This document shows, one piece after another, positions 1-64,000 of a stretch of DNA of 64,000 bases. This DNA is from an uncultured Woeseia sp. (GTDB lineage: Bacteria; Pseudomonadota; Gammaproteobacteria; Steroidobacterales; UBA11654): the NCBI GenBank assembly GCA_964454905.1, contig CAYVTR010000004.1, positions 7,309 to 71,308 on the forward strand, in the 5' to 3' direction. Every line of letters begins with the position of its first letter. The first letter of the stretch is position 1. A program made the position numbers and the translations under genes. The notes under the pieces were generated by a model. The model worked only from the letters and a program-made list of their open reading frames with translations. It was not told the origin of the DNA and did not search any database.

Positions 1-522
1 AGTTTTTTTGGACTGTTTTTGTGTTTAGGTAATAACTTACGAATATTTGGATCAGATTACCAAATTGGAATTTTACTAGGAATCTTATGTGCTGTTGCTT
101 ATAGCTGTTATCTAATCTCTTTAAAGAGAGCAAATCTTTATAAAAATGAGCAAACGGACCCTTTTTATAATTTAATGATAGTGTCTTTGATTGCATCATT
201 TATTTTGTTTATTGTTGTTTTTATTGAAGGTAATAACTTTGCTTTTGGTAACAGTGAAAATTTATGGTTAATGGTGGCTTATGGAACTGTTTCTCATGTT
301 CTTGGTTGGTATTTTATAATTTCAGGAATTCAAAAAATATCAACGGTATCGGTTGGAATTATTTTAATTTCTCAACCAGTTTTTTCTTTTTTATGGGATG
401 TTTTGTTATTTAATAGAATAATTACTCAAATGGAAATATTTGGCATTTTGATCGTTCTTTTAGCTATGATTATCTGTATTAAATCAGAGGACCAGAAAAT
501 GAAACAATTGGGAATCCATTAG
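1..522 (+). CDS. DMT/EamA-family permease, C-terminal part (5' end upstream of window)
   Basis: Frame is open from nt 1 (no stop in nt 1-18). Strongly hydrophobic product with about five TM-like segments, the size of a second EamA domain. Family call rests on architecture only. Confidence 0.5.
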   Translation, partial: SFFGLFLCLGNNLRIFGSDYQIGILLGILCAVAYSCYLISLKRANLYKNEQTDPFYNLMIVSLIASFILFIVVFIEGNNFAFGNSENLWLMVAYGTVSHVLGWYFIISGIQKISTVSVGIILISQPVFSFLWDVLLFNRIITQMEIFGILIVLLAMIICIKSEDQKMKQLGIH

Positions 523-530
523 ATCGAATA

Positions 531-1148
531 ATGTTATTACTTGGGATAATAATTTTATTTGCTTATGTGGTTGGTTCAATCAATGCAGGATTAATCTTAA
601 GTTATCTGCAAGGCTTAGATATAAGAACTAAGGGAAGCGGTAATGCTGGTGCTACTAATGTTTTGAGAGTAATAGGAATAAAATCTGGCATCACGGTTTT
701 TATTATTGATTGCCTTAAAGGAGTGCTTGCAATTTATGGCACTAACTTATTATTAAGTAACTCTGACCAGAGCCTTATTTTTAGCAAAGAAATCTATTTT
801 TATACTGCGAGTTTAGCATCTGTTGTTGGGCACTCTTATCCTGTGTGGTTTAGCTTTAGAGGGGGTAAAGGGGCAGCTACAGGACTGGGTAATATATTAT
901 ATATATACCCAAGCCTTACGATTGGCCCTTTGTTGGTGTTTATAGCGACACTTGTATTATCGAAATATGTTGGGTTATCAACCATTTTTGCCTTTTTTTC
1001 GCTTTCGCTTTTTGCCTACTTTTGGATAGGTATTGAGGATATTGAGTTTCTAACCTATTTGTTCTTACTTTTTTTATTCATACTCTATGCTCACAGGGAT
1101 AATATTGCTTCAATGCTAAATAAATCAGAGCATAAGATATCTTTTTAA
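531..1148 (+). CDS. plsY: acyl-phosphate:glycerol-3-phosphate acyltransferase PlsY
   Basis: 205-aa polytopic membrane protein with GSGNAGATNVLR (GSGNxGATN motif) and HSYPVWFSFRGGKGAAT block typical of PlsY/YgiH. Confidence 0.9.
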   Translation: MLLLGIIILFAYVVGSINAGLILSYLQGLDIRTKGSGNAGATNVLRVIGIKSGITVFIIDCLKGVLAIYGTNLLLSNSDQSLIFSKEIYFYTASLASVVGHSYPVWFSFRGGKGAATGLGNILYIYPSLTIGPLLVFIATLVLSKYVGLSTIFAFFSLSLFAYFWIGIEDIEFLTYLFLLFLFILYAHRDNIASMLNKSEHKISF

Positions 1149-1149
1149 T

Positions 1150-2115
1150 ATGATTCAAGAACAGATCTTGGTCTCACTAATACATTTCTTAAATGAAGGT
1201 TCTAAGGATAAAAGAGCTATAGAGTCTTTTCTAGGTCAAGATAGAAATATAGATCATTATCTGGATGAACTTAATTTTTTGGGGATTTTTCCCTATATCA
1301 AAAATGATGTGTATTCTATTGAGAAAATTGAGTTCTTAGATAAAAGCTTAATTTCAAACGTGTTAAAGCCTCTTGAGAATAGTTTTCAAATTCAATTAGC
1401 GATTGAGGATATTATTGAAACCACAAGTAAGGCATTTTCACCCTCTGAAATTTTTAATAATAAAGTAAAAATTTGTTTAGCCGAATTTCAGACAAAAGGG
1501 AGAGGCAGGGGAGAACGAGAATGGCTGTCTCCGTTTGCATCAGGTATTTGTTGCTCTGTGTACACTCAACTTCATCTTAAATCAGCACCTCTTGGCCTGA
1601 GTGTGTTGATGGGTGTTAAATTGGTTAATTTGCTTGAGAGCATTGGTTTTATTGGTCTTCAATTGAAATGGCCAAATGATATCTTTTTCAATGATCATAA
1701 GTTAGGTGGTATTTTGATAGAGTTATCACAAAATAAAAATAGTGATTTAATTGTAAATGTTGGTCTTGGTATTAATTATGCTTTACCAAATGAATTTAGA
1801 CATTTAGATGCAACTAGCAATAAACCAATAGATTTAAAACGGGTTAACAACAGAAACCTTTTATCTAGAAGTGAAATTACTGCTCAGATACTAAAAACAA
1901 TCATTACTGGTATCCATGAATTTACTCCTGATTCTGTAAAAGAAATAAGAGATCATTGGAATGAGCTAGACTATTTTTATAATCAAAGTATCAGTGTTAA
2001 GAGCGATAATGAGATCATTCATGGTTATAACAGAGGCATAGATATTGATGGATCATTGCTCGTAGAACAGGGATCAAATCTGAGGAAGATTATTTCAGGC
2101 CATATAGTTCACTAG
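1150..2115 (+). CDS. birA: biotin--[acetyl-CoA-carboxylase] ligase / biotin operon repressor BirA
   Basis: KGRGRGEREW biotin-binding loop and KWPNDI motif. 321 aa including an N-terminal wHTH-sized domain. Same position as E. coli birA upstream of the thrU-tufB cluster. Confidence 0.9.
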   Translation: MIQEQILVSLIHFLNEGSKDKRAIESFLGQDRNIDHYLDELNFLGIFPYIKNDVYSIEKIEFLDKSLISNVLKPLENSFQIQLAIEDIIETTSKAFSPSEIFNNKVKICLAEFQTKGRGRGEREWLSPFASGICCSVYTQLHLKSAPLGLSVLMGVKLVNLLESIGFIGLQLKWPNDIFFNDHKLGGILIELSQNKNSDLIVNVGLGINYALPNEFRHLDATSNKPIDLKRVNNRNLLSRSEITAQILKTIITGIHEFTPDSVKEIRDHWNELDYFYNQSISVKSDNEIIHGYNRGIDIDGSLLVEQGSNLRKIISGHIVH

Positions 2116-2121
2116 AATAAC

Positions 2122-2149
2122 TTTCAATCATCTCCAAAATGATTATAAT
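2122..2149 (+). promoter_or_regulatory. candidate sigma70 promoter for the tRNA-tuf transcription unit
   Basis: Perfect TATAAT at 2144-2149, 39 nt upstream of tRNA-Thr. The -35 is weak (TTTCAA 2122-2127, 16-nt spacer). AT-rich background makes chance matches likely. Confidence 0.3.
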
Positions 2150-2187
2150 CACGAAAAATTAGGTGAGATTGTTAGGTTATTATTTTT

Positions 2188-2263
2188 GCCGGAATAGCTC
2201 AATTGGCAGAGCAACTGATTTGTAATCAGTAGGTTGGGGGTTCAATTCCCTCTTCCGGCACCA
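2188..2263 (+). tRNA. thrU: tRNA-Thr (anticodon UGU)
   Basis: Hand-folded cloverleaf: acceptor GCCGGAA/TTCCGGC, anticodon loop TTTGTAA, T-loop GGTTCAATTCC, encoded CCA. 76 nt. Confidence 0.95.
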
Positions 2264-2338
2264 CCTTATAAAAAAAATAATTAAATAATATTGTTGACAC
2301 CTATAATCCATAGAATGAAAATAGTGGGTTATGTCCGC

Positions 2339-2423
2339 GGAGGGGTACCCAAGCGGTCAACGGGGGCAGACTGTAAATCTGCTGGCTTAGCCTTCGTAGG
2401 TTCGAATCCTACCCCCTCCACCA
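2339..2423 (+). tRNA. tyrU: tRNA-Tyr (anticodon GUA)
   Basis: Acceptor GGAGGGG/CCCCTCC, anticodon loop CTGTAAA, long variable arm, T-loop GGTTCGAATCC, encoded CCA. 85 nt. Confidence 0.95.
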
Positions 2424-2535
2424 TATATAACATAGGGTTATGAAGGTGGATAAAGGCTAAGTGGAACGGAGAAAAATTGAGTAAGGATGATTAATTTTAT
2501 TAAAAATTTGTCGGGTATGATCGCATCTTTCTTGC

Positions 2536-2609
<74 letters not shown>

Positions 2610-2630
2610 AGTTATTTTGGATGTGTATTT

Positions 2631-2703
2631 GCCCACATAGCTCAGCAGGTAGAGCACTTCCATGGTAAGGAAGAGGTCACCGGTTCAATTCCGGTTGTGG
2701 GCT
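2631..2703 (+). tRNA. thrT: tRNA-Thr (anticodon GGU)
   Basis: Acceptor GCCCACA/TGTGGGC, anticodon loop ATGGTAA, T-arm ACCGG-TTCAATT-CCGGT. The 3' CCA is not encoded (discriminator T followed by CAG), unlike the other four tRNAs here. Confidence 0.9.
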
Positions 2704-2756
2704 CAGAGAATTTCATTGTATTAATATAAATTTAGTTTAATCAGGAGTTAATAATT

Positions 2757-3944
2757 ATGGCTAAAGAAAAATTTGAACGTAATAAACCACATATTAATGT
2801 AGGTACAATTGGACATGTTGATCATGGTAAAACTACCTTAACAGCGGCACTTACAAAATGTATGGCTGAAAAGTTTGGTGGGGATGCTTCTGCATTTGAA
2901 GATATTGATAATGCACCTGAAGAAAAAGAAAGAGGAATTACTATAGCTACAGCTCATGTTGAGTACGAAAGTGACGCAAGGCACTATGCCCATGTGGACT
3001 GTCCAGGTCACGCAGACTATGTAAAAAACATGATTACTGGTGCTGCACAAATGGACGGCGCAATCCTAGTTGTTTCAGCTGCAGATGGTGCTATGCCACA
3101 AACAAAGGAGCATATCCTTTTAGCAAGAAATGTTGGTGTTCCTAATATTGTAGTCTTCTTAAATAAGGCTGATCAAGCCGATCCTGATCTAGTTGAACTT
3201 GTTGAGATGGAAGTGAGAGAGGAACTCTCTAAATATGACTTTGATGGCGATAATATTCCTATTATCTCAGGAAGCGCCTTGAAAGCACTTGAAGGGGATA
3301 CAAGTGAAATTGGAACAGAAGCTGTAGAAAAGCTGGTAGCAACAATGGATGAGTATTTCCCTGAACCAGAAAGAGCTATTGATGGTGATTTCTTGATGCC
3401 TATTGAGGATGTCTTCTCAATTTCAGGACGAGGCACAGTGGTGACTGGTAGAGTTGAAAGAGGAGTTGTTAAAGTCAATGATGAAATAGAAATTGTTGGT
3501 ATTAAGGATACTCAAAAAACCATCTGTACAGGTGTGGAAATGTTTAGAAAGCTTTTAGATCAAGGCCAAGCTGGTGATAATGTTGGTGTACTGCTAAGAG
3601 GCACTAAACGAGAAGAAGTTGAGCGTGGTCAAGTGCTTGCAAAGCCAAAGAGTATCAATCCTCATACAAAGTTTGAAGCTGATGTTTATGCCTTAACAAA
3701 AGAAGAAGGCGGTAGACATAAGCCATTCTTTAATGGATATAGGCCACAGTTTTACTTCAGGACAACTGATGTAACTGGTGCTGTGACACTTCCAGAAGGA
3801 TCTGAAATGGTTATGCCAGGTGATGACACACACATAACAGTTGAATTAATAGCGCCTATTGCTATGGAAGAAGCTGTAAGATTTTCAATACGAGAGGGTG
3901 GCAGAACTGTTGGATCTGGAGTTGTAACAAAAATTATAGAGTAA
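2757..3944 (+). CDS. tuf: elongation factor Tu
   Basis: [17 protein letters not shown] and NKAD GTPase motifs. 395 aa. AGGAG 8 nt upstream of the ATG. tufB-like context after the Thr-Tyr-Gly-Thr tRNAs. Confidence 0.98.
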
Positions 3945-3954
3945 GGTAACTTTT

Positions 3955-4030
3955 AGGCCAGTAGCTCAATTGGTAGAGCGGCGGTCTCCAAAACCGCAGG
4001 TTGGGGGTTCAAGTCCCTCCTGGCCTGCCA
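3955..4030 (+). tRNA. trpT: tRNA-Trp (anticodon CCA)
   Basis: Acceptor AGGCCAG/CTGGCCT, anticodon loop CTCCAAA, T-loop GGTTCAAGTCC, encoded CCA. 76 nt. Lies between tuf and secE. Confidence 0.95.
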
Positions 4031-4034
4031 CAAG

Positions 4035-4412
4035 ATGAAATATATGAGTGAAGGAAATAGAGAAATTAGCACGATTGTAGACACATTAAAATTGATGGCA
4101 TCAGTTTCAATACTGTTTGCCTCAATTGTCTCATTCTATTACTTTTCTGAAATATCTGTTTTGATCCGAGCCTTGGTGATTATTTTTTCTTTAGTAATAT
4201 CCTTGTTGATATTCTTTAGGACACAAAGAGGGATAATCTTTTGGGAATTCCTGCAAGGTTCAAGAGTAGAGATGAGAAAAGTTGTTTGGCCAACTAAACA
4301 AGAGACTATACAAACAACACTAACAGTTTTTATCTTTGTTTTGATTTTGGGGATCTTTTTTTGGCTTCTTGATTTCATACTGCTCTACATTACAACGTCA
4401 ATAACATCTTAG
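4035..4412 (+). CDS. secE: preprotein translocase subunit SecE
   Basis: Three TM segments and the VVWPTKQET motif. Located between tuf/tRNA-Trp and nusG. Start could be 4035 or the ATG at 4044. Confidence 0.85.
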   Translation: MKYMSEGNREISTIVDTLKLMASVSILFASIVSFYYFSEISVLIRALVIIFSLVISLLIFFRTQRGIIFWEFLQGSRVEMRKVVWPTKQETIQTTLTVFIFVLILGIFFWLLDFILLYITTSITS

Positions 4413-4423
4413 GTCACAGTCTT

Positions 4424-4957
4424 ATGGAACATCAATGGTATGTACTTCAGGTCTATTCTAACTTTGAACATAAAGTTATGAGAATGTTACAAGAGAGGAT
4501 TAAGATCGTTGGTTTAGAAAAGGAAATTATTGATATTGTTGTCCCTATGGAGGAGGTTGTAGAGCTTAAGGGTGGTGAGAAGAAGACCTCTGAAAGAAAA
4601 TTCTTCCCAGGGTATGTGTTGTTAAAAATGATCATGAATGATGAAACATGGCACTTTATTAAATCTATTCCTAATGTGATGGGATTCATAGGCGGCACAA
4701 GTGAAAAACCAAATCCTATAACCGAGAATGAAGCTTTGAATATTTTACATAGAGTTGAAGATTCTGTGGATATGCCGAGACATAAGATTACCTATCAACC
4801 GGGTGAAGTTGTGAGAGTTATTGATGGGCCTTTCAATGATTTTAATGGGGTTGTAGAAAATGTTAATTATGAAAAAAATAAACTTAGTGTTGCTGTTCAA
4901 ATATTGGGTAGGCCAACACCAGTTGATTTAAATTTTAATCAAGTTGAAAAATCTTAA
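4424..4957 (+). CDS. nusG: transcription termination/antitermination factor NusG
   Basis: WYVLQVYSNFE N-terminus, FPGYVL block, C-terminal KOW (GEVVRVIDGPFNDFNG). Conserved position. Confidence 0.95.
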   Translation: MEHQWYVLQVYSNFEHKVMRMLQERIKIVGLEKEIIDIVVPMEEVVELKGGEKKTSERKFFPGYVLLKMIMNDETWHFIKSIPNVMGFIGGTSEKPNPITENEALNILHRVEDSVDMPRHKITYQPGEVVRVIDGPFNDFNGVVENVNYEKNKLSVAVQILGRPTPVDLNFNQVEKS

Positions 4958-4966
4958 GATAGAAAA

Positions 4967-5410
4967 ATGTTAAAGAAGACAAAAAAAGGAAAAAAGGTAG
5001 AAAACCTAGTTAAGCTCCAAATACCAGCAGGACAAGCTAATCCCAGTCCACCGGTAGGGCCAGCTTTAGGTCAAGCTGGGTTGAATATTATGGAATTCTG
5101 TAATGCCTTTAACTCTCAAACAGCAAATTCAGAACCCGGTGTTCTAATCCCTGTTGTGATTTCAGTCTACAGTGATAAATCATATACATTTGTGACCAAA
5201 TCCCCACCAGCTTCTACATTATTAAAAAAAGCTGCTGGCGTTGATAAGGGAAGCGGTACTCCAAATACTGAAAAAGTTGGAACAGTCACAAAAAAACAAA
5301 TTGAAGAAATTGTTGAAATCAAAAACCAAGATCTTAATGCGATTGATAATGAGGCTGCCTTCAAGATCATTGCAGGCACTGCTAGAAGCATGGGTCTGGA
5401 TGTTGAGTAA
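4967..5410 (+). CDS. rplK: 50S ribosomal protein L11
   Basis: [17 protein letters not shown] signature; follows nusG. Short Lys-rich N-terminal extension relative to E. coli. Confidence 0.95.
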
Positions 5411-5428
5411 AAGTATAAAAGAAATATT

Positions 5429-6112
5429 ATGACAAGAATATCAAAAAGACATCATGAGAATAAAAGTTTGGTTGATCCTGAAAACAGGTATGAATTACAA
5501 GAAGCTATTTCAATTTTAAAGAACTCAGTTAATGTCAAATTTAATGAAAGTGTTGATGTTGCAATCAATCTGGGAGTTGATTCTAAGCAAAGTGATCAAA
5601 ATGTAAGAGGTTCTGCATTATTACCCAATGGCACAGGTAAAACTATGAGAGTCATTGTTTTTGCTGAAGGAGATGAAGCTGATATAGCTAAAGAGGCAGG
5701 AGCAGACTCTGTTGGCATGGATGACCTAGCTGAAAAAATAAAGTCAGGCTATCTAGATTTTGATCTTGTAATCGCTACACCGTCAAGCATGAAGATAGTT
5801 GGACAATTAGGGCAAGTTTTAGGTCCTAAAGGATTAATGCCTAACCCTAAAGATGGAACAGTAACAAAGAATATTAAGGACGCTGTTCTTAATGCAAAAA
5901 AAGGGCAAGCAATGTTTAGGAATGATAAGTCTGGGATCATTCATTGTTCGATAGGTAAGTTAAGTTTTGATGATCAAGCAATTAAAGAAAATTTCTCTTC
6001 CCTTTTGGAGCAAGTTAATAAAAGTAAGCCACCATCTGCTAAAGGAATTTTTATTAAAGCAGTTACTCTTAGTTCAACGATGGGCCCTGGAATAAAGCTT
6101 GATACTAACTAA
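5429..6112 (+). CDS. rplA: 50S ribosomal protein L1
   Basis: L1 blocks (LPNGTGKTMRVIVFAEG, LGPKGLMPNPK). 227 aa. Conserved order. Confidence 0.95.
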   Translation: MTRISKRHHENKSLVDPENRYELQEAISILKNSVNVKFNESVDVAINLGVDSKQSDQNVRGSALLPNGTGKTMRVIVFAEGDEADIAKEAGADSVGMDDLAEKIKSGYLDFDLVIATPSSMKIVGQLGQVLGPKGLMPNPKDGTVTKNIKDAVLNAKKGQAMFRNDKSGIIHCSIGKLSFDDQAIKENFSSLLEQVNKSKPPSAKGIFIKAVTLSSTMGPGIKLDTN

Positions 6113-6132
6113 TAGATGTAAAAAGGTAAAAT

Positions 6133-6663
6133 ATGCCACTTAATATAGAAGAAAAAAAACAAGTTGTTAAAGAATTAAAAAGTGAAGCTACAAATTCTGT
6201 TGCTGGAGCTATTGCAGAATATAATGGCCTTAATGTTAAAGACATAACTCTTTTGCGCACTAAAGCTAGAGAATCAGGTGTTTATCTAAAAGTAGTCAAA
6301 AATTCTTTATCTAAAAGAGCATTCAGTGATACTGGTTTTGAATGCCTTGTCGATGATTTAAATGGACCAATCATTATCGCTTTATCTAAAGAAGATTTAG
6401 CTTCACCAGCCAGGTTATTTAAAGATTTTGGAAAAGATTTTGATCAGCTTAAACCCATTGGATTAGCTGTCAATGGGGCATCTTTCCCTGTCTCAGATTT
6501 GGATAGAATTGCAAAATTACCTACTAAGGATGAAGCGTATTCTGCGTTGCTTGGTTTGATGAAAGCCCCGATTGAAAAAGCAGCGAGATTATTGAACGAG
6601 CTACCTACAAAGTTTGTCAGGTTGTCGAATGCTTTAAAAGATAAACAAGAAGAGGTTTCTTAA
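6133..6663 (+). CDS. rplJ: 50S ribosomal protein L10
   Basis: 176 aa, lies between rplA and rplL. N-terminal [10 protein letters not shown]...EYNGLNV pattern typical of L10. Confidence 0.92.
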
Positions 6664-6722
6664 ATTTAATTAATTGTATAAACTTCCCAATCTTTTTTTG
6701 GGTTGGAATAGGAGATAAAAAA

Positions 6723-7121
6723 ATGGCAAAAGCTACTGTATCAAGTAAGGAAGAAGTCTTAGAAGCAATTTCGCAGATGTCCGTGATGGATTTAGTGGAA
6801 TTAATTTCTGAAATGGAAGAAAAATTCGGCGTAACTGCCGCTGCACCAGTAGCTGTTGCTGCTGCACCAGTAGCAGGGGATTCAGGCGATGATGCTTCTG
6901 CAGAAGAGCAAACTGAATTTGAGGTTATTCTTCAAAGCATGGGCGATAATAAAATTGCGGTGATTAAAGCCGTAAGAACAATATCAGGTTTAGGTCTAAA
7001 AGATGCAAAAGATCTAGTAGAAGCTGCACCGAAGTCACTAAAAGAGTCAGTATCAAAAGATGAAGCAGATGAAATGAAGAAACAGCTCGAAGAAGCTGGA
7101 GCTTCAGTTGAACTTAAATAG
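6723..7121 (+). CDS. rplL: 50S ribosomal protein L7/L12
   Basis: Ala/Pro-rich hinge and C-terminal [23 protein letters not shown] block. GGAG upstream of the start. Confidence 0.96.
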
Positions 7122-7169
7122 TTTGATTCTGTTTCCAAACTTGATGCTAGGGATATAAGTAATATAACT

Positions 7170-7200
7170 GCACGATCTTCTTGGAGATCGTGCTGTGTTT
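7170..7200 (+). terminator. candidate rplL-rpoB intergenic attenuator hairpin
   Basis: Perfect 9-bp stem GCACGATCT (7170-7178) / AGATCGTGC (7185-7193), loop TCTTGG, followed by TGTGTTTAT. Same location as the partial terminator known in E. coli. Confidence 0.45.
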
Positions 7201-7215
7201 ATAGGTTTTCAATAT

Positions 7216-10200
7216 ATGACATTTTCATTCACTGAAAAGAAAAGAATTAGAAAAGATTTTGGTAAGCAAAAACCTGCTTTAGATGTACCAGATTTATTGA
7301 CTCTACAAGTAGAGTCATATGATAAATTTCTTCAAAATGACATAGATCCCGATAAAAGAAAAAATATAGGCTTACAGGCTGCATTTAAAAATTTGTTCCC
7401 GATTGAAAGTTTTTCTAAAAATGCAAGGTTAGAATTTGTAAGTTACAGATTAGAAGAATCAGAATTTAATGTCAGGGAATGTCAATTAAGAGGATTGTCT
7501 TATGCAGCACCTCTAAGGGTAAAAACTAAGCTCATTACATATGATAAAACTTCAGAAAAAGAGACAGTTAAGGAAGTACTGGATTTAAAACAAACAGGCG
7601 ATACTACCGATGTGTACTTTGGCGAGATACCCTTAATGACTGAGCACGGGACATTTGTAATTAATGGAACAGATAGAGTAATAGTTTCTCAGCTTCATAG
7701 GTCTCCAGGGGTATTTTTTGATCATGATAAAGGTGTCCAGACTTCTGGGAAGCTTTTGTTTTCAGCTAGAGTTATTCCTTATAGAGGTTCTTGGTTAGAT
7801 TTTGAATTTGATGCTAAAGACAATATTTTTGCCAGAATTGACAGAAGGAGAAAAATTCCGGCTACAATTTTACTACACGCTTTAGGGTTTAGTGATAAAG
7901 AAATTATTGATGTTTTTTTTGAAACGGATAAATACCAACTATCAAAAAAAGAAATCAAGCTTCAAATAAACTTAGATCATTTAAAAGGAAGTGTTGCTGA
8001 TTTTGATATCAACGTTGGTAGAAAAACCATAGTTAGCAAAGGTAAACGAATTAATGCTCTTCATATTAAGCAAATTAAGGACACCAGGAATAAGTACTTA
8101 AAGCTAGCGTTTGAAGACCTAGAAGAAAAAATATTAGCCAATGATTTAATTGATAAAGAAACTGGTGAATTATTGGCATCTGCTAACGATACATTAGATA
8201 AAGAGCTTCTAGAAACAATTATTGAAAAAGGTATCAAAGAGATTGAAACCATTTATATTAATGATGTTGATCAAGGGCCTTACATATCAAACTCTCTTAG
8301 AATAGATCCGTCTTCCACAGCCGAAGAAGCACTCATTGAAATTTATAGAATGATGAGACCTGGTGAACCCCCAACTAAAGATGCATCTGAAAATCTATTT
8401 AATAATCTTTTCTTTAATCCAGAGCGATATGATCTTTCTGAGGTTGGACGAATGAAGTTTAATAGGAGAATTGGAGTTGATAGTAAGAAAGGAGAATCAA
8501 TTCTAACAAAAGAAGACATTCTCAATGTTTTAAAAACATTGATTAACATAAGAAATGGTTCTGATGTTGTGGACGACATAGATCACTTAGGTAACAGAAG
8601 AATAAGAACGGTAGGTGAAATGGTTGAAAACTCTTTTAGAGTAGGGCTTATAAGAGTAGAGAGAGCCGTTAAAGATAGATTATCATTGGTGGAGACTGAG
8701 GAGTTAATGCCAAGGGATTTGATAAATTCAAAACCAGTGTCTGCGGCTATAAAAGAGTTTTTTGGGTCCAGTCAGCTTTCCCAATTTATGGATCAAAACA
8801 ATCCGCTTTCTGAAATTGCTCATAAAAGAAGAATTTCTGCACTTGGTCCGGGTGGTTTAACCAGAGAACGAGCTGGATTTGAAGTTCGAGATGTCCACCC
8901 TACACATTATGGACGGGTTTGCCCTATTGAAACACCAGAAGGACCTAATATTGGCTTAATTAATTCTATGGCAATCTATTCACGAGTTAATAATTATGGC
9001 TTTCTTGAAACACCTTATAGAGAAGTAGTCAAGGGCAAGGCTACGAATAAAATTAAGTATTTGTCAGCTATTGATGAGAGTAATTTTGTAATAGCACAAG
9101 CTAACTCAACTCTTGATTCTAAAAATCAATTGGTTGATGAGCTTATCTCTGCCAGATTCAATAACGAGTTTACTCTGATGCCTCCTGCATCAATTCAGTA
9201 CATGGATGTATCCCCAAAACAGATTGTATCAATTGCCGCATCTTTAATTCCTTTTCTAGAACATGATGATGCAAACAGAGCACTCATGGGATCTAATATG
9301 CAAAGACAAGCTGTTCCAACATTATTAGCAGATAAGCCTTTGGTGGGAACTGGGATGGAGAGGATAGTAGCTACGGATTCAGGAGTAACGATTGTTGCAA
9401 GAAGGGGAGGAGTTGTTGACTCTGTTGATGCTTCGAGAATTGTTATAGCTGTAAACGATGATGAAGCAACTACAGGAGAGTCTGGCGTAGATATTTACAA
9501 TCTGACCAAGTATACACGCTCTAATCAAAACACGTGCATAAACCAAAGACCATTGGTTGTTGTTGGTGATGTTATTTCTAAGGGAGATGTAATTGCTGAT
9601 GGCGCATCAACAAGCCTTGGAGAATTAGCCATTGGTCAAAATTTACTTGTAGCATTTATGCCATGGAATGGATTTAATTTTGAGGACTCGATACTTATAT
9701 CAGAAAGAGTTGTGCAAGAAGATCGGTTTACTACAATTCATATTGAAGAACTCCAGTGTATAGCCAGAGACATAAAGCTTGGCTCAGAAGAAATCACTGC
9801 AGATATACCAAACGTAGGAGATTCAGCTTTAAGAAAATTAGATGAATCTGGTATTGCTTATATTGGAGCCGAGGTTGTTGGTGGCGATATCCTTGTAGGA
9901 AAGATTACACCCAAAGGTGAAACTCAGTTAACACCAGAAGAGAAACTACTTAGAGCAATCTTTGGAGAGAAGGCCTCAGATGTTAAGGATACTTCTCTTA
10001 GAGTCCCATCAGGAATGGATGGTACTGTAATAGATGTTCGTGTTTTTTGCAGGGAAGGCGTTGAAAAGGATGAGAGGTCTAATCAGATTGAAGATGCTGA
10101 GCTCGAGTCTGTTAGAACAGACCTTAAAGATCAGCTTCGGATTATGGAAGCAGACATTTTTAACAGGATCGAGAAATTATTAATAAATAAAATGGCTAAT

Positions 10201-11328
10201 GTTGGACGGAAGTCATTAAAGATAGATAAAGAATATCTTAATTCTATAGAAAAAAATAAATGGTTTGAGGTCAAGTTACAGAATGAAAAACTAAATTCAC
10301 AACTTGAAACTTTTTATAACAATCATAAAGCTCTAACAAAAGAATTCACCCAGAAGTTAGATGCTGCAAAGAAAAAAATAGAAGCATTTGATGATTTACC
10401 ACCAGGTGTATTAAAAATGGTAAAAGTGTTTTTAGCAGTGAAGCGAAGAGTTCAACCTGGAGATAAGGTAGCTGGGAGGCATGGAAATAAAGGAGTAATT
10501 TCTAGAATTGTTCCAGTCGAAGATATGCCATATATGGAAGATGGAACACCCATAGATATTGTGCTTAATCCTTTGGGTGTCCCTTCAAGAATGAATGTAG
10601 GTCAGATTTTAGAAACTCATTTGGGATGGGCAGCCAAAGAACTAGGTCAAAAAGTAGAAAACATTATTAAAGAAAAATCAGGTCCAGGCAGGGTCAAGGC
10701 ACTTAGAGATTTTCTCAATCAAGTGTATAACACCAATAAAGCATCAGAAAAAGTATCTTTATCTAAGCTATCAGATGAAGAGATCATAGAGTTAGCAGAG
10801 AACCTTAAGGAAGGCATACCCATGGCAACACCTGTTTTTGATGGTGCTGAAGAACAAGAAATCAAAGCATTACTGAAATTAGCAGATCTACCAGAAACAG
10901 GGCAAACCAGGTTAATTGATGGTAGGAGTGGTGAATATTTTGAGCGAGCAACAACAGTTGGTTACATGTATATGCTTAAACTTAATCATCTTGTTGATGA
11001 CAAAATGCATGCTAGATCAACTGGCCCTTATAGTTTGGTCACTCAGCAACCTCTTGGTGGTAAAGCACAGTTTGGAGGGCAACGGTTTGGCGAAATGGAA
11101 GTTTGGGCCTTAGAAGCTTATGGTGCTTCTCATACCTTAAGAGAACTGCTAACCGTCAAATCGGATGATGTTCAAGGCAGAACAAGAATGTATAAGCAAA
11201 TTGTTGATGGAACCAATGAAGTGGAGACAGGAATACCTGAATCATTCAATGTCTTAATGAAAGAAATTAGAGCACTAGGATTAAGCATGGATTTGATTGA
11301 AGACAACAAAAATTTTGAAGAGAAATAG
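7216..11328 (+). CDS. rpoB: DNA-directed RNA polymerase subunit beta
   Basis: From ATG 7216 the N-terminus [16 protein letters not shown] matches E. coli [24 protein letters not shown] and GRHGNKGV motifs present. The GTG at 7195 in the ORF track lies just 3' of the hairpin stem, within its U-tract, and is unlikely to be used. Confidence 0.97.
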
Positions 11329-11342
11329 ATGTAGGACACTAA

Positions 11343-14300
11343 ATGAAGAACCTATTAAATATATTTAACCAAAAAACACTTACTGAAGACTTTGATTACA
11401 TAAGGATAGCTTTAGCTTCTCCTGAGTTGATTAGGTCATGGTCTTATGGTGAAGTTAAGAAGCCAGAGACCATTAATTATCGTACGTTTAGACCAGAAAG
11501 GGATGGTTTATTCTGCGCAAAGATATTTGGACCAGTCAAGGATTATGAATGCTTATGTGGAAAATATAAAAGATTAAAACACCGAGGGGTAGTTTGCGAA
11601 AAATGTGGCGTTGAAGTAACTCAAAGTAAAGTACGAAGGGAGAGAATGGGCCACCTTGAACTAGCTAGTCCAGTTGCACATATTTGGTTCCTAAAATCTC
11701 TTCCATCTAGAATCGGTTTACTTCTAGATATGACTTTAAGAGAAATAGAAAGAGTATTGTATTTTGAAGCATATCTTGTAACTGACCCTGGAATGACTGA
11801 CCTTAAGAGAGGTCAACTTTTGTCTGAAGAAGAGTACATTGAGGCTTTGGAAGAGTACGGCGATGATTTTTCAGCAGCAATGGGAGCTGAGGCAATACAT
11901 GACATTCTAAAGAGTATAGATCTAAAGGTAGCAATGGACCTTATTCATGAAGACATAAAGTCTACAGCATCTCAAATTAAGATTAAACGATATCAAAAAC
12001 GAATAAAACTATTAGAGTCTCTTATTAAGTCTGGCAATAGACCTGAATGGATGATTTTAAAAGTACTGCCAATTTTACCTCCAGATTTAAGACCACTTGT
12101 CCCGCTTGATGGCGGAAGATTTGCAACATCTGATTTAAATGATTTATATCGAAGAGTTATCAATAGGAATAATAGATTACAAAGGCTTTTGGATCTGAAT
12201 GCGCCTGAAATCATAGTTAGAAATGAGAAAAGAATGCTACAGAAATCAGTAGATGCTCTTTTGGATAACGGAAGAATGGGACGAGCAGTAACTGGATCTA
12301 ATAAACGCCCACTGAAGTCATTAGCAGATATGATAAAAGGTAAGCAAGGTAGATTTAGACAAAATTTGTTAGGAAAAAGGGTTGATTACTCTGGAAGGTC
12401 AGTAATTGTTGTGGGACCGACGTTGAAATTACATCAGTGTGGAATACCTAAGAAAATGGCACTTGAGCTCTTTAAACCATTTGTTTTTAGTAAACTAATT
12501 TATCAAGGTGAAGCGTCTACAATAAAGTCAGCTAAAAGGTTAGTAGAGCAAGAAGGACCTGAGATATGGGATATTCTTGACGGTGTAATTAGGCAACACC
12601 CTGTTTTATTGAATAGAGCTCCTACACTTCATAGATTGGGCATTCAGGCGTTTGAACCGGTTTTGATTGAAGGTAAAGCGATCCAACTTCACCCATTAGT
12701 TTGTAAAGCATTCAATGCAGATTTTGATGGCGATCAGATGGCAGTGCATGTTCCCCTCTCAATTGAAGCACAATTAGAGAGTAGAGCACTTATGATGTCA
12801 TCTAATAATATTCTGTCCCCAGCAAATGGTGACCCTATTATTGTTCCATCTCAAGATGTTGTTCTGGGCTTATATTATATGACAAGGGAAAAAGTTAATG
12901 ATAAAGGTGAAAACACCATATTTGCAGATGTTAAAGAGGTTGAAAGAGCTTTTTTTCATGGCTTTGTTGGACTGCATGCACGAATTAAATTAAGAATTCA
13001 AAAGCATGAAAATAAAGATCTAAAGAGTGAGATTATTGAAACAACTGTGGGAAGAGCACTATTTTCTAGAATTCTTCCTAATGAAATTCCTTTTGCAGAA
13101 ATTAATAAAGCAATGGACAGTAAAGCAATTTCTCAACTAATTAATAAGACTTATCGAGAGGTTGGTCTAAAGGCCACTGTCGTTTTTGCTGATAAACTTA
13201 TGTACCTAGGTTTTGAATATGCAACAAAATCAGGTGTCTCTATAGCACTAGATGATATGGTTGTTCCTGATACAAAAGAGGATATATTGTCTGAGGCAGA
13301 ATCACAGGTTAAAAATATACAAAGTCAGTTTACTTCAGGGTTATTAACTCAGGGCGAAAGATATAATAAGGTTGTAGATATTTGGTCCAGAACTAATGAC
13401 CAAGTTGCATCAGCTATGATGGATAAGTTAGGCAATGAAGTAGTAAAAGATTCAGAAGGAAAAAAACAAGAACAGGCTTCTTTTAATTCTATTTTTATGA
13501 TGGCTGACTCTGGAGCAAGAGGTTCAGCAGCTCAGATCAGACAGTTGGCTGGCATGAGAGGGCTAATGGCAAAACCTGATGGATCAATTATTGAAACACC
13601 AATCACAGCAAATTTCAGAGAAGGGTTGAATATTCTTCAATATTTTATCTCAACCCATGGTGCTCGTAAGGGATTAGCTGATACTGCTTTAAAAACAGCA
13701 AACTCTGGGTATTTAACAAGAAGATTAGTTGATGTAGCTCAAGATCTAGTAATTTCTGAAGAAGATTGTGGGACAAAAAATGGGCTCACAATTACTGCTG
13801 TTGTCGAAGGTGGTGAGATTGTTCAGAACTTAAGTGAAAGGGTTTTAGGTAGAGTGACTTCTCAACCGATAAAGGATAGAGAGAATAAAAAAGTTATTCT
13901 TAAAAAAGGCACTTTAATTGATGAAGATAACGTAATACTTATTGATGAGCATGGGGTTGATGCAGTTAGTATACGAACCCCTGTCACTTGTGAAACTAAT
14001 CATGGGCTATGCATTAAATGTTATGGCAGGGATTTAGCAAGAGGCCAAATAGTCGATATTGGTGAAGCTGTAGGTATAATTGCTGCTCAGTCTATTGGTG
14101 AACCTGGAACTCAATTGACAATGAGGACCTTTCATATAGGTGGAGCTGCTTCGAGTGCTGCTGCTCAAAATTCTATCGAGATCAATAATGATGGAATAGT
14201 TTCTCTATATAATCTGAAAACTATTAAAAACGTAGATAAGAATTTAGTAGCGGTTAGTAGATCTGGTGAAATTATTATCTCTGATCAATATGGCAAGGAA

Positions 14301-15539
14301 AGAGAACGCTATAAGGTTCCTTATGGTGCAATTATTAATATTAAAGATGGACAAAAAGTAAAAGCTGGTGATCTTATCTCTACATGGGATCCACATACAC
14401 ATCCAATAGTTGCAGAAGCTGATGGCATCATAAAATTTGAGGATTTTGTAGATGGAGTGACAGTAACAGAGCAAATTGATGAGATAACGGGGCTATCAAA
14501 TATTATGATTATGGACTCCAAAAAACAAACAAGCACAACTTCTCTAATAAGACCTAAGGCGGCTTTAGTTAATGGAAAGGGTCATTCCATTATGTTTACT
14601 AAAACTGAAACCCCAATAGTTTACATATTCCCTGCTGGAGCTATTATAAGTATTCAGGATGGAGCAAAAATAAATGCTGGCGATGTTATTGCCAGAATCC
14701 CTCTTGAGTCTTCAAAAACGAGTGATATTACTGGGGGGTTACCAAGGGTTGCTGACTTATTTGAAGCAAGAAAACCTAAAGATGCCGCCATTTTGGCTAA
14801 ACATTCAGGAATAACAAGTTTCGGCAAGGAAACAAAAGGTAAAGTAAGGTTAGTCATCACGGATGATAACGGGGACTCTCATGAGGAACTGATACCTAAA
14901 ATAAGAACTTTGAATATTTTTGAAGGTGAAAGTATCCAAAAAGGTGAAATTATTTCGGATGGTGAATTAAGTTTACATGATATTTTAGAAGTTCAAGGCG
15001 TTGATGCGTTAGCAAAGTATCTAGTTAAAGAAGTACAAGATGTTTACCGACTTCAAGGGGTACCAATTAATGATAAACATATAGAAATCATTATTAGACA
15101 AATGATGAGAATCGTAGTAATTGCAGAGTCAGGGGATACTAATTTATTACCTAATGAAATGATTAATAAGTCAGAGCTTCATGATATTAATAGCAAAATT
15201 ATGTTTGAAGATCTCAGGCCTGCTAAATATAAACCTATGATAATGGGAATAACAAAAGCTTCTCTAGCAACGACATCTTTTATTTCAGCTGCTTCTTTCC
15301 AAGAAACAACACGTGTACTGACAGAAGCTGCAGTTAAGGGTTCGACGGATAAATTGAGAGGCCTAAAGGAGAATGTAGTGGTTGGCCGACTTGTTCCTGC
15401 TGGAACAGGATATATAACTGAAGCTGATGCTACATCTATTGCTGAAGAAGAATTTGCCAAAGGATTGCAGGATTTAGATGATTCTAAACAAAGTCAAAGA
15501 AATTCTGAAACTAAGGTTGCAGAAGCAAAAGAAATTTAA
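11343..15539 (+). CDS. rpoC: DNA-directed RNA polymerase subunit beta'
   Basis: Zn finger CLCGKYK..C.KCGVE, catalytic NADFDGDQM. 1398 aa with a gamma-type lineage insertion. Confidence 0.98.
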
Positions 15540-15544
15540 ATTAC

Positions 15545-15573
15545 TTGAACCATTGGCTATAGAAGAATAGAAT
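15545..15573 (+). promoter_or_regulatory. candidate sigma70 promoter upstream of rpsL
   Basis: TTGAAC (15545-15550), 17-nt spacer, TAGAAT (15568-15573), 29 nt upstream of the rpsL ATG. Read by eye only. Confidence 0.35.
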
Positions 15574-15601
15574 CCCTCAGAATTTATTTTGAAAATTAAT
15601 T

Positions 15602-15976
15602 ATGACAACCATTAATCAATTAGTTAGAAAATCTAGAAAAAGGAAAATAGTTAAAAATAATGTTCCAGCTCTAGAAGGCAAGCCTCAAAAGCGAGGGGTC
15701 TGCACTCGTGTTTATACTACAACACCAAAAAAACCTAATTCTGCTTTAAGGAAGGTTGCAAGAGTTAGGTTAACTAATGGTTATGAAGTGACCAGTTATA
15801 TCGGTGGTGAGGGACATAATCTTCAAGAACATTCTGTGGTTTTAATTAGAGGAGGAAGGGTCAAGGATCTTCCTGGAGTTCGTTATCATACTATTCGTGG
15901 AACTTTGGATTGCTCTGGAGTTAGGGATAGAAGGCAGGGTCGATCAAAATATGGTGCAAAAAGGCCAAAGGGTTAA
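15602..15976 (+). CDS. rpsL: 30S ribosomal protein S12
   Basis: KKPNSALRK and [14 protein letters not shown] blocks. 124 aa. Confidence 0.97.
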
Positions 15977-15978
15977 TC

Positions 15979-16458
15979 ATGTCTAGGAGAAATGCAGCAA
16001 TAAAAAGAGAGATCTTACCTGATCCAAAGTTTTCTAGTCGATTATTGGCTAAATTCATAAATATGATTATGAAAGATGGTAAAAAATCTACTGCAGAAAC
16101 CATTGTTTATGAGGCTCTAGATACTTTAGTAAGCAAGCTTGGACATCCCATTGAGAAAGCACCTGAAATATTTGAAGAAGTTTTGGATAAAGTAAAACCA
16201 GTAGTTGAAGTAAGATCAAGAAGAGTTGGTGGCGCTACTTATCAAATACCCGTTGAAGTGAGACAGGAAAGAAGAGAAGCATTGGCGATGAGATGGCTAA
16301 TAGAATCTGCCAGATCCAGACAAGAAAAGAGCATGAAAATTAAGCTTGCTAATGAGTTACTTGATGCATCAAATGACAGAGGCAATGCAATCAAAAAGAA
16401 AGAAGACACACATAAAATGGCAGAAGCTAATAAAGCATTCTCTCATTTCCGCTGGTAA
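15979..16458 (+). CDS. rpsG: 30S ribosomal protein S7
   Basis: [19 protein letters not shown] block. Starts 2 nt after rpsL. Confidence 0.97.
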
Positions 16459-16492
16459 TTCATTCTCCCAAACTGAATTTTGAGACATAAAA

Positions 16493-18586
16493 ATGGCTAG
16501 AATTACACCAATAGAAAGATACAGAAATATAGGTATTATGGCCCATATTGATGCTGGGAAAACAACGACAACAGAGCGTGTTTTATTTTATACAGGTATA
16601 TCTCATAAAATAGGAGAGGTACATGATGGAAATGCTGTCATGGACTGGATGGAACAGGAGCAAGAAAGAGGCATCACGATTACTTCTGCAGCTACAACTT
16701 GTTTCTGGCAAGGAATGGACCAACAGTTTGAACAACATAGAATTAATATTATTGATACTCCAGGCCATGTTGATTTTACAATTGAGGTAGAGAGATCACT
16801 TAGAGTTCTTGATAGCGCAGTTGCAGTATTTTGTGCAGTTGGTGGAGTTGAACCACAATCTGAAACAGTTTGGAGACAAGCAAATAAGTATTCTGTTCCG
16901 AGATTAGCTTTTGTTAACAAAATGGATAGGGCTGGTGCAGACTTTCTTCGAGTTGTTGGGCAAATCAAAGATCGACTTGGAGCTAATGCAGTTCCAATTC
17001 AGATTCCAATAGGCGCTGAAGAAAATTTTAAAGGCGTTATTGATTTGATTCGAATGAAAGCGATTAATTGGTCTGAAGATGATTTAGGAGCAACTTATGT
17101 CGAAGAAGATATTCCTGAAGAATTAAGTACCACATGTGAAAAATATAGAGAAGCAATGATTGAGGTAGCAGCCGAGGCATCTGAAGATCTTTTAAACAAA
17201 TATTTAGAGGATGGAGAACTCGATAATAATGAAATTATAAAAGGCTTAAGAATAAGAACTCTTAATAATGAAATAGTGCCGGTTATTTGTGGCTCTGCTT
17301 TTAAAAATAAAGGCGTCCAAGCTATGCTGGATGCTGTTATCCACTTCTTACCTTCGCCCTTAGATAAGCCAGCAATTGTTGGTATCTCAGAAGACGGATC
17401 AGATAGTAGTAGAAAGTCTGATGACAATGACAAATTCTCTGCTTTAGCCTTTAAGATTGCCAATGATCCCTATGTTGGTAATTTAACCTTTTTTAGAGTT
17501 TATTCTGGAGTATTGAACTCTGGAGACACGATATATAATCCATTAAAAAGTCAGAAAGAGAGAATTGGACGAATACTTCAAATGCATTCTAATACAAGAG
17601 AGGAAATCAAAGAGGTACGTGCGGGTGATATTGCAGCTGCAGTAGGTTTAAAAAATGTTACTACAGGAGATACTTTATCTGATTTAAAAAACATTATCAC
17701 TTTAGAGAAAATGGAGTTTCCAGATCCTGTTATTTCAGTAGCAGTTGAACCTAAGTCCACAGAAGATGAATCCAAAATGGGAATTGGCTTACAGAAATTA
17801 GCCAAAGAAGATCCATCATTTAAAGTTAAGACCGATGAAGAGTCTGGCCAGACAATTATTTCAGGAATGGGTGAATTACACTTAGATATTATTGTAGATA
17901 GGTTATCTAGAGAATTTAATGTTGATGCAAATGTAGGTAGACCTCAAGTTGCTTATAGAGAGACCATTAAGAAGAATGTTGAACAAGAAGCAAAATTTGT
18001 AAGACAATCTGGTGGTAGAGGCCAATATGGTCATGTTTATATCAGGATTGAGCCCCAAGAAGCAGGCACAGGATATGAATTTGTTAATGAAATCAAAGGT
18101 GGGGTCATACCAAAAGAGTTTATACCCGCTGTTGATAAAGGTGTCAAAGAACAAATGTCAAATGGTGTTATTACTGGTTTCCCAGTGGTTGATGTAAAAG
18201 TTAGTCTATATGATGGTTCATTTCATGATGTCGATTCTAGTGAAGTTGCTTTTAGGGTCGCCGGCTCTATGGCCTTTAAACAAGGCGCTTTGAAAGCTAG
18301 TCCTGTTTTATTAGAGCCTGTAATGAAGGTTGAGATTGTAACACCAGAAGATTACATGGGTGATGTAAATGGTGATTTAAGTAGAAGACGAGGTATATTA
18401 CAAGGAATGGATGAATCACCTGCTGGAAAAATTATTAAAGCAGAAGTACCACTTGCTGAAATGTTTGGTTATGCAACAGACTTAAGATCTATGAGTCAGG
18501 GTAGAGCTACGTATACAATGGAATTCGAAAAGTACAGTGAAGCACCTAGGCAGCAAGCTGAAGCATTATCAATTAACGAAGGATAA
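16493..18586 (+). CDS. fusA: elongation factor G
   Basis: [17 protein letters not shown] and NKMD motifs. 697 aa. Follows rpsG. Confidence 0.98.
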
Positions 18587-18592
18587 AAAACT

Positions 18593-18907
18593 GTGGCAGA
18601 TAATCAAACAATTAGAATAAGGCTTAAGTCCTTTGATCATAAACTTATTGATTCTTCAACTGAAGAGATAGTAGAAACGGCAAAAAGGACAGGATCAACT
18701 GTTTCAGGTCCAATACCTCTTCCTACCTCAAGAGAGAAATTTACTGTGCTTATTTCACCTCATGTGAATAAAGATGCAAGGGATCAATATGAGCTAACAA
18801 CACACAAGAGAGTTATGGATATATTGAATCCTAGTGACAAAACAGTTGATGCACTAATGAAGCTCGAATTACCTGCTGGTGTTGATGTTCAAATTAAATT
18901 GAACTGA
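18593..18907 (+). CDS. rpsJ: 30S ribosomal protein S10
   Basis: [16 protein letters not shown] and [14 protein letters not shown] blocks match E. coli S10. GTG start with AAGGA 9 nt upstream, inside the fusA 3' end. Confidence 0.96.
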
Positions 18908-18926
18908 AGTTCAAAATTGATATAAT
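18899..18926 (+). promoter_or_regulatory. candidate extended -10 promoter at the rpsJ stop
   Basis: TTGAAC (18899-18904), 16-nt spacer, TGATATAAT (18918-18926, TGnTATAAT form). It would generate a roughly 210-nt leader ahead of rplC. Could be chance in AT-rich DNA. Confidence 0.3.
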
Positions 18927-19144
18927 TCCCGAACGCTTTGGGGCTAAGTATTAAACATGCTTGAATAGTCTTTCTCTTAAAGGGATAGAGTTACAAAAAT
19001 GCGTTGGTTTAGTGGAAATAGTATTTATTAGTTTTATTGCTAAATAGTCAATAAAAATCAATGACATACGTTTTTCTTCTAATAAAAAATAGTTAATGAA
19101 AAATACTAATATAAAAAGTTTAAATTACTTACTGGAAACAAGGA

Positions 19145-19933
19145 ATGATAGGCATTGTTGGGAAAAAGTGCGGGATGACGAGAGTTTTTACAGACGATGG
19201 GCGCTCTGTACCGGTTACTATTGTTCAAGCAAATCCTAATTTCATTAACAAAATCAAGACTAAAAGCACCGATGGCTATGATGCTATCCAAGTAACTACT
19301 GGCCAAAGAATCAAAAAACTATCAAAACCTAATCAAGGTCAAATCAAATCTACCAAAAAAGAACATTCCTCTAGACTGCATGAATTCAGATTAAATCACC
19401 ATGAGATTGACAAAGTTGAGACAGGAAAAGAAATAACTGTTGATTATTTTCAAAAAGGTGAATTAGTAGATATTTCTGGAAAAACCATTGGCAAAGGATT
19501 TGCAGGTGTTATTAAAAGACACAATTTTAGTATGCAGGATGCAACTCATGGTAATTCCTTGTCACACAGAGCTCCAGGGTCGATTGGTCAGAACCAAACA
19601 CCTGGTCGTGTTTTTAAAGGTAAAAAGATGTCAGGACAAATGGGTAATGTTAAGAGGACAATTCAGAATCTTGAGGTTGTTGAGATTGATAGTGAAAGAA
19701 ATCTGATCTATGTAAAGGGATCATGTGTAGGCCACGATAATAGTTATTTAGTTATTACACCGTCTATAAAATCTAAACAAAAAGAAAGAGAAATATTTCC
19801 ACAATTTGATCTCGAAGAAACCCCAGAAACCCCAGAAACCCCAGAAGCAGCAGCTCAAACAGACGAAACCCCAGAAACCCCAGAAGCAGCAGCAGATTCT
19901 GGTGGCGAAGACGAAAAGAAGAAAGATAAATGA
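19145..19933 (+). CDS. rplC: 50S ribosomal protein L3 with repeat-containing acidic C-terminal extension
   Basis: MIGIVGKKCGMTRVF matches E. coli MIGLVGKKVGMTRIF. 262 aa versus about 209; the extra residues form a C-terminal Glu/Thr/Pro/Ala tail. Confidence 0.96.
   Translation: MIGIVGKKCGMTRVFTDDGRSVPVTIVQANPNFINKIKTKSTDGYDAIQVTTGQRIKKLSKPNQGQIKSTKKEHSSRLHEFRLNHHEIDKVETGKEITVDYFQKGELVDISGKTIGKGFAGVIKRHNFSMQDATHGNSLSHRAPGSIGQNQTPGRVFKGKKMSGQMGNVKRTIQNLEVVEIDSERNLIYVKGSCVGHDNSYLVITPSIKSKQKEREIFPQFDLEETPETPETPEAAAQTDETPETPEAAADSGGEDEKKKDK
19817..19893 (+). repeat. in-frame tandem repeats inside the rplC 3' end
   Basis: GAAACCCCA x3 (19817-19843). The 29-nt block GAAACCCCAGAAACCCCAGAAGCAGCAGC is present twice (19826-19854 and 19865-19893), 39 nt apart, encoding ETPETPEAAA twice. 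Confidence 0.9.
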
Positions 19934-20547
19934 AAGTTGATATAAGAAAACAAGACAATACTAAACTTGAAAGCATTGATCTCAATAAGGCTGTGTTTGG
20001 TGCACGGGTCAATGATGGTTTAGTGCATCAGGTTGTGACAGCATATTTGTCTAATGCAAGATCAGGAACAAAGGGACATAAAAATAGATCTACAGCTAGT
20101 GGAGGAGGAATAAAACCTTGGAGGCAAAAAGGAACCGGTAGAGCTAGAGCAGGAACTATCAGAAGTCCATTGTGGGTAGGAGGTGGAAAAACCTTTAATT
20201 CTAATAATCAGAACTTCTCAAAGAAAATTAATAAGAAGGTTTATAAGACAGCAATGAAATCTATACTCACTAGCTTATTAAAAAATAAAAGACTGATAGT
20301 CATTGATGCTCTCAAAATAGACAAGCCAAAAACAAAAGAAATGAGTGAAGTTCTTAAATCATTAGAAGTTGATGATGCACTTATCGTTGTAGATGAAAAA
20401 CAAACTAATTTAGATCTTGCCTCAAGAAATATCCCAAAAATAGAGCTTATAACTGCAGAACAAATGAATCCTTTAAGTCTAATAAGCCATGAAAATGTTG
20501 TGATAGACACAGCTGGTATAAAGAAAATTGAGAGTATTTACGGATGA
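19930..20547 (+). CDS. rplD: 50S ribosomal protein L4
   Basis: KPWRQKGTGRARAG block. ATGA overlap with the rplC stop. Confidence 0.96.
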   Translation: MKVDIRKQDNTKLESIDLNKAVFGARVNDGLVHQVVTAYLSNARSGTKGHKNRSTASGGGIKPWRQKGTGRARAGTIRSPLWVGGGKTFNSNNQNFSKKINKKVYKTAMKSILTSLLKNKRLIVIDALKIDKPKTKEMSEVLKSLEVDDALIVVDEKQTNLDLASRNIPKIELITAEQMNPLSLISHENVVIDTAGIKKIESIYG

Positions 20548-20855
20548 GTCAAAAAATTAGACATGATCAGATAAGAACAATTCTCATTGAGCCTCATGTC
20601 TCTGAGAAAACTACTTTATTAAACCAAAACAGTGGTCAGATTGCTTTTAAAGTAAGATCAGATTCAAATAAGAAACAAATAAAAAGAGCTGTTGAAGAAA
20701 TGTTTAATGTAAAAGTTAGCTCGGTAAAAACAGTGTCTGTTAAAGGCAAGAAGAAGAGAATGGGAATGCGAAGTGGAAAAACTAATGATTGGAAAAAGGC
20801 TTATATCAAGCTTGAAGAAGGTCAAAACTTAGATTTCATGAATACAGAAGTATAG
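20544..20855 (+). CDS. rplW: 50S ribosomal protein L23
   Basis: 103 aa, conserved position, ATGA overlap with rplD. KIAFKV../KVSSVKT pattern of L23. Confidence 0.93.
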   Translation: MSQKIRHDQIRTILIEPHVSEKTTLLNQNSGQIAFKVRSDSNKKQIKRAVEEMFNVKVSSVKTVSVKGKKKRMGMRSGKTNDWKKAYIKLEEGQNLDFMNTEV

Positions 20856-20858
20856 ATA

Positions 20859-21686
20859 ATGGCAATAATCAAAGCAAAACCAACATCCCCAGGAAGAAGA
20901 TTTGTCCAAACTATCAAGTCTGATGGTCTACATACAGGTAGACCACATAAGTCACTAGTTTCTGGTTTAAGAAAAACAGGCGGAAGAAATAACCAGGGAA
21001 GAATGACTACAAGACATATTGGAGGTGGTCATAAAAAATTATATAGGATGATTGACTTCAAAAGAAATAAAGATGATATACCAGCAATTGTTGAAAGAAT
21101 AGAATATGATCCAAACCGTTCTTCTCATATTGCACTTATTCTTTATAAAGATGGAGAAAGAAAATATATAATTTCACCCAAGAAACTAAAACAAGGCGAC
21201 AAATTGGTTTCTGGAGAGAAGGCACCCTTAGATATCGGTAATTCACTCCCACTTAATAATATTCCTGTTGGAACAGTTGTTCATTGTATTGAGATGAAGC
21301 CGGGTAAAGGAGCTCAAATTGCTCGTTCAGCTGGGACAAGTGCACAATTGCTTGCAAAAGAGGGTAATTACGCAACTCTGCGTTTGAAATCTGGAGAAGT
21401 AAGAAAAATACTGATTAGTTGTAGAGCAACAATTGGTGAGGTAGGACATTCTGAACATAACCTCAGAAAATTAGGTAAAGCAGGTGCTAAGAGATGGAGA
21501 GGTGTGAGACCTACCGTAAGAGGAGTTGCGATGAACCCTGTTGATCATCCACATGGAGGGGGCGAAGGCAAAACGTCAGGCGGTAGAGACCCTGTTTCTC
21601 CTTGGGGAGTTCCAACTAAAGGTTTTAAGACAAGGTCTAATAAGACCACGGATAAATTTATTGTAAGAAGAAGGAAAAGGAAATAA
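20859..21686 (+). CDS. rplB: 50S ribosomal protein L2
   Basis: GGGHKKLYR and [14 protein letters not shown] blocks. Confidence 0.97.
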
Positions 21687-21688
21687 AT

Positions 21689-21970
21689 ATGCCAAGATCA
21701 ATAAAAAAAGGACCATTCGTGGATCTACATCTACAAAAGAAAGTTGAACAAGCAAATGCTCAAGGTGGTAGCAGAGCAAGAATTAAGACTTGGTCACGGA
21801 GGTCAATGATTATTCCAGATATGGTTGGTATGACTATTTCTGTACATAACGGCAGGGAACATGTTCCTATATTAATTTCTGAGAACATGGTTGGACATAA
21901 ATTAGGTGAATTTGCCCCAACAAGATTGTTCAGAGGGCATTCAGCAGATAGAAAAACAACAACTAGCTAA
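21689..21970 (+). CDS. rpsS: 30S ribosomal protein S19
   Basis: [13 protein letters not shown]-terminus, [10 protein letters not shown] and [11 protein letters not shown] blocks. Confidence 0.97.
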
Positions 21971-21976
21971 AACATT

Positions 21977-22309
21977 ATGAAAGTAACTTCAACATTGAGA
22001 TATGCGAGAATATCGCCACAAAAGACCCGCCTAATTATTGATATGATTAGGGGCTCTGATGTGTTGCAAGCTATGAAGTTAGTTCAATTTCTTCCACAGA
22101 AAGCGGCAAAAATAGTTAGAAAAATCTTGGATTCTGCAGTTGCTAATGCTGAAAATAATTTTGGCTTAGACATTGATGATCTCAAAGTAAGCCAAGCTTT
22201 TGTTAATGAAGCGCCTACTTTGAAAAGGTTTAGAGCTAGAGCAAGAGGTAGAGGAACAAGAATCCTTAAAAGAAATAGTCATATAACAATAGAAATTTCA
22301 GACGAGTAA
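21977..22309 (+). CDS. rplV: 50S ribosomal protein L22
   Basis: 110 aa, RISPQKTRL..IRG pattern, conserved order. Confidence 0.95.
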   Translation: MKVTSTLRYARISPQKTRLIIDMIRGSDVLQAMKLVQFLPQKAAKIVRKILDSAVANAENNFGLDIDDLKVSQAFVNEAPTLKRFRARARGRGTRILKRNSHITIEISDE

Positions 22310-22312
22310 ATT

Positions 22313-22951
22313 ATGGGACAAAAAGTACATCCAATTGGCATCAGATTAGGCATCAGTAAAAACTGGGAGTCTAGATGGTTTTCTAGTTCTTCAGAATATT
22401 CAAAATATGTTTTTCAGGATTTTAAAATAAGGGAATATCTTACAAAACAATTAAAAGATGCGGCTGTAAGTAGAATACAAATTGATAGAAGTTCTGAGAA
22501 TGTGACTATATCAATATTCTCAGCAAGGCCTGGTATTGTAATTGGTAAAAAAGGTGAAGGAATCGAATCTCTTAGAAGAGAGGTTGCGAAACTGCTGGAC
22601 AGTTCCATAAATAATATCCTGTTGAATATAAAAGAAATCAAGAAACCAGAACTTGATGCAAAGCTTGTTGCTTCTTCTATAACCCAACAATTGGAACGAC
22701 GTGTGCTTTATAGGAGAGCCATGAAAAGAGCAGTCACTAATACAATGCGACTAGGTGCTCATGGGATAAAAGTAAAGGTATCGGGAAGGCTTAATGGAGC
22801 TGAAATTGCTAGAACTGAATGGTACCAAGAAGGTAGGGTTCCTCTCCATACTCTTAAAGCAAATATTGATTACGGTGTCTCAGAAGCAAAAACAACTTAT
22901 GGAATTATTGGTGTAAAAGTTTGGATTTTTCAAGAAGACGAAACCAATTGA
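22313..22951 (+). CDS. rpsC: 30S ribosomal protein S3
   Basis: [14 protein letters not shown]-terminus, KH motif GKKGEGIE. 212 aa; lacks the basic C-terminal tail of E. coli S3. Confidence 0.96.
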
Positions 22952-22969
22952 GATAAATAAGAGAAAGAA

Positions 22970-23383
22970 ATGTTACAACCAAAAAGAACAAAGTATAGAA
23001 AGCAGATGAAGGGAAAGAATAGAGGTTTGGCTTCACGAGGAAGCTCTGTTAGTTTTGGTGAATATGGCCTTAAAGCAACCGGAAGAGGCAGAATTACTGC
23101 TAGACAGATTGAGGCAGCAAGAAGAGCCATGACAAGGCATATAAAGAGAGGCGGTAAAATCTGGATAAGAATATTCCCAGACAAACCAATTACTAAAAAA
23201 CCTCTAGAAGTAAGACAAGGTAAGGGTAAAGGTAATGTGGAATATTGGGTTGCACAAATACAGCCAGGAAGAATTTTATATGAAATGAGCGGCGTTGAAG
23301 AAACCTTAGCTGAAGAGGCTTTTAAGCTTGCAGCTGCGAAACTTCCAATAGGTACCAAGTTTGTAAGTAGAGACATTATATGA
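22970..23383 (+). CDS. rplP: 50S ribosomal protein L16
   Basis: [16 protein letters not shown]-terminus. 137 aa. Confidence 0.97.
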
Positions 23384-23574
23384 TTGATCTAAATGAAATT
23401 AGAGCAAAACAAAAGGATGATATAGAAAAGATTTTGAATGATCTTCTTGATGAGCAATTTAAGTTAAAGCTACAAGCTGCTACAGGTCAATTGGCTAATT
23501 CAAATCAGTCTAAGAGAGTTAGAAAAGATATAGCTAGAATAAAAACAATTTTGAAAGAGAAGGGAAATGACTGA
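23380..23574 (+). CDS. rpmC: 50S ribosomal protein L29
   Basis: 64 aa coiled protein in the conserved slot. ATGA overlap with rplP. Confidence 0.92.
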
Positions 23575-23839
23575 AGAAGTGGAAAAAAAAGAAAAGAAAA
23601 GTATTACTGGGAAAGTGGTTAGTAACTCAATGGAGAAGACTGTAACAGTTTCTATTGAAAGACGGTTAAGGCATCCGCTTTATAACAAATATATTTATAA
23701 GACTACAAAAATTCTAGTTCATGATGAGGAAATGGTTTCAAAAGTTGGAGATATTGTATCTATACAAGAGACAAAACCTATTTCAAAGAAAAAATCATGG
23801 ATATTAAATAAAGTTATAAAAACTTCACATGCAGAGTAA
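23567..23839 (+). CDS. rpsQ: 30S ribosomal protein S17
   Basis: [24 protein letters not shown] block. Overlaps the rpmC 3' end by 8 nt. Confidence 0.94.
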
Positions 23840-23843
23840 ATAA

Positions 23844-24212
23844 ATGATTCAAACGGAAACAGTTTTAAGTATTGCCGATAATAGTGGGGCTAGAAAGGTT
23901 TTATGCATTAAAGTGCTTGGTGGTTCCAAGAAGAGGTATGCAAGAATCGGTGACATTATTAAAGTCACTGTTAAGGATGCAATACCTAGAGGCAAAGTAA
24001 AAAAAGGCGATGTTTATGATGCGCTTGTTGTGAGAACAAAACATGGGGTTAGAAGAGCAGATGGGTCACTCATTAGGTTTGACGGTAATGCTGCAGTTCT
24101 GCTTGATAACAAAAAAGAGCCTATTGGTACAAGAGTTTTCGGTCCAGTTACTAGAGAGCTTAGAGCTAAAAACTATTTAAAAATAATTTCACTTGCCCCA
24201 GAGGTCATTTAA
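23844..24212 (+). CDS. rplN: 50S ribosomal protein L14
   Basis: [17 protein letters not shown]-terminus. 122 aa. Confidence 0.97.
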
Positions 24213-24222
24213 GAGGTTTAGA

Positions 24223-24540
24223 TTGAAGAAAATAAAAAAAGGTGATGATGTTACTGTTCTAACTGGAAAGGATAAGGGCAGAACTGGACAAGTTTTGAGT
24301 GTTTTGGGTGATTCTAAAGTACTGGTGGAGAATATTAATATCGTGAAGAAACATCAAAAAGGTAACCCTAACACTGGTCAGGAATCTGGAATAGTAGAAA
24401 AAGAAATGCCTATTCATATTTCAAATGTCATGCTCATGAATCCTCTAACCAATAAAGGGGATAAAATAGGAATTAAGCAATTAGAAGACGGCACAAAAGT
24501 AAGATTTTTTAAATCAAATAATGAAGTTGTAGATATATAA
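24223..24540 (+). CDS. rplX: 50S ribosomal protein L24
   Basis: KOW block [21 protein letters not shown] prefer the in-frame TTG at 24223 (AAGAGG 6 nt upstream, 10 nt after the rplN stop, gives 105 aa). The ORF-track TTG at 24193 would overlap rplN by 20 nt. Confidence 0.9.
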
Positions 24541-24542
24541 CA

Positions 24543-25184
24543 ATGGCAAGATTAAAAGAACAATATATGCAAGATATAAGGCCTGGGTTACAGAAAAAAC
24601 TTGGTCTTAGTAATCTAATGGAAGTACCTCAGATTAAAAAAATTACTCTTAATATGGGCGTAGGTGAAGTGCTCCAAGATAAAAAGGCCATTGAGAAGGC
24701 TCAGTCTGACATGGAGAAATTATCTGGACAAAAAGCAATAATTACTAGAGCTCGGAAATCAGTTGCTTCTTTTAAAATCAGAGAAGGTATGCCTATTGGG
24801 GTCAAGGTTACACTCAGAAAAGACAGAATGTATGAATTTCTTGATCGATTAATCAATATTGCATTACCTAGAGTAAGAGATTTTAGAGGCTTGAGTAATA
24901 AATCATTTGATGGCACTGGTAATTATACTATCGGTGTTAAAGAACAGATTATTTTTCCAGAAATTGATTATGACAGTATAGACAGGATAAGAGGTCTTGA
25001 TATTAGCATAACAACTACTGCAAAAAATAATGAGGAAGCTTTTGCTTTGTTAAAAGCCTTTAATTTCCCAATAAAGGAAAAAACCAGAAAGGAAGACATA
25101 AAGGAAACAGAAGTTGAAGCTCAACCAGAAGCAACAGAAGTTGAAGCTCAACCAGAAGCAACAGATCAAAAGGAAGAGAAATAA
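24543..25184 (+). CDS. rplE: 50S ribosomal protein L5 with repeat-containing acidic C-terminal extension
   Basis: MARLKEQY.., NLMEVP.I.KI.LNMGVGE blocks. 213 aa versus about 179; the homologous part ends near NFPIK and a 35-aa tail follows. Confidence 0.96.
25107..25160 (+). repeat. perfect 27-nt tandem duplication inside the rplE 3' end
   Basis: ACAGAAGTTGAAGCTCAACCAGAAGCA at 25107-25133 and again at 25134-25160, in frame (TEVEAQPEA x2). A third copy begins (ACAGA). Confidence 0.95.
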
Positions 25185-25185
25185 A

Positions 25186-25491
25186 ATGACAAGAAAGGCA
25201 ATCGTTCAGAGAGAATTAAAAAGGGTTAAAACGGTCAAACGTTTTGCAGAGAAACGAGCGGCATTGAAGAAAATAATGAATGATCCCAACTCAAGTTATG
25301 ATGAAAAAAATGATGCAAGAATTAAATTTCAGAAAATGCCAAGAAATGCTAGCCCCTCAAGACTAAGAAATCGTTGTGCAATTACTGGAAGACCAAAAGG
25401 TTTTTATAGAAAGTTTGGATTAGGACGAAGTAAATTGAGAGAACAAGCAATGAAGGGAAATATACCCGGATTGCATAAAGCAAGCTGGTAA
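25186..25491 (+). CDS. rpsN: 30S ribosomal protein S14
   Basis: From ATG 25186 the product is 101 aa ending [21 protein letters not shown]...ASW. The ORF-track start 25114 would overlap rplE. Confidence 0.95.
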
Positions 25492-25509
25492 TAGATTAGG
25501 AATAAGATT

Positions 25510-25908
25510 ATGACAATGACAGATCCAATAGCAGATATGCTAACTAGAATTAGGAATGCACATAAGATAAATGCAGTGTCTGTGTTGATTCCTAATTCAA
25601 AAATTAAACAAAATATTGCCAAAGTTCTCTATGAGGAAGGTTACATCAGTGCTTATAGTGTTGAGGAGCTTGATAATAATAAGAGCCATATTGTAATTGA
25701 ATTAAAATATTTTGAAGGCAAGCCTGTTATAGAAAAAATTGATAGAGTTAGTAGACCAGGTTTGAGGATCTATCGATCACAAAATGATTTACCCAAAGTT
25801 ATGGGTGGTTTAGGTATAGCAGTGGTGTCTACCTCAAAAGGTATTATGAGTGACCGACAAGCTAGGCAAGATGGTTGTGGCGGTGAAGTTTTGTGTGTGG
25901 TGGCTTAA
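25510..25908 (+). CDS. rpsH: 30S ribosomal protein S8
   Basis: [15 protein letters not shown] matches the E. coli S8 N-terminus. Confidence 0.96.
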
Positions 25909-25911
25909 ATT

Positions 25912-26451
25912 ATGTCAAGAATAGCAAAACAACCTGTTAGTTTTCCCGAGTCTGTTCAGATCTCGATTAAGGATGATGAGATTTTACACATTCAAGGAGA
26001 AAAGGGAGAACTAGAATTGAATTTGATTAGCCAGGTCGCAGTCAAGATAGAAAGTGATCAGTTATTAGTTAATTCAACATCAAAATCAAAATTCTCTAGG
26101 GCTGCTGCTGGGACATTTAGGAGCTTGATTAACAATATGGTTATAGGTGTTACTGAAGGTTATAAAAAAGAATTAGAATTGGTGGGGGTTGGTTATCGTG
26201 CTAAAACTCAAGGAAAGATGCTAAATTTGACATTAGGATTTTCGCATCCCGTTAATTATCAAATACCAGATGGTATAGAGATTTCAACACCTTCTCAAAC
26301 AGAGGTTCTCATCAATGGAATTGATAAACAAAAGGTAGGTCAGGTTGCAGCTGAGCTAAGAGCAATTAGACCACCAGAGCCATATAAGGGAAAAGGAGTA
26401 AGGTATAAAAACGAGCAAATTACCTTAAAGGAAACTAAGAAACAAGTATAG
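25912..26451 (+). CDS. rplF: 50S ribosomal protein L6
   Basis: MSRIAKQPV N-terminus, GVGYRA and PEPYKGKGVRY blocks. Confidence 0.96.
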   Translation: MSRIAKQPVSFPESVQISIKDDEILHIQGEKGELELNLISQVAVKIESDQLLVNSTSKSKFSRAAAGTFRSLINNMVIGVTEGYKKELELVGVGYRAKTQGKMLNLTLGFSHPVNYQIPDGIEISTPSQTEVLINGIDKQKVGQVAAELRAIRPPEPYKGKGVRYKNEQITLKETKKQV

Positions 26452-26466
26452 GATTTTATAAATAAA

Positions 26467-26829
26467 ATGATTTCAAAATTAGAAAAAAGACTTCGAAGAT
26501 CTAGAAAAACTCGGTCTAGAATCAAAATGCTGGAAGCCTATAGACTAAGTGTTCATAGGTCATCAAAGCATATCTATGCTCAAATTACATCACCACAAGA
26601 CAATACTGTTGTTGCTGCTGCATCTAGCCTTGATCCAGAAATTAAAAAGCTTATTACTGATAAAACTAAAGGAAAAGTTGATGTCGCTAGAATAGTAGGT
26701 GAATCAATTGCTGAAAAGGCTAAAACAGCAAAAATAGATAAAGTTGCGTTTGATCGTTCAGGTTTTTTATATCATGGTCGAGTCAAGGCTTTAGCTGAGG
26801 CGGCAAGAGAAAAAGGACTTAATTTTTAA
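26467..26829 (+). CDS. rplR: 50S ribosomal protein L18
   Basis: [15 protein letters not shown] and [24 protein letters not shown] blocks. Confidence 0.96.
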
Positions 26830-26842
26830 CTATAAAAATATT

Positions 26843-27340
26843 ATGAATACAGAAAGACAAAATGATGATCTGATAGAAAAGTTAGTAGCGGTTAATAGAG
26901 TTGCTAAAGTTGTAAAAGGAGGAAGGCAATTTGGTTTTGCAGCGATAACTGTTGTTGGTAACGGCAAAGGAAAGATTGGAATGGGCTATGGAAAGGCCAA
27001 AGAAGTCCCCTTAGCAATTCAAAAAGCCATGCAGGCTGCAAGAAAAGATCTTCATCAAGTAGCTTTAAATAAAGAGACAATTTATTACGAAGTAAATGGT
27101 AGACATGGTGCCTCTAAAGTTTATATGCAACCAGCAGCAGATGGTACAGGTATTATAGCCGGGGGTGCTATGCGTGCTGTTTTTGAATGTGTTGGCATAA
27201 GAAATATTTTGGCAAAGAGTTATGGATCAAGGAATCCTATAAATTTAGTAAGAGCAACAATTAATGCACTTGACTCAATGAGATCGCCACGAAGAGTAGC
27301 AAAACGAAGAGGCATTCCTGTCCAAAAAATATTTACCTAG
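26843..27340 (+). CDS. rpsE: 30S ribosomal protein S5
   Basis: [16 protein letters not shown] and [13 protein letters not shown] blocks. Confidence 0.96.
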
Positions 27341-27342
27341 TT

Positions 27343-27534
27343 ATGAGTAAGAGTTCAAAAAAAATAAAAATTAAATTGGTTAAAAGTCGATTTGGAAGGA
27401 TTAAGAAGCATAAAGCTTCTCTTTCCGGTCTGGGCTTAAGGAAAATTAATCAGGTTATTGAATTGGATGCTACACCAGAAAATCTGGGCATGGTTAATCA
27501 AGTTAGGTACCTTCTAGAAGTTGAGGAAGTGTAA
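27343..27534 (+). CDS. rpmD: 50S ribosomal protein L30
   Basis: 63 aa in the conserved slot, with LGLRKINQ pattern. Confidence 0.92.
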   Translation: MSKSSKKIKIKLVKSRFGRIKKHKASLSGLGLRKINQVIELDATPENLGMVNQVRYLLEVEEV

Positions 27535-27969
27535 ATGAAATTAAATACTTTAAAACCAAATGTAGGCAGCCGATCTAAAAAATTTAGGAAGGGAAAGGGT
27601 CATGCATCTGGACTTGGAAAAACTTCAGGAAGAGGGCATAAAGGTCAAAAAGCAAGATCTGGTGGTTTTCATAAGGTTGGTTTTGAGGGTGGACAAATGC
27701 CACTCCAAAGACGGCTACCTAAAAGAGGTTTTACGTCCCTAAATAAAAAGGAAACTTCTGAATTAAGATTGGATCAACTTGAAAAAGTAAAAGCAGACAT
27801 CATCGACCTAGATGCTTTAAAAAATGAGAATCTAGTGCCTAGATATATTCAAAAGATAAAAATTATTGCAACAGGTGAATTGAATAAGGCTGTTACTATT
27901 CAAGGATTATCGCTTTCAGAAAATGCAAAAAAAGCAGTGATAAATTCAGGTGGAAAAATTTTAGGTTAA
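27535..27969 (+). CDS. rplO: 50S ribosomal protein L15
   Basis: MKLNTLKP.. [20 protein letters not shown] and [17 protein letters not shown] blocks. Confidence 0.96.
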
Positions 27970-27970
27970 T

Positions 27971-29314
27971 ATGGCTAAAACAACAAAAAATACTGCAAGA
28001 TCAGCCTTAGGTGAAATGACAAGATTTGTTGAATTAAGGCAAAGACTCCTTTTCCTTATGGGCGCCTTAATTATCTATAGAATTGGTACTTATATTCCTG
28101 TACCTGGGATAGATCCTAACGCTCTACAAAATTTCTTTGAAGAACAATCAGGAACTATTCTAAGCATGTTTAATATGTTCTCTGGTGGAGCACTAGAAAG
28201 ACTAAGTATTTTTGCATTAGGTATATTTCCATATATTTCTTGTTCAATTGTTATGCAAATGGCTAGCGTTACTATTCCATCACTAAAAGAGTTAAAAAAG
28301 GAAGGTGAGTCAGGTAGAAGAAAAATAACTCAATACACAAGATATGGAACAGTTTTTCTTGCCTCATTTCAATCAATCGGCGCCTCAATTGCATTACAAA
28401 ATCAAGGGGTTGTTGTCAGTCCAGGATTTAATTTTGTATTTACCTCATGCGTTACATTAGTTACAGGAACAATGTTTCTAATGTGGTTAGGAGAGCAAAT
28501 TACAGAAAGAGGTTTGGGTAACGGCATTTCAATGATTATTTTAGCCAGTATTATTTCGGGATTGCCTTCAGCAATAGGAGGAACTCTTGAGTTGGCAAAT
28601 ACAGGTGAAATATCCCCTGCTTTAGTCTTGATTCTGCTAATGTTGATAATCTCTGTGATAACTTTTGTAGTTTTTGTTGAGAGAGGCCAGAGAAGAATTC
28701 CAGTCAACTACGCTAAAAGACAACAAGGCAGGAAATTAATGCAAAGTCAATCAACCCATTTGCCTTTTAAAATAAACATGTCAGGAGTGATACCACCAAT
28801 CTTTGCATCAAGTATAATTTTATTTCCTGCAACAATTGCTAGTTGGTTTGGAACTTCTGAAGGGTTCGATTGGTTACAAAATATTGCTGCACAATTATCG
28901 CCTGGGCAACCAGTCTATATACTTTTGTATGCATCACTTATCATGTTTTTCTGCTTTTTTTACACTGCACTGGTTTTTGATTCTAAAGACACAGCTGAGA
29001 ATCTCCAAAGGTCAGGAGCTTTTATGCCTGGAATAAGACCTGGACATCAAACATCACAATATATAGATAAAGTGTTAACAAGGTTAACATTTTGGGGCGG
29101 ATTGTATATCATGCTCGTCTGTTTACTTCCTGAGTTTATGATTCTCTACTTTAGAGTACCATTTTACTTTGGTGGAACATCTTTGCTAATTATAGTTGTG
29201 GTTACTATGGATTTCATGGCTCAAATGCAGGCATTAATGATGTCCAAACAGTATGAGGGTCTTTTGAAAAAGGCTAACCTCAAAGGATACGGTAAAGGCG
29301 GTCAACTAAGATAG
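27971..29314 (+). CDS. secY: preprotein translocase subunit SecY
   Basis: 447-aa 10-TM protein in the conserved position after rplO. LGIFPYI and [14 protein letters not shown] blocks. Confidence 0.97.
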
Positions 29315-29330
29315 GGAATGAAAAGTAGAA

Positions 29331-29444
29331 ATGAAAGTTAGAGCATCAGTCAAAAAAATATGCAGGAATTGCAAGGTGATACGTAGAAATGGCGTAGTAC
29401 GAGTTGTTTGCAAAGATCCTAGGCACAAGCAAAGGCAGGGCTAA
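29331..29444 (+). CDS. rpmJ: 50S ribosomal protein L36
   Basis: Not in the ORF track (too short). Hand translation gives [37 protein letters not shown]-stop, the canonical L36 sequence, between secY and rpsM. Confidence 0.93.
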
Positions 29445-29448
29445 CATA

Positions 29449-29805
29449 ATGGCTAGAATAGCAGGAGTTAATATACCCGATAATAAGCATGTTAGAGTTT
29501 CACTGACCTATGTTTATGGTGTTGGCAATTCATTATCAAAGAAACTTTGTGAAAAGCTAAGTATTGCTGAGGATAAAAAAGTAATGGACCTCACAGAACA
29601 AGAATTAGAGAGCATAAGAACTGAATTAAGCAACCATCTAGTTGAAGGTGATTTGAGAAGAGAAATATCAACTAATATTAAAAGATTAATGGATCTCGGT
29701 TGTTACCGAGGTATAAGACATAGAAAAGGGTTACCAGTCAGAGGACAAAAAAGTAAAACTAATGCAAGAACTAGAAAGGGGCCTAAAAAACCCATGAGAG
29801 CATAA
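29449..29805 (+). CDS. rpsM: 30S ribosomal protein S13
   Basis: From ATG 29449 the N-terminus is [10 protein letters not shown] (118 aa). The ORF-track start 29404 lies inside rpmJ. Confidence 0.96.
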
Positions 29806-29820
29806 CAGCGAGTATAAATA

Positions 29821-30201
29821 ATGGCAGTAACAAAGAAGAAAAAATCAAAAAAGACTGTAATTGAAGGTATTGCACATATTCATGCAACCTTTAATAATAC
29901 AATAATCACCATTACTGACCGAGCAGGAAACACTATAGCTTGGGCTACTGCTGGTGGCTCAGGATTTAGAGGATCAAGAAAAAGTACACCGTTTGCAGCA
30001 CAAGTTGCTGCAGAGAAAGCTGGAACCAAGGCACAAGAGTTTGGTTTAAAAGATATATTAGTTAAAGTTAAAGGACCAGGCCCTGGACGAGATTCTGCAT
30101 TAAGATCTCTTAATGCAATTGGGCTTCATATTGTTAGCATAGAAGATGTAACACCTTTACCACATAATGGTTGCAGACCACCAAAACAAAGAAGAGTTTA
30201 G
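29821..30201 (+). CDS. rpsK: 30S ribosomal protein S11
   Basis: [18 protein letters not shown] and [15 protein letters not shown] blocks. Confidence 0.96.
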
Positions 30202-30212
30202 AGGTATTTATC

Positions 30213-30836
30213 ATGGCAAGATATTTAGGACCAAAATGTAAGTTATCGCGAAGAGAAGGAACAGACTTGTTTCTTAAAAGCGGTATCAAACCCATAGAAA
30301 ACAAATGCAAACTTAATACAATACCTGGATCAAGGGTAGGCTCTAGAAGAGAGAGGTTATCTGATTATGGAATCCAATTGAGAGAGAAACAAAAATTAAG
30401 AAGAATGTATGGTGTTTTAGAGAAACAATTTAGGAATTATTATAAGAAGGCTTCTAAAATCAAAGGTTCAACAGGAGAAAACCTATTAAAATTGTTGGAG
30501 ACACGTTTAGATAATATGGTCTATAGAATGGGTTTTGCTGTAACTAGAGCTGAAGCGAGACAATTAGTGAACCATAAAGCTATAAAAGTTAATGGATCCA
30601 TAATCAATATCCCATCCTTTCAAGTTTCAGCTAGTGATGAGATTTCCATAACCAAAAAAGCACAAGAACAACTAAGAATAAAGAATGCTGTGAATATTGC
30701 TTCTCAATTAGGTATTAGTGAATGGCTATCGGTAGATTTAAAGCAGTTAAAGGGCATTGTTAACTCAATACCAGAAAGGGAGGATATACTCCCAGATATT
30801 AATGAAAACTTAGTAGTGGAATATTATTCTAAGTAA
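30213..30836 (+). CDS. rpsD: 30S ribosomal protein S4
   Basis: From ATG 30213 the N-terminus is [16 protein letters not shown] (207 aa). The ORF-track start 30171 overlaps rpsK. Confidence 0.96.
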
Positions 30837-30854
30837 TTTAGGAGTCAAGATAAA

Positions 30855-31907
30855 ATGTTAGAAGATGAGAAAAATATTATTGAAGAAATAGTTGAAGAGG
30901 AAGAAATAGAAAAAGAAGAAATTGTCATTGATCTTCTTAATCCTCTGGTCATAAAGCTAGAATCACAAGAAGATGAACGTCATTCAAAAGTTTCTATAGA
31001 GCCTTTTGAAAGAGGCTTTGGATATACTTTAGGTAATGCATTAAGGCGGGTTTTACTGTCAAGCTTGCCTGGTTATGCAATTACAGAAGTACAGATAGAT
31101 GGGGTTTTACATGAATACACCACTATTGAGGGTGTGCAGGAAGATGTTGTGGAAATTCTTCTAAACCTTAAGGGTGTAGCAATCAATATACAAGGAAGAG
31201 ATACAGCAGAATTTGTCTTGAGTAAGAAGGGACCATGTACTGTTACAGCTGGTGATATTCAATTAGATGCAGATACAAAGGTAGTGAATCCTGATCACCA
31301 TATAGCCACGATTAGCTCCAAAAAAGAACTTAAGATGCAAATAAAAGTAGAGAAGGGCACTGGTTATAGGCCTGTGGCTACACAGAGCAAGGAGACTGAT
31401 GCAACTATAGGTTTATTAAAACTTGATGCGTCATTTAGCCCAATAATAACTGTAACTTACAGTGTCGAAGCCGCTCGGGTTGAACAGCGAACGGATTTAG
31501 ACAAGCTCATTGTTGATTTAGAAACTGATGGAACCATTGAACCTGAAAGAGCAATTAAATATGCTGGAGCAATTCTTCAGAATCAGTTAAGTATTTTTAC
31601 TGATTTGACTAGAGTTCAAGAACAGCAACAAGAAGAGGAAGAAGTCTTAATAGATCCTATTATGTTGAGACCTGTTGATGAGCTGGAATTAACGGTCCGC
31701 TCAGCAAATTGTCTTAAAGCTGAAAATGCCAACTATATTGGTGATTTAGTGCAAAAAACAGAGGTCGAGTTATTAAGAACTCCCAATCTTGGAAAGAAAT
31801 CTTTAAATGAAATCAAAGAAATATTGGCAAGCCATGATTTATCCTTAGGTATGGAGTTAGATAATTGGCCACCAAAAGAAATAGCTGTTGATGAGGTAAG
31901 GCAATAA
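30855..31907 (+). CDS. rpoA: DNA-directed RNA polymerase subunit alpha with acidic N-terminal extension
   Basis: [20 protein letters not shown] block and CTD block [27 protein letters not shown] 10 nt upstream of the only canonical start. 350 aa versus 329 in E. coli. Confidence 0.96.
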
Positions 31908-31935
31908 GGTTTATATTGTTAATTAAGGATGAATC

Positions 31936-32325
31936 ATGAGACATAGAAAAACAGGTAGACGCTTAGGAAGAACAAGCAGTCATAGAAAGTCTATGTACAA
32001 AAACATGGCTTCGTCTCTTATTGAGCATGAATCAATATCAACCACGCTACCAAAGGCAAAGGAATTGAGAAAGACTTTAGAGCCATTAATTACTCTAGCT
32101 AAAGAAGATGGGGTCTCACAGAGAAGAAGGGCGTTTGATCTATTGAGAGATAAGCAAGCAGTTGGGAAGTTATTTAATGAATTAGGCCCAAGGTTTAAGG
32201 ACAGACCTGGCGGATATCTTAGAATACTTAGAAAAGGTATTAGAAATGGAGATACTGCACCTATGGCAATAGTCCAACTTGTTGATTATCAATTTGATAA
32301 AGATCTAGATGAACTTCCTGAATAA
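31936..32325 (+). CDS. rplQ: 50S ribosomal protein L17
   Basis: [21 protein letters not shown]-terminus. Confidence 0.96.
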
Positions 32326-32336
32326 TTTCTTATATT

Positions 32337-33347
32337 TTGGATAGAAGAACTATATTAACTGGCATTACCACTACGGGGACACCTCATCTTGGTAATTATG
32401 CTGGAGCGATCAATCAAGCAATTCAATCAAGTAAGAATGCAGAACATAATTCCTTTTTTTTCTTAGCTGATTATCATTCCCTTATTAAAAATAAAAATCC
32501 TGAAGAAATAAGACAATCCTCTGTAGAGGTAGCTGCAACTTGGATTGCATTAGGTCTTGATACAAAAAAGACAATTTTTTATAGGCAATCAGATATTCCA
32601 GAAATTTTAGAGTTAAATTGGATACTGAATAACTTCACAGCAAAAGGATTGATGAATAGGGCACATGCTTATAAATCAGCTGTCAATGCGAATCAAAGCA
32701 ATAATGATTCTGATCCTGATAAAGGAATTAACATGGGCTTATTTTCATACCCTGTGCTTATGGCAGCAGACATACTAATGTTTAAAGCATCCCATGTGCC
32801 TGTAGGACAAGATCAGATACAACATTTAGAAATGACCAGAGATATAGCTCAGAGATTTAATCATCTACATGGTGAAATATTTGTCATTCCTGAAGCGATT
32901 CTGAACAAGAAGTCTTCAGTGCTTCCAGGTTTGGATGGAAGAAAAATGAGTAAAAGTTATAACAATTTTATTCCTCTTTTTTGTTCCTCTGATGATCTGC
33001 GTAAATTTGTAATGAAGATAAAAACTAATTCATTGGAGCCAGGTGAACCCAAATCAACTGATGATTCTCATTTATATGATATATATAAGGCTTTTGGAAC
33101 AGATGATCAAACTAATAGTTTTAAGAACAAATTACAGGAAGGAATGAGTTGGGGAGATGCCAAACAAGAATTATTTGAGTTATTAGATAGCATATTATCA
33201 GATTCAAGAGATGAGTATTATAGACTCATTAAAGATCCTTCTCATCTCAATGCACTTTTGCTGAATGGCGCTCAAAGAGCTAGAGAATTATCAGTGCCTT
33301 TTTTATCAGAAATTAGACAATTGGTAGGCATAGGTTCACTGACTTAG
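32337..33347 (+). CDS. trpS: tryptophan--tRNA ligase
   Basis: Class I motifs TGTPHLGNY (HIGH-type) and KMSKS. 336 aa. TTG start 11 nt after rplQ. Confidence 0.93.
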
Positions 33348-36158
33348 AAGATTCCTAAGATATTGTCCTGTATGTGAAGCTTTAGATTCTGCCACCACTT
33401 CAGGGGTTCCTTCAGCAACAATTTCACCACCTTTGTCGCCACCTTCAGGTCCAAGATCAATAATCCAGTCAGCAGTTTTAATAACATCTAAATTATGTTC
33501 AATAATAACAATCGTATTGCCTTCATCTCTTAGTTTAATGAGTACCTTAAGCAGTTGATTCACGTCATGAAAGTGAAGACCGGTTGTAGGCTCATCTAAA
33601 AGATAAAGAGTATTTTTATTGGTTCTTTTAGATAATTCTTTTGATAGCTTTATTCTTTGTGCTTCACCACCAGAAAGAGTAACAGCATTTTGTCCTAATT
33701 TAATATATCCCAAGCCTACATCTATGAGTGTTGTGAGTTTATTCTTGATTGAAGGAATATTTTTAAAAAATAAGTAAGCTTCATCCACTGTCATATCCAG
33801 TACCTCATAAATGCTTCTTTCTTTATAGATAATCTCTAATGTTTCTCTATTAAATCGCTTGCCGTCACAGACATCACAGATCACATAGATATCAGAAAGA
33901 AAGTTCATTTCTACCTTAATTAGACCTCCTCCTTGACATGTTTCACAACGACCACCTTTCACATTAAAACTAAACCTACCAGGTTTGTAGCCTCTCGATC
34001 TTGATTCTTGTGTGCCCGCAAATAATTCTCTAACAGCAGTAAATAAACCGGTATAAGTTGCTGGATTGGAACGTGGCGTTCTACCAATAGGGCTTTGACT
34101 GATATTAATAATTCTTTTGATATCCTCATACCCACTGATTGATGTTGCTTCAAAATGTTCAGAGATTTTATTTTCTAATTTTGAGCGGAGCAATGGCTTT
34201 AAAGTATTATTAATTAGTGTTGATTTGCCAGAACCAGAAACACCAGTTACACAAGTCAATAGATTTAACGGTATTTTTGCGTTTAATGATTTGAGATTAT
34301 TTTTGCAGGCATTATTGATCCTAATTGCTTTTGATGTATTAGCCACAATTCTTTTCTTTGGTACTTTTATAGTTTTTTTGCCGTTTAGATAGTCTGCTGT
34401 TAACGATTTTTTCCCCTTGATAATCGATTCTAGACCTCCTTGTGACACAATTTCACCGCCATTGTTACCAGCGCCAGGTCCAAGATCCACAATATGATTT
34501 GCAGATCTGATTACCTCTTCATCATGCTCTACCACTATAACCGTATTACCCAGATCTCTTAATTTTGTAAGCGTTTTAATTAATCTTTTATTATCGCGTT
34601 GATGTAAGCCAATGGTAGGCTCATCTAAGACATACATGACACCCACTAGTCCAGAACCAATTTGGCTTGCTAATCTTATGCGTTGAGATTCTCCACCAGA
34701 TAACGTTTCTGCACTTCTCTCTAAATTAAGGTAATTCAGACCAACATTTGATAAAAACTCTAAACGGTCAATAATTTCTTTAACAACATTCTTTGCAATT
34801 TCGCCCCTGCTACCAGTCAACTTAAGTTGATTAAAAAAACTCAAGATTTCATTAATATTCATTTTCGTTAGATCTGAAATATTTGCTTTACCTATGAAAA
34901 CATTTCTAGCAGATTCATTTAGTCTGGATCCTTGGCATAAGCTACACGGTTTTGTGCTCATAAATTTAGATAAAGCATCTTTAACAGCTTGCGATTCAGT
35001 CTCCTTATATCGTCTTTTAAGATTAGGAATTACCCCTTCAAATGGATGTTTTCTGGATATTCTTTTACCGCCTCTCCCAGGATAGTAGAATTGAATTTTC
35101 TCTTTGCCACTTCCATAAAGTAACATGTCTTTTATATCTTCACCATAGGAAACATAGGGTTCTTCGATATCAAAACAAAAGTGTTTTGAAAGACTCCTAA
35201 TCAAATGAAAATAATAAAAATTTCTTTTATCCCATCCTCTAATAGCACCTTCAGAAATACTCAATTTATCATTCTTAATAACTAATTCTGGGCTAAAGAA
35301 ATGTTCTACACCTAGTCCATCACATAGAGAACATGCTCCGGCAGGATTATTAAATGAGAAGGTTCTAGGTTCAAGCTCAGTGATTGAGTAACCGCATTCA
35401 GGACAGGCAAATTGATTAGAGAATAAATAAGTGGTGTCATTTTTTTCAGAAGAGATTACTTTTGCTATTCCATTGGATAGACTAAGAGCGGTTTCGAATG
35501 ATTCTGTCAGTCGTGGAGCAATCTCAGATTTGATGGAAAATCTATCGACAACTACCTCTATAGTATTATTTTTCTTTGCGTCAACAGTGGGAAGATCATC
35601 TATATCATATACAAAACCATTAATTCGTAAACGGACAAAACCTCTAGATCTAATATTCTTTATTAATTCTAAATGTTCTCCTTTCCTGTCAGTCACCAAT
35701 GGAGAGAGCAGAAGAAATTTATTACCCTGTGTTAATTGCATGACTTGATCTACCATTTCACTGATATTTTGAATACCAAGTGTCCTTTTATGAGTTGGGC
35801 ATTTGGGCACTCCAGCTCTTGCAAATAGCAATCTTAAATAATCATAAATCTCGGTTACAGTTCCTACAGTCGATCTAGGATTATGGGAGGTTGTTTTTTG
35901 TTCTATAGATATTGCAGGAGATAACCCCTCAATCAGATCCACGTCAGGTTTTTCCATCATAGATAAGAATTGTCTTGCATAAGCAGATAATGATTCCACA
36001 TAGCGTCTTTGACCTTCTGCATAAATAGTATCGAATGCAAGTGATGATTTTCCTGAGCCTGAAAGACCCGTAAGTACTATTAGTTGATTTCTAGGAAGCT
36101 CTAAGTCGAGATTCTTTAAGTTGTGAGTCCTAGCACCTTTTATTTTAATCTGATCCAT
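33336..36158 (-). CDS. uvrA: excinuclease ABC subunit A
   Basis: 940 aa, two ABC modules ([25 protein letters not shown] signatures) and Cys-rich zinc modules. Divergent from ssb, as in E. coli. Confidence 0.98.
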
Positions 36159-36273
36159 AATAGAAAAAAATTATCCAAACGTTCTATTGTAAATCTTTTT
36201 TAGATTGAGAGCCAAAAGCAAACGTTTTTGATACAATTAGTTTCAGAATTATTTAGAAAAATTAGGGAAAATT

Positions 36274-36708
36274 ATGGCAAGAGGCATTAACAAAGTAATT
36301 GTTGTTGGTAATCTAGGAGCCGATCCAGACACTAGGTTTATGCCAAGCGGCAATGCAGTCACTAATATTAGTGTTGCAACTTCAGAATCATGGAATGACA
36401 AAGAAACCGGCGAGAGACAGGAGAAAACTGAATGGCATCGCGTTGTTTTTTTTGGTCGCCTTGCAGAAATAGCTAGTGAGTATCTTAAAAAAGGCTCCCA
36501 AGTTTATATTGAGGGTAAACTGCAAACTAGAAAATGGGAGGATAAAGAAGGTAACGAACGTTGGACGACTGAAATAGTATCTAATCAGATGCAAATGCTT
36601 GGTGAAAAAATGAGTCAGAGCGCATCTAATCAGGGTAATGTGACGAAGCAGAATAATTCTTCTAATGAGTTTGTCGATGAAGAGTTTGATGACGATATCC
36701 CGTTTTAG
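36274..36708 (+). CDS. ssb: single-stranded DNA-binding protein
   Basis: [16 protein letters not shown]-terminus, TEWHRVV block, acidic tail ending DDDIPF. Confidence 0.97.
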
Positions 36709-36737
36709 CAATAATCCAATTAACCCATAATATTTCG

Positions 36738-38060
36738 GTGTCAAAAAAGATCTTTATAAAATCTTTTGGTTGTCAGATGAATGAATATGATTCATCTAAG
36801 ATGCTTGATCTAATGCGCCTCGAAAGAGGCATGGAATCTACTGATGATCCATCAATAGCTGATCTAATTCTACTTAACACATGCTCCATTAGAGAGAAAC
36901 CTCAAGAAAAAGTTTTTTCTCAGTTAGGTCGCTGGAAAGAGTATAAAAAAATTAATCCTAATTTAGTCATAGGTGTTGGTGGATGTGTTGCCAGTCAAGA
37001 GGGAACAAATATTATTAGCAGAGCACCTTATGTTGATCTAGTTTTTGGTCCGCAAACACTGCATCGTCTTCCGACTATGTATGACCAAGTCATTAAATCA
37101 AGAGACCCTGTTGTTGATATTAGTTTTCCTAAAGTTGAGAAGTTTACAGTTTTACCGAAAACGCCAGATATCAAACCATCTGCCTTTGTGTCAATTATGG
37201 AGGGTTGTAGCAAGTTTTGTAGTTTTTGTGTAGTTCCTTATACTCGAGGCCTTGAAGTCAGTAGACCACCTGAAGGTATTCTTGATGAAATACAAGATCT
37301 TGCAGACCGTGGAGTTAAGGAAGTCAATCTTTTAGGTCAAAATGTTAATGCCTATAGAGCTAAGGACTCAAGCGGCAGAAAGTTAAAATTAGCAGACTTG
37401 ATTGAACAAGTTGCTGATATAAAAGGGGTAGAGAGGATTCGTTTTACCACTTCTCATCCTTTACAATTTACTGATGATTTAATCACTATTTTTGAGAATC
37501 CAAAGTTAGCAAACTATTTGCACTTACCAGTACAAAGTGGCTCCAACAAAATCCTTAAATTAATGGAAAGGAAGCATAAAGTTGATCTATATATTGAAAG
37601 AATAAATAAACTAAGAAAACTTAGGCCTGATATCAGTATATCGTCTGATTTTATCGTCGGTTTTCCGGGGGAAACTGATGATGATTTTCAAGAGACTTTA
37701 GATTTAATTGATATTATTGGTTTTGATCAATCTTTTAGCTTTATTTTTAGTCCTAGACCCAATACTCCAGCAGCAAATATGGAAGACAATATATCTTATA
37801 AGATTAAATTAAATCGATTGGATCAACTGCAGTCTAAAATTAATAATAATGCCAGACACATTAGTCAAAATATGGTGGGGTCTGTTCAAATAGTGCTCGT
37901 GGAGAAAAAATCAAAAAAAACAAGAAGACAATTAGCTGGTCGCACAGAAAACAATCGTTGGGTCAATTTTGATGGAGATGAAAGCTTAATTGGTCAGTTA
38001 ATAGAACTAAGGATAACTGAAGCTCTTCCTAATTCTCTTCGCGCAAGATTTATTAACTAA
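36738..38060 (+). CDS. miaB: tRNA-2-methylthio-N6-dimethylallyladenosine synthase MiaB
   Basis: N-terminus [18 protein letters not shown] matches E. coli [18 protein letters not shown]. Radical-SAM CSKFCSFC motif. GTG start. Confidence 0.95.
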
Positions 38061-38074
38061 GATATATAGATACA

Positions 38075-39034
38075 TTGAAGACAAAAGAATTCCAAATCGA
38101 ATCAATAGATAATTCCACACTGGTTAATTTATTGGGTATTTTTGATTCTCATATGAGATCAATAGAAAGTGAATTAGAAATTAAAATTAAGACTAGGGGG
38201 AACACATTTGTTCTTTCCGGAGAGGATCAGGAACTTCAGGCAGGAGAGAAAATTATCCATGATCTTTATGTGATGGCAAAAGATGAGAACTTAAATCAAG
38301 AAAAGGTTCACCTGGTTATCAATAAACACTTAAACAGTGAACATAATTTGGCCAATGGATCAAAATATTTTGAAACTATCATTAGAACACCAAATAGAGA
38401 GATTAAAACGAGAACAAAGAATCAATTGCGCTACATTGAAGCTATAAGGGCTAATGATTTATCCTTTGGAATTGGTCCAGCGGGCACGGGGAAAACTTAT
38501 TTAGCAGTTGCTGCTGCGATAGAGTCACTTCAGAAGGAAGAGGTTAAAAGAATTATTCTCGTTAGACCTGCTGTTGAAGCTGGAGAGAGTTTAGGTTTTC
38601 TTCCTGGAGACTTATCACAAAAAGTTGACCCATATCTTCGTCCAATGTATGACGCCCTATATGAAATGTTGGGTAGGGACCAAGTTAATAACCTAATTGA
38701 GAGAAGAGCAATAGAATTAGCTCCACTGGCTTTCATGAGAGGTAGATCTTTGAATGAGAGTTTTATCATATTAGATGAGGCACAGAATACCACTGAAGAA
38801 CAGATGAAAATGTTCCTAACTAGAATGGGCTTCGGTTCTAAATCTGTCATTAATGGCGATGTTACTCAGATAGATTTACCTCCTGAGAAAATATCTGGGT
38901 TGAAACATGCCTTAAAGGTGCTTGCCGACGTTAAAGGTATTGCTGTTGTGAATTTTGTTCACACTGATATTGTTCGGCATCGAATAGTCCAAAAAATTGT
39001 TGAAGCCTATAATAAATTTAAACAATCAATATGA
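38075..39034 (+). CDS. ybeZ: PhoH-like ATPase YbeZ
   Basis: GPAGTGKTYLAVA Walker A, RPAVEAGE.LGFLPGDL.QKVDPYLRP block. TTG start. miaB-ybeZ-ybeY synteny. Confidence 0.93.
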   Translation: MKTKEFQIESIDNSTLVNLLGIFDSHMRSIESELEIKIKTRGNTFVLSGEDQELQAGEKIIHDLYVMAKDENLNQEKVHLVINKHLNSEHNLANGSKYFETIIRTPNREIKTRTKNQLRYIEAIRANDLSFGIGPAGTGKTYLAVAAAIESLQKEEVKRIILVRPAVEAGESLGFLPGDLSQKVDPYLRPMYDALYEMLGRDQVNNLIERRAIELAPLAFMRGRSLNESFIILDEAQNTTEEQMKMFLTRMGFGSKSVINGDVTQIDLPPEKISGLKHALKVLADVKGIAVVNFVHTDIVRHRIVQKIVEAYNKFKQSI

Positions 39035-39516
39035 AAACTGAAGACAGTTCTTTTATTGTCGATTTTCAATCATCAGATAATATGATTTTCCCAGTTGAAA
39101 CACTGCTGGTAAACAAAGCTATCAAGATAGCCTACTTGAATGCTTCACAAACTTATAATTACCCTCTCGGAGTCACACTGAGACTTGTTGATAGTGAGGA
39201 AGGTCAATCCATTAACAAACAATTTAAGAAAATTAATAAACCAACAAATGTTTTAGCTTTTATTGGAGATCTTGAGAAAGAAAGAACACTAGGAGTTAAC
39301 CCCCCTTTTCTAGGTGATATTATCGTTTGTTTACCAATTGTTGAGAAAGAAGCTAAATTATTGAATATAGAGGTGTCTTCGCATTTTCTACACATGGTTA
39401 TACATGGTTTTCTGCATTTACTAGGTTATGATCACAATACTGATAAAGAAGAAATAGAAATGATACAACTTGAGAATTTAGTTTTGACAGAGTTAGGTAT
39501 AGAGAATAGTGCATAG
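39031..39516 (+). CDS. ybeY: rRNA maturation endoribonuclease YbeY
   Basis: Zinc motif HGFLHLLGYDH. ATGA overlap with ybeZ. Confidence 0.93.
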   Translation: MKTEDSSFIVDFQSSDNMIFPVETLLVNKAIKIAYLNASQTYNYPLGVTLRLVDSEEGQSINKQFKKINKPTNVLAFIGDLEKERTLGVNPPFLGDIIVCLPIVEKEAKLLNIEVSSHFLHMVIHGFLHLLGYDHNTDKEEIEMIQLENLVLTELGIENSA

Positions 39517-40321
39517 AATGATGTTATTTGATTCTATAAGGTCATTTTTTAAATCAAAAAAGAATGATCCTGAGAGTTTTTACTCTATGGTTGAATCCAA
39601 CCAATGGAAAAACTTCATCGGTAATGATGAAATTAAAATGATCAAAGGAGTTATTAAGGTCTCAGAACTAGAAGTGAGCGATATCATGGTCCCTCGGTCA
39701 AACATGATCGCTCTAGAAAAATCATATGCAATTGATCTGCTGCTAAAAATAATCAGTGATTCGGGGCATTCAAGATTTCCAGTGATTGGTGAGAATAAAG
39801 ATGAAGTTTTAGGTATTTTACTGGCAAAGGATTTATTGAGGTTTTCTAAAGATAGCCAGGAAAATTTTGATATGGAAGATTTTATTAGGCCAGCCACTTT
39901 TATCCCAGAGAGTAAACGATTAAAGATACTCCTAAAAGAATTTAGAAAAAGCAGAAATCATATTGCAATTGTTGTTGATGAGTACGGGAGAACAGCAGGG
40001 TTGCTAACCATTGAGGATGTCCTTGAGCAAATTGTAGGTGATATTGAGGATGAATATGATGCTGAAGATATACCTATGATTAAAGAAGTGGGACACAAGC
40101 TATACATTGTTGATGCTTTAGTAAGAATAGAATACTTTAATGATTTTTTTGACACTGAATTCCTAGATGAAGATTATGATACTTTGGGAGGCTTGCTTAT
40201 CAAGACTTTTGGCAGATTGCCAAAAGAAGAAGAGACGATTGATCTCAAAACAATACAATTTAGAATATTACAAGCAGATAATAGGCGTCTTCAGAGTATA
40301 GAAGTCAAAAAAATTGATTAA
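39509..40321 (+). CDS. corC: CorC/YbeX-type CBS-domain Mg/Co efflux-associated protein
   Basis: Aligns along its length with E. coli CorC (DIMVPRS, HSRFPVI, TIEDVLEQIVGDIEDEYD). Start ambiguous: GTG 39509, ATG 39518 or ATG 39521. Confidence 0.9.
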   Translation: MHRMMLFDSIRSFFKSKKNDPESFYSMVESNQWKNFIGNDEIKMIKGVIKVSELEVSDIMVPRSNMIALEKSYAIDLLLKIISDSGHSRFPVIGENKDEVLGILLAKDLLRFSKDSQENFDMEDFIRPATFIPESKRLKILLKEFRKSRNHIAIVVDEYGRTAGLLTIEDVLEQIVGDIEDEYDAEDIPMIKEVGHKLYIVDALVRIEYFNDFFDTEFLDEDYDTLGGLLIKTFGRLPKEEETIDLKTIQFRILQADNRRLQSIEVKKID

Positions 40322-41807
40322 GCAATTATTAGCTTCTATTTTAACTGCTCTATTCTATGTATCAGGCTTTGAGCCATTTGGTATAGCCATTGCTCCATTG
40401 TTTTGTCTAGTTTACCTCTTTTATTTTGCCTTAAATCACTCTCCAAAGAAGACAGCCATATTTTATTATCTGTTTGGGTTTTTCTGTTTCTCAATTGGAT
40501 TATATTGGCTCTATATTAGTATTCACATTGTTAGTGGGTCGCCGCTGTGGTTAGCAATTCTATTGATAGGATTTTTATCTGGAGTGATGGCTATATTTTA
40601 TTGCCTGATTGGCTATATTATTAGTTATGCTTACCAACTGTTTAAATCTAAATATTTAATATTAACTCTATTAGCACCTGCAATCTGGACTCTCTCAGAG
40701 TTATTAAGAGGTTATGCGTTTACAGGCTTCACTTGGTTGACTATAGGTTATAGTCAGAGTAGTACATTTTTATCAGCATGGGCACCTATAGGGGGAGTTT
40801 ATTTAGTGTCTTTTTTTGTGTCACTTATTGCAGGCTACTTTTTGCTAATTAGCTCAAGAATACGGCCTCTACTCTCACTTTTTGGGGTGTTGATGATCAT
40901 AGGAAGTTCTTTTTTTATTAGGCCAATAGAGTGGACTGAAAGAGTGAATAAAGAATTTAGTGTGGCTCTAGTCCAAGGAGCTGTAGCCCAAGAGAAAAAA
41001 TGGTTAACTACTGAGTTTATCAGAACTCTCACCTTATACCGAAACAGCCTTCTTGATTTAGAAAATACAAATTTAGTTATTTGGCCAGAAGTGGCTATCC
41101 CCGCCTATGCAGAAAATGTTGAAGGTTATCTAGATGAATTAGAAGGTATTCTTAAAAATCAAAATATAGATTTATTAATGTTAGGAATTAATACAAAAGG
41201 TAAAAATGATGAAGTTTTTAATTCTGTGATCACTCTCGGCAGTGATGATAATAGGGTTTATAATAAAAGACACTTAGTTCCTTTTGGTGAGTATTTTCCA
41301 GTTCCCAGTTTTGTAAGAGAGTGGCTACAACAGATGAATTTACCAAATAGAGACATATCAAAAGGGTCAGAAGATCAAGAGATGCCTAAATTGAACGAAT
41401 ATTTCATCGCCACCTCTATATGTTATGAGGATATATTTGGTTATGAACTACACGATTTTATGCCGTTAGCTAATGTCTTGGTGAATGTTACCAACAATGC
41501 TTGGTTTGGAGAATCCATAGCCTCTTCGCAGCATTTTCAAATGTCGAGAATGCGAGCAATAGAGACGGGTAGGTACCTTCTAAGGTCAACTAACACAGGG
41601 ATCACTGCTATCGTTATGCCAGATGGAAACATTAAGAAAGAATTAGAACCTTACAATTTCTCAATTCTGAAGGACAACTTTTATCCAATGAAAGGTGAAA
41701 CACCGTATTCCAGATTTGGTGATTTATTCGTTATATTATTAATGACATTGATTATGACTTTAGGATGTTTTATAGGTATGCTTCGTTTAAAAAATAATAA
41801 TGTCTGA
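40314..41807 (+). CDS. lnt: apolipoprotein N-acyltransferase
   Basis: N-terminal polytopic region plus C-N hydrolase domain with [13 protein letters not shown] and SICYE catalytic-triad contexts. TTG start. Follows corC, as in E. coli. Confidence 0.92.
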
Positions 41808-44256
41808 AAATAAATACAATCCAAGAGAAATAGAAGCTGAGGCTCAAAAATTTTGGGAAGAGAAGAAAGTTTTTGAAGTATTTGAGGACCCAGAAAAGGA
41901 AAAGTTTTATTGTCTATGTATGTTTCCATATCCAAGTGGAAGATTACATATGGGCCATGTACGGAATTACACCATTGGCGATGTAATTTCTAGATATCAA
42001 AGAATGCAGGGTAAGAATGTTCTTCAACCCATGGGTTGGGATGCCTTTGGCTTGCCTGCTGAAGGTGCAGCAATTAAGAATAAAATGCCCCCAGCTCAGT
42101 GGACTAGGGAGAATATTACATACATGAAGCATCAGTTAAAGCTGCTGGGTTTTGGTTATGATTGGACTAGAGAGTTAGCAACCTGCGACCCCGATTATTA
42201 TCGTTGGGAACAATGGATGTTTACAAGATTATATGAGAAAGGGTTAGCTTATCGAGATAAAGCAATTGTCAATTGGGATCCAGTTGAAAATACAGTATTA
42301 GCTAATGAACAAGTGATTGATGGAAAAGGCTGGCGATCAGGGGCTACAATTGAACGGAGAGAGTTACCACAATGGTTTTTGAGAATAACAGATTATTGTG
42401 AGGAATTATTGTCGGGTTTAGAAGACGTTGAATGGCCTGAACAAGTCAAAGTAATGCAGAGAAACTGGATTGGTCGATCTGAAGGGTTTGAGATTGATTT
42501 CAGATTATCTGAATCTGGAGAGACAATTGCTGCTTATTCAACAAGACCAGACACTCTGTTTGGTGCAACTTATATGGCACTAGCTCCAGAGCATCCATTG
42601 GTTCAAGACATTGCTCAAAATAATACTGAGGTTTCTAAATTTCTGGAAGAAACAAAATCTCAGTCTGTCTCTGAAGAGGCATTGGAGAAAATGGATAAAA
42701 TTGGAGTTCCATTGGGGATACAAGCAACCAATCCAATAAATGGAGAAAGTATCCCAGTTTGGACAGCAAACTTCGTTTTGATGACTTATGGCACAGGCTC
42801 AATTATGTCTGTTCCAGCTCATGATCAGAGAGATTTTGATTTTGCGAAAAAATATGATCTTAATATAAAGCCCGTTATTGTTCCTAAGGAAGGCTCTAAG
42901 GATCATGATTTTGAAGTCTCAGCATTTACTGATCAAGGGGACTTAATCAATTCTGGAGAATTTAATGATTTAGATTCAAATGAAGCAAAAACAACAATAG
43001 GAGATCGTTTAGTTAGTGAGGGGCTAGCTAAAAAAGTTATCAACTATCGTTTAAGGGACTGGCTAATTTCAAGACAAAGATATTGGGGTGCCCCTATACC
43101 AGTATTAATGAATGAAAAAGACGAGATCATTGCAGAAAAAGATGAAAATCTTCCTGTTATATTGCCAGAAGATGTTCAATTTGACGGTGTTCAATCGCCA
43201 ATAAAATGCATGAAAGAATTTTTTGAAGTGACTATGGATAATGAAGTAACTCACATCCGGGAAACTGATACCTTTGACACGTTTATGGAATCTTCTTGGT
43301 ATTATGCCCGCTTTTGTTCTAGTGATTCTCAGGAGAAAATGCTTGATGAAAGAGCTAAATATTGGCTACCTGTAGATTTGTATATTGGTGGTATTGAACA
43401 TGCTATTCTTCATTTACTGTATGCCCGTTTTTATCATCGATTATTGAGAGACGAGGGATTAGTCGATAGTGATGAACCTTTTAAACGGTTATTAACTCAA
43501 GGCATGGTTCTTAATAATGGTGCTAAGATGTCTAAATCTTTAGATAATACAGTCGATCCAGAAGAAATGATCAATAATTACGGAGCCGATACTGTTCGAT
43601 TATTTATGATGTTCACAGCCCCACCTGAGCAATCTCTTGAATGGTCTGATAAGGCAATTAAGGGTTCTTTTAGATTTCTGAAAAGGTTATGGACACTGGT
43701 TCAATCAAGACGTGATGAGCTGTTAAACACAGATAAGATTAATTCACAGGATCATTTCAATGAAAAGCAGACAATACTGAGGAGAAAGACTCATCAAACT
43801 ATTGCAAAGGTGAGTGATGATATTGGTCGAAGATATACTTTTAACACTGCAATAGCGGCAGCTATGGAGTTAGTCAATGACCTTAATGTGTTTCAAATTG
43901 ATGATGAAATAGATAAGAAAGTTGCTAAAGAAGCTACCACATCTGTCCTATTGTTACTTTCGCCGATTGTTCCTCATATTTGTAATCGTTTATGGCTGGA
44001 TCTTGGTTTTGATCAGCCTATTATAGATGAAGTTTGGCCCAAGCATAATCCACACCTGATGATGACTGACACCTTAGAAATTATTGTCCAAGTCAATGGG
44101 AAACTGCGTTCAAAAATTACTGTCGATAGTGCTATAGGAAATCCTGAACTAGAAGAGTTAGTGTTAATGGATGAAAAAATAAAAAAATACACTGACAATC
44201 AGACAATTAAAAAGATTATCATTGTTCCTAAAAAGTTAGTTAATATCGTTATCTAA
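41800..44256 (+). CDS. leuS: leucine--tRNA ligase
   Basis: HMGHVRNY (HIGH) and KMSKS motifs. 818 aa. Confidence 0.97.
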
Positions 44257-44741
44257 TGATTTCTCTTAAACAATTAACCTTTGTGATTTGTTTTCTGTTT
44301 CTAACAGGCTGTGGTTTTGAGCTTCAGAATACCGGAGATTTAAAACAAACAATTAATATCATCCATATACAAACCAATGATCCTTATACTGTCTTTTATA
44401 GGAACATAAAAAATCAATTTAGAGAAAATGGCATAAGAGTCACAGATAACAGAGAAGAAGCAGCTTATGTTTTAGTTATTGAGAAAGATTTTTCTAATGA
44501 CAGAGTCCTAAGTATTTCTGCTAAAAACACGCCAAAAGAGTATGAAATTGTATATCAAGTCCAATGGTCTCTATTTAAGGACAAGACCCAGTTAATCTCT
44601 AATGTGAAGCATCTGGAACTTCAAGATTATAGTTTTGATCAAAATCAATTGTTGGGTAAAAGTAAGGAAGCAGAATTTATAATGGATTCACTTGCAACTA
44701 GGATTTCTAGAGCAGTTTTAGCAAGATTAGGTAATATTTAA
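44256..44741 (+). CDS. lptE: LPS-assembly lipoprotein LptE
   Basis: Lipobox LTGC followed by GFELQ (E. coli: AGCGWHLR). 161 aa. Immediately after leuS (TAATG overlap), as in E. coli. Confidence 0.8.
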   Translation: MISLKQLTFVICFLFLTGCGFELQNTGDLKQTINIIHIQTNDPYTVFYRNIKNQFRENGIRVTDNREEAAYVLVIEKDFSNDRVLSISAKNTPKEYEIVYQVQWSLFKDKTQLISNVKHLELQDYSFDQNQLLGKSKEAEFIMDSLATRISRAVLARLGNI

Positions 44742-44743
44742 GT

Positions 44744-45328
44744 ATGTCAACACTCCATTTCACATATTCGACTATGAATGCTGGGAAATCTACAGCACTT
44801 CTACAGGCTAATCATGGTTATCAGGAAAGAGGTATGCATACCATGATCTTTACTTCAGCTAGGGATGATCGTTATGGTGACTCTGAAATTGTTTCGAGGA
44901 TTGGATTAAGAGCTGATGCTGAAACTTTCTCAGAATCAGATAATTTATTTAATATAGTAAAAGCAAATAACGACAATACGCCTCTTCATTGTGTATTAAT
45001 TGATGAAGCTCAATTTCTTACCAAGGAACAAGTTTTACAATTAGGACAAATAGTTGATCAATTAAATATCACTGTTCTTACTTATGGGATTAGAACAGAT
45101 TTTCAGGGAGAATTATTTGATGGCAGCAAATATCTATTAGCATGGGCTGACAGATTAAAAGAATTAAGAGCCGTGTGCCACTGTGGGAACAAAGCCACTA
45201 TGATCATAAGGGTAGATGATAAGGGTGAAATTATACGAGAAGGTCAACAGATTGATATAGGCGGTAATGAGAAATATCTTTCCCTCTGCCGAAAGCATTT
45301 CCATGAAGGAGCAATAAGAACAGATTAA
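44744..45328 (+). CDS. tdk: thymidine kinase
   Basis: P-loop MNAGKST, DEAQF, and a C-terminal zinc-type CHCG...LCRKH motif. 194 aa. Confidence 0.93.
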   Translation: MSTLHFTYSTMNAGKSTALLQANHGYQERGMHTMIFTSARDDRYGDSEIVSRIGLRADAETFSESDNLFNIVKANNDNTPLHCVLIDEAQFLTKEQVLQLGQIVDQLNITVLTYGIRTDFQGELFDGSKYLLAWADRLKELRAVCHCGNKATMIIRVDDKGEIIREGQQIDIGGNEKYLSLCRKHFHEGAIRTD

Positions 45329-54270: not shown

Positions 54271-55726
54271 AGAGCAACAATCTATTACAAGTGAAGCTTT
54301 GTATTCAAAGGTAAAATCGACCTTATTGGATCCCTATAATATTTCCACAGAGGATTTAAATCTGATGATGTCACAAATGTTGTCTAAAGGTATAGATATG
54401 GGGGATATATATTTTCAGAATATTCATCAAGAATCTTGGACCTTAGAAGATGGTTTAGTAAAGAAATCATCTTATTCCAGTCGACAAGGAGCAGGCTTCC
54501 GGTCAATCATTAATGAACAATCAGGTCTGGCCTATTCAGAGTCTTTTGAAAAAGACGCTCTTCTACAAGCAGCAAAAGCTTCTTCAAGTATTGCTAAATC
54601 AGGAAAAACAGATACTTTTAGAGTCGAAGGACCAGCATCTAATGGTCATTATTATCCATTTATTAATCCTATTGAATCTTTAGAGGATAAACAGAAAATT
54701 GAACTTCTGCAGACTATTGATACCGCTGCTCGCTCCAAAGATCATCGAGTTAAAGAGGTGGTGGCTTCACTTGCAGGAAGTTTCCAAAACATCTTAATTG
54801 TCTGTCAATCAGGGCGCTTAGCAGTGGATATTCGCCCGATGGTAAGACTGAGTTTAAGTGTGATTGTTGAAGACAATGAAAGAAGGGAAAGAGGAACGAG
54901 CGGTGGAGGTGGAAGAATGGACTATGCTTTTTTTGATGAAAAAAGAATCAAAGACTATGCTTCAGAAGCAGTAGAACAAGCATTAATTAATCTTGAAGCT
55001 ATTGAAGCACCAGCAGGTGAAATGACCGTTGTTCTTGGGTCTGGATGGCCAGGAGTACTTGTTCATGAGGCTATTGGACATGGTTTGGAAGGGGATTTTA
55101 ACCGTAAGAAAACCTCAGCATTCTCAGGTTTAATGGGTGAACAAGTGGCTTCGTCAATCTGTACAATCATTGACGATGGAACCATATCTGAAGCCAGAGG
55201 CTCACTTAATATAGATGATGAAGGAGAACCCACACAGCGTACTGTACTAATTGAAAATGGCAAACTCTGCAATTACATGCAAGATCGATTGAACGCTAAG
55301 CTTATGAAATCAAAATCGACAGGAAATGGAAGAAGGGAATCATATTCCATGCAAACAATTCCTCGCATGACTAATACCTTTATGCAGGGAGGCCATCATA
55401 AACATCAAGAGATTATTGAATCAGTTGAGAATGGAATTTACGCTAAGAATTTTGGTGGTGGACAAGTGGACATCACATCAGGAAAATTTGTATTTTCAGC
55501 TAATGAGGCTTATTTAATTAAGAAAGGAAAATTGGATAGACCTATTAAGGGAGCTATGTTGATTGGTGATGGTCCATCAGCACTAAATCAGGTCACAATG
55601 ATTGGAGACAATCTAGCTCTTGATCCCGGTATTGGTAATTGTGGTAAGGATGGACAAACGGTTCCGGTTAATGTTGGGCAGCCGACCATGAGAATTGAAA
55701 ATCTAACCGTTGGTGGAACTGCTTAG
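54263..55726 (+). CDS. tldD: metalloprotease TldD
   Basis: HEAIGHGLE zinc motif. 487 aa. C-terminal GQP..R block. Confidence 0.93.
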   Translation: MIKEQQSITSEALYSKVKSTLLDPYNISTEDLNLMMSQMLSKGIDMGDIYFQNIHQESWTLEDGLVKKSSYSSRQGAGFRSIINEQSGLAYSESFEKDALLQAAKASSSIAKSGKTDTFRVEGPASNGHYYPFINPIESLEDKQKIELLQTIDTAARSKDHRVKEVVASLAGSFQNILIVCQSGRLAVDIRPMVRLSLSVIVEDNERRERGTSGGGGRMDYAFFDEKRIKDYASEAVEQALINLEAIEAPAGEMTVVLGSGWPGVLVHEAIGHGLEGDFNRKKTSAFSGLMGEQVASSICTIIDDGTISEARGSLNIDDEGEPTQRTVLIENGKLCNYMQDRLNAKLMKSKSTGNGRRESYSMQTIPRMTNTFMQGGHHKHQEIIESVENGIYAKNFGGGQVDITSGKFVFSANEAYLIKKGKLDRPIKGAMLIGDGPSALNQVTMIGDNLALDPGIGNCGKDGQTVPVNVGQPTMRIENLTVGGTA

Positions 55727-56205
55727 CCGAGCGTGGCACTAAGAACTTTCTCAGCTTGTTCTGCCCTATAATTTTTAAGTTGTTTGGCAAGGGACTCATC
55801 TTTCAAAGCCATAATTGATATGGCATATAGCGCGGCATTAATGGCTCCTGGTTTGCCAATAGCAACTGTTCCAACAGGAATACCAGGAGGCATTTGAACA
55901 ATTGCCATGAGTGCATCCATTCCATCAAGTGAACCAGCAATTAATGGAACACCAATAACAGGTATGGTTGTTTGAGCTGCCACTACGCCTGGTAAAGCTG
56001 CTGCAAGACCTGCACCTGCTATAAAGACTTGGATTCCATTGTTTTCAGCCTCGACTATGAACTCTTCTAATTGTTTAGGAGTTCTATGAGCAGAGAGAAC
56101 TCTAGATTCATGTTCTATACCAAATTTATCCAGCAATTTTGAAGCATTAGACATCACATCCCAATCGGATGCGGAACCCATAATAATTGCTACTTGAATA
56201 CTCAT
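55723..56205 (-). CDS. purE: N5-carboxyaminoimidazole ribonucleotide mutase
   Basis: 160 aa. GSASDW, AHRTP and GAGLAAALPGVVAA..T.PVIGVP blocks. Confidence 0.95.
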   Translation of the reverse strand: MSIQVAIIMGSASDWDVMSNASKLLDKFGIEHESRVLSAHRTPKQLEEFIVEAENNGIQVFIAGAGLAAALPGVVAAQTTIPVIGVPLIAGSLDGMDALMAIVQMPPGIPVGTVAIGKPGAINAALYAISIMALKDESLAKQLKNYRAEQAEKVLSATLG

Positions 56206-56279
56206 AGTCTAATTCTACAATGTCTTATTTAGTCTGTCTAAGTAAGATAGAATAAAGACATAAATGTTATTGAAAAAAT

Positions 56280-57602
56280 ATGCATACTAATAATCTCCAA
56301 AAACAGGCCGAAATGGCTTTAAAACATGCTATTGATATGGGGGTCGATCAGGCCAGCGTCAGATTTTCTTATGGGGAAGGGTTTTCAGTAACAGCACAAA
56401 ACGGAAAAATAGAGACTGTAGAAGACTACAAAGATCAAAGTTTTACAGTAACTGTTTTTTTACAAAAATCTATTGGTTCAGCAAATTCAAATAACATGGA
56501 TGAGCTATCTATTAAAACCACTGTTGATAAAGCCTTTAGCCTTTCAAGCTTGACGGCAAGTGATGATTGTAATGGTTTAGCTGATAAAGAACGTATGGCA
56601 AACAAAGCAATTGATTTAGATCTATATCATCCATGGGATCTTGGAATTGATAATGCAAAACAGATAGCAATGGAGTGCGAAGAAGCTGCATTAGAGTCTG
56701 ACAATAGAGTGGTTAATTCAGAAGGAGCAACTGTTGGTAGTTATATCACTAAATCCTTATTTGCAAATTCACATGGTTTTATAGGGTCTAGTGAAGCCAC
56801 GGGACACACAATAAGTTGTGCCGCAATTGCAGAACACAATGGTTCTATGGAAATGGATTATGATTATTCAAGTGCTCGTCATCATGAAGACCTTATGGAA
56901 CATAAAATAATTGGTCAGCGAGCCGGCTTAAGAGCAGTTGAGCATTTAGGCGCCAGAAAAATAAAAACACAAAAAGCCTCTGTAATTTTTTCTCCCAGAA
57001 TATCTGGTAGTCTGGTCAGCCACATAATGAATGCTATAAGTGGATCAAGCTTATATCGTAAATCGTCTTTTTTGTTGAATGCTAAGGACAAACAAATCTG
57101 CCCAGATTTTATAACAATTAAAGAAGAGCCTCATTTGAAACGCGGTTTCTCAAGCAGTTATTTTGATGCTGAAGGTGTTCAAACTAAACAGAGAAATATC
57201 ATAGAGGATGGTGTGCTTAAAGGGTATTTATTATCAAGTTATTCAGCACGCCGACTAGGCATGGAAACGTCTGGCAATGCCGGCGGCCATCATAATTTGA
57301 TTCTAGAACCAACTGATGAACATGATATGGAATCAATGATAAAAAATATGAAATCTGGTTTTCTTATCACAGGGTTGATTGGTTATGGGGTTAATATGGT
57401 TAACGGTGATTATTCCAGAGGGGCAAATGGTTTTTGGGTTGAAAATGGTGAAATTGCATATCCTGTCAGTGAAGTAACAATAGCTGGTAATCTGAAAGAT
57501 ATGTTAATGCAAATTACTTCTGTGGGGAATGATCCTGAAAAAAATGGCTCTATTTACTCCGGTTCTATTTTGATGGACAATTTAATGATCGCAGGAGAAT
57601 AA
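56280..57602 (+). CDS. pmbA: metalloprotease PmbA (TldE)
   Basis: 440 aa, TldD/PmbA-fold protein without the HExxxH motif. C-terminal GDYSRGA.GFWVENGEI.YPV.E.TIAGNL block. Confidence 0.9.
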   Translation: MHTNNLQKQAEMALKHAIDMGVDQASVRFSYGEGFSVTAQNGKIETVEDYKDQSFTVTVFLQKSIGSANSNNMDELSIKTTVDKAFSLSSLTASDDCNGLADKERMANKAIDLDLYHPWDLGIDNAKQIAMECEEAALESDNRVVNSEGATVGSYITKSLFANSHGFIGSSEATGHTISCAAIAEHNGSMEMDYDYSSARHHEDLMEHKIIGQRAGLRAVEHLGARKIKTQKASVIFSPRISGSLVSHIMNAISGSSLYRKSSFLLNAKDKQICPDFITIKEEPHLKRGFSSSYFDAEGVQTKQRNIIEDGVLKGYLLSSYSARRLGMETSGNAGGHHNLILEPTDEHDMESMIKNMKSGFLITGLIGYGVNMVNGDYSRGANGFWVENGEIAYPVSEVTIAGNLKDMLMQITSVGNDPEKNGSIYSGSILMDNLMIAGE

Positions 57603-58841
57603 ATGCATATAAAATTAACAAGTTTAATATTCTTATTTCTATTTTATTCACCCATTCATGTTTTTGGGCATGGAGCAGTGCAAAGAGCATCAGAATTAAA
57701 AGACAGTGAAGTACGTTTGTTTGTTGCTGACAATATGGATGGATCGGTTGTTGTTGTTGATTTCCCAGATGGTGAAATCACCCACAGAGTGTCAACTTCT
57801 CCTTCAATCATGATTCTGGCATCGAACAAAGACAACAAATACATTTATGCAATGCGAGGCAGAGATACGGATAATGATCTTACCAGTATTCTAAGCACTG
57901 GTTTTGATATGAAGGAACAGCAATTTAGGAAACCTCATGTTATTAGAACAATCAAAACCGATACTCCAGGCGGCCCAAGGGACAGCAAAATGGCAACTGT
58001 TGGTGGTTATGACGCCATCTTGACAGAAGGTGAAGCAGAAGTGGTCGTTATTATGTCAGATGATATTGATGGTTATTCTGAGCTAAAAACGAAACGTTAC
58101 AAGATAGCTGAACCTGATCACTATCATTATTTAGAGGGTGAGACTTATCTTTATATAGGGCATCTCTTTAACGGTTTTGTACAAGTCCTGGATCGATCAA
58201 CTGGTGAGGAGGTGAAAAGAATTAACGGATGTCCTATGTTGCATGGTATGACAGAAGATGAAGAATCTGGGCGGTTAATTTTTTCATGCGCTAGAGATGT
58301 TATTGTGGTCGGAACATTAGGAGAAGAAAAAGCAAAACTCATCGCAAGAATTCCTTATCCAGAAAACACAGGAAGAGGTTGTGCGGCATTTCTCAAAGGC
58401 GAGGGTCGTGTGCAATGGTGTTACACAGAGGGCATCATTCCTAGACTCTACCGAGTGGATTTTGCACAAGAACCTTATCAATTTACGACTTTATCGGTTG
58501 AATCCTCAATTCAACAGAATTCTAGCGATGATGGAAAATATTTAATGGTGTTGTCTAAACAAGGTGTTTTGTATTTGTACCATGGTCGGGATGGTAACTT
58601 AATTAAGACAATTCAAGTCTCAGAGCCTTTTCTAGGGGATTGGTTTGAGGACGTGGGTAAAGCAATCCTTCCTGACATTGAATCTCATAATGGCATTGCA
58701 TACATCTCATTGACCCATGAAGGAAGGATTGCTGAGATTGATTTGGAGCAAGGGAAGATTAAAAGATATATTGATATAGGTGGTTTTCCAACAAGGATAG
58801 TGCTCCTTGCTAAAGAAACTTTGGTCGACGCTACTAACTAA
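57603..58841 (+). CDS. secreted beta-propeller-like protein, uncharacterised (possibly YVTN/AztD-like periplasmic metal-binding protein)
   Basis: ATG abuts the pmbA stop (TAAATG), with AGGAG 5 nt upstream. N-terminal signal-like segment MHIKLTSLIFLFLFYSPIHVFG. Repeated VxxD..G blade-like strands. His/Cys clusters (EPDHYHY, GCPMLHG, FSCARD). No confident family recognised. Confidence 0.6.
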   Translation: MHIKLTSLIFLFLFYSPIHVFGHGAVQRASELKDSEVRLFVADNMDGSVVVVDFPDGEITHRVSTSPSIMILASNKDNKYIYAMRGRDTDNDLTSILSTGFDMKEQQFRKPHVIRTIKTDTPGGPRDSKMATVGGYDAILTEGEAEVVVIMSDDIDGYSELKTKRYKIAEPDHYHYLEGETYLYIGHLFNGFVQVLDRSTGEEVKRINGCPMLHGMTEDEESGRLIFSCARDVIVVGTLGEEKAKLIARIPYPENTGRGCAAFLKGEGRVQWCYTEGIIPRLYRVDFAQEPYQFTTLSVESSIQQNSSDDGKYLMVLSKQGVLYLYHGRDGNLIKTIQVSEPFLGDWFEDVGKAILPDIESHNGIAYISLTHEGRIAEIDLEQGKIKRYIDIGGFPTRIVLLAKETLVDATN

Positions 58842-58853
58842 GAGGAAATTATT

Positions 58854-59264
58854 ATGAAAAAGAGCATCAAATTTTTATTTATCAGTTTGATGGCAGTATT
58901 TATTGGAACTTATTCTCAGTCCGATGTATTTGCCCATGCTGATCATGATAAGGACGCTATTATTATACAAATGGCTGATATTATGATTAACCTAGAGCAT
59001 TTTCCTACTGCTGATGAGAAGAAAAAATTACAATCGGTCTTAGATTCTGCCGCATCGACTGATCAGGAGAAAATTATTGCCAATGCGATAATGCATATAC
59101 AACATTCACCTACTGTGGAAGATAAAGACAAGTTACAGCTCATTATGGACAATACAGTTGTAACTTCGACAGTAAATACTCTAGCAAAGATTGTTCAGAG
59201 TTTTTCTCATGGAATCTCAAAAACAGATAAAAGAAAGCTACAGACTATAAAATTCAAAGGATAA
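58854..59264 (+). CDS. small secreted protein with three 35-aa repeats, uncharacterised
   Basis: AGAGGA 7 nt upstream of the start. Signal-like N-terminus MKKSIKFLFISLMAVFIGTYSQSDVFA. 136 aa. No family recognised. Confidence 0.6.
   Translation: MKKSIKFLFISLMAVFIGTYSQSDVFAHADHDKDAIIIQMADIMINLEHFPTADEKKKLQSVLDSAASTDQEKIIANAIMHIQHSPTVEDKDKLQLIMDNTVVTSTVNTLAKIVQSFSHGISKTDKRKLQTIKFKG
58959..59261 (+). repeat. three protein-level repeats of exactly 35 aa within the small secreted protein
   Basis: The H-x-(P/I)-(T/S)-x-x-(D/E)-K-x-K-L-Q core recurs at residues 49-60, 84-95 and 119-130. The upstream Ala (41/76/111) is also conserved. Confidence 0.7.
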
Positions 59265-59303
59265 ACCCATAATTTACTAGACCTAATAATTTCTCTTTAA
59301 TTA

Positions 59304-60179
59304 CTAGAGACCAGTGATGATGTTATAGGCACTTTTGTATTTCTTCGCAGTATTATCAATGATTTCTTTAGGTAAGTTAGGACCAGGTGCTGTTTTATTC
59401 CAGTCAAGTGTTTCTAGATAATCTCGTAAATACTGTTTATCAAAACTAGGTGGGCTGGTTCCTACAGCATAATTCTCGACTGCCCAGAAGCGAGAAGAAT
59501 CAGGTGTTAAAACTTCATCAATGAGATACAAATTATTATCTTGATCCTGTCCAAATTCAAATTTAGTGTCAGCAATAATAATGCCACGCTCTTTTGCGTG
59601 GGAGACCCCATAGTTATATATTTCTATGGCTTTATCTCGTACTGTTGCAGCCAGTTCTGTACCTATGAGATCAATGGTTTTTTGATAAGAAATATTTTCA
59701 TCGTGATCACCGGCCTCAGCTTTCGTTGCAGGGGTATAAATTGGCTCTGGGAGTTGGGCGGCCATGTTTAGATTCTCTTCTAGCTTGATACCACAAACTG
59801 AACCTGTTTGTTGGTAATCTTTCCAACCTGAACCGATTAAAAAACCCCTAACAACAGCTTCTATCGGCAGCGGCTTCAGTCGTTTCACCAGCATGCTTCT
59901 GTTTTGGAAGTAACCCAATTGATCTTGAGGAACAATATCTTCAAGATTGAGATCATCAGTAAGGTGATTAATGGCAATATGTTCTGTTTTGTTAAACCAG
60001 AACTCTGAGAGTTGTGTTAATACTTCTCCTTTTCCAGGGATTGGATTGGGCAGCACAACATCAAAAGCAGACATTCTGTCTGTGGTAACAATAAGCAGAT
60101 GACCTTCATCAACAGAATAAATATCTCTGACTTTACCCTGGGCAATGAGTTCTAGATTTTGTAGTATTGGAGCTTCCAC
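59304..60179 (-). CDS. purC: phosphoribosylaminoimidazole-succinocarboxamide synthase (long form)
   Basis: GKVRDIY, SAFD and IIADTKFEFG blocks. 291 aa. Confidence 0.94.
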   Translation of the reverse strand: MEAPILQNLELIAQGKVRDIYSVDEGHLLIVTTDRMSAFDVVLPNPIPGKGEVLTQLSEFWFNKTEHIAINHLTDDLNLEDIVPQDQLGYFQNRSMLVKRLKPLPIEAVVRGFLIGSGWKDYQQTGSVCGIKLEENLNMAAQLPEPIYTPATKAEAGDHDENISYQKTIDLIGTELAATVRDKAIEIYNYGVSHAKERGIIIADTKFEFGQDQDNNLYLIDEVLTPDSSRFWAVENYAVGTSPPSFDKQYLRDYLETLDWNKTAPGPNLPKEIIDNTAKKYKSAYNIITGL

Positions 60180-60282
60180 CGTATTATTCTATGAATTGAA
60201 AAGACTTTTATCAATAAGGGATTTTTTTTGTATCTTAGGTAAAAGTCAGGAGATAATAAACTGAGACAATTATTACAGGAAT

Positions 60283-60954
60283 ATGGAAAGAAATTTTAAA
60301 ATTGCACCCTCTATTCTTTCAGCTGATTTTGCCCAATTAGGTCAAGAAGTTGTGGGTGTTATTAATGCTGGTGCTGATTTTATACATTTCGATGTGATGG
60401 ATAATCATTTTGTGCCTAACCTAACTTTTGGACCAGTGATCTGTGAGTCGTTGAGAAGGTATGGTGTGGAGGCACCAATTGATGTGCATTTGATGGTTGA
60501 ACCTGTTGACCAACTCATTTCTGATTTTGCTGATGCTGGCGCGACTTTTATTACTTTTCACCCTGAGGCAACGCAAAATGTTTCAACGACACTTGAATTA
60601 ATTAAAGCAGCAGGTTGTAAACCCGGCTTAGCCATCAACCCTGATACTCCACTAACTCATATTGAAGACCACATTGAATCGCTTGATATTATTACAATGA
60701 TGTCTGTCTATCCTGGATTTGCGGGACAAAGTTTTATTCCTGAAGTTCTTGAGAAACTTTCATTAACTAGAAAAATCATTGATGATGCTGGAAAAAATAC
60801 TTTTCTAGAAATCGATGGTGGTGTGAAGGTAAATAATATAGGTGATATAGCTAGATATGGCGCTGATGTTTTTGTTTCAGGCTCAGGAATATTTGGGACG
60901 GAAGACTATCGAGTAACTATTGATTCTATGAGAAATGAATTGAGTTCAATCTAA
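60283..60954 (+). CDS. rpe: ribulose-phosphate 3-epimerase
   Basis: IAPSILSADF, HFDVMDNHFVPNLTFG and VDGG blocks. 223 aa. Confidence 0.95.
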   Translation: MERNFKIAPSILSADFAQLGQEVVGVINAGADFIHFDVMDNHFVPNLTFGPVICESLRRYGVEAPIDVHLMVEPVDQLISDFADAGATFITFHPEATQNVSTTLELIKAAGCKPGLAINPDTPLTHIEDHIESLDIITMMSVYPGFAGQSFIPEVLEKLSLTRKIIDDAGKNTFLEIDGGVKVNNIGDIARYGADVFVSGSGIFGTEDYRVTIDSMRNELSSI

Positions 60955-60976
60955 GCCTCAATAATCGAAGATTTCA

Positions 60977-61005
60977 TTGAAAAAACAACCCTAGATGAGT
61001 AGACT
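60977..61005 (+). promoter_or_regulatory. candidate sigma70 promoter for rplM-rpsI
   Basis: TTGAAA (60977-60982), 17-nt spacer, TAGACT (61000-61005), 34 nt upstream of the rplM ATG. Read by eye only. Confidence 0.3.
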
Positions 61006-61038
61006 AGCCTCCTTTTATTATGTTTGAGAACTATTTTC

Positions 61039-61467
61039 ATGAAGACTATTTCTGCAAAAAAAGAAGAGGTTATAAGGGATTGGTATCTTGTTGATGCCAA
61101 GAATAAAACCTTGGGCAGGCTATCGACAGAAATTGCAACCCGGTTAAGAGGTAAGCATAAGCCTATCTATACACCCCATGTTGATACAGGAGACTTTATT
61201 GTTGTTATCAATGCCTCTAAAATTACGGTCACAGGCAATAAGATGCAAGATAAAATGTATTACAAACACACAGGTTATATCGGAAACATGAAATCAGCAA
61301 ATTTAGCCACAATGATGAAGAAGAACCCAGAAACAGTACTGATGAAATCAGTCAGAGGGATGTTACCTAAAACAAAACTTGGTAATGCCATGATAAAAAA
61401 ATTAAGAGTTTTTTCTGGACCTGAACATACGCACACTGCACAATCACCGAAACCTTTAGAGATATAA
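61039..61467 (+). CDS. rplM: 50S ribosomal protein L13
   Basis: From ATG 61039 the N-terminus [20 protein letters not shown] matches E. coli [20 protein letters not shown]. 142 aa. Confidence 0.96.
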
Positions 61468-61474
61468 CTAAATA

Positions 61475-61867
61475 ATGGCAACTGAAGTACATTACGGAAC
61501 AGGAAGAAGAAAGAGATCAACTGCTCGAGTTTTTATAAAAAAAGGTAAGGGTAGTATTATTGTTAACAAGAAGCCAATAGACGAATTTTTTGATCGCGAA
61601 ACAGCTCGTATGATTGTTAGGCAGCCACTAGAGCACACTGAACTGATAGGTAAAATTGATGTTACTGCAACTGTAAAAGGCGGAGGCGGTAGCGGCCAAG
61701 CAGGTGCGATTAGACATGGATTAAGTAGAGCTTTATTGAGTTATGATGAGAATTTACGAGCCTCTCTTAGAGAAAAAGGTTTCTTAACACGTGATGCACG
61801 AAGAGTAGAGCGAAAGAAAGTTGGCTTAAAGAAAGCCAGAAAAGCTACCCAGTTCTCTAAGCGTTAG
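61475..61867 (+). CDS. rpsI: 30S ribosomal protein S9
   Basis: YGTGRRK.S.ARV and [16 protein letters not shown] blocks, ends KR. 130 aa. Confidence 0.96.
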
Positions 61868-61869
61868 AC

Positions 61870-62778
61870 CTAAAGCATCTCTAACATTTTTGTTTTTATT
61901 TTAGAATTTGGGATTCTGCCAATTCCAGCTAAGCTATTATCAAGCATATTCTTAGGCTGTGATGTTGCCGGAATAATGTTGGTAACTGCAGGATTTGAAA
62001 TTATATATTTTAGAAAAAACTGCCCCCAGCTCCCAATATCATAATCATTGCACCATGAAGGGAGAGTTTTACCTCTGATTGAGTTAAATAGTTTACCTCG
62101 CATGAACGGTCGATTAATAATTGTTGCTACACCTTGATCTGCGCAGAGGGGTAATAGTCGATTTTCTGCCTCTCTCTCACCTAATGAGTAATTAAATTGA
62201 GCAAAATCAATGGGTTCGTTAGTAATAATTTTTTCCATTGCTGGAAAAGCATTCGCTTTATAATGAGTAATACCTATGTATTCAATTTCTCCTAATTCTT
62301 TCATTTTTCTAAGAGTAGTAATTTGCGTTTCCCAGTCCAAAAGATTATGTATCTGAATCAGTTGGATTTTTGATGTATGCATTTTACTGAAGGATTCTTT
62401 GATTTGATTCTCACCCTCTAATTTCCCTTTAGTCCAGACTTTAGTGGCTAAAAACAGCTCTTCTTTGCGATCATAATTTTCAATCAATCGACCAATAATT
62501 TCTTCAGATTTGCCATACATTGGTGAGGTGTCTATTAAAGTTCCCCCGTTATTAAGAAGAATATCCATTATGTTTTGTCTAATAGCGAGTAACTCTTTTG
62601 TAGGTTTAATATCAAAAACCCGAGATGTTCCAAGCCCTATAACCGGTAGAGATTTTCCAGTGGATGGAATAATTCTCTTTAACATTTGATGATTTGCAAA
62701 GGCCGAGTTCATTTTTAAACCAGACAGAAGAAAAGCAGCACTTAATAGTTTAAAAAGGTTTCTCTTTGTTTGTTTCAA
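61870..62778 (-). CDS. aldo/keto reductase with N-terminal signal-like sequence
   Basis: AKR tetrad contexts IDTSPMYG (Asp, Tyr), LATKV (Lys) and IQIHN (His). N-terminus [28 protein letters not shown] looks like an export signal. ATGA overlap with rpiA. Confidence 0.8.
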
Positions 62779-63431
62779 TTGTTTATTATGGTTTCAGTTT
62801 GGTCATCAGTACCGATTATAATTACATCTGCTGGCCTAAGTGCAAAAATGCCATTGGTGACCACACCAGGTAAATTATTAATCTTTTTTTCTAATAAAGG
62901 TGGATCGATAATTTTTAGATTGTGAACATCAAGAATTAGGTTTCCATTATCTGTTGTAAAACCATGCCTGAGTTCAGCTTGCCCTCCAAGAATAGCAATT
63001 TCTCGTGAAACCATAGACTTAGCCATGGGGATAACTTCAACAGGCAGGGGAAAAGAGCCTAAGACATCAACCAACTTTGAGTTATCCGCTATACAAATAA
63101 ATTGGTTAGAGGCATGGGCAATTATTTTTTCTCTAGTTAAGGCTCCTCCACCACCTTTGATCATATGGAAATTCTTAGTGATTTCATCAGCTCCATCAAT
63201 ATAAAGATCAGGAGTGCCAACAGAGGAAAGATCATCTATTGTAAATCCTTCTTCTTCTAGCAGAGCAGTGCTTGCTTCTGAACTTGAGGTAATCAGTTTT
63301 ATTTTATGTTTTACCTGATGCAGTTCCGAGATGAGATAATTAACAGTAGAACCTGTGCCAACACCAAGAACACAGTCGTGTTCAATGTATTCTAAAGATT
63401 TTATGGCAGCGGCTTTTTTTTCACTATTCAT
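62775..63431 (-). CDS. rpiA: ribose-5-phosphate isomerase A
   Basis: GVGTGST, DGADE and [11 protein letters not shown] blocks. 218 aa. Confidence 0.95.
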
Positions 63432-63464
63432 AGGAATGATTTATTGTGACATATTAGTGTCAGC

Positions 63465-64000
63465 TTATGAAAGATAGGTTTTTGTTTCACTAATAATTCC
63501 GTCCATAGGAATGTCCCAGGTGTTTATTTCAAGAGCATTGACTTTCTGTAGCTCATAAGCAAGTCCAATGAGTAGGGGAGAGCGTGTTTCTGACGATGTC
63601 TGTTTAAATGCCAATGCACGGTCATAATAGCCTCCACCCATGCCAAGTCGGTTGCAATTAGAATCAAACGCGACTAATGGAACAATCACTAGATCAAGAA
63701 TGTCTGCTGTTATGAGATCTTCTGTTTTGGTTACAGGCTCAGGAATTCCAAACTTGTTGTTATTTAAATGATCTCCAGATTTATAAGGCCCAAACATCAA
63801 TTGGTTTGACTTGATTATTGGTAGAAATAATTCTTTATTTTTTGTCCATAAATGCTTAATAATTTGCACAGTAGTCACTTCATTGTTTACTGAGTAATAA
63901 ATAGCAATTCTTTTTTTATCTTTGAGAATATTTGAAGCTAAAATATTTCTAAAAATTGCTTCCCCTAATTGATCCACATTTTCACTTGGGAGTTGATCCC
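63465..64000 (-). CDS. ygfA: 5-formyltetrahydrofolate cyclo-ligase (5' end beyond window)
   Basis: GMGGGYYDR motif and ...WD.P.D... C-terminus. The reading frame stays open upstream of the GTG at 63977 to the window edge, so the true start is probably past nt 64000. Confidence 0.85.
   Translation of the reverse strand, partial: DQLPSENVDQLGEAIFRNILASNILKDKKRIAIYYSVNNEVTTVQIIKHLWTKNKELFLPIIKSNQLMFGPYKSGDHLNNNKFGIPEPVTKTEDLITADILDLVIVPLVAFDSNCNRLGMGGGYYDRALAFKQTSSETRSPLLIGLAYELQKVNALEINTWDIPMDGIISETKTYLS

Follow-up and report, generated by a model that had tools for sequence, protein, structure and literature searches.

To our knowledge, no beta-propeller other than AztD has yet been shown to hand metal directly to another protein. 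AztD serves the AztABCD transporter as a periplasmic zinc metallochaperone, described in Paracoccus denitrificans and Citrobacter koseri (PDB 6ck1, 6cmk and 6n01), and its propeller is eight-bladed. Site 1 in the central pore has as ligands His124, His167 and His218 in P. denitrificans numbering (PMC6689063). As reference criteria for AztD we used the site 1 pore His residues, which at least 95% of AztD sequences share, and site 2, an H-x-x-H-x-D hairpin plus a C-terminal His that is the zinc donor to AztC. An N-terminal DHDHDHE motif forms a third zinc site, and a loop of AztC has been modelled entering the AztD pore (PMC7463823, PMC6689063). Another secreted YVTN-type propeller, YncE of Escherichia coli, has seven blades, and further propellers of this type are associated with PQQ catabolism.

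Here we compare with these systems two adjacent genes, gene 1 and gene 2, found in a 64-kb stretch of DNA (the window). Neither could be assigned to a known family in the original prediction. We find that gene 1 is assignable as a remote relative of AztD, and that gene 2, rather than being an orphan, is a member of a large family that has not been described.

Gene organization and transcription

Gene 1 and gene 2 lie immediately downstream of pmbA (Table 1). The ATG of gene 1 at position 57603 is the base directly after the pmbA TAA, gene 2 follows the gene 1 stop codon after a 12-nt gap, and the positions, spacing and ribosome-binding sites all proved to be where the original prediction had placed them. 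The pmbA product matched all three PmbA_TldD domains (1st, 2nd and 3rd) in Pfam and scored 468 bits on the NCBIfam PmbA model (cut-off 438); its translation contains no signal peptide. Pfam matches on 10 neighbouring ORFs were all to housekeeping functions, with no ABC transporter or metal-uptake gene near the pair, in agreement with the claim that no ABC transporter is nearby. The tldD, purE and ribosomal-protein genes of syntenic loci are housekeeping genes as well. No Zur box, znuABC or any other zinc gene was found within the window. A search near the genes with gamma- and alphaproteobacterial consensus sequences, in the window and in the loci of relatives, likewise found no Zur box; this is weak negative evidence.

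Table 1. Features of the pmbA–gene 1–gene 2 region (positions in the window; an arrow marks predicted signal peptide cleavage).
Feature	Position	Strand	Basis or remark
pmbA (tldE), cytoplasmic metalloprotease subunit, upstream neighbour	56280..57602	+	Pfam, NCBIfam; stop codon abuts gene 1 start
AGGAG ribosome-binding site of gene 1	57593..57597	+	read from sequence; within pmbA 3' end, 5 nt 5' of ATG
Gene 1, secreted AztD-like beta-propeller, 412 aa	57603..58841	+	NCBIfam, profile vs PDB, hhalign, AF2, Foldseek
Gene 1 predicted Sec signal peptide, residues 1–22 (...HVFG↓H)	57603..57668	+	-3/-1 rule over 37 homologues; model helix at 3–20
His23, predicted first residue of mature gene 1 product	57669..57671	+	invariant in 37/37 homologues, motif A↓H-G
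R85-G-R-D-T-D90 motif	57855..57872	+	R85, G86, R87 and T89 invariant
P-D-H-Y-H-Y (171–176)	58113..58130	+	H173 invariant, aligns with AztD site 1 ligand 2, His167 (P. denitrificans numbering)
C210-P-M-L-H214...C229	58230..58289	+	all three invariant; correspond to AztD Cys214, site 1 ligand 3 His218 and Cys231
C260 and C273, second Cys pair	58380..58421	+	present only in gene-2-linked marine clade (alignment)
W-F-E-D-V-G-K (347–353), position of H-E-H-V-D-K motif of gene-2-unlinked homologues	58641..58661	+	both His lost, E349 kept
GAGGA ribosome-binding site of gene 2	58842..58846	+	read from sequence
Gene 2, secreted 136-aa protein, three helical hairpins	58854..59264	+	AF2 model, family search
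Gene 2 predicted Sec signal peptide, residues 1–27 (...DVFA↓H)	58854..58934	+	n/h/c regions, -3/-1 rule; A27 and H28 invariant in linked clade
Gene 2 mature N-terminal tail H-A-D-H-D-K-D (28–34)	58935..58955	+	disordered in model
Gene 2 repeat 1, residues 36–70, invariant His49 (58998–59000) in hairpin loop	58959..59063	+	alignment, model
Gene 2 repeat 2, residues 71–105, invariant His84 (59103–59105)	59064..59168	+	alignment, model
Gene 2 repeat 3, residues 106–136, invariant His119 (59208–59210), clade-invariant C-terminus DKRKLQ.I.FKG.	59169..59261	+	alignment

Both genes are represented in marine metatranscriptome contigs, which cover positions 57221–58343, 57481–57956 and 58759–59328; these contigs are unstranded, and DNA carry-over is possible. 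It had been proposed that all three genes are co-transcribed. The RNA contigs span the junction of pmbA and gene 1 and agree with that part of the proposal; support for co-transcription with pmbA is limited to this junction. Gene 1 and gene 2 are probably transcribed together, with transcription continuing from the 3' end of pmbA. Promoter-like sites were located upstream of pmbA (56194–56221) and inside it (57135–57164), and no terminator was found in the same scan; the promoter scan is not informative because the number of sites falls below shuffle expectation. An internal promoter inferred from RNA contig depth was rejected. At 57429 the loose contig ends carry the code of a divergent pmbA (ITGDYSRGA), and the drop in coverage over pmbA can therefore be due to strain divergence.

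Gene 1, a distant homologue of AztD

A resemblance of gene 1 to AztD had been suggested, with the NCBIfam AztD model (NF038015) and Foldseek as checks, and both recovered AztD. The NCBIfam model matched gene 1 over its full length with an E-value of 5.3e-10 and a score of 38.6 bits, compared to a cut-off of 400. Searching PDB with a profile of the gene 1 family identified the AztD sequence 6cmk/6n01 (E 8.6e-13, residues 34–401), and hhalign against a Thermus AztD gave 98.9% with an E-value of 1.8e-17 over 356 columns. Only the family profile reached AztD by sequence in PDB, as a single-sequence phmmer search returned nothing useful. With an AF2 model of gene 1 (pLDDT 92.8), the nine best Foldseek matches in PDB were all AztD chains (E 1e-20 to 3e-17, TM 0.70–0.80); the next fold in the list followed at 6e-13. 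Identity to AztD is only 16–18%. Pfam returned propeller matches only, all of them sub-threshold.

The cluster names are all 'hypothetical' or 'YncE family', and a Thermus member of the gene 1 family is called 'YncE family protein' by NCBI and UniRef. Gene 1 shares with YncE and the PQQ-associated propellers a secreted YVTN-type propeller. However, the matches to YncE, at E-values around 1e-5 (NCBIfam 1.3e-5; PDB 3vgz 6e-6), span only about 45 residues, Foldseek ranks AztD far higher, and the match to the YncE model NF052280 covers residues 34–79 rather than the full length, scoring 24 bits against a cut-off of 400. Taken together, these results largely establish that gene 1 encodes a distant AztD homologue, and its modelled fold is an AztD-type beta-propeller, with the count of eight blades taken from the AztD crystal structures. 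Because both site 2 and the curated score fail, we place gene 1 in an undescribed sister family of AztD rather than in AztD itself.

The gene 1 motifs named in the original prediction were all found: EPDHYHY (170–176), GCPMLHG (209–215), FSCARD (227–232) and four Cys residues (210, 229, 260 and 273). The Sec-type N-termini predicted to expose His23 of gene 1 (nt 57669) and His28 of gene 2 (nt 58935) were also borne out in position and -3/-1 context. Among 37 gene 1 homologues the presequence is hydrophobic and 7–38 aa long; position -1 is Ala, Gly, Ser or Thr in 34, position -3 is small or aliphatic in all 37, and position +1 is His in all 37. His23 aligns with the motif A↓HGP of the Thermus AztD.

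Gene 1 retains two of the three site 1 pore ligands, H173 and H214, both invariant and aligned. The third, His124 of AztD, corresponds to K129 in the window protein, and this position varies across the gene 1 family. The invariant His23 could stand in for the missing His124. C210 and C229, which lie in and after a C-P-x-L-H-G motif shared with AztD, align with its disulfide cysteines Cys214–Cys231 and are predicted to form a disulfide. In contrast, site 2 is absent from gene 1: the H-x-x-H-x-D hairpin lies where 6 residues are deleted, residues 100–111 contain no His, and the C-terminus reads ...LVDATN, so the C-terminal His ligand is also missing. The gene 1 family differs further from AztD in having invariants of its own. 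These are the mature N-terminal His; the RGRDTD motif, whose Arg residues together with R224, R249 and R258 constitute a family-specific cluster that AztD lacks; and an H-E-H loop that has been lost in the window lineage. No Met- or Cys-rich Cu(I) motifs were seen in the gene 1 family, and some homologues bear His/Asp-rich C-terminal tails.

Several gene 1 relatives adjoin or are fused to ZnuA/AztC-type proteins, Zur-like regulators or COG0523 proteins, neighbourhood families that have been reported for AztD. The homologue is preceded in one locus by genes for a Zur-like regulator, a ZnuD-like receptor, DUF1826 and COG0523 (L001), and in another by those for a Fur/Zur-like regulator, ZIP, a receptor, DUF1826 and MerC (L041). 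It is flanked in a third by ZIP, Rrf2 and ZrgA (L029) and followed in a fourth by an overlapping gene for a ZnuA/AztC-like binding protein (L031). One homologue (P0047) is a natural fusion with a ZnuA domain that bears a His-rich loop, HSHGLGEEHSHE. In a Thermus locus the gene 1 homologue is accompanied by ZnuA and by a closer homologue of AztD; this closer homologue scores 152.7 bits on the AztD model, likewise below the cut-off of 400. An aztABC or ZnuA-family-with-Zur context occurs in four relatives (L031, L002, L013 and L001) and is absent from the window. Unlike AztD, the gene 1 family often neighbours a cytochrome c. In 8 gammaproteobacterial loci the gene directly upstream of the homologue encodes a conserved 150-aa monohaem cytochrome c with CxxCH and a GTGHSxHHP motif (and a His-rich C-terminus in three of them), and in 2 alphaproteobacterial loci it encodes a cytochrome c'. 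No cytochrome gene adjoins the pair in the lineage of the window. In one locus (L012) the homologue has a CopC-CopD gene two genes away. Among the gene contexts, indications of zinc outnumber those of copper.

Gene 2, a three-repeat protein of a widespread family

Gene 2 had been described as three repeats spaced 35 aa apart with one conserved His each. These repeats are present, and both sequence shuffling and the family alignment agree with the description. Repeats 1 and 2 resemble each other far beyond chance (z = 11; none of 2000 shuffles reached the score), and z was 5.5–5.6 for repeat 1 against repeat 3 and for repeat 2 against repeat 3. The AF2 model, with pLDDT above 90 over most of residues 34–136, contains six helices. 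We conclude that the gene 2 product, as modelled, is composed of three helical hairpins with one invariant His in each hairpin loop.

The gene 2 family is widespread, comprising at least 423 clusters, and the pattern of one His per repeat is kept across members that have diverged to about 25% identity. Gene 2 and ten other members had no Pfam match at E ≤ 1. There is no NCBIfam model for gene 2; a sub-threshold match to the 55-aa BPSL0761 family recurred, with a best E-value of 1e-4. Searches of PDB with the sequence (phmmer) yielded nothing useful, and those with the model (Foldseek) gave a best E-value of 0.87 and no fold relative. We considered and rejected an identity with CpxP, Spy and ZraP (LTXXQ): gene 2 had neither a Pfam LTXXQ match at E ≤ 1 nor a Foldseek match, and the one ZraP match, from a single member, had an E-value of 0.19.

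In the wider family gene 2 stands by itself and has no zinc genes around it, and no conserved neighbours were found past local synteny. The domain is also found as part of large secreted repeat proteins (P0114, P0115 and P0123). A GSDH/TrAA12 propeller lies near two of the three annotated loci of the wider family, possibly by chance.

Gene 2 resembles the His-rich zinc shuttles ZinT, the AztD DHDHDHE motif, the ZnuA His-rich loop, PA4063 and ZrgA in being small and periplasmic, in having a flexible mature His/Asp tail (HADHDKD) and in adjoining the gene for a zinc-chaperone-like protein. It differs from them in its all-helical three-repeat architecture, with no relationship in sequence or fold, and in that the wider family has neither the tail nor the zinc context.

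A possible periplasmic metal-trafficking pair and its alternatives

The order pmbA, gene 1, gene 2, purC is kept in 22 loci, over which identity falls to 60% for gene 1 and 38% for gene 2. Linkage to pmbA and linkage to gene 2 are both restricted to one marine clade labelled Woeseia-like, and none of 72 loci of the wider gene 2 family has a gene 1 relative nearby. The H-x-(D/N)-H tail of gene 2 occurs in 14/14 distinct gene-1-linked homologues and in 0/47 unlinked family members. Conversely, the H-E-H motif of gene 1 is present in all 20 readable gene-2-unlinked loci except that of Thermus and absent from 22/22 linked loci. Because gain of the tail and loss of the H-E-H motif both mark this one clade, we treat them as a single evolutionary event.

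The most likely explanation, to which we assign a probability of about one half, is that the products of the two genes work as a pair in periplasmic metal trafficking, zinc being the most probable metal. The metal site of gene 1 would consist of the alpha-amino-terminal His exposed by signal peptide cleavage together with the pore histidines, and gene 2 would act as the metal-capturing or metal-exchanging partner of the propeller. The flexible H-x-D-H tail of gene 2 may supply in trans the ligands of the lost H-E-H loop, possibly by inserting at the propeller pore in the way that the His-containing loop of AztC has been modelled to enter AztD. The AztD homology with its shared residues, the invariant N-terminal His, the relatives in zinc-uptake loci, the conserved His of each gene 2 repeat and the pairing with gene 2 favour the metal-handling pair of the original prediction. 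Several observations count against it. Gene 1 lacks site 2, the sole site from which AztD has been seen to pass zinc on to AztC, does not conserve the third site 1 His and scores far below the cut-off of the AztD model. The window contains no Zur box or zinc gene, and the wider gene 2 family has no zinc neighbours. The gain of the tail and the loss of the H-E-H motif amount to one event, and the pair, kept together with pmbA in the 22 clade loci, is not conserved outside that lineage.

The organism of the window is abundant in seawater metagenomes. Zinc (or copper) in the open ocean is scarce enough to limit growth, and for this reason a dedicated periplasmic capture pair, set in a stretch of genome where housekeeping genes otherwise crowd together, would be ecologically relevant. 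A sister family of AztD that has kept the pore site, lost the donor site and added an N-terminal His would reveal the purpose of the pore site, and would show how propeller metallochaperones diversify. Gene 2 provides an entry to a large family of small secreted proteins with a three-His signature and with no Pfam model or structural relative; with a single biochemical result on it, hundreds of clusters would gain an annotation.

In ten loci the propeller gene is directly preceded by one for a cytochrome c or c', an arrangement that fits a redox-active metal better than zinc, and the metal may therefore be a redox-active one. Half of the non-marine loci couple the propeller to a dedicated cytochrome c or c', and the gene 1 family may therefore not be a passive zinc chaperone. 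We tentatively raise the possibility that the family is a periplasmic metalloprotein linked to redox chemistry, such as a reductase or oxidase of metals for uptake, with a centre made up of the N-terminal His, the two pore His residues and, in most members, the H-E-H loop. The H-E-H ligands would then have moved in trans onto the gene 2 tail in pelagic Woeseia-like bacteria, and the gene 2 family would be a new class of periplasmic metal-binding protein.

A related explanation, which we consider unlikely, is that the propeller family binds redox-active copper or iron, or else a cofactor, and that c-type cytochromes are its partners in a role as enzyme or metal reductase. The N-terminal His would then form a Cu(II) site resembling a histidine brace, and gene 2 would, in this lineage, take the place of the cytochrome or deliver the metal. 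The upstream cytochromes and the CopC-CopD gene would be accounted for, and an invariant mature N-terminal His is a hallmark of the histidine-brace copper sites of CopC, LPMO and PmoB. The folds of these proteins are unrelated to that of gene 1, however, and the CopC/LPMO-type histidine brace suggested in the original prediction was not indicated by the Foldseek comparison. Structural neighbours after AztD in that comparison include the propellers of cd1 nitrite reductase, NirN and NirF, in which His and Arg bind haem d1, and the invariant R85, R87, R224 and R258, not found in AztD, suggest an anionic ligand or cofactor. Nevertheless, AztD is the nearest relative by sequence and fold, by 7–8 orders of magnitude in E-value. 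The lack of Met- or Cys-rich Cu(I) motifs and of a cytochrome gene next to the pair in the window lineage argues in the same direction. So do several typical zinc markers, namely the His/Asp-rich tails and the ZnuA, ZIP, ZrgA and COG0523 genes that are fused to the homologues or adjacent to them.

It is quite unlikely that the two proteins have no metal role, gene 1 being a YncE-like periplasmic binding or scaffold propeller, gene 2 a generic helical protein such as a stress chaperone of the Spy/CpxP/ZraP kind, and the conserved His residues structural. The partial YncE matches of gene 1 are consistent with such a role, as are the occurrence of the gene 2 domain within large secreted repeat proteins and the lack of metal-gene neighbours in its wider family. 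In addition, the P-S-x-x-E that follows each gene 2 His resembles a helix N-cap. However, an invariant His in every repeat at about 25% identity is hard to explain structurally, and the same is true of H23, H173 and H214, which are invariant in gene 1. The shortness of the YncE matches and the failure to detect an LTXXQ/CpxP-family match also argue against this explanation, whereas the zinc-locus contexts and the ZnuA fusion favour metal handling.

It is highly improbable that both proteins serve the TldD/PmbA protease as substrates, maturation factor or exported product processed by TldD/E: although TldD/E processes small peptides such as microcin B17, the abutting pmbA and gene 1 are kept in 22 clade loci and RNA contigs span their junction, PmbA and TldD are cytoplasmic and lack signal peptides while both products are predicted to be exported, unrelated housekeeping genes are densely packed in the region, and the explanation is close to refuted by missing co-occurrence, pmbA or tldD lying near 0 of about 20 gene 1 loci outside the clade and 0/72 gene 2 family loci. 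The caution with which the original prediction had mentioned this link was right, and the adjacency of pmbA looks like lineage-specific synteny rather than a functional link.

Organization and transcription of the locus

The gene order of the original prediction, in which pmbA is followed by gene 1 (a secreted propeller) and gene 2 (a small secreted protein with three His-containing repeats), was borne out by reading the sequence. The positions assigned to His23 (nt 57669) and His28 (nt 58935), the predicted first residues of the mature proteins, were correct, and all of the His and Cys clusters named in gene 1 were found in its translation. The gene 2 repeats were also real: R1 versus R2 gave z = 11, a score that 0 of 2000 shuffles attained, and R1 versus R3 and R2 versus R3 each gave z of about 5.5, above chance. 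The host group comprises uncultured marine Gammaproteobacteria whose MAG records are labeled Woeseia or Woeseiaceae, and near-identical copies of the window sequence occur in many seawater metagenomes.

Features of the locus, the window and the homologue loci (L-numbers)
Feature	Location	Position	Strand	Remarks
pmbA	window	56280-57602	+	all three PmbA_TldD domains (Pfam); PmbA 468 bits, cut-off 438 (NCBIfam)
Gene 1	window	57603-58841	+	412 codons; ATG directly after pmbA TAA
Gene 1 ribosome-binding site	window	5 nt upstream of ATG, inside pmbA	+	AGGAG, from sequence
Gene 2	window	58854-59264	+	136 codons; 12 bases after gene 1 stop; preceded by GAGGA
purC	window	59304	-	convergent toward gene 2
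YhdP-like ORF	window	52275-53435	+	386 aa
Aldo/keto reductase	window	61870-62778	-	Pfam PF00248
Upstream monohaem cytochrome c	L011	6494-6967
Upstream monohaem cytochrome c	L012	6492-6965
Upstream monohaem cytochrome c	L033	7513-7968
Upstream monohaem cytochrome c	L034	1057-1503
Upstream monohaem cytochrome c	L035	7457-7924
Upstream monohaem cytochrome c	L040	5975-6424
Upstream monohaem cytochrome c	L042	5114-5563
Gene run with both propeller paralogues	L013 (Thermus sp. 2.9)	5393-14843
GSDH/TrAA12-type dehydrogenase	L048	2268-3500
GSDH/TrAA12-type dehydrogenase	L052	5801-6997

A scan identified neither a promoter-like site between pmbA and gene 1 nor a terminator 3' of gene 2. Contigs from eight RNA-labelled marine runs covered both gene 1 and gene 2, crossing the pmbA–gene 1 junction (57221-58343, 57481-57956, 57429-58046 and 57504-57956) as well as the gene 1–gene 2 junction (58759-59328, 58653-59098 and 58759-58967). 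These contigs, which carry no strand and may include DNA carry-over, support the predicted co-transcription of the three genes, for pmbA across the junction only. Coverage of the pmbA body (56600-57400) in the same runs was much below that of gene 1 and gene 2. Loose ends of the RNA contigs encode a diverged PmbA; strain divergence explains at least part of the low coverage, and we therefore do not claim an internal promoter.

The order tldD, purE(-), pmbA, gene 1, gene 2, purC(-) was fixed in 22 loci of the window clade, across which identity fell to 60% for gene 1 and 38% for gene 2. Outside this clade pmbA was never adjacent to a gene 1 homologue, and neither family was associated with pmbA in the loci compared, in agreement with the earlier view that a functional link was unsupported. 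PmbA and TldD lack signal peptides, the products of gene 1 and gene 2 are predicted to be exported, and the locus is surrounded by unrelated housekeeping genes. In our view, the pmbA–gene 1 coupling reflects synteny in a compact genome.

Gene 1 and the AztD family

Gene 1 had been considered unassignable to a known family. Four lines of evidence overturn this view and agree on the likeness to AztD that had been suggested. Pfam yielded only propeller matches below threshold, and the NCBIfam AztD model aligned residues 41-400 with profile positions 1-352 of 356 (E = 5.3e-10, 38.6 bits). A profile built from 37 gene 1 homologues with identity down to 29% (alignment A1) matched the AztD sequence of 6cmk/6n01 in the PDB over its full length (E = 8.6e-13), and hhalign of the family with a Thermus AztD from a related locus gave a probability of 98.9% (E = 1.8e-17). 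When the AlphaFold2 model (pLDDT 92.8, pTM 0.89) was compared with the PDB using Foldseek, the top nine matches were AztD chains (E = 1e-20 to 3e-17, TM 0.70-0.80), followed by an archaeal YVTN propeller (6e-13) and cd1 nitrite reductases (about 1e-12).

AztD is an eight-bladed propeller with a Cys214-Cys231 disulfide. Its zinc site 1, in the pore, consists of His124, His167 and His218, and site 2 of His99, His102 and Asp104 from a blade-2 hairpin plus a C-terminal His; zinc is handed over to the binding protein AztC from site 2 only (PMC6689063, PMC7463823). The disulfide cysteines (C210 and C229) and two pore His residues (H173 and H214) are invariant in the gene 1 family. The third pore position is K129, which is variable across the family, the site 2 hairpin falls inside a 6-residue deletion, and the C-terminal His is absent. 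R85, R87, R224, R258 and E242 have no AztD equivalent. With the disulfide and two pore His residues kept and site 2 missing, gene 1 is AztD-like in its frame but not AztD; it is a member of an AztD sister family outside all curated models.

Residues invariant in A1 are H23, R38, D43, D53, R85, G86, R87, T89, P111, H173, L188, C210, H214, R224, C229, E242, R249, R258, G321 and P357. H23 directly follows a typical Sec presequence in 37/37 homologues (34 have A, G, S or T at -1, and every one has a small or aliphatic residue at -3), so that the predicted His start of the mature protein, proposed originally for gene 1, is a family-wide rule. His23 may lie beside H173 and H214. Most members also contain H-E-H-(V/T)-D-K-A in a long loop (residues 339-358). 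Some homologues, P0050 and P0034 among them, carry long His/Asp-rich C-terminal tails (e.g. DDHGHDHDHGHGDD...HDHDHDDGDGHDHDHG and GGHGHHH) that resemble the C. koseri AztD tail and ZnuA His-rich loops.

The gene 2 family and its pairing with gene 1

Gene 2 is the more novel element, belonging to a widespread undescribed family. The relatives retrieved by a word-indexed search were all close, about 136 aa long and almost exclusively of marine origin; an exhaustive profile search recovered 423 cluster representatives at E <= 1e-3 (256 at E <= 1e-10), and the family lies outside every Pfam and NCBIfam model. Most members have 120-140 aa and a signal peptide. H49, H84 and H119 (one His per repeat), L59, A76, D90, L94 and L129 are invariant, and at least 90% of sequences retain P51. 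In the AlphaFold2 model, confident over most of residues 34-136, six helices form three hairpins whose loops each hold one repeat His; the segment 15-31, including the mature N-terminus, is disordered. Foldseek identified no relative of this model in the PDB (best E = 0.87).

No gene 1 relative, pmbA, ZnuA or conserved neighbour was found in 72 loci (330 kb) containing members of the wider family, and in three Pfam-annotated loci the gene stands alone. The domain is also embedded in the large secreted proteins P0114 (430 aa), P0115 (246 aa) and P0123 (875 aa), whose repeats are Ca-binding, cadherin or FG-GAP-like; it thus behaves as a portable extracellular module. In 2 of the 3 Pfam-annotated loci, a soluble quinoprotein dehydrogenase of GSDH/TrAA12 type, a periplasmic beta-propeller different from gene 1, lies 0.4-1.5 kb from the stand-alone gene, which may be coincidental or may point to a broader association between the family and propellers.

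All 14 distinct gene 2 homologues adjacent to gene 1 have the predicted mature start H-x-(D/N)-H-(D/G/A)-(K/N/S), and H-x-x-H was present at this position in 0 of 47 distinct unlinked members. Both His residues of the H-E-H loop were lost in 22/22 gene-2-linked propeller loci, where it reads (F/N)-E-D; H-E-H was kept in all 20 readable unlinked loci except the remote Thermus sequence. Because both changes mark a single clade, tail gain and H-E-H loss constitute one evolutionary event. This complementary gain and loss in the sequences suggests that the gene 2 tail provides ligands in trans. As precedents, an N-terminal DHDHDHE motif of AztD is a third zinc site, and a His-containing loop of AztC was modelled as entering the AztD pore (PMC6689063, PMC7463823).

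Genomic contexts and proposed function

Two kinds of neighbours recur beside gene 1 homologues outside the window clade, zinc homeostasis genes and cytochromes. Directly upstream of the homologue in locus L001 are a Fur-family regulator (best match Zur), a TonB receptor (best match ZnuD), DUF1826 and a COG0523 GTPase, and upstream in L041 are Fur/Zur-like, ZIP, receptor, DUF1826 and MerC genes. The homologue is flanked by ZIP, Rrf2 and ZrgA in L029, overlaps a downstream ZnuA (best match AztC) in L031, and in P0047 is fused to a ZnuA domain that has a His-rich loop. The gene run in L013 comprises alkaline phosphatase, the gene 1 homologue, a 144-aa ORF, ZnuA and a protein closer to AztD (152.7 bits, site-2 hairpin EDHGEHKD), followed by NosD, an ABC ATPase and NosL. 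Two propeller paralogues thus coexist around one binding protein, ZnuA.

A conserved 150-aa monohaem cytochrome c is encoded directly upstream in 8 gammaproteobacterial or Chromatiales loci, and a cytochrome c' in 2 alphaproteobacterial loci. The former contains one CxxCH, RWYT, PPPL.G.GH..HHP and GGTMPSF, with a His-rich C-terminus in three cases (DHEAHH, GGHRH and PGHEH). In Chromatiales-like genomes, where it is always the gene immediately upstream, cytochrome c and the gene 1 homologue form an apparent two-gene module with no further conserved neighbour.

The original hypothesis of a periplasmic metal-handling pair is partly supported by the AztD-like propeller and the zinc-gene contexts of its relatives. 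We cannot reconcile the cytochrome neighbours with a pure zinc chaperone. Those neighbours would fit a cytochrome-linked function involving a redox-active metal or cofactor, the main rival, which we consider unlikely. Our preferred reading is a periplasmic zinc-handling module in which a propeller resembling AztD, its metal site remodelled, has recruited a small three-His partner; chiefly because of the cytochromes, we place its probability no higher than about 0.5.

Elsewhere in the window, the aldo/keto reductase has an apparent Sec signal peptide with a predicted cut before NHQ, an unusual feature since cytoplasmic NAD(P)H is the normal cosubstrate of this family; its gene position is conserved in related genomes. 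The match of the 386-aa ORF to the YhdP model is confined to the last ~190 of 1224 positions, and the ORF either encodes a short protein of YhdP type or is a remnant; its counterpart in related loci was called as 392 aa or >659 aa.
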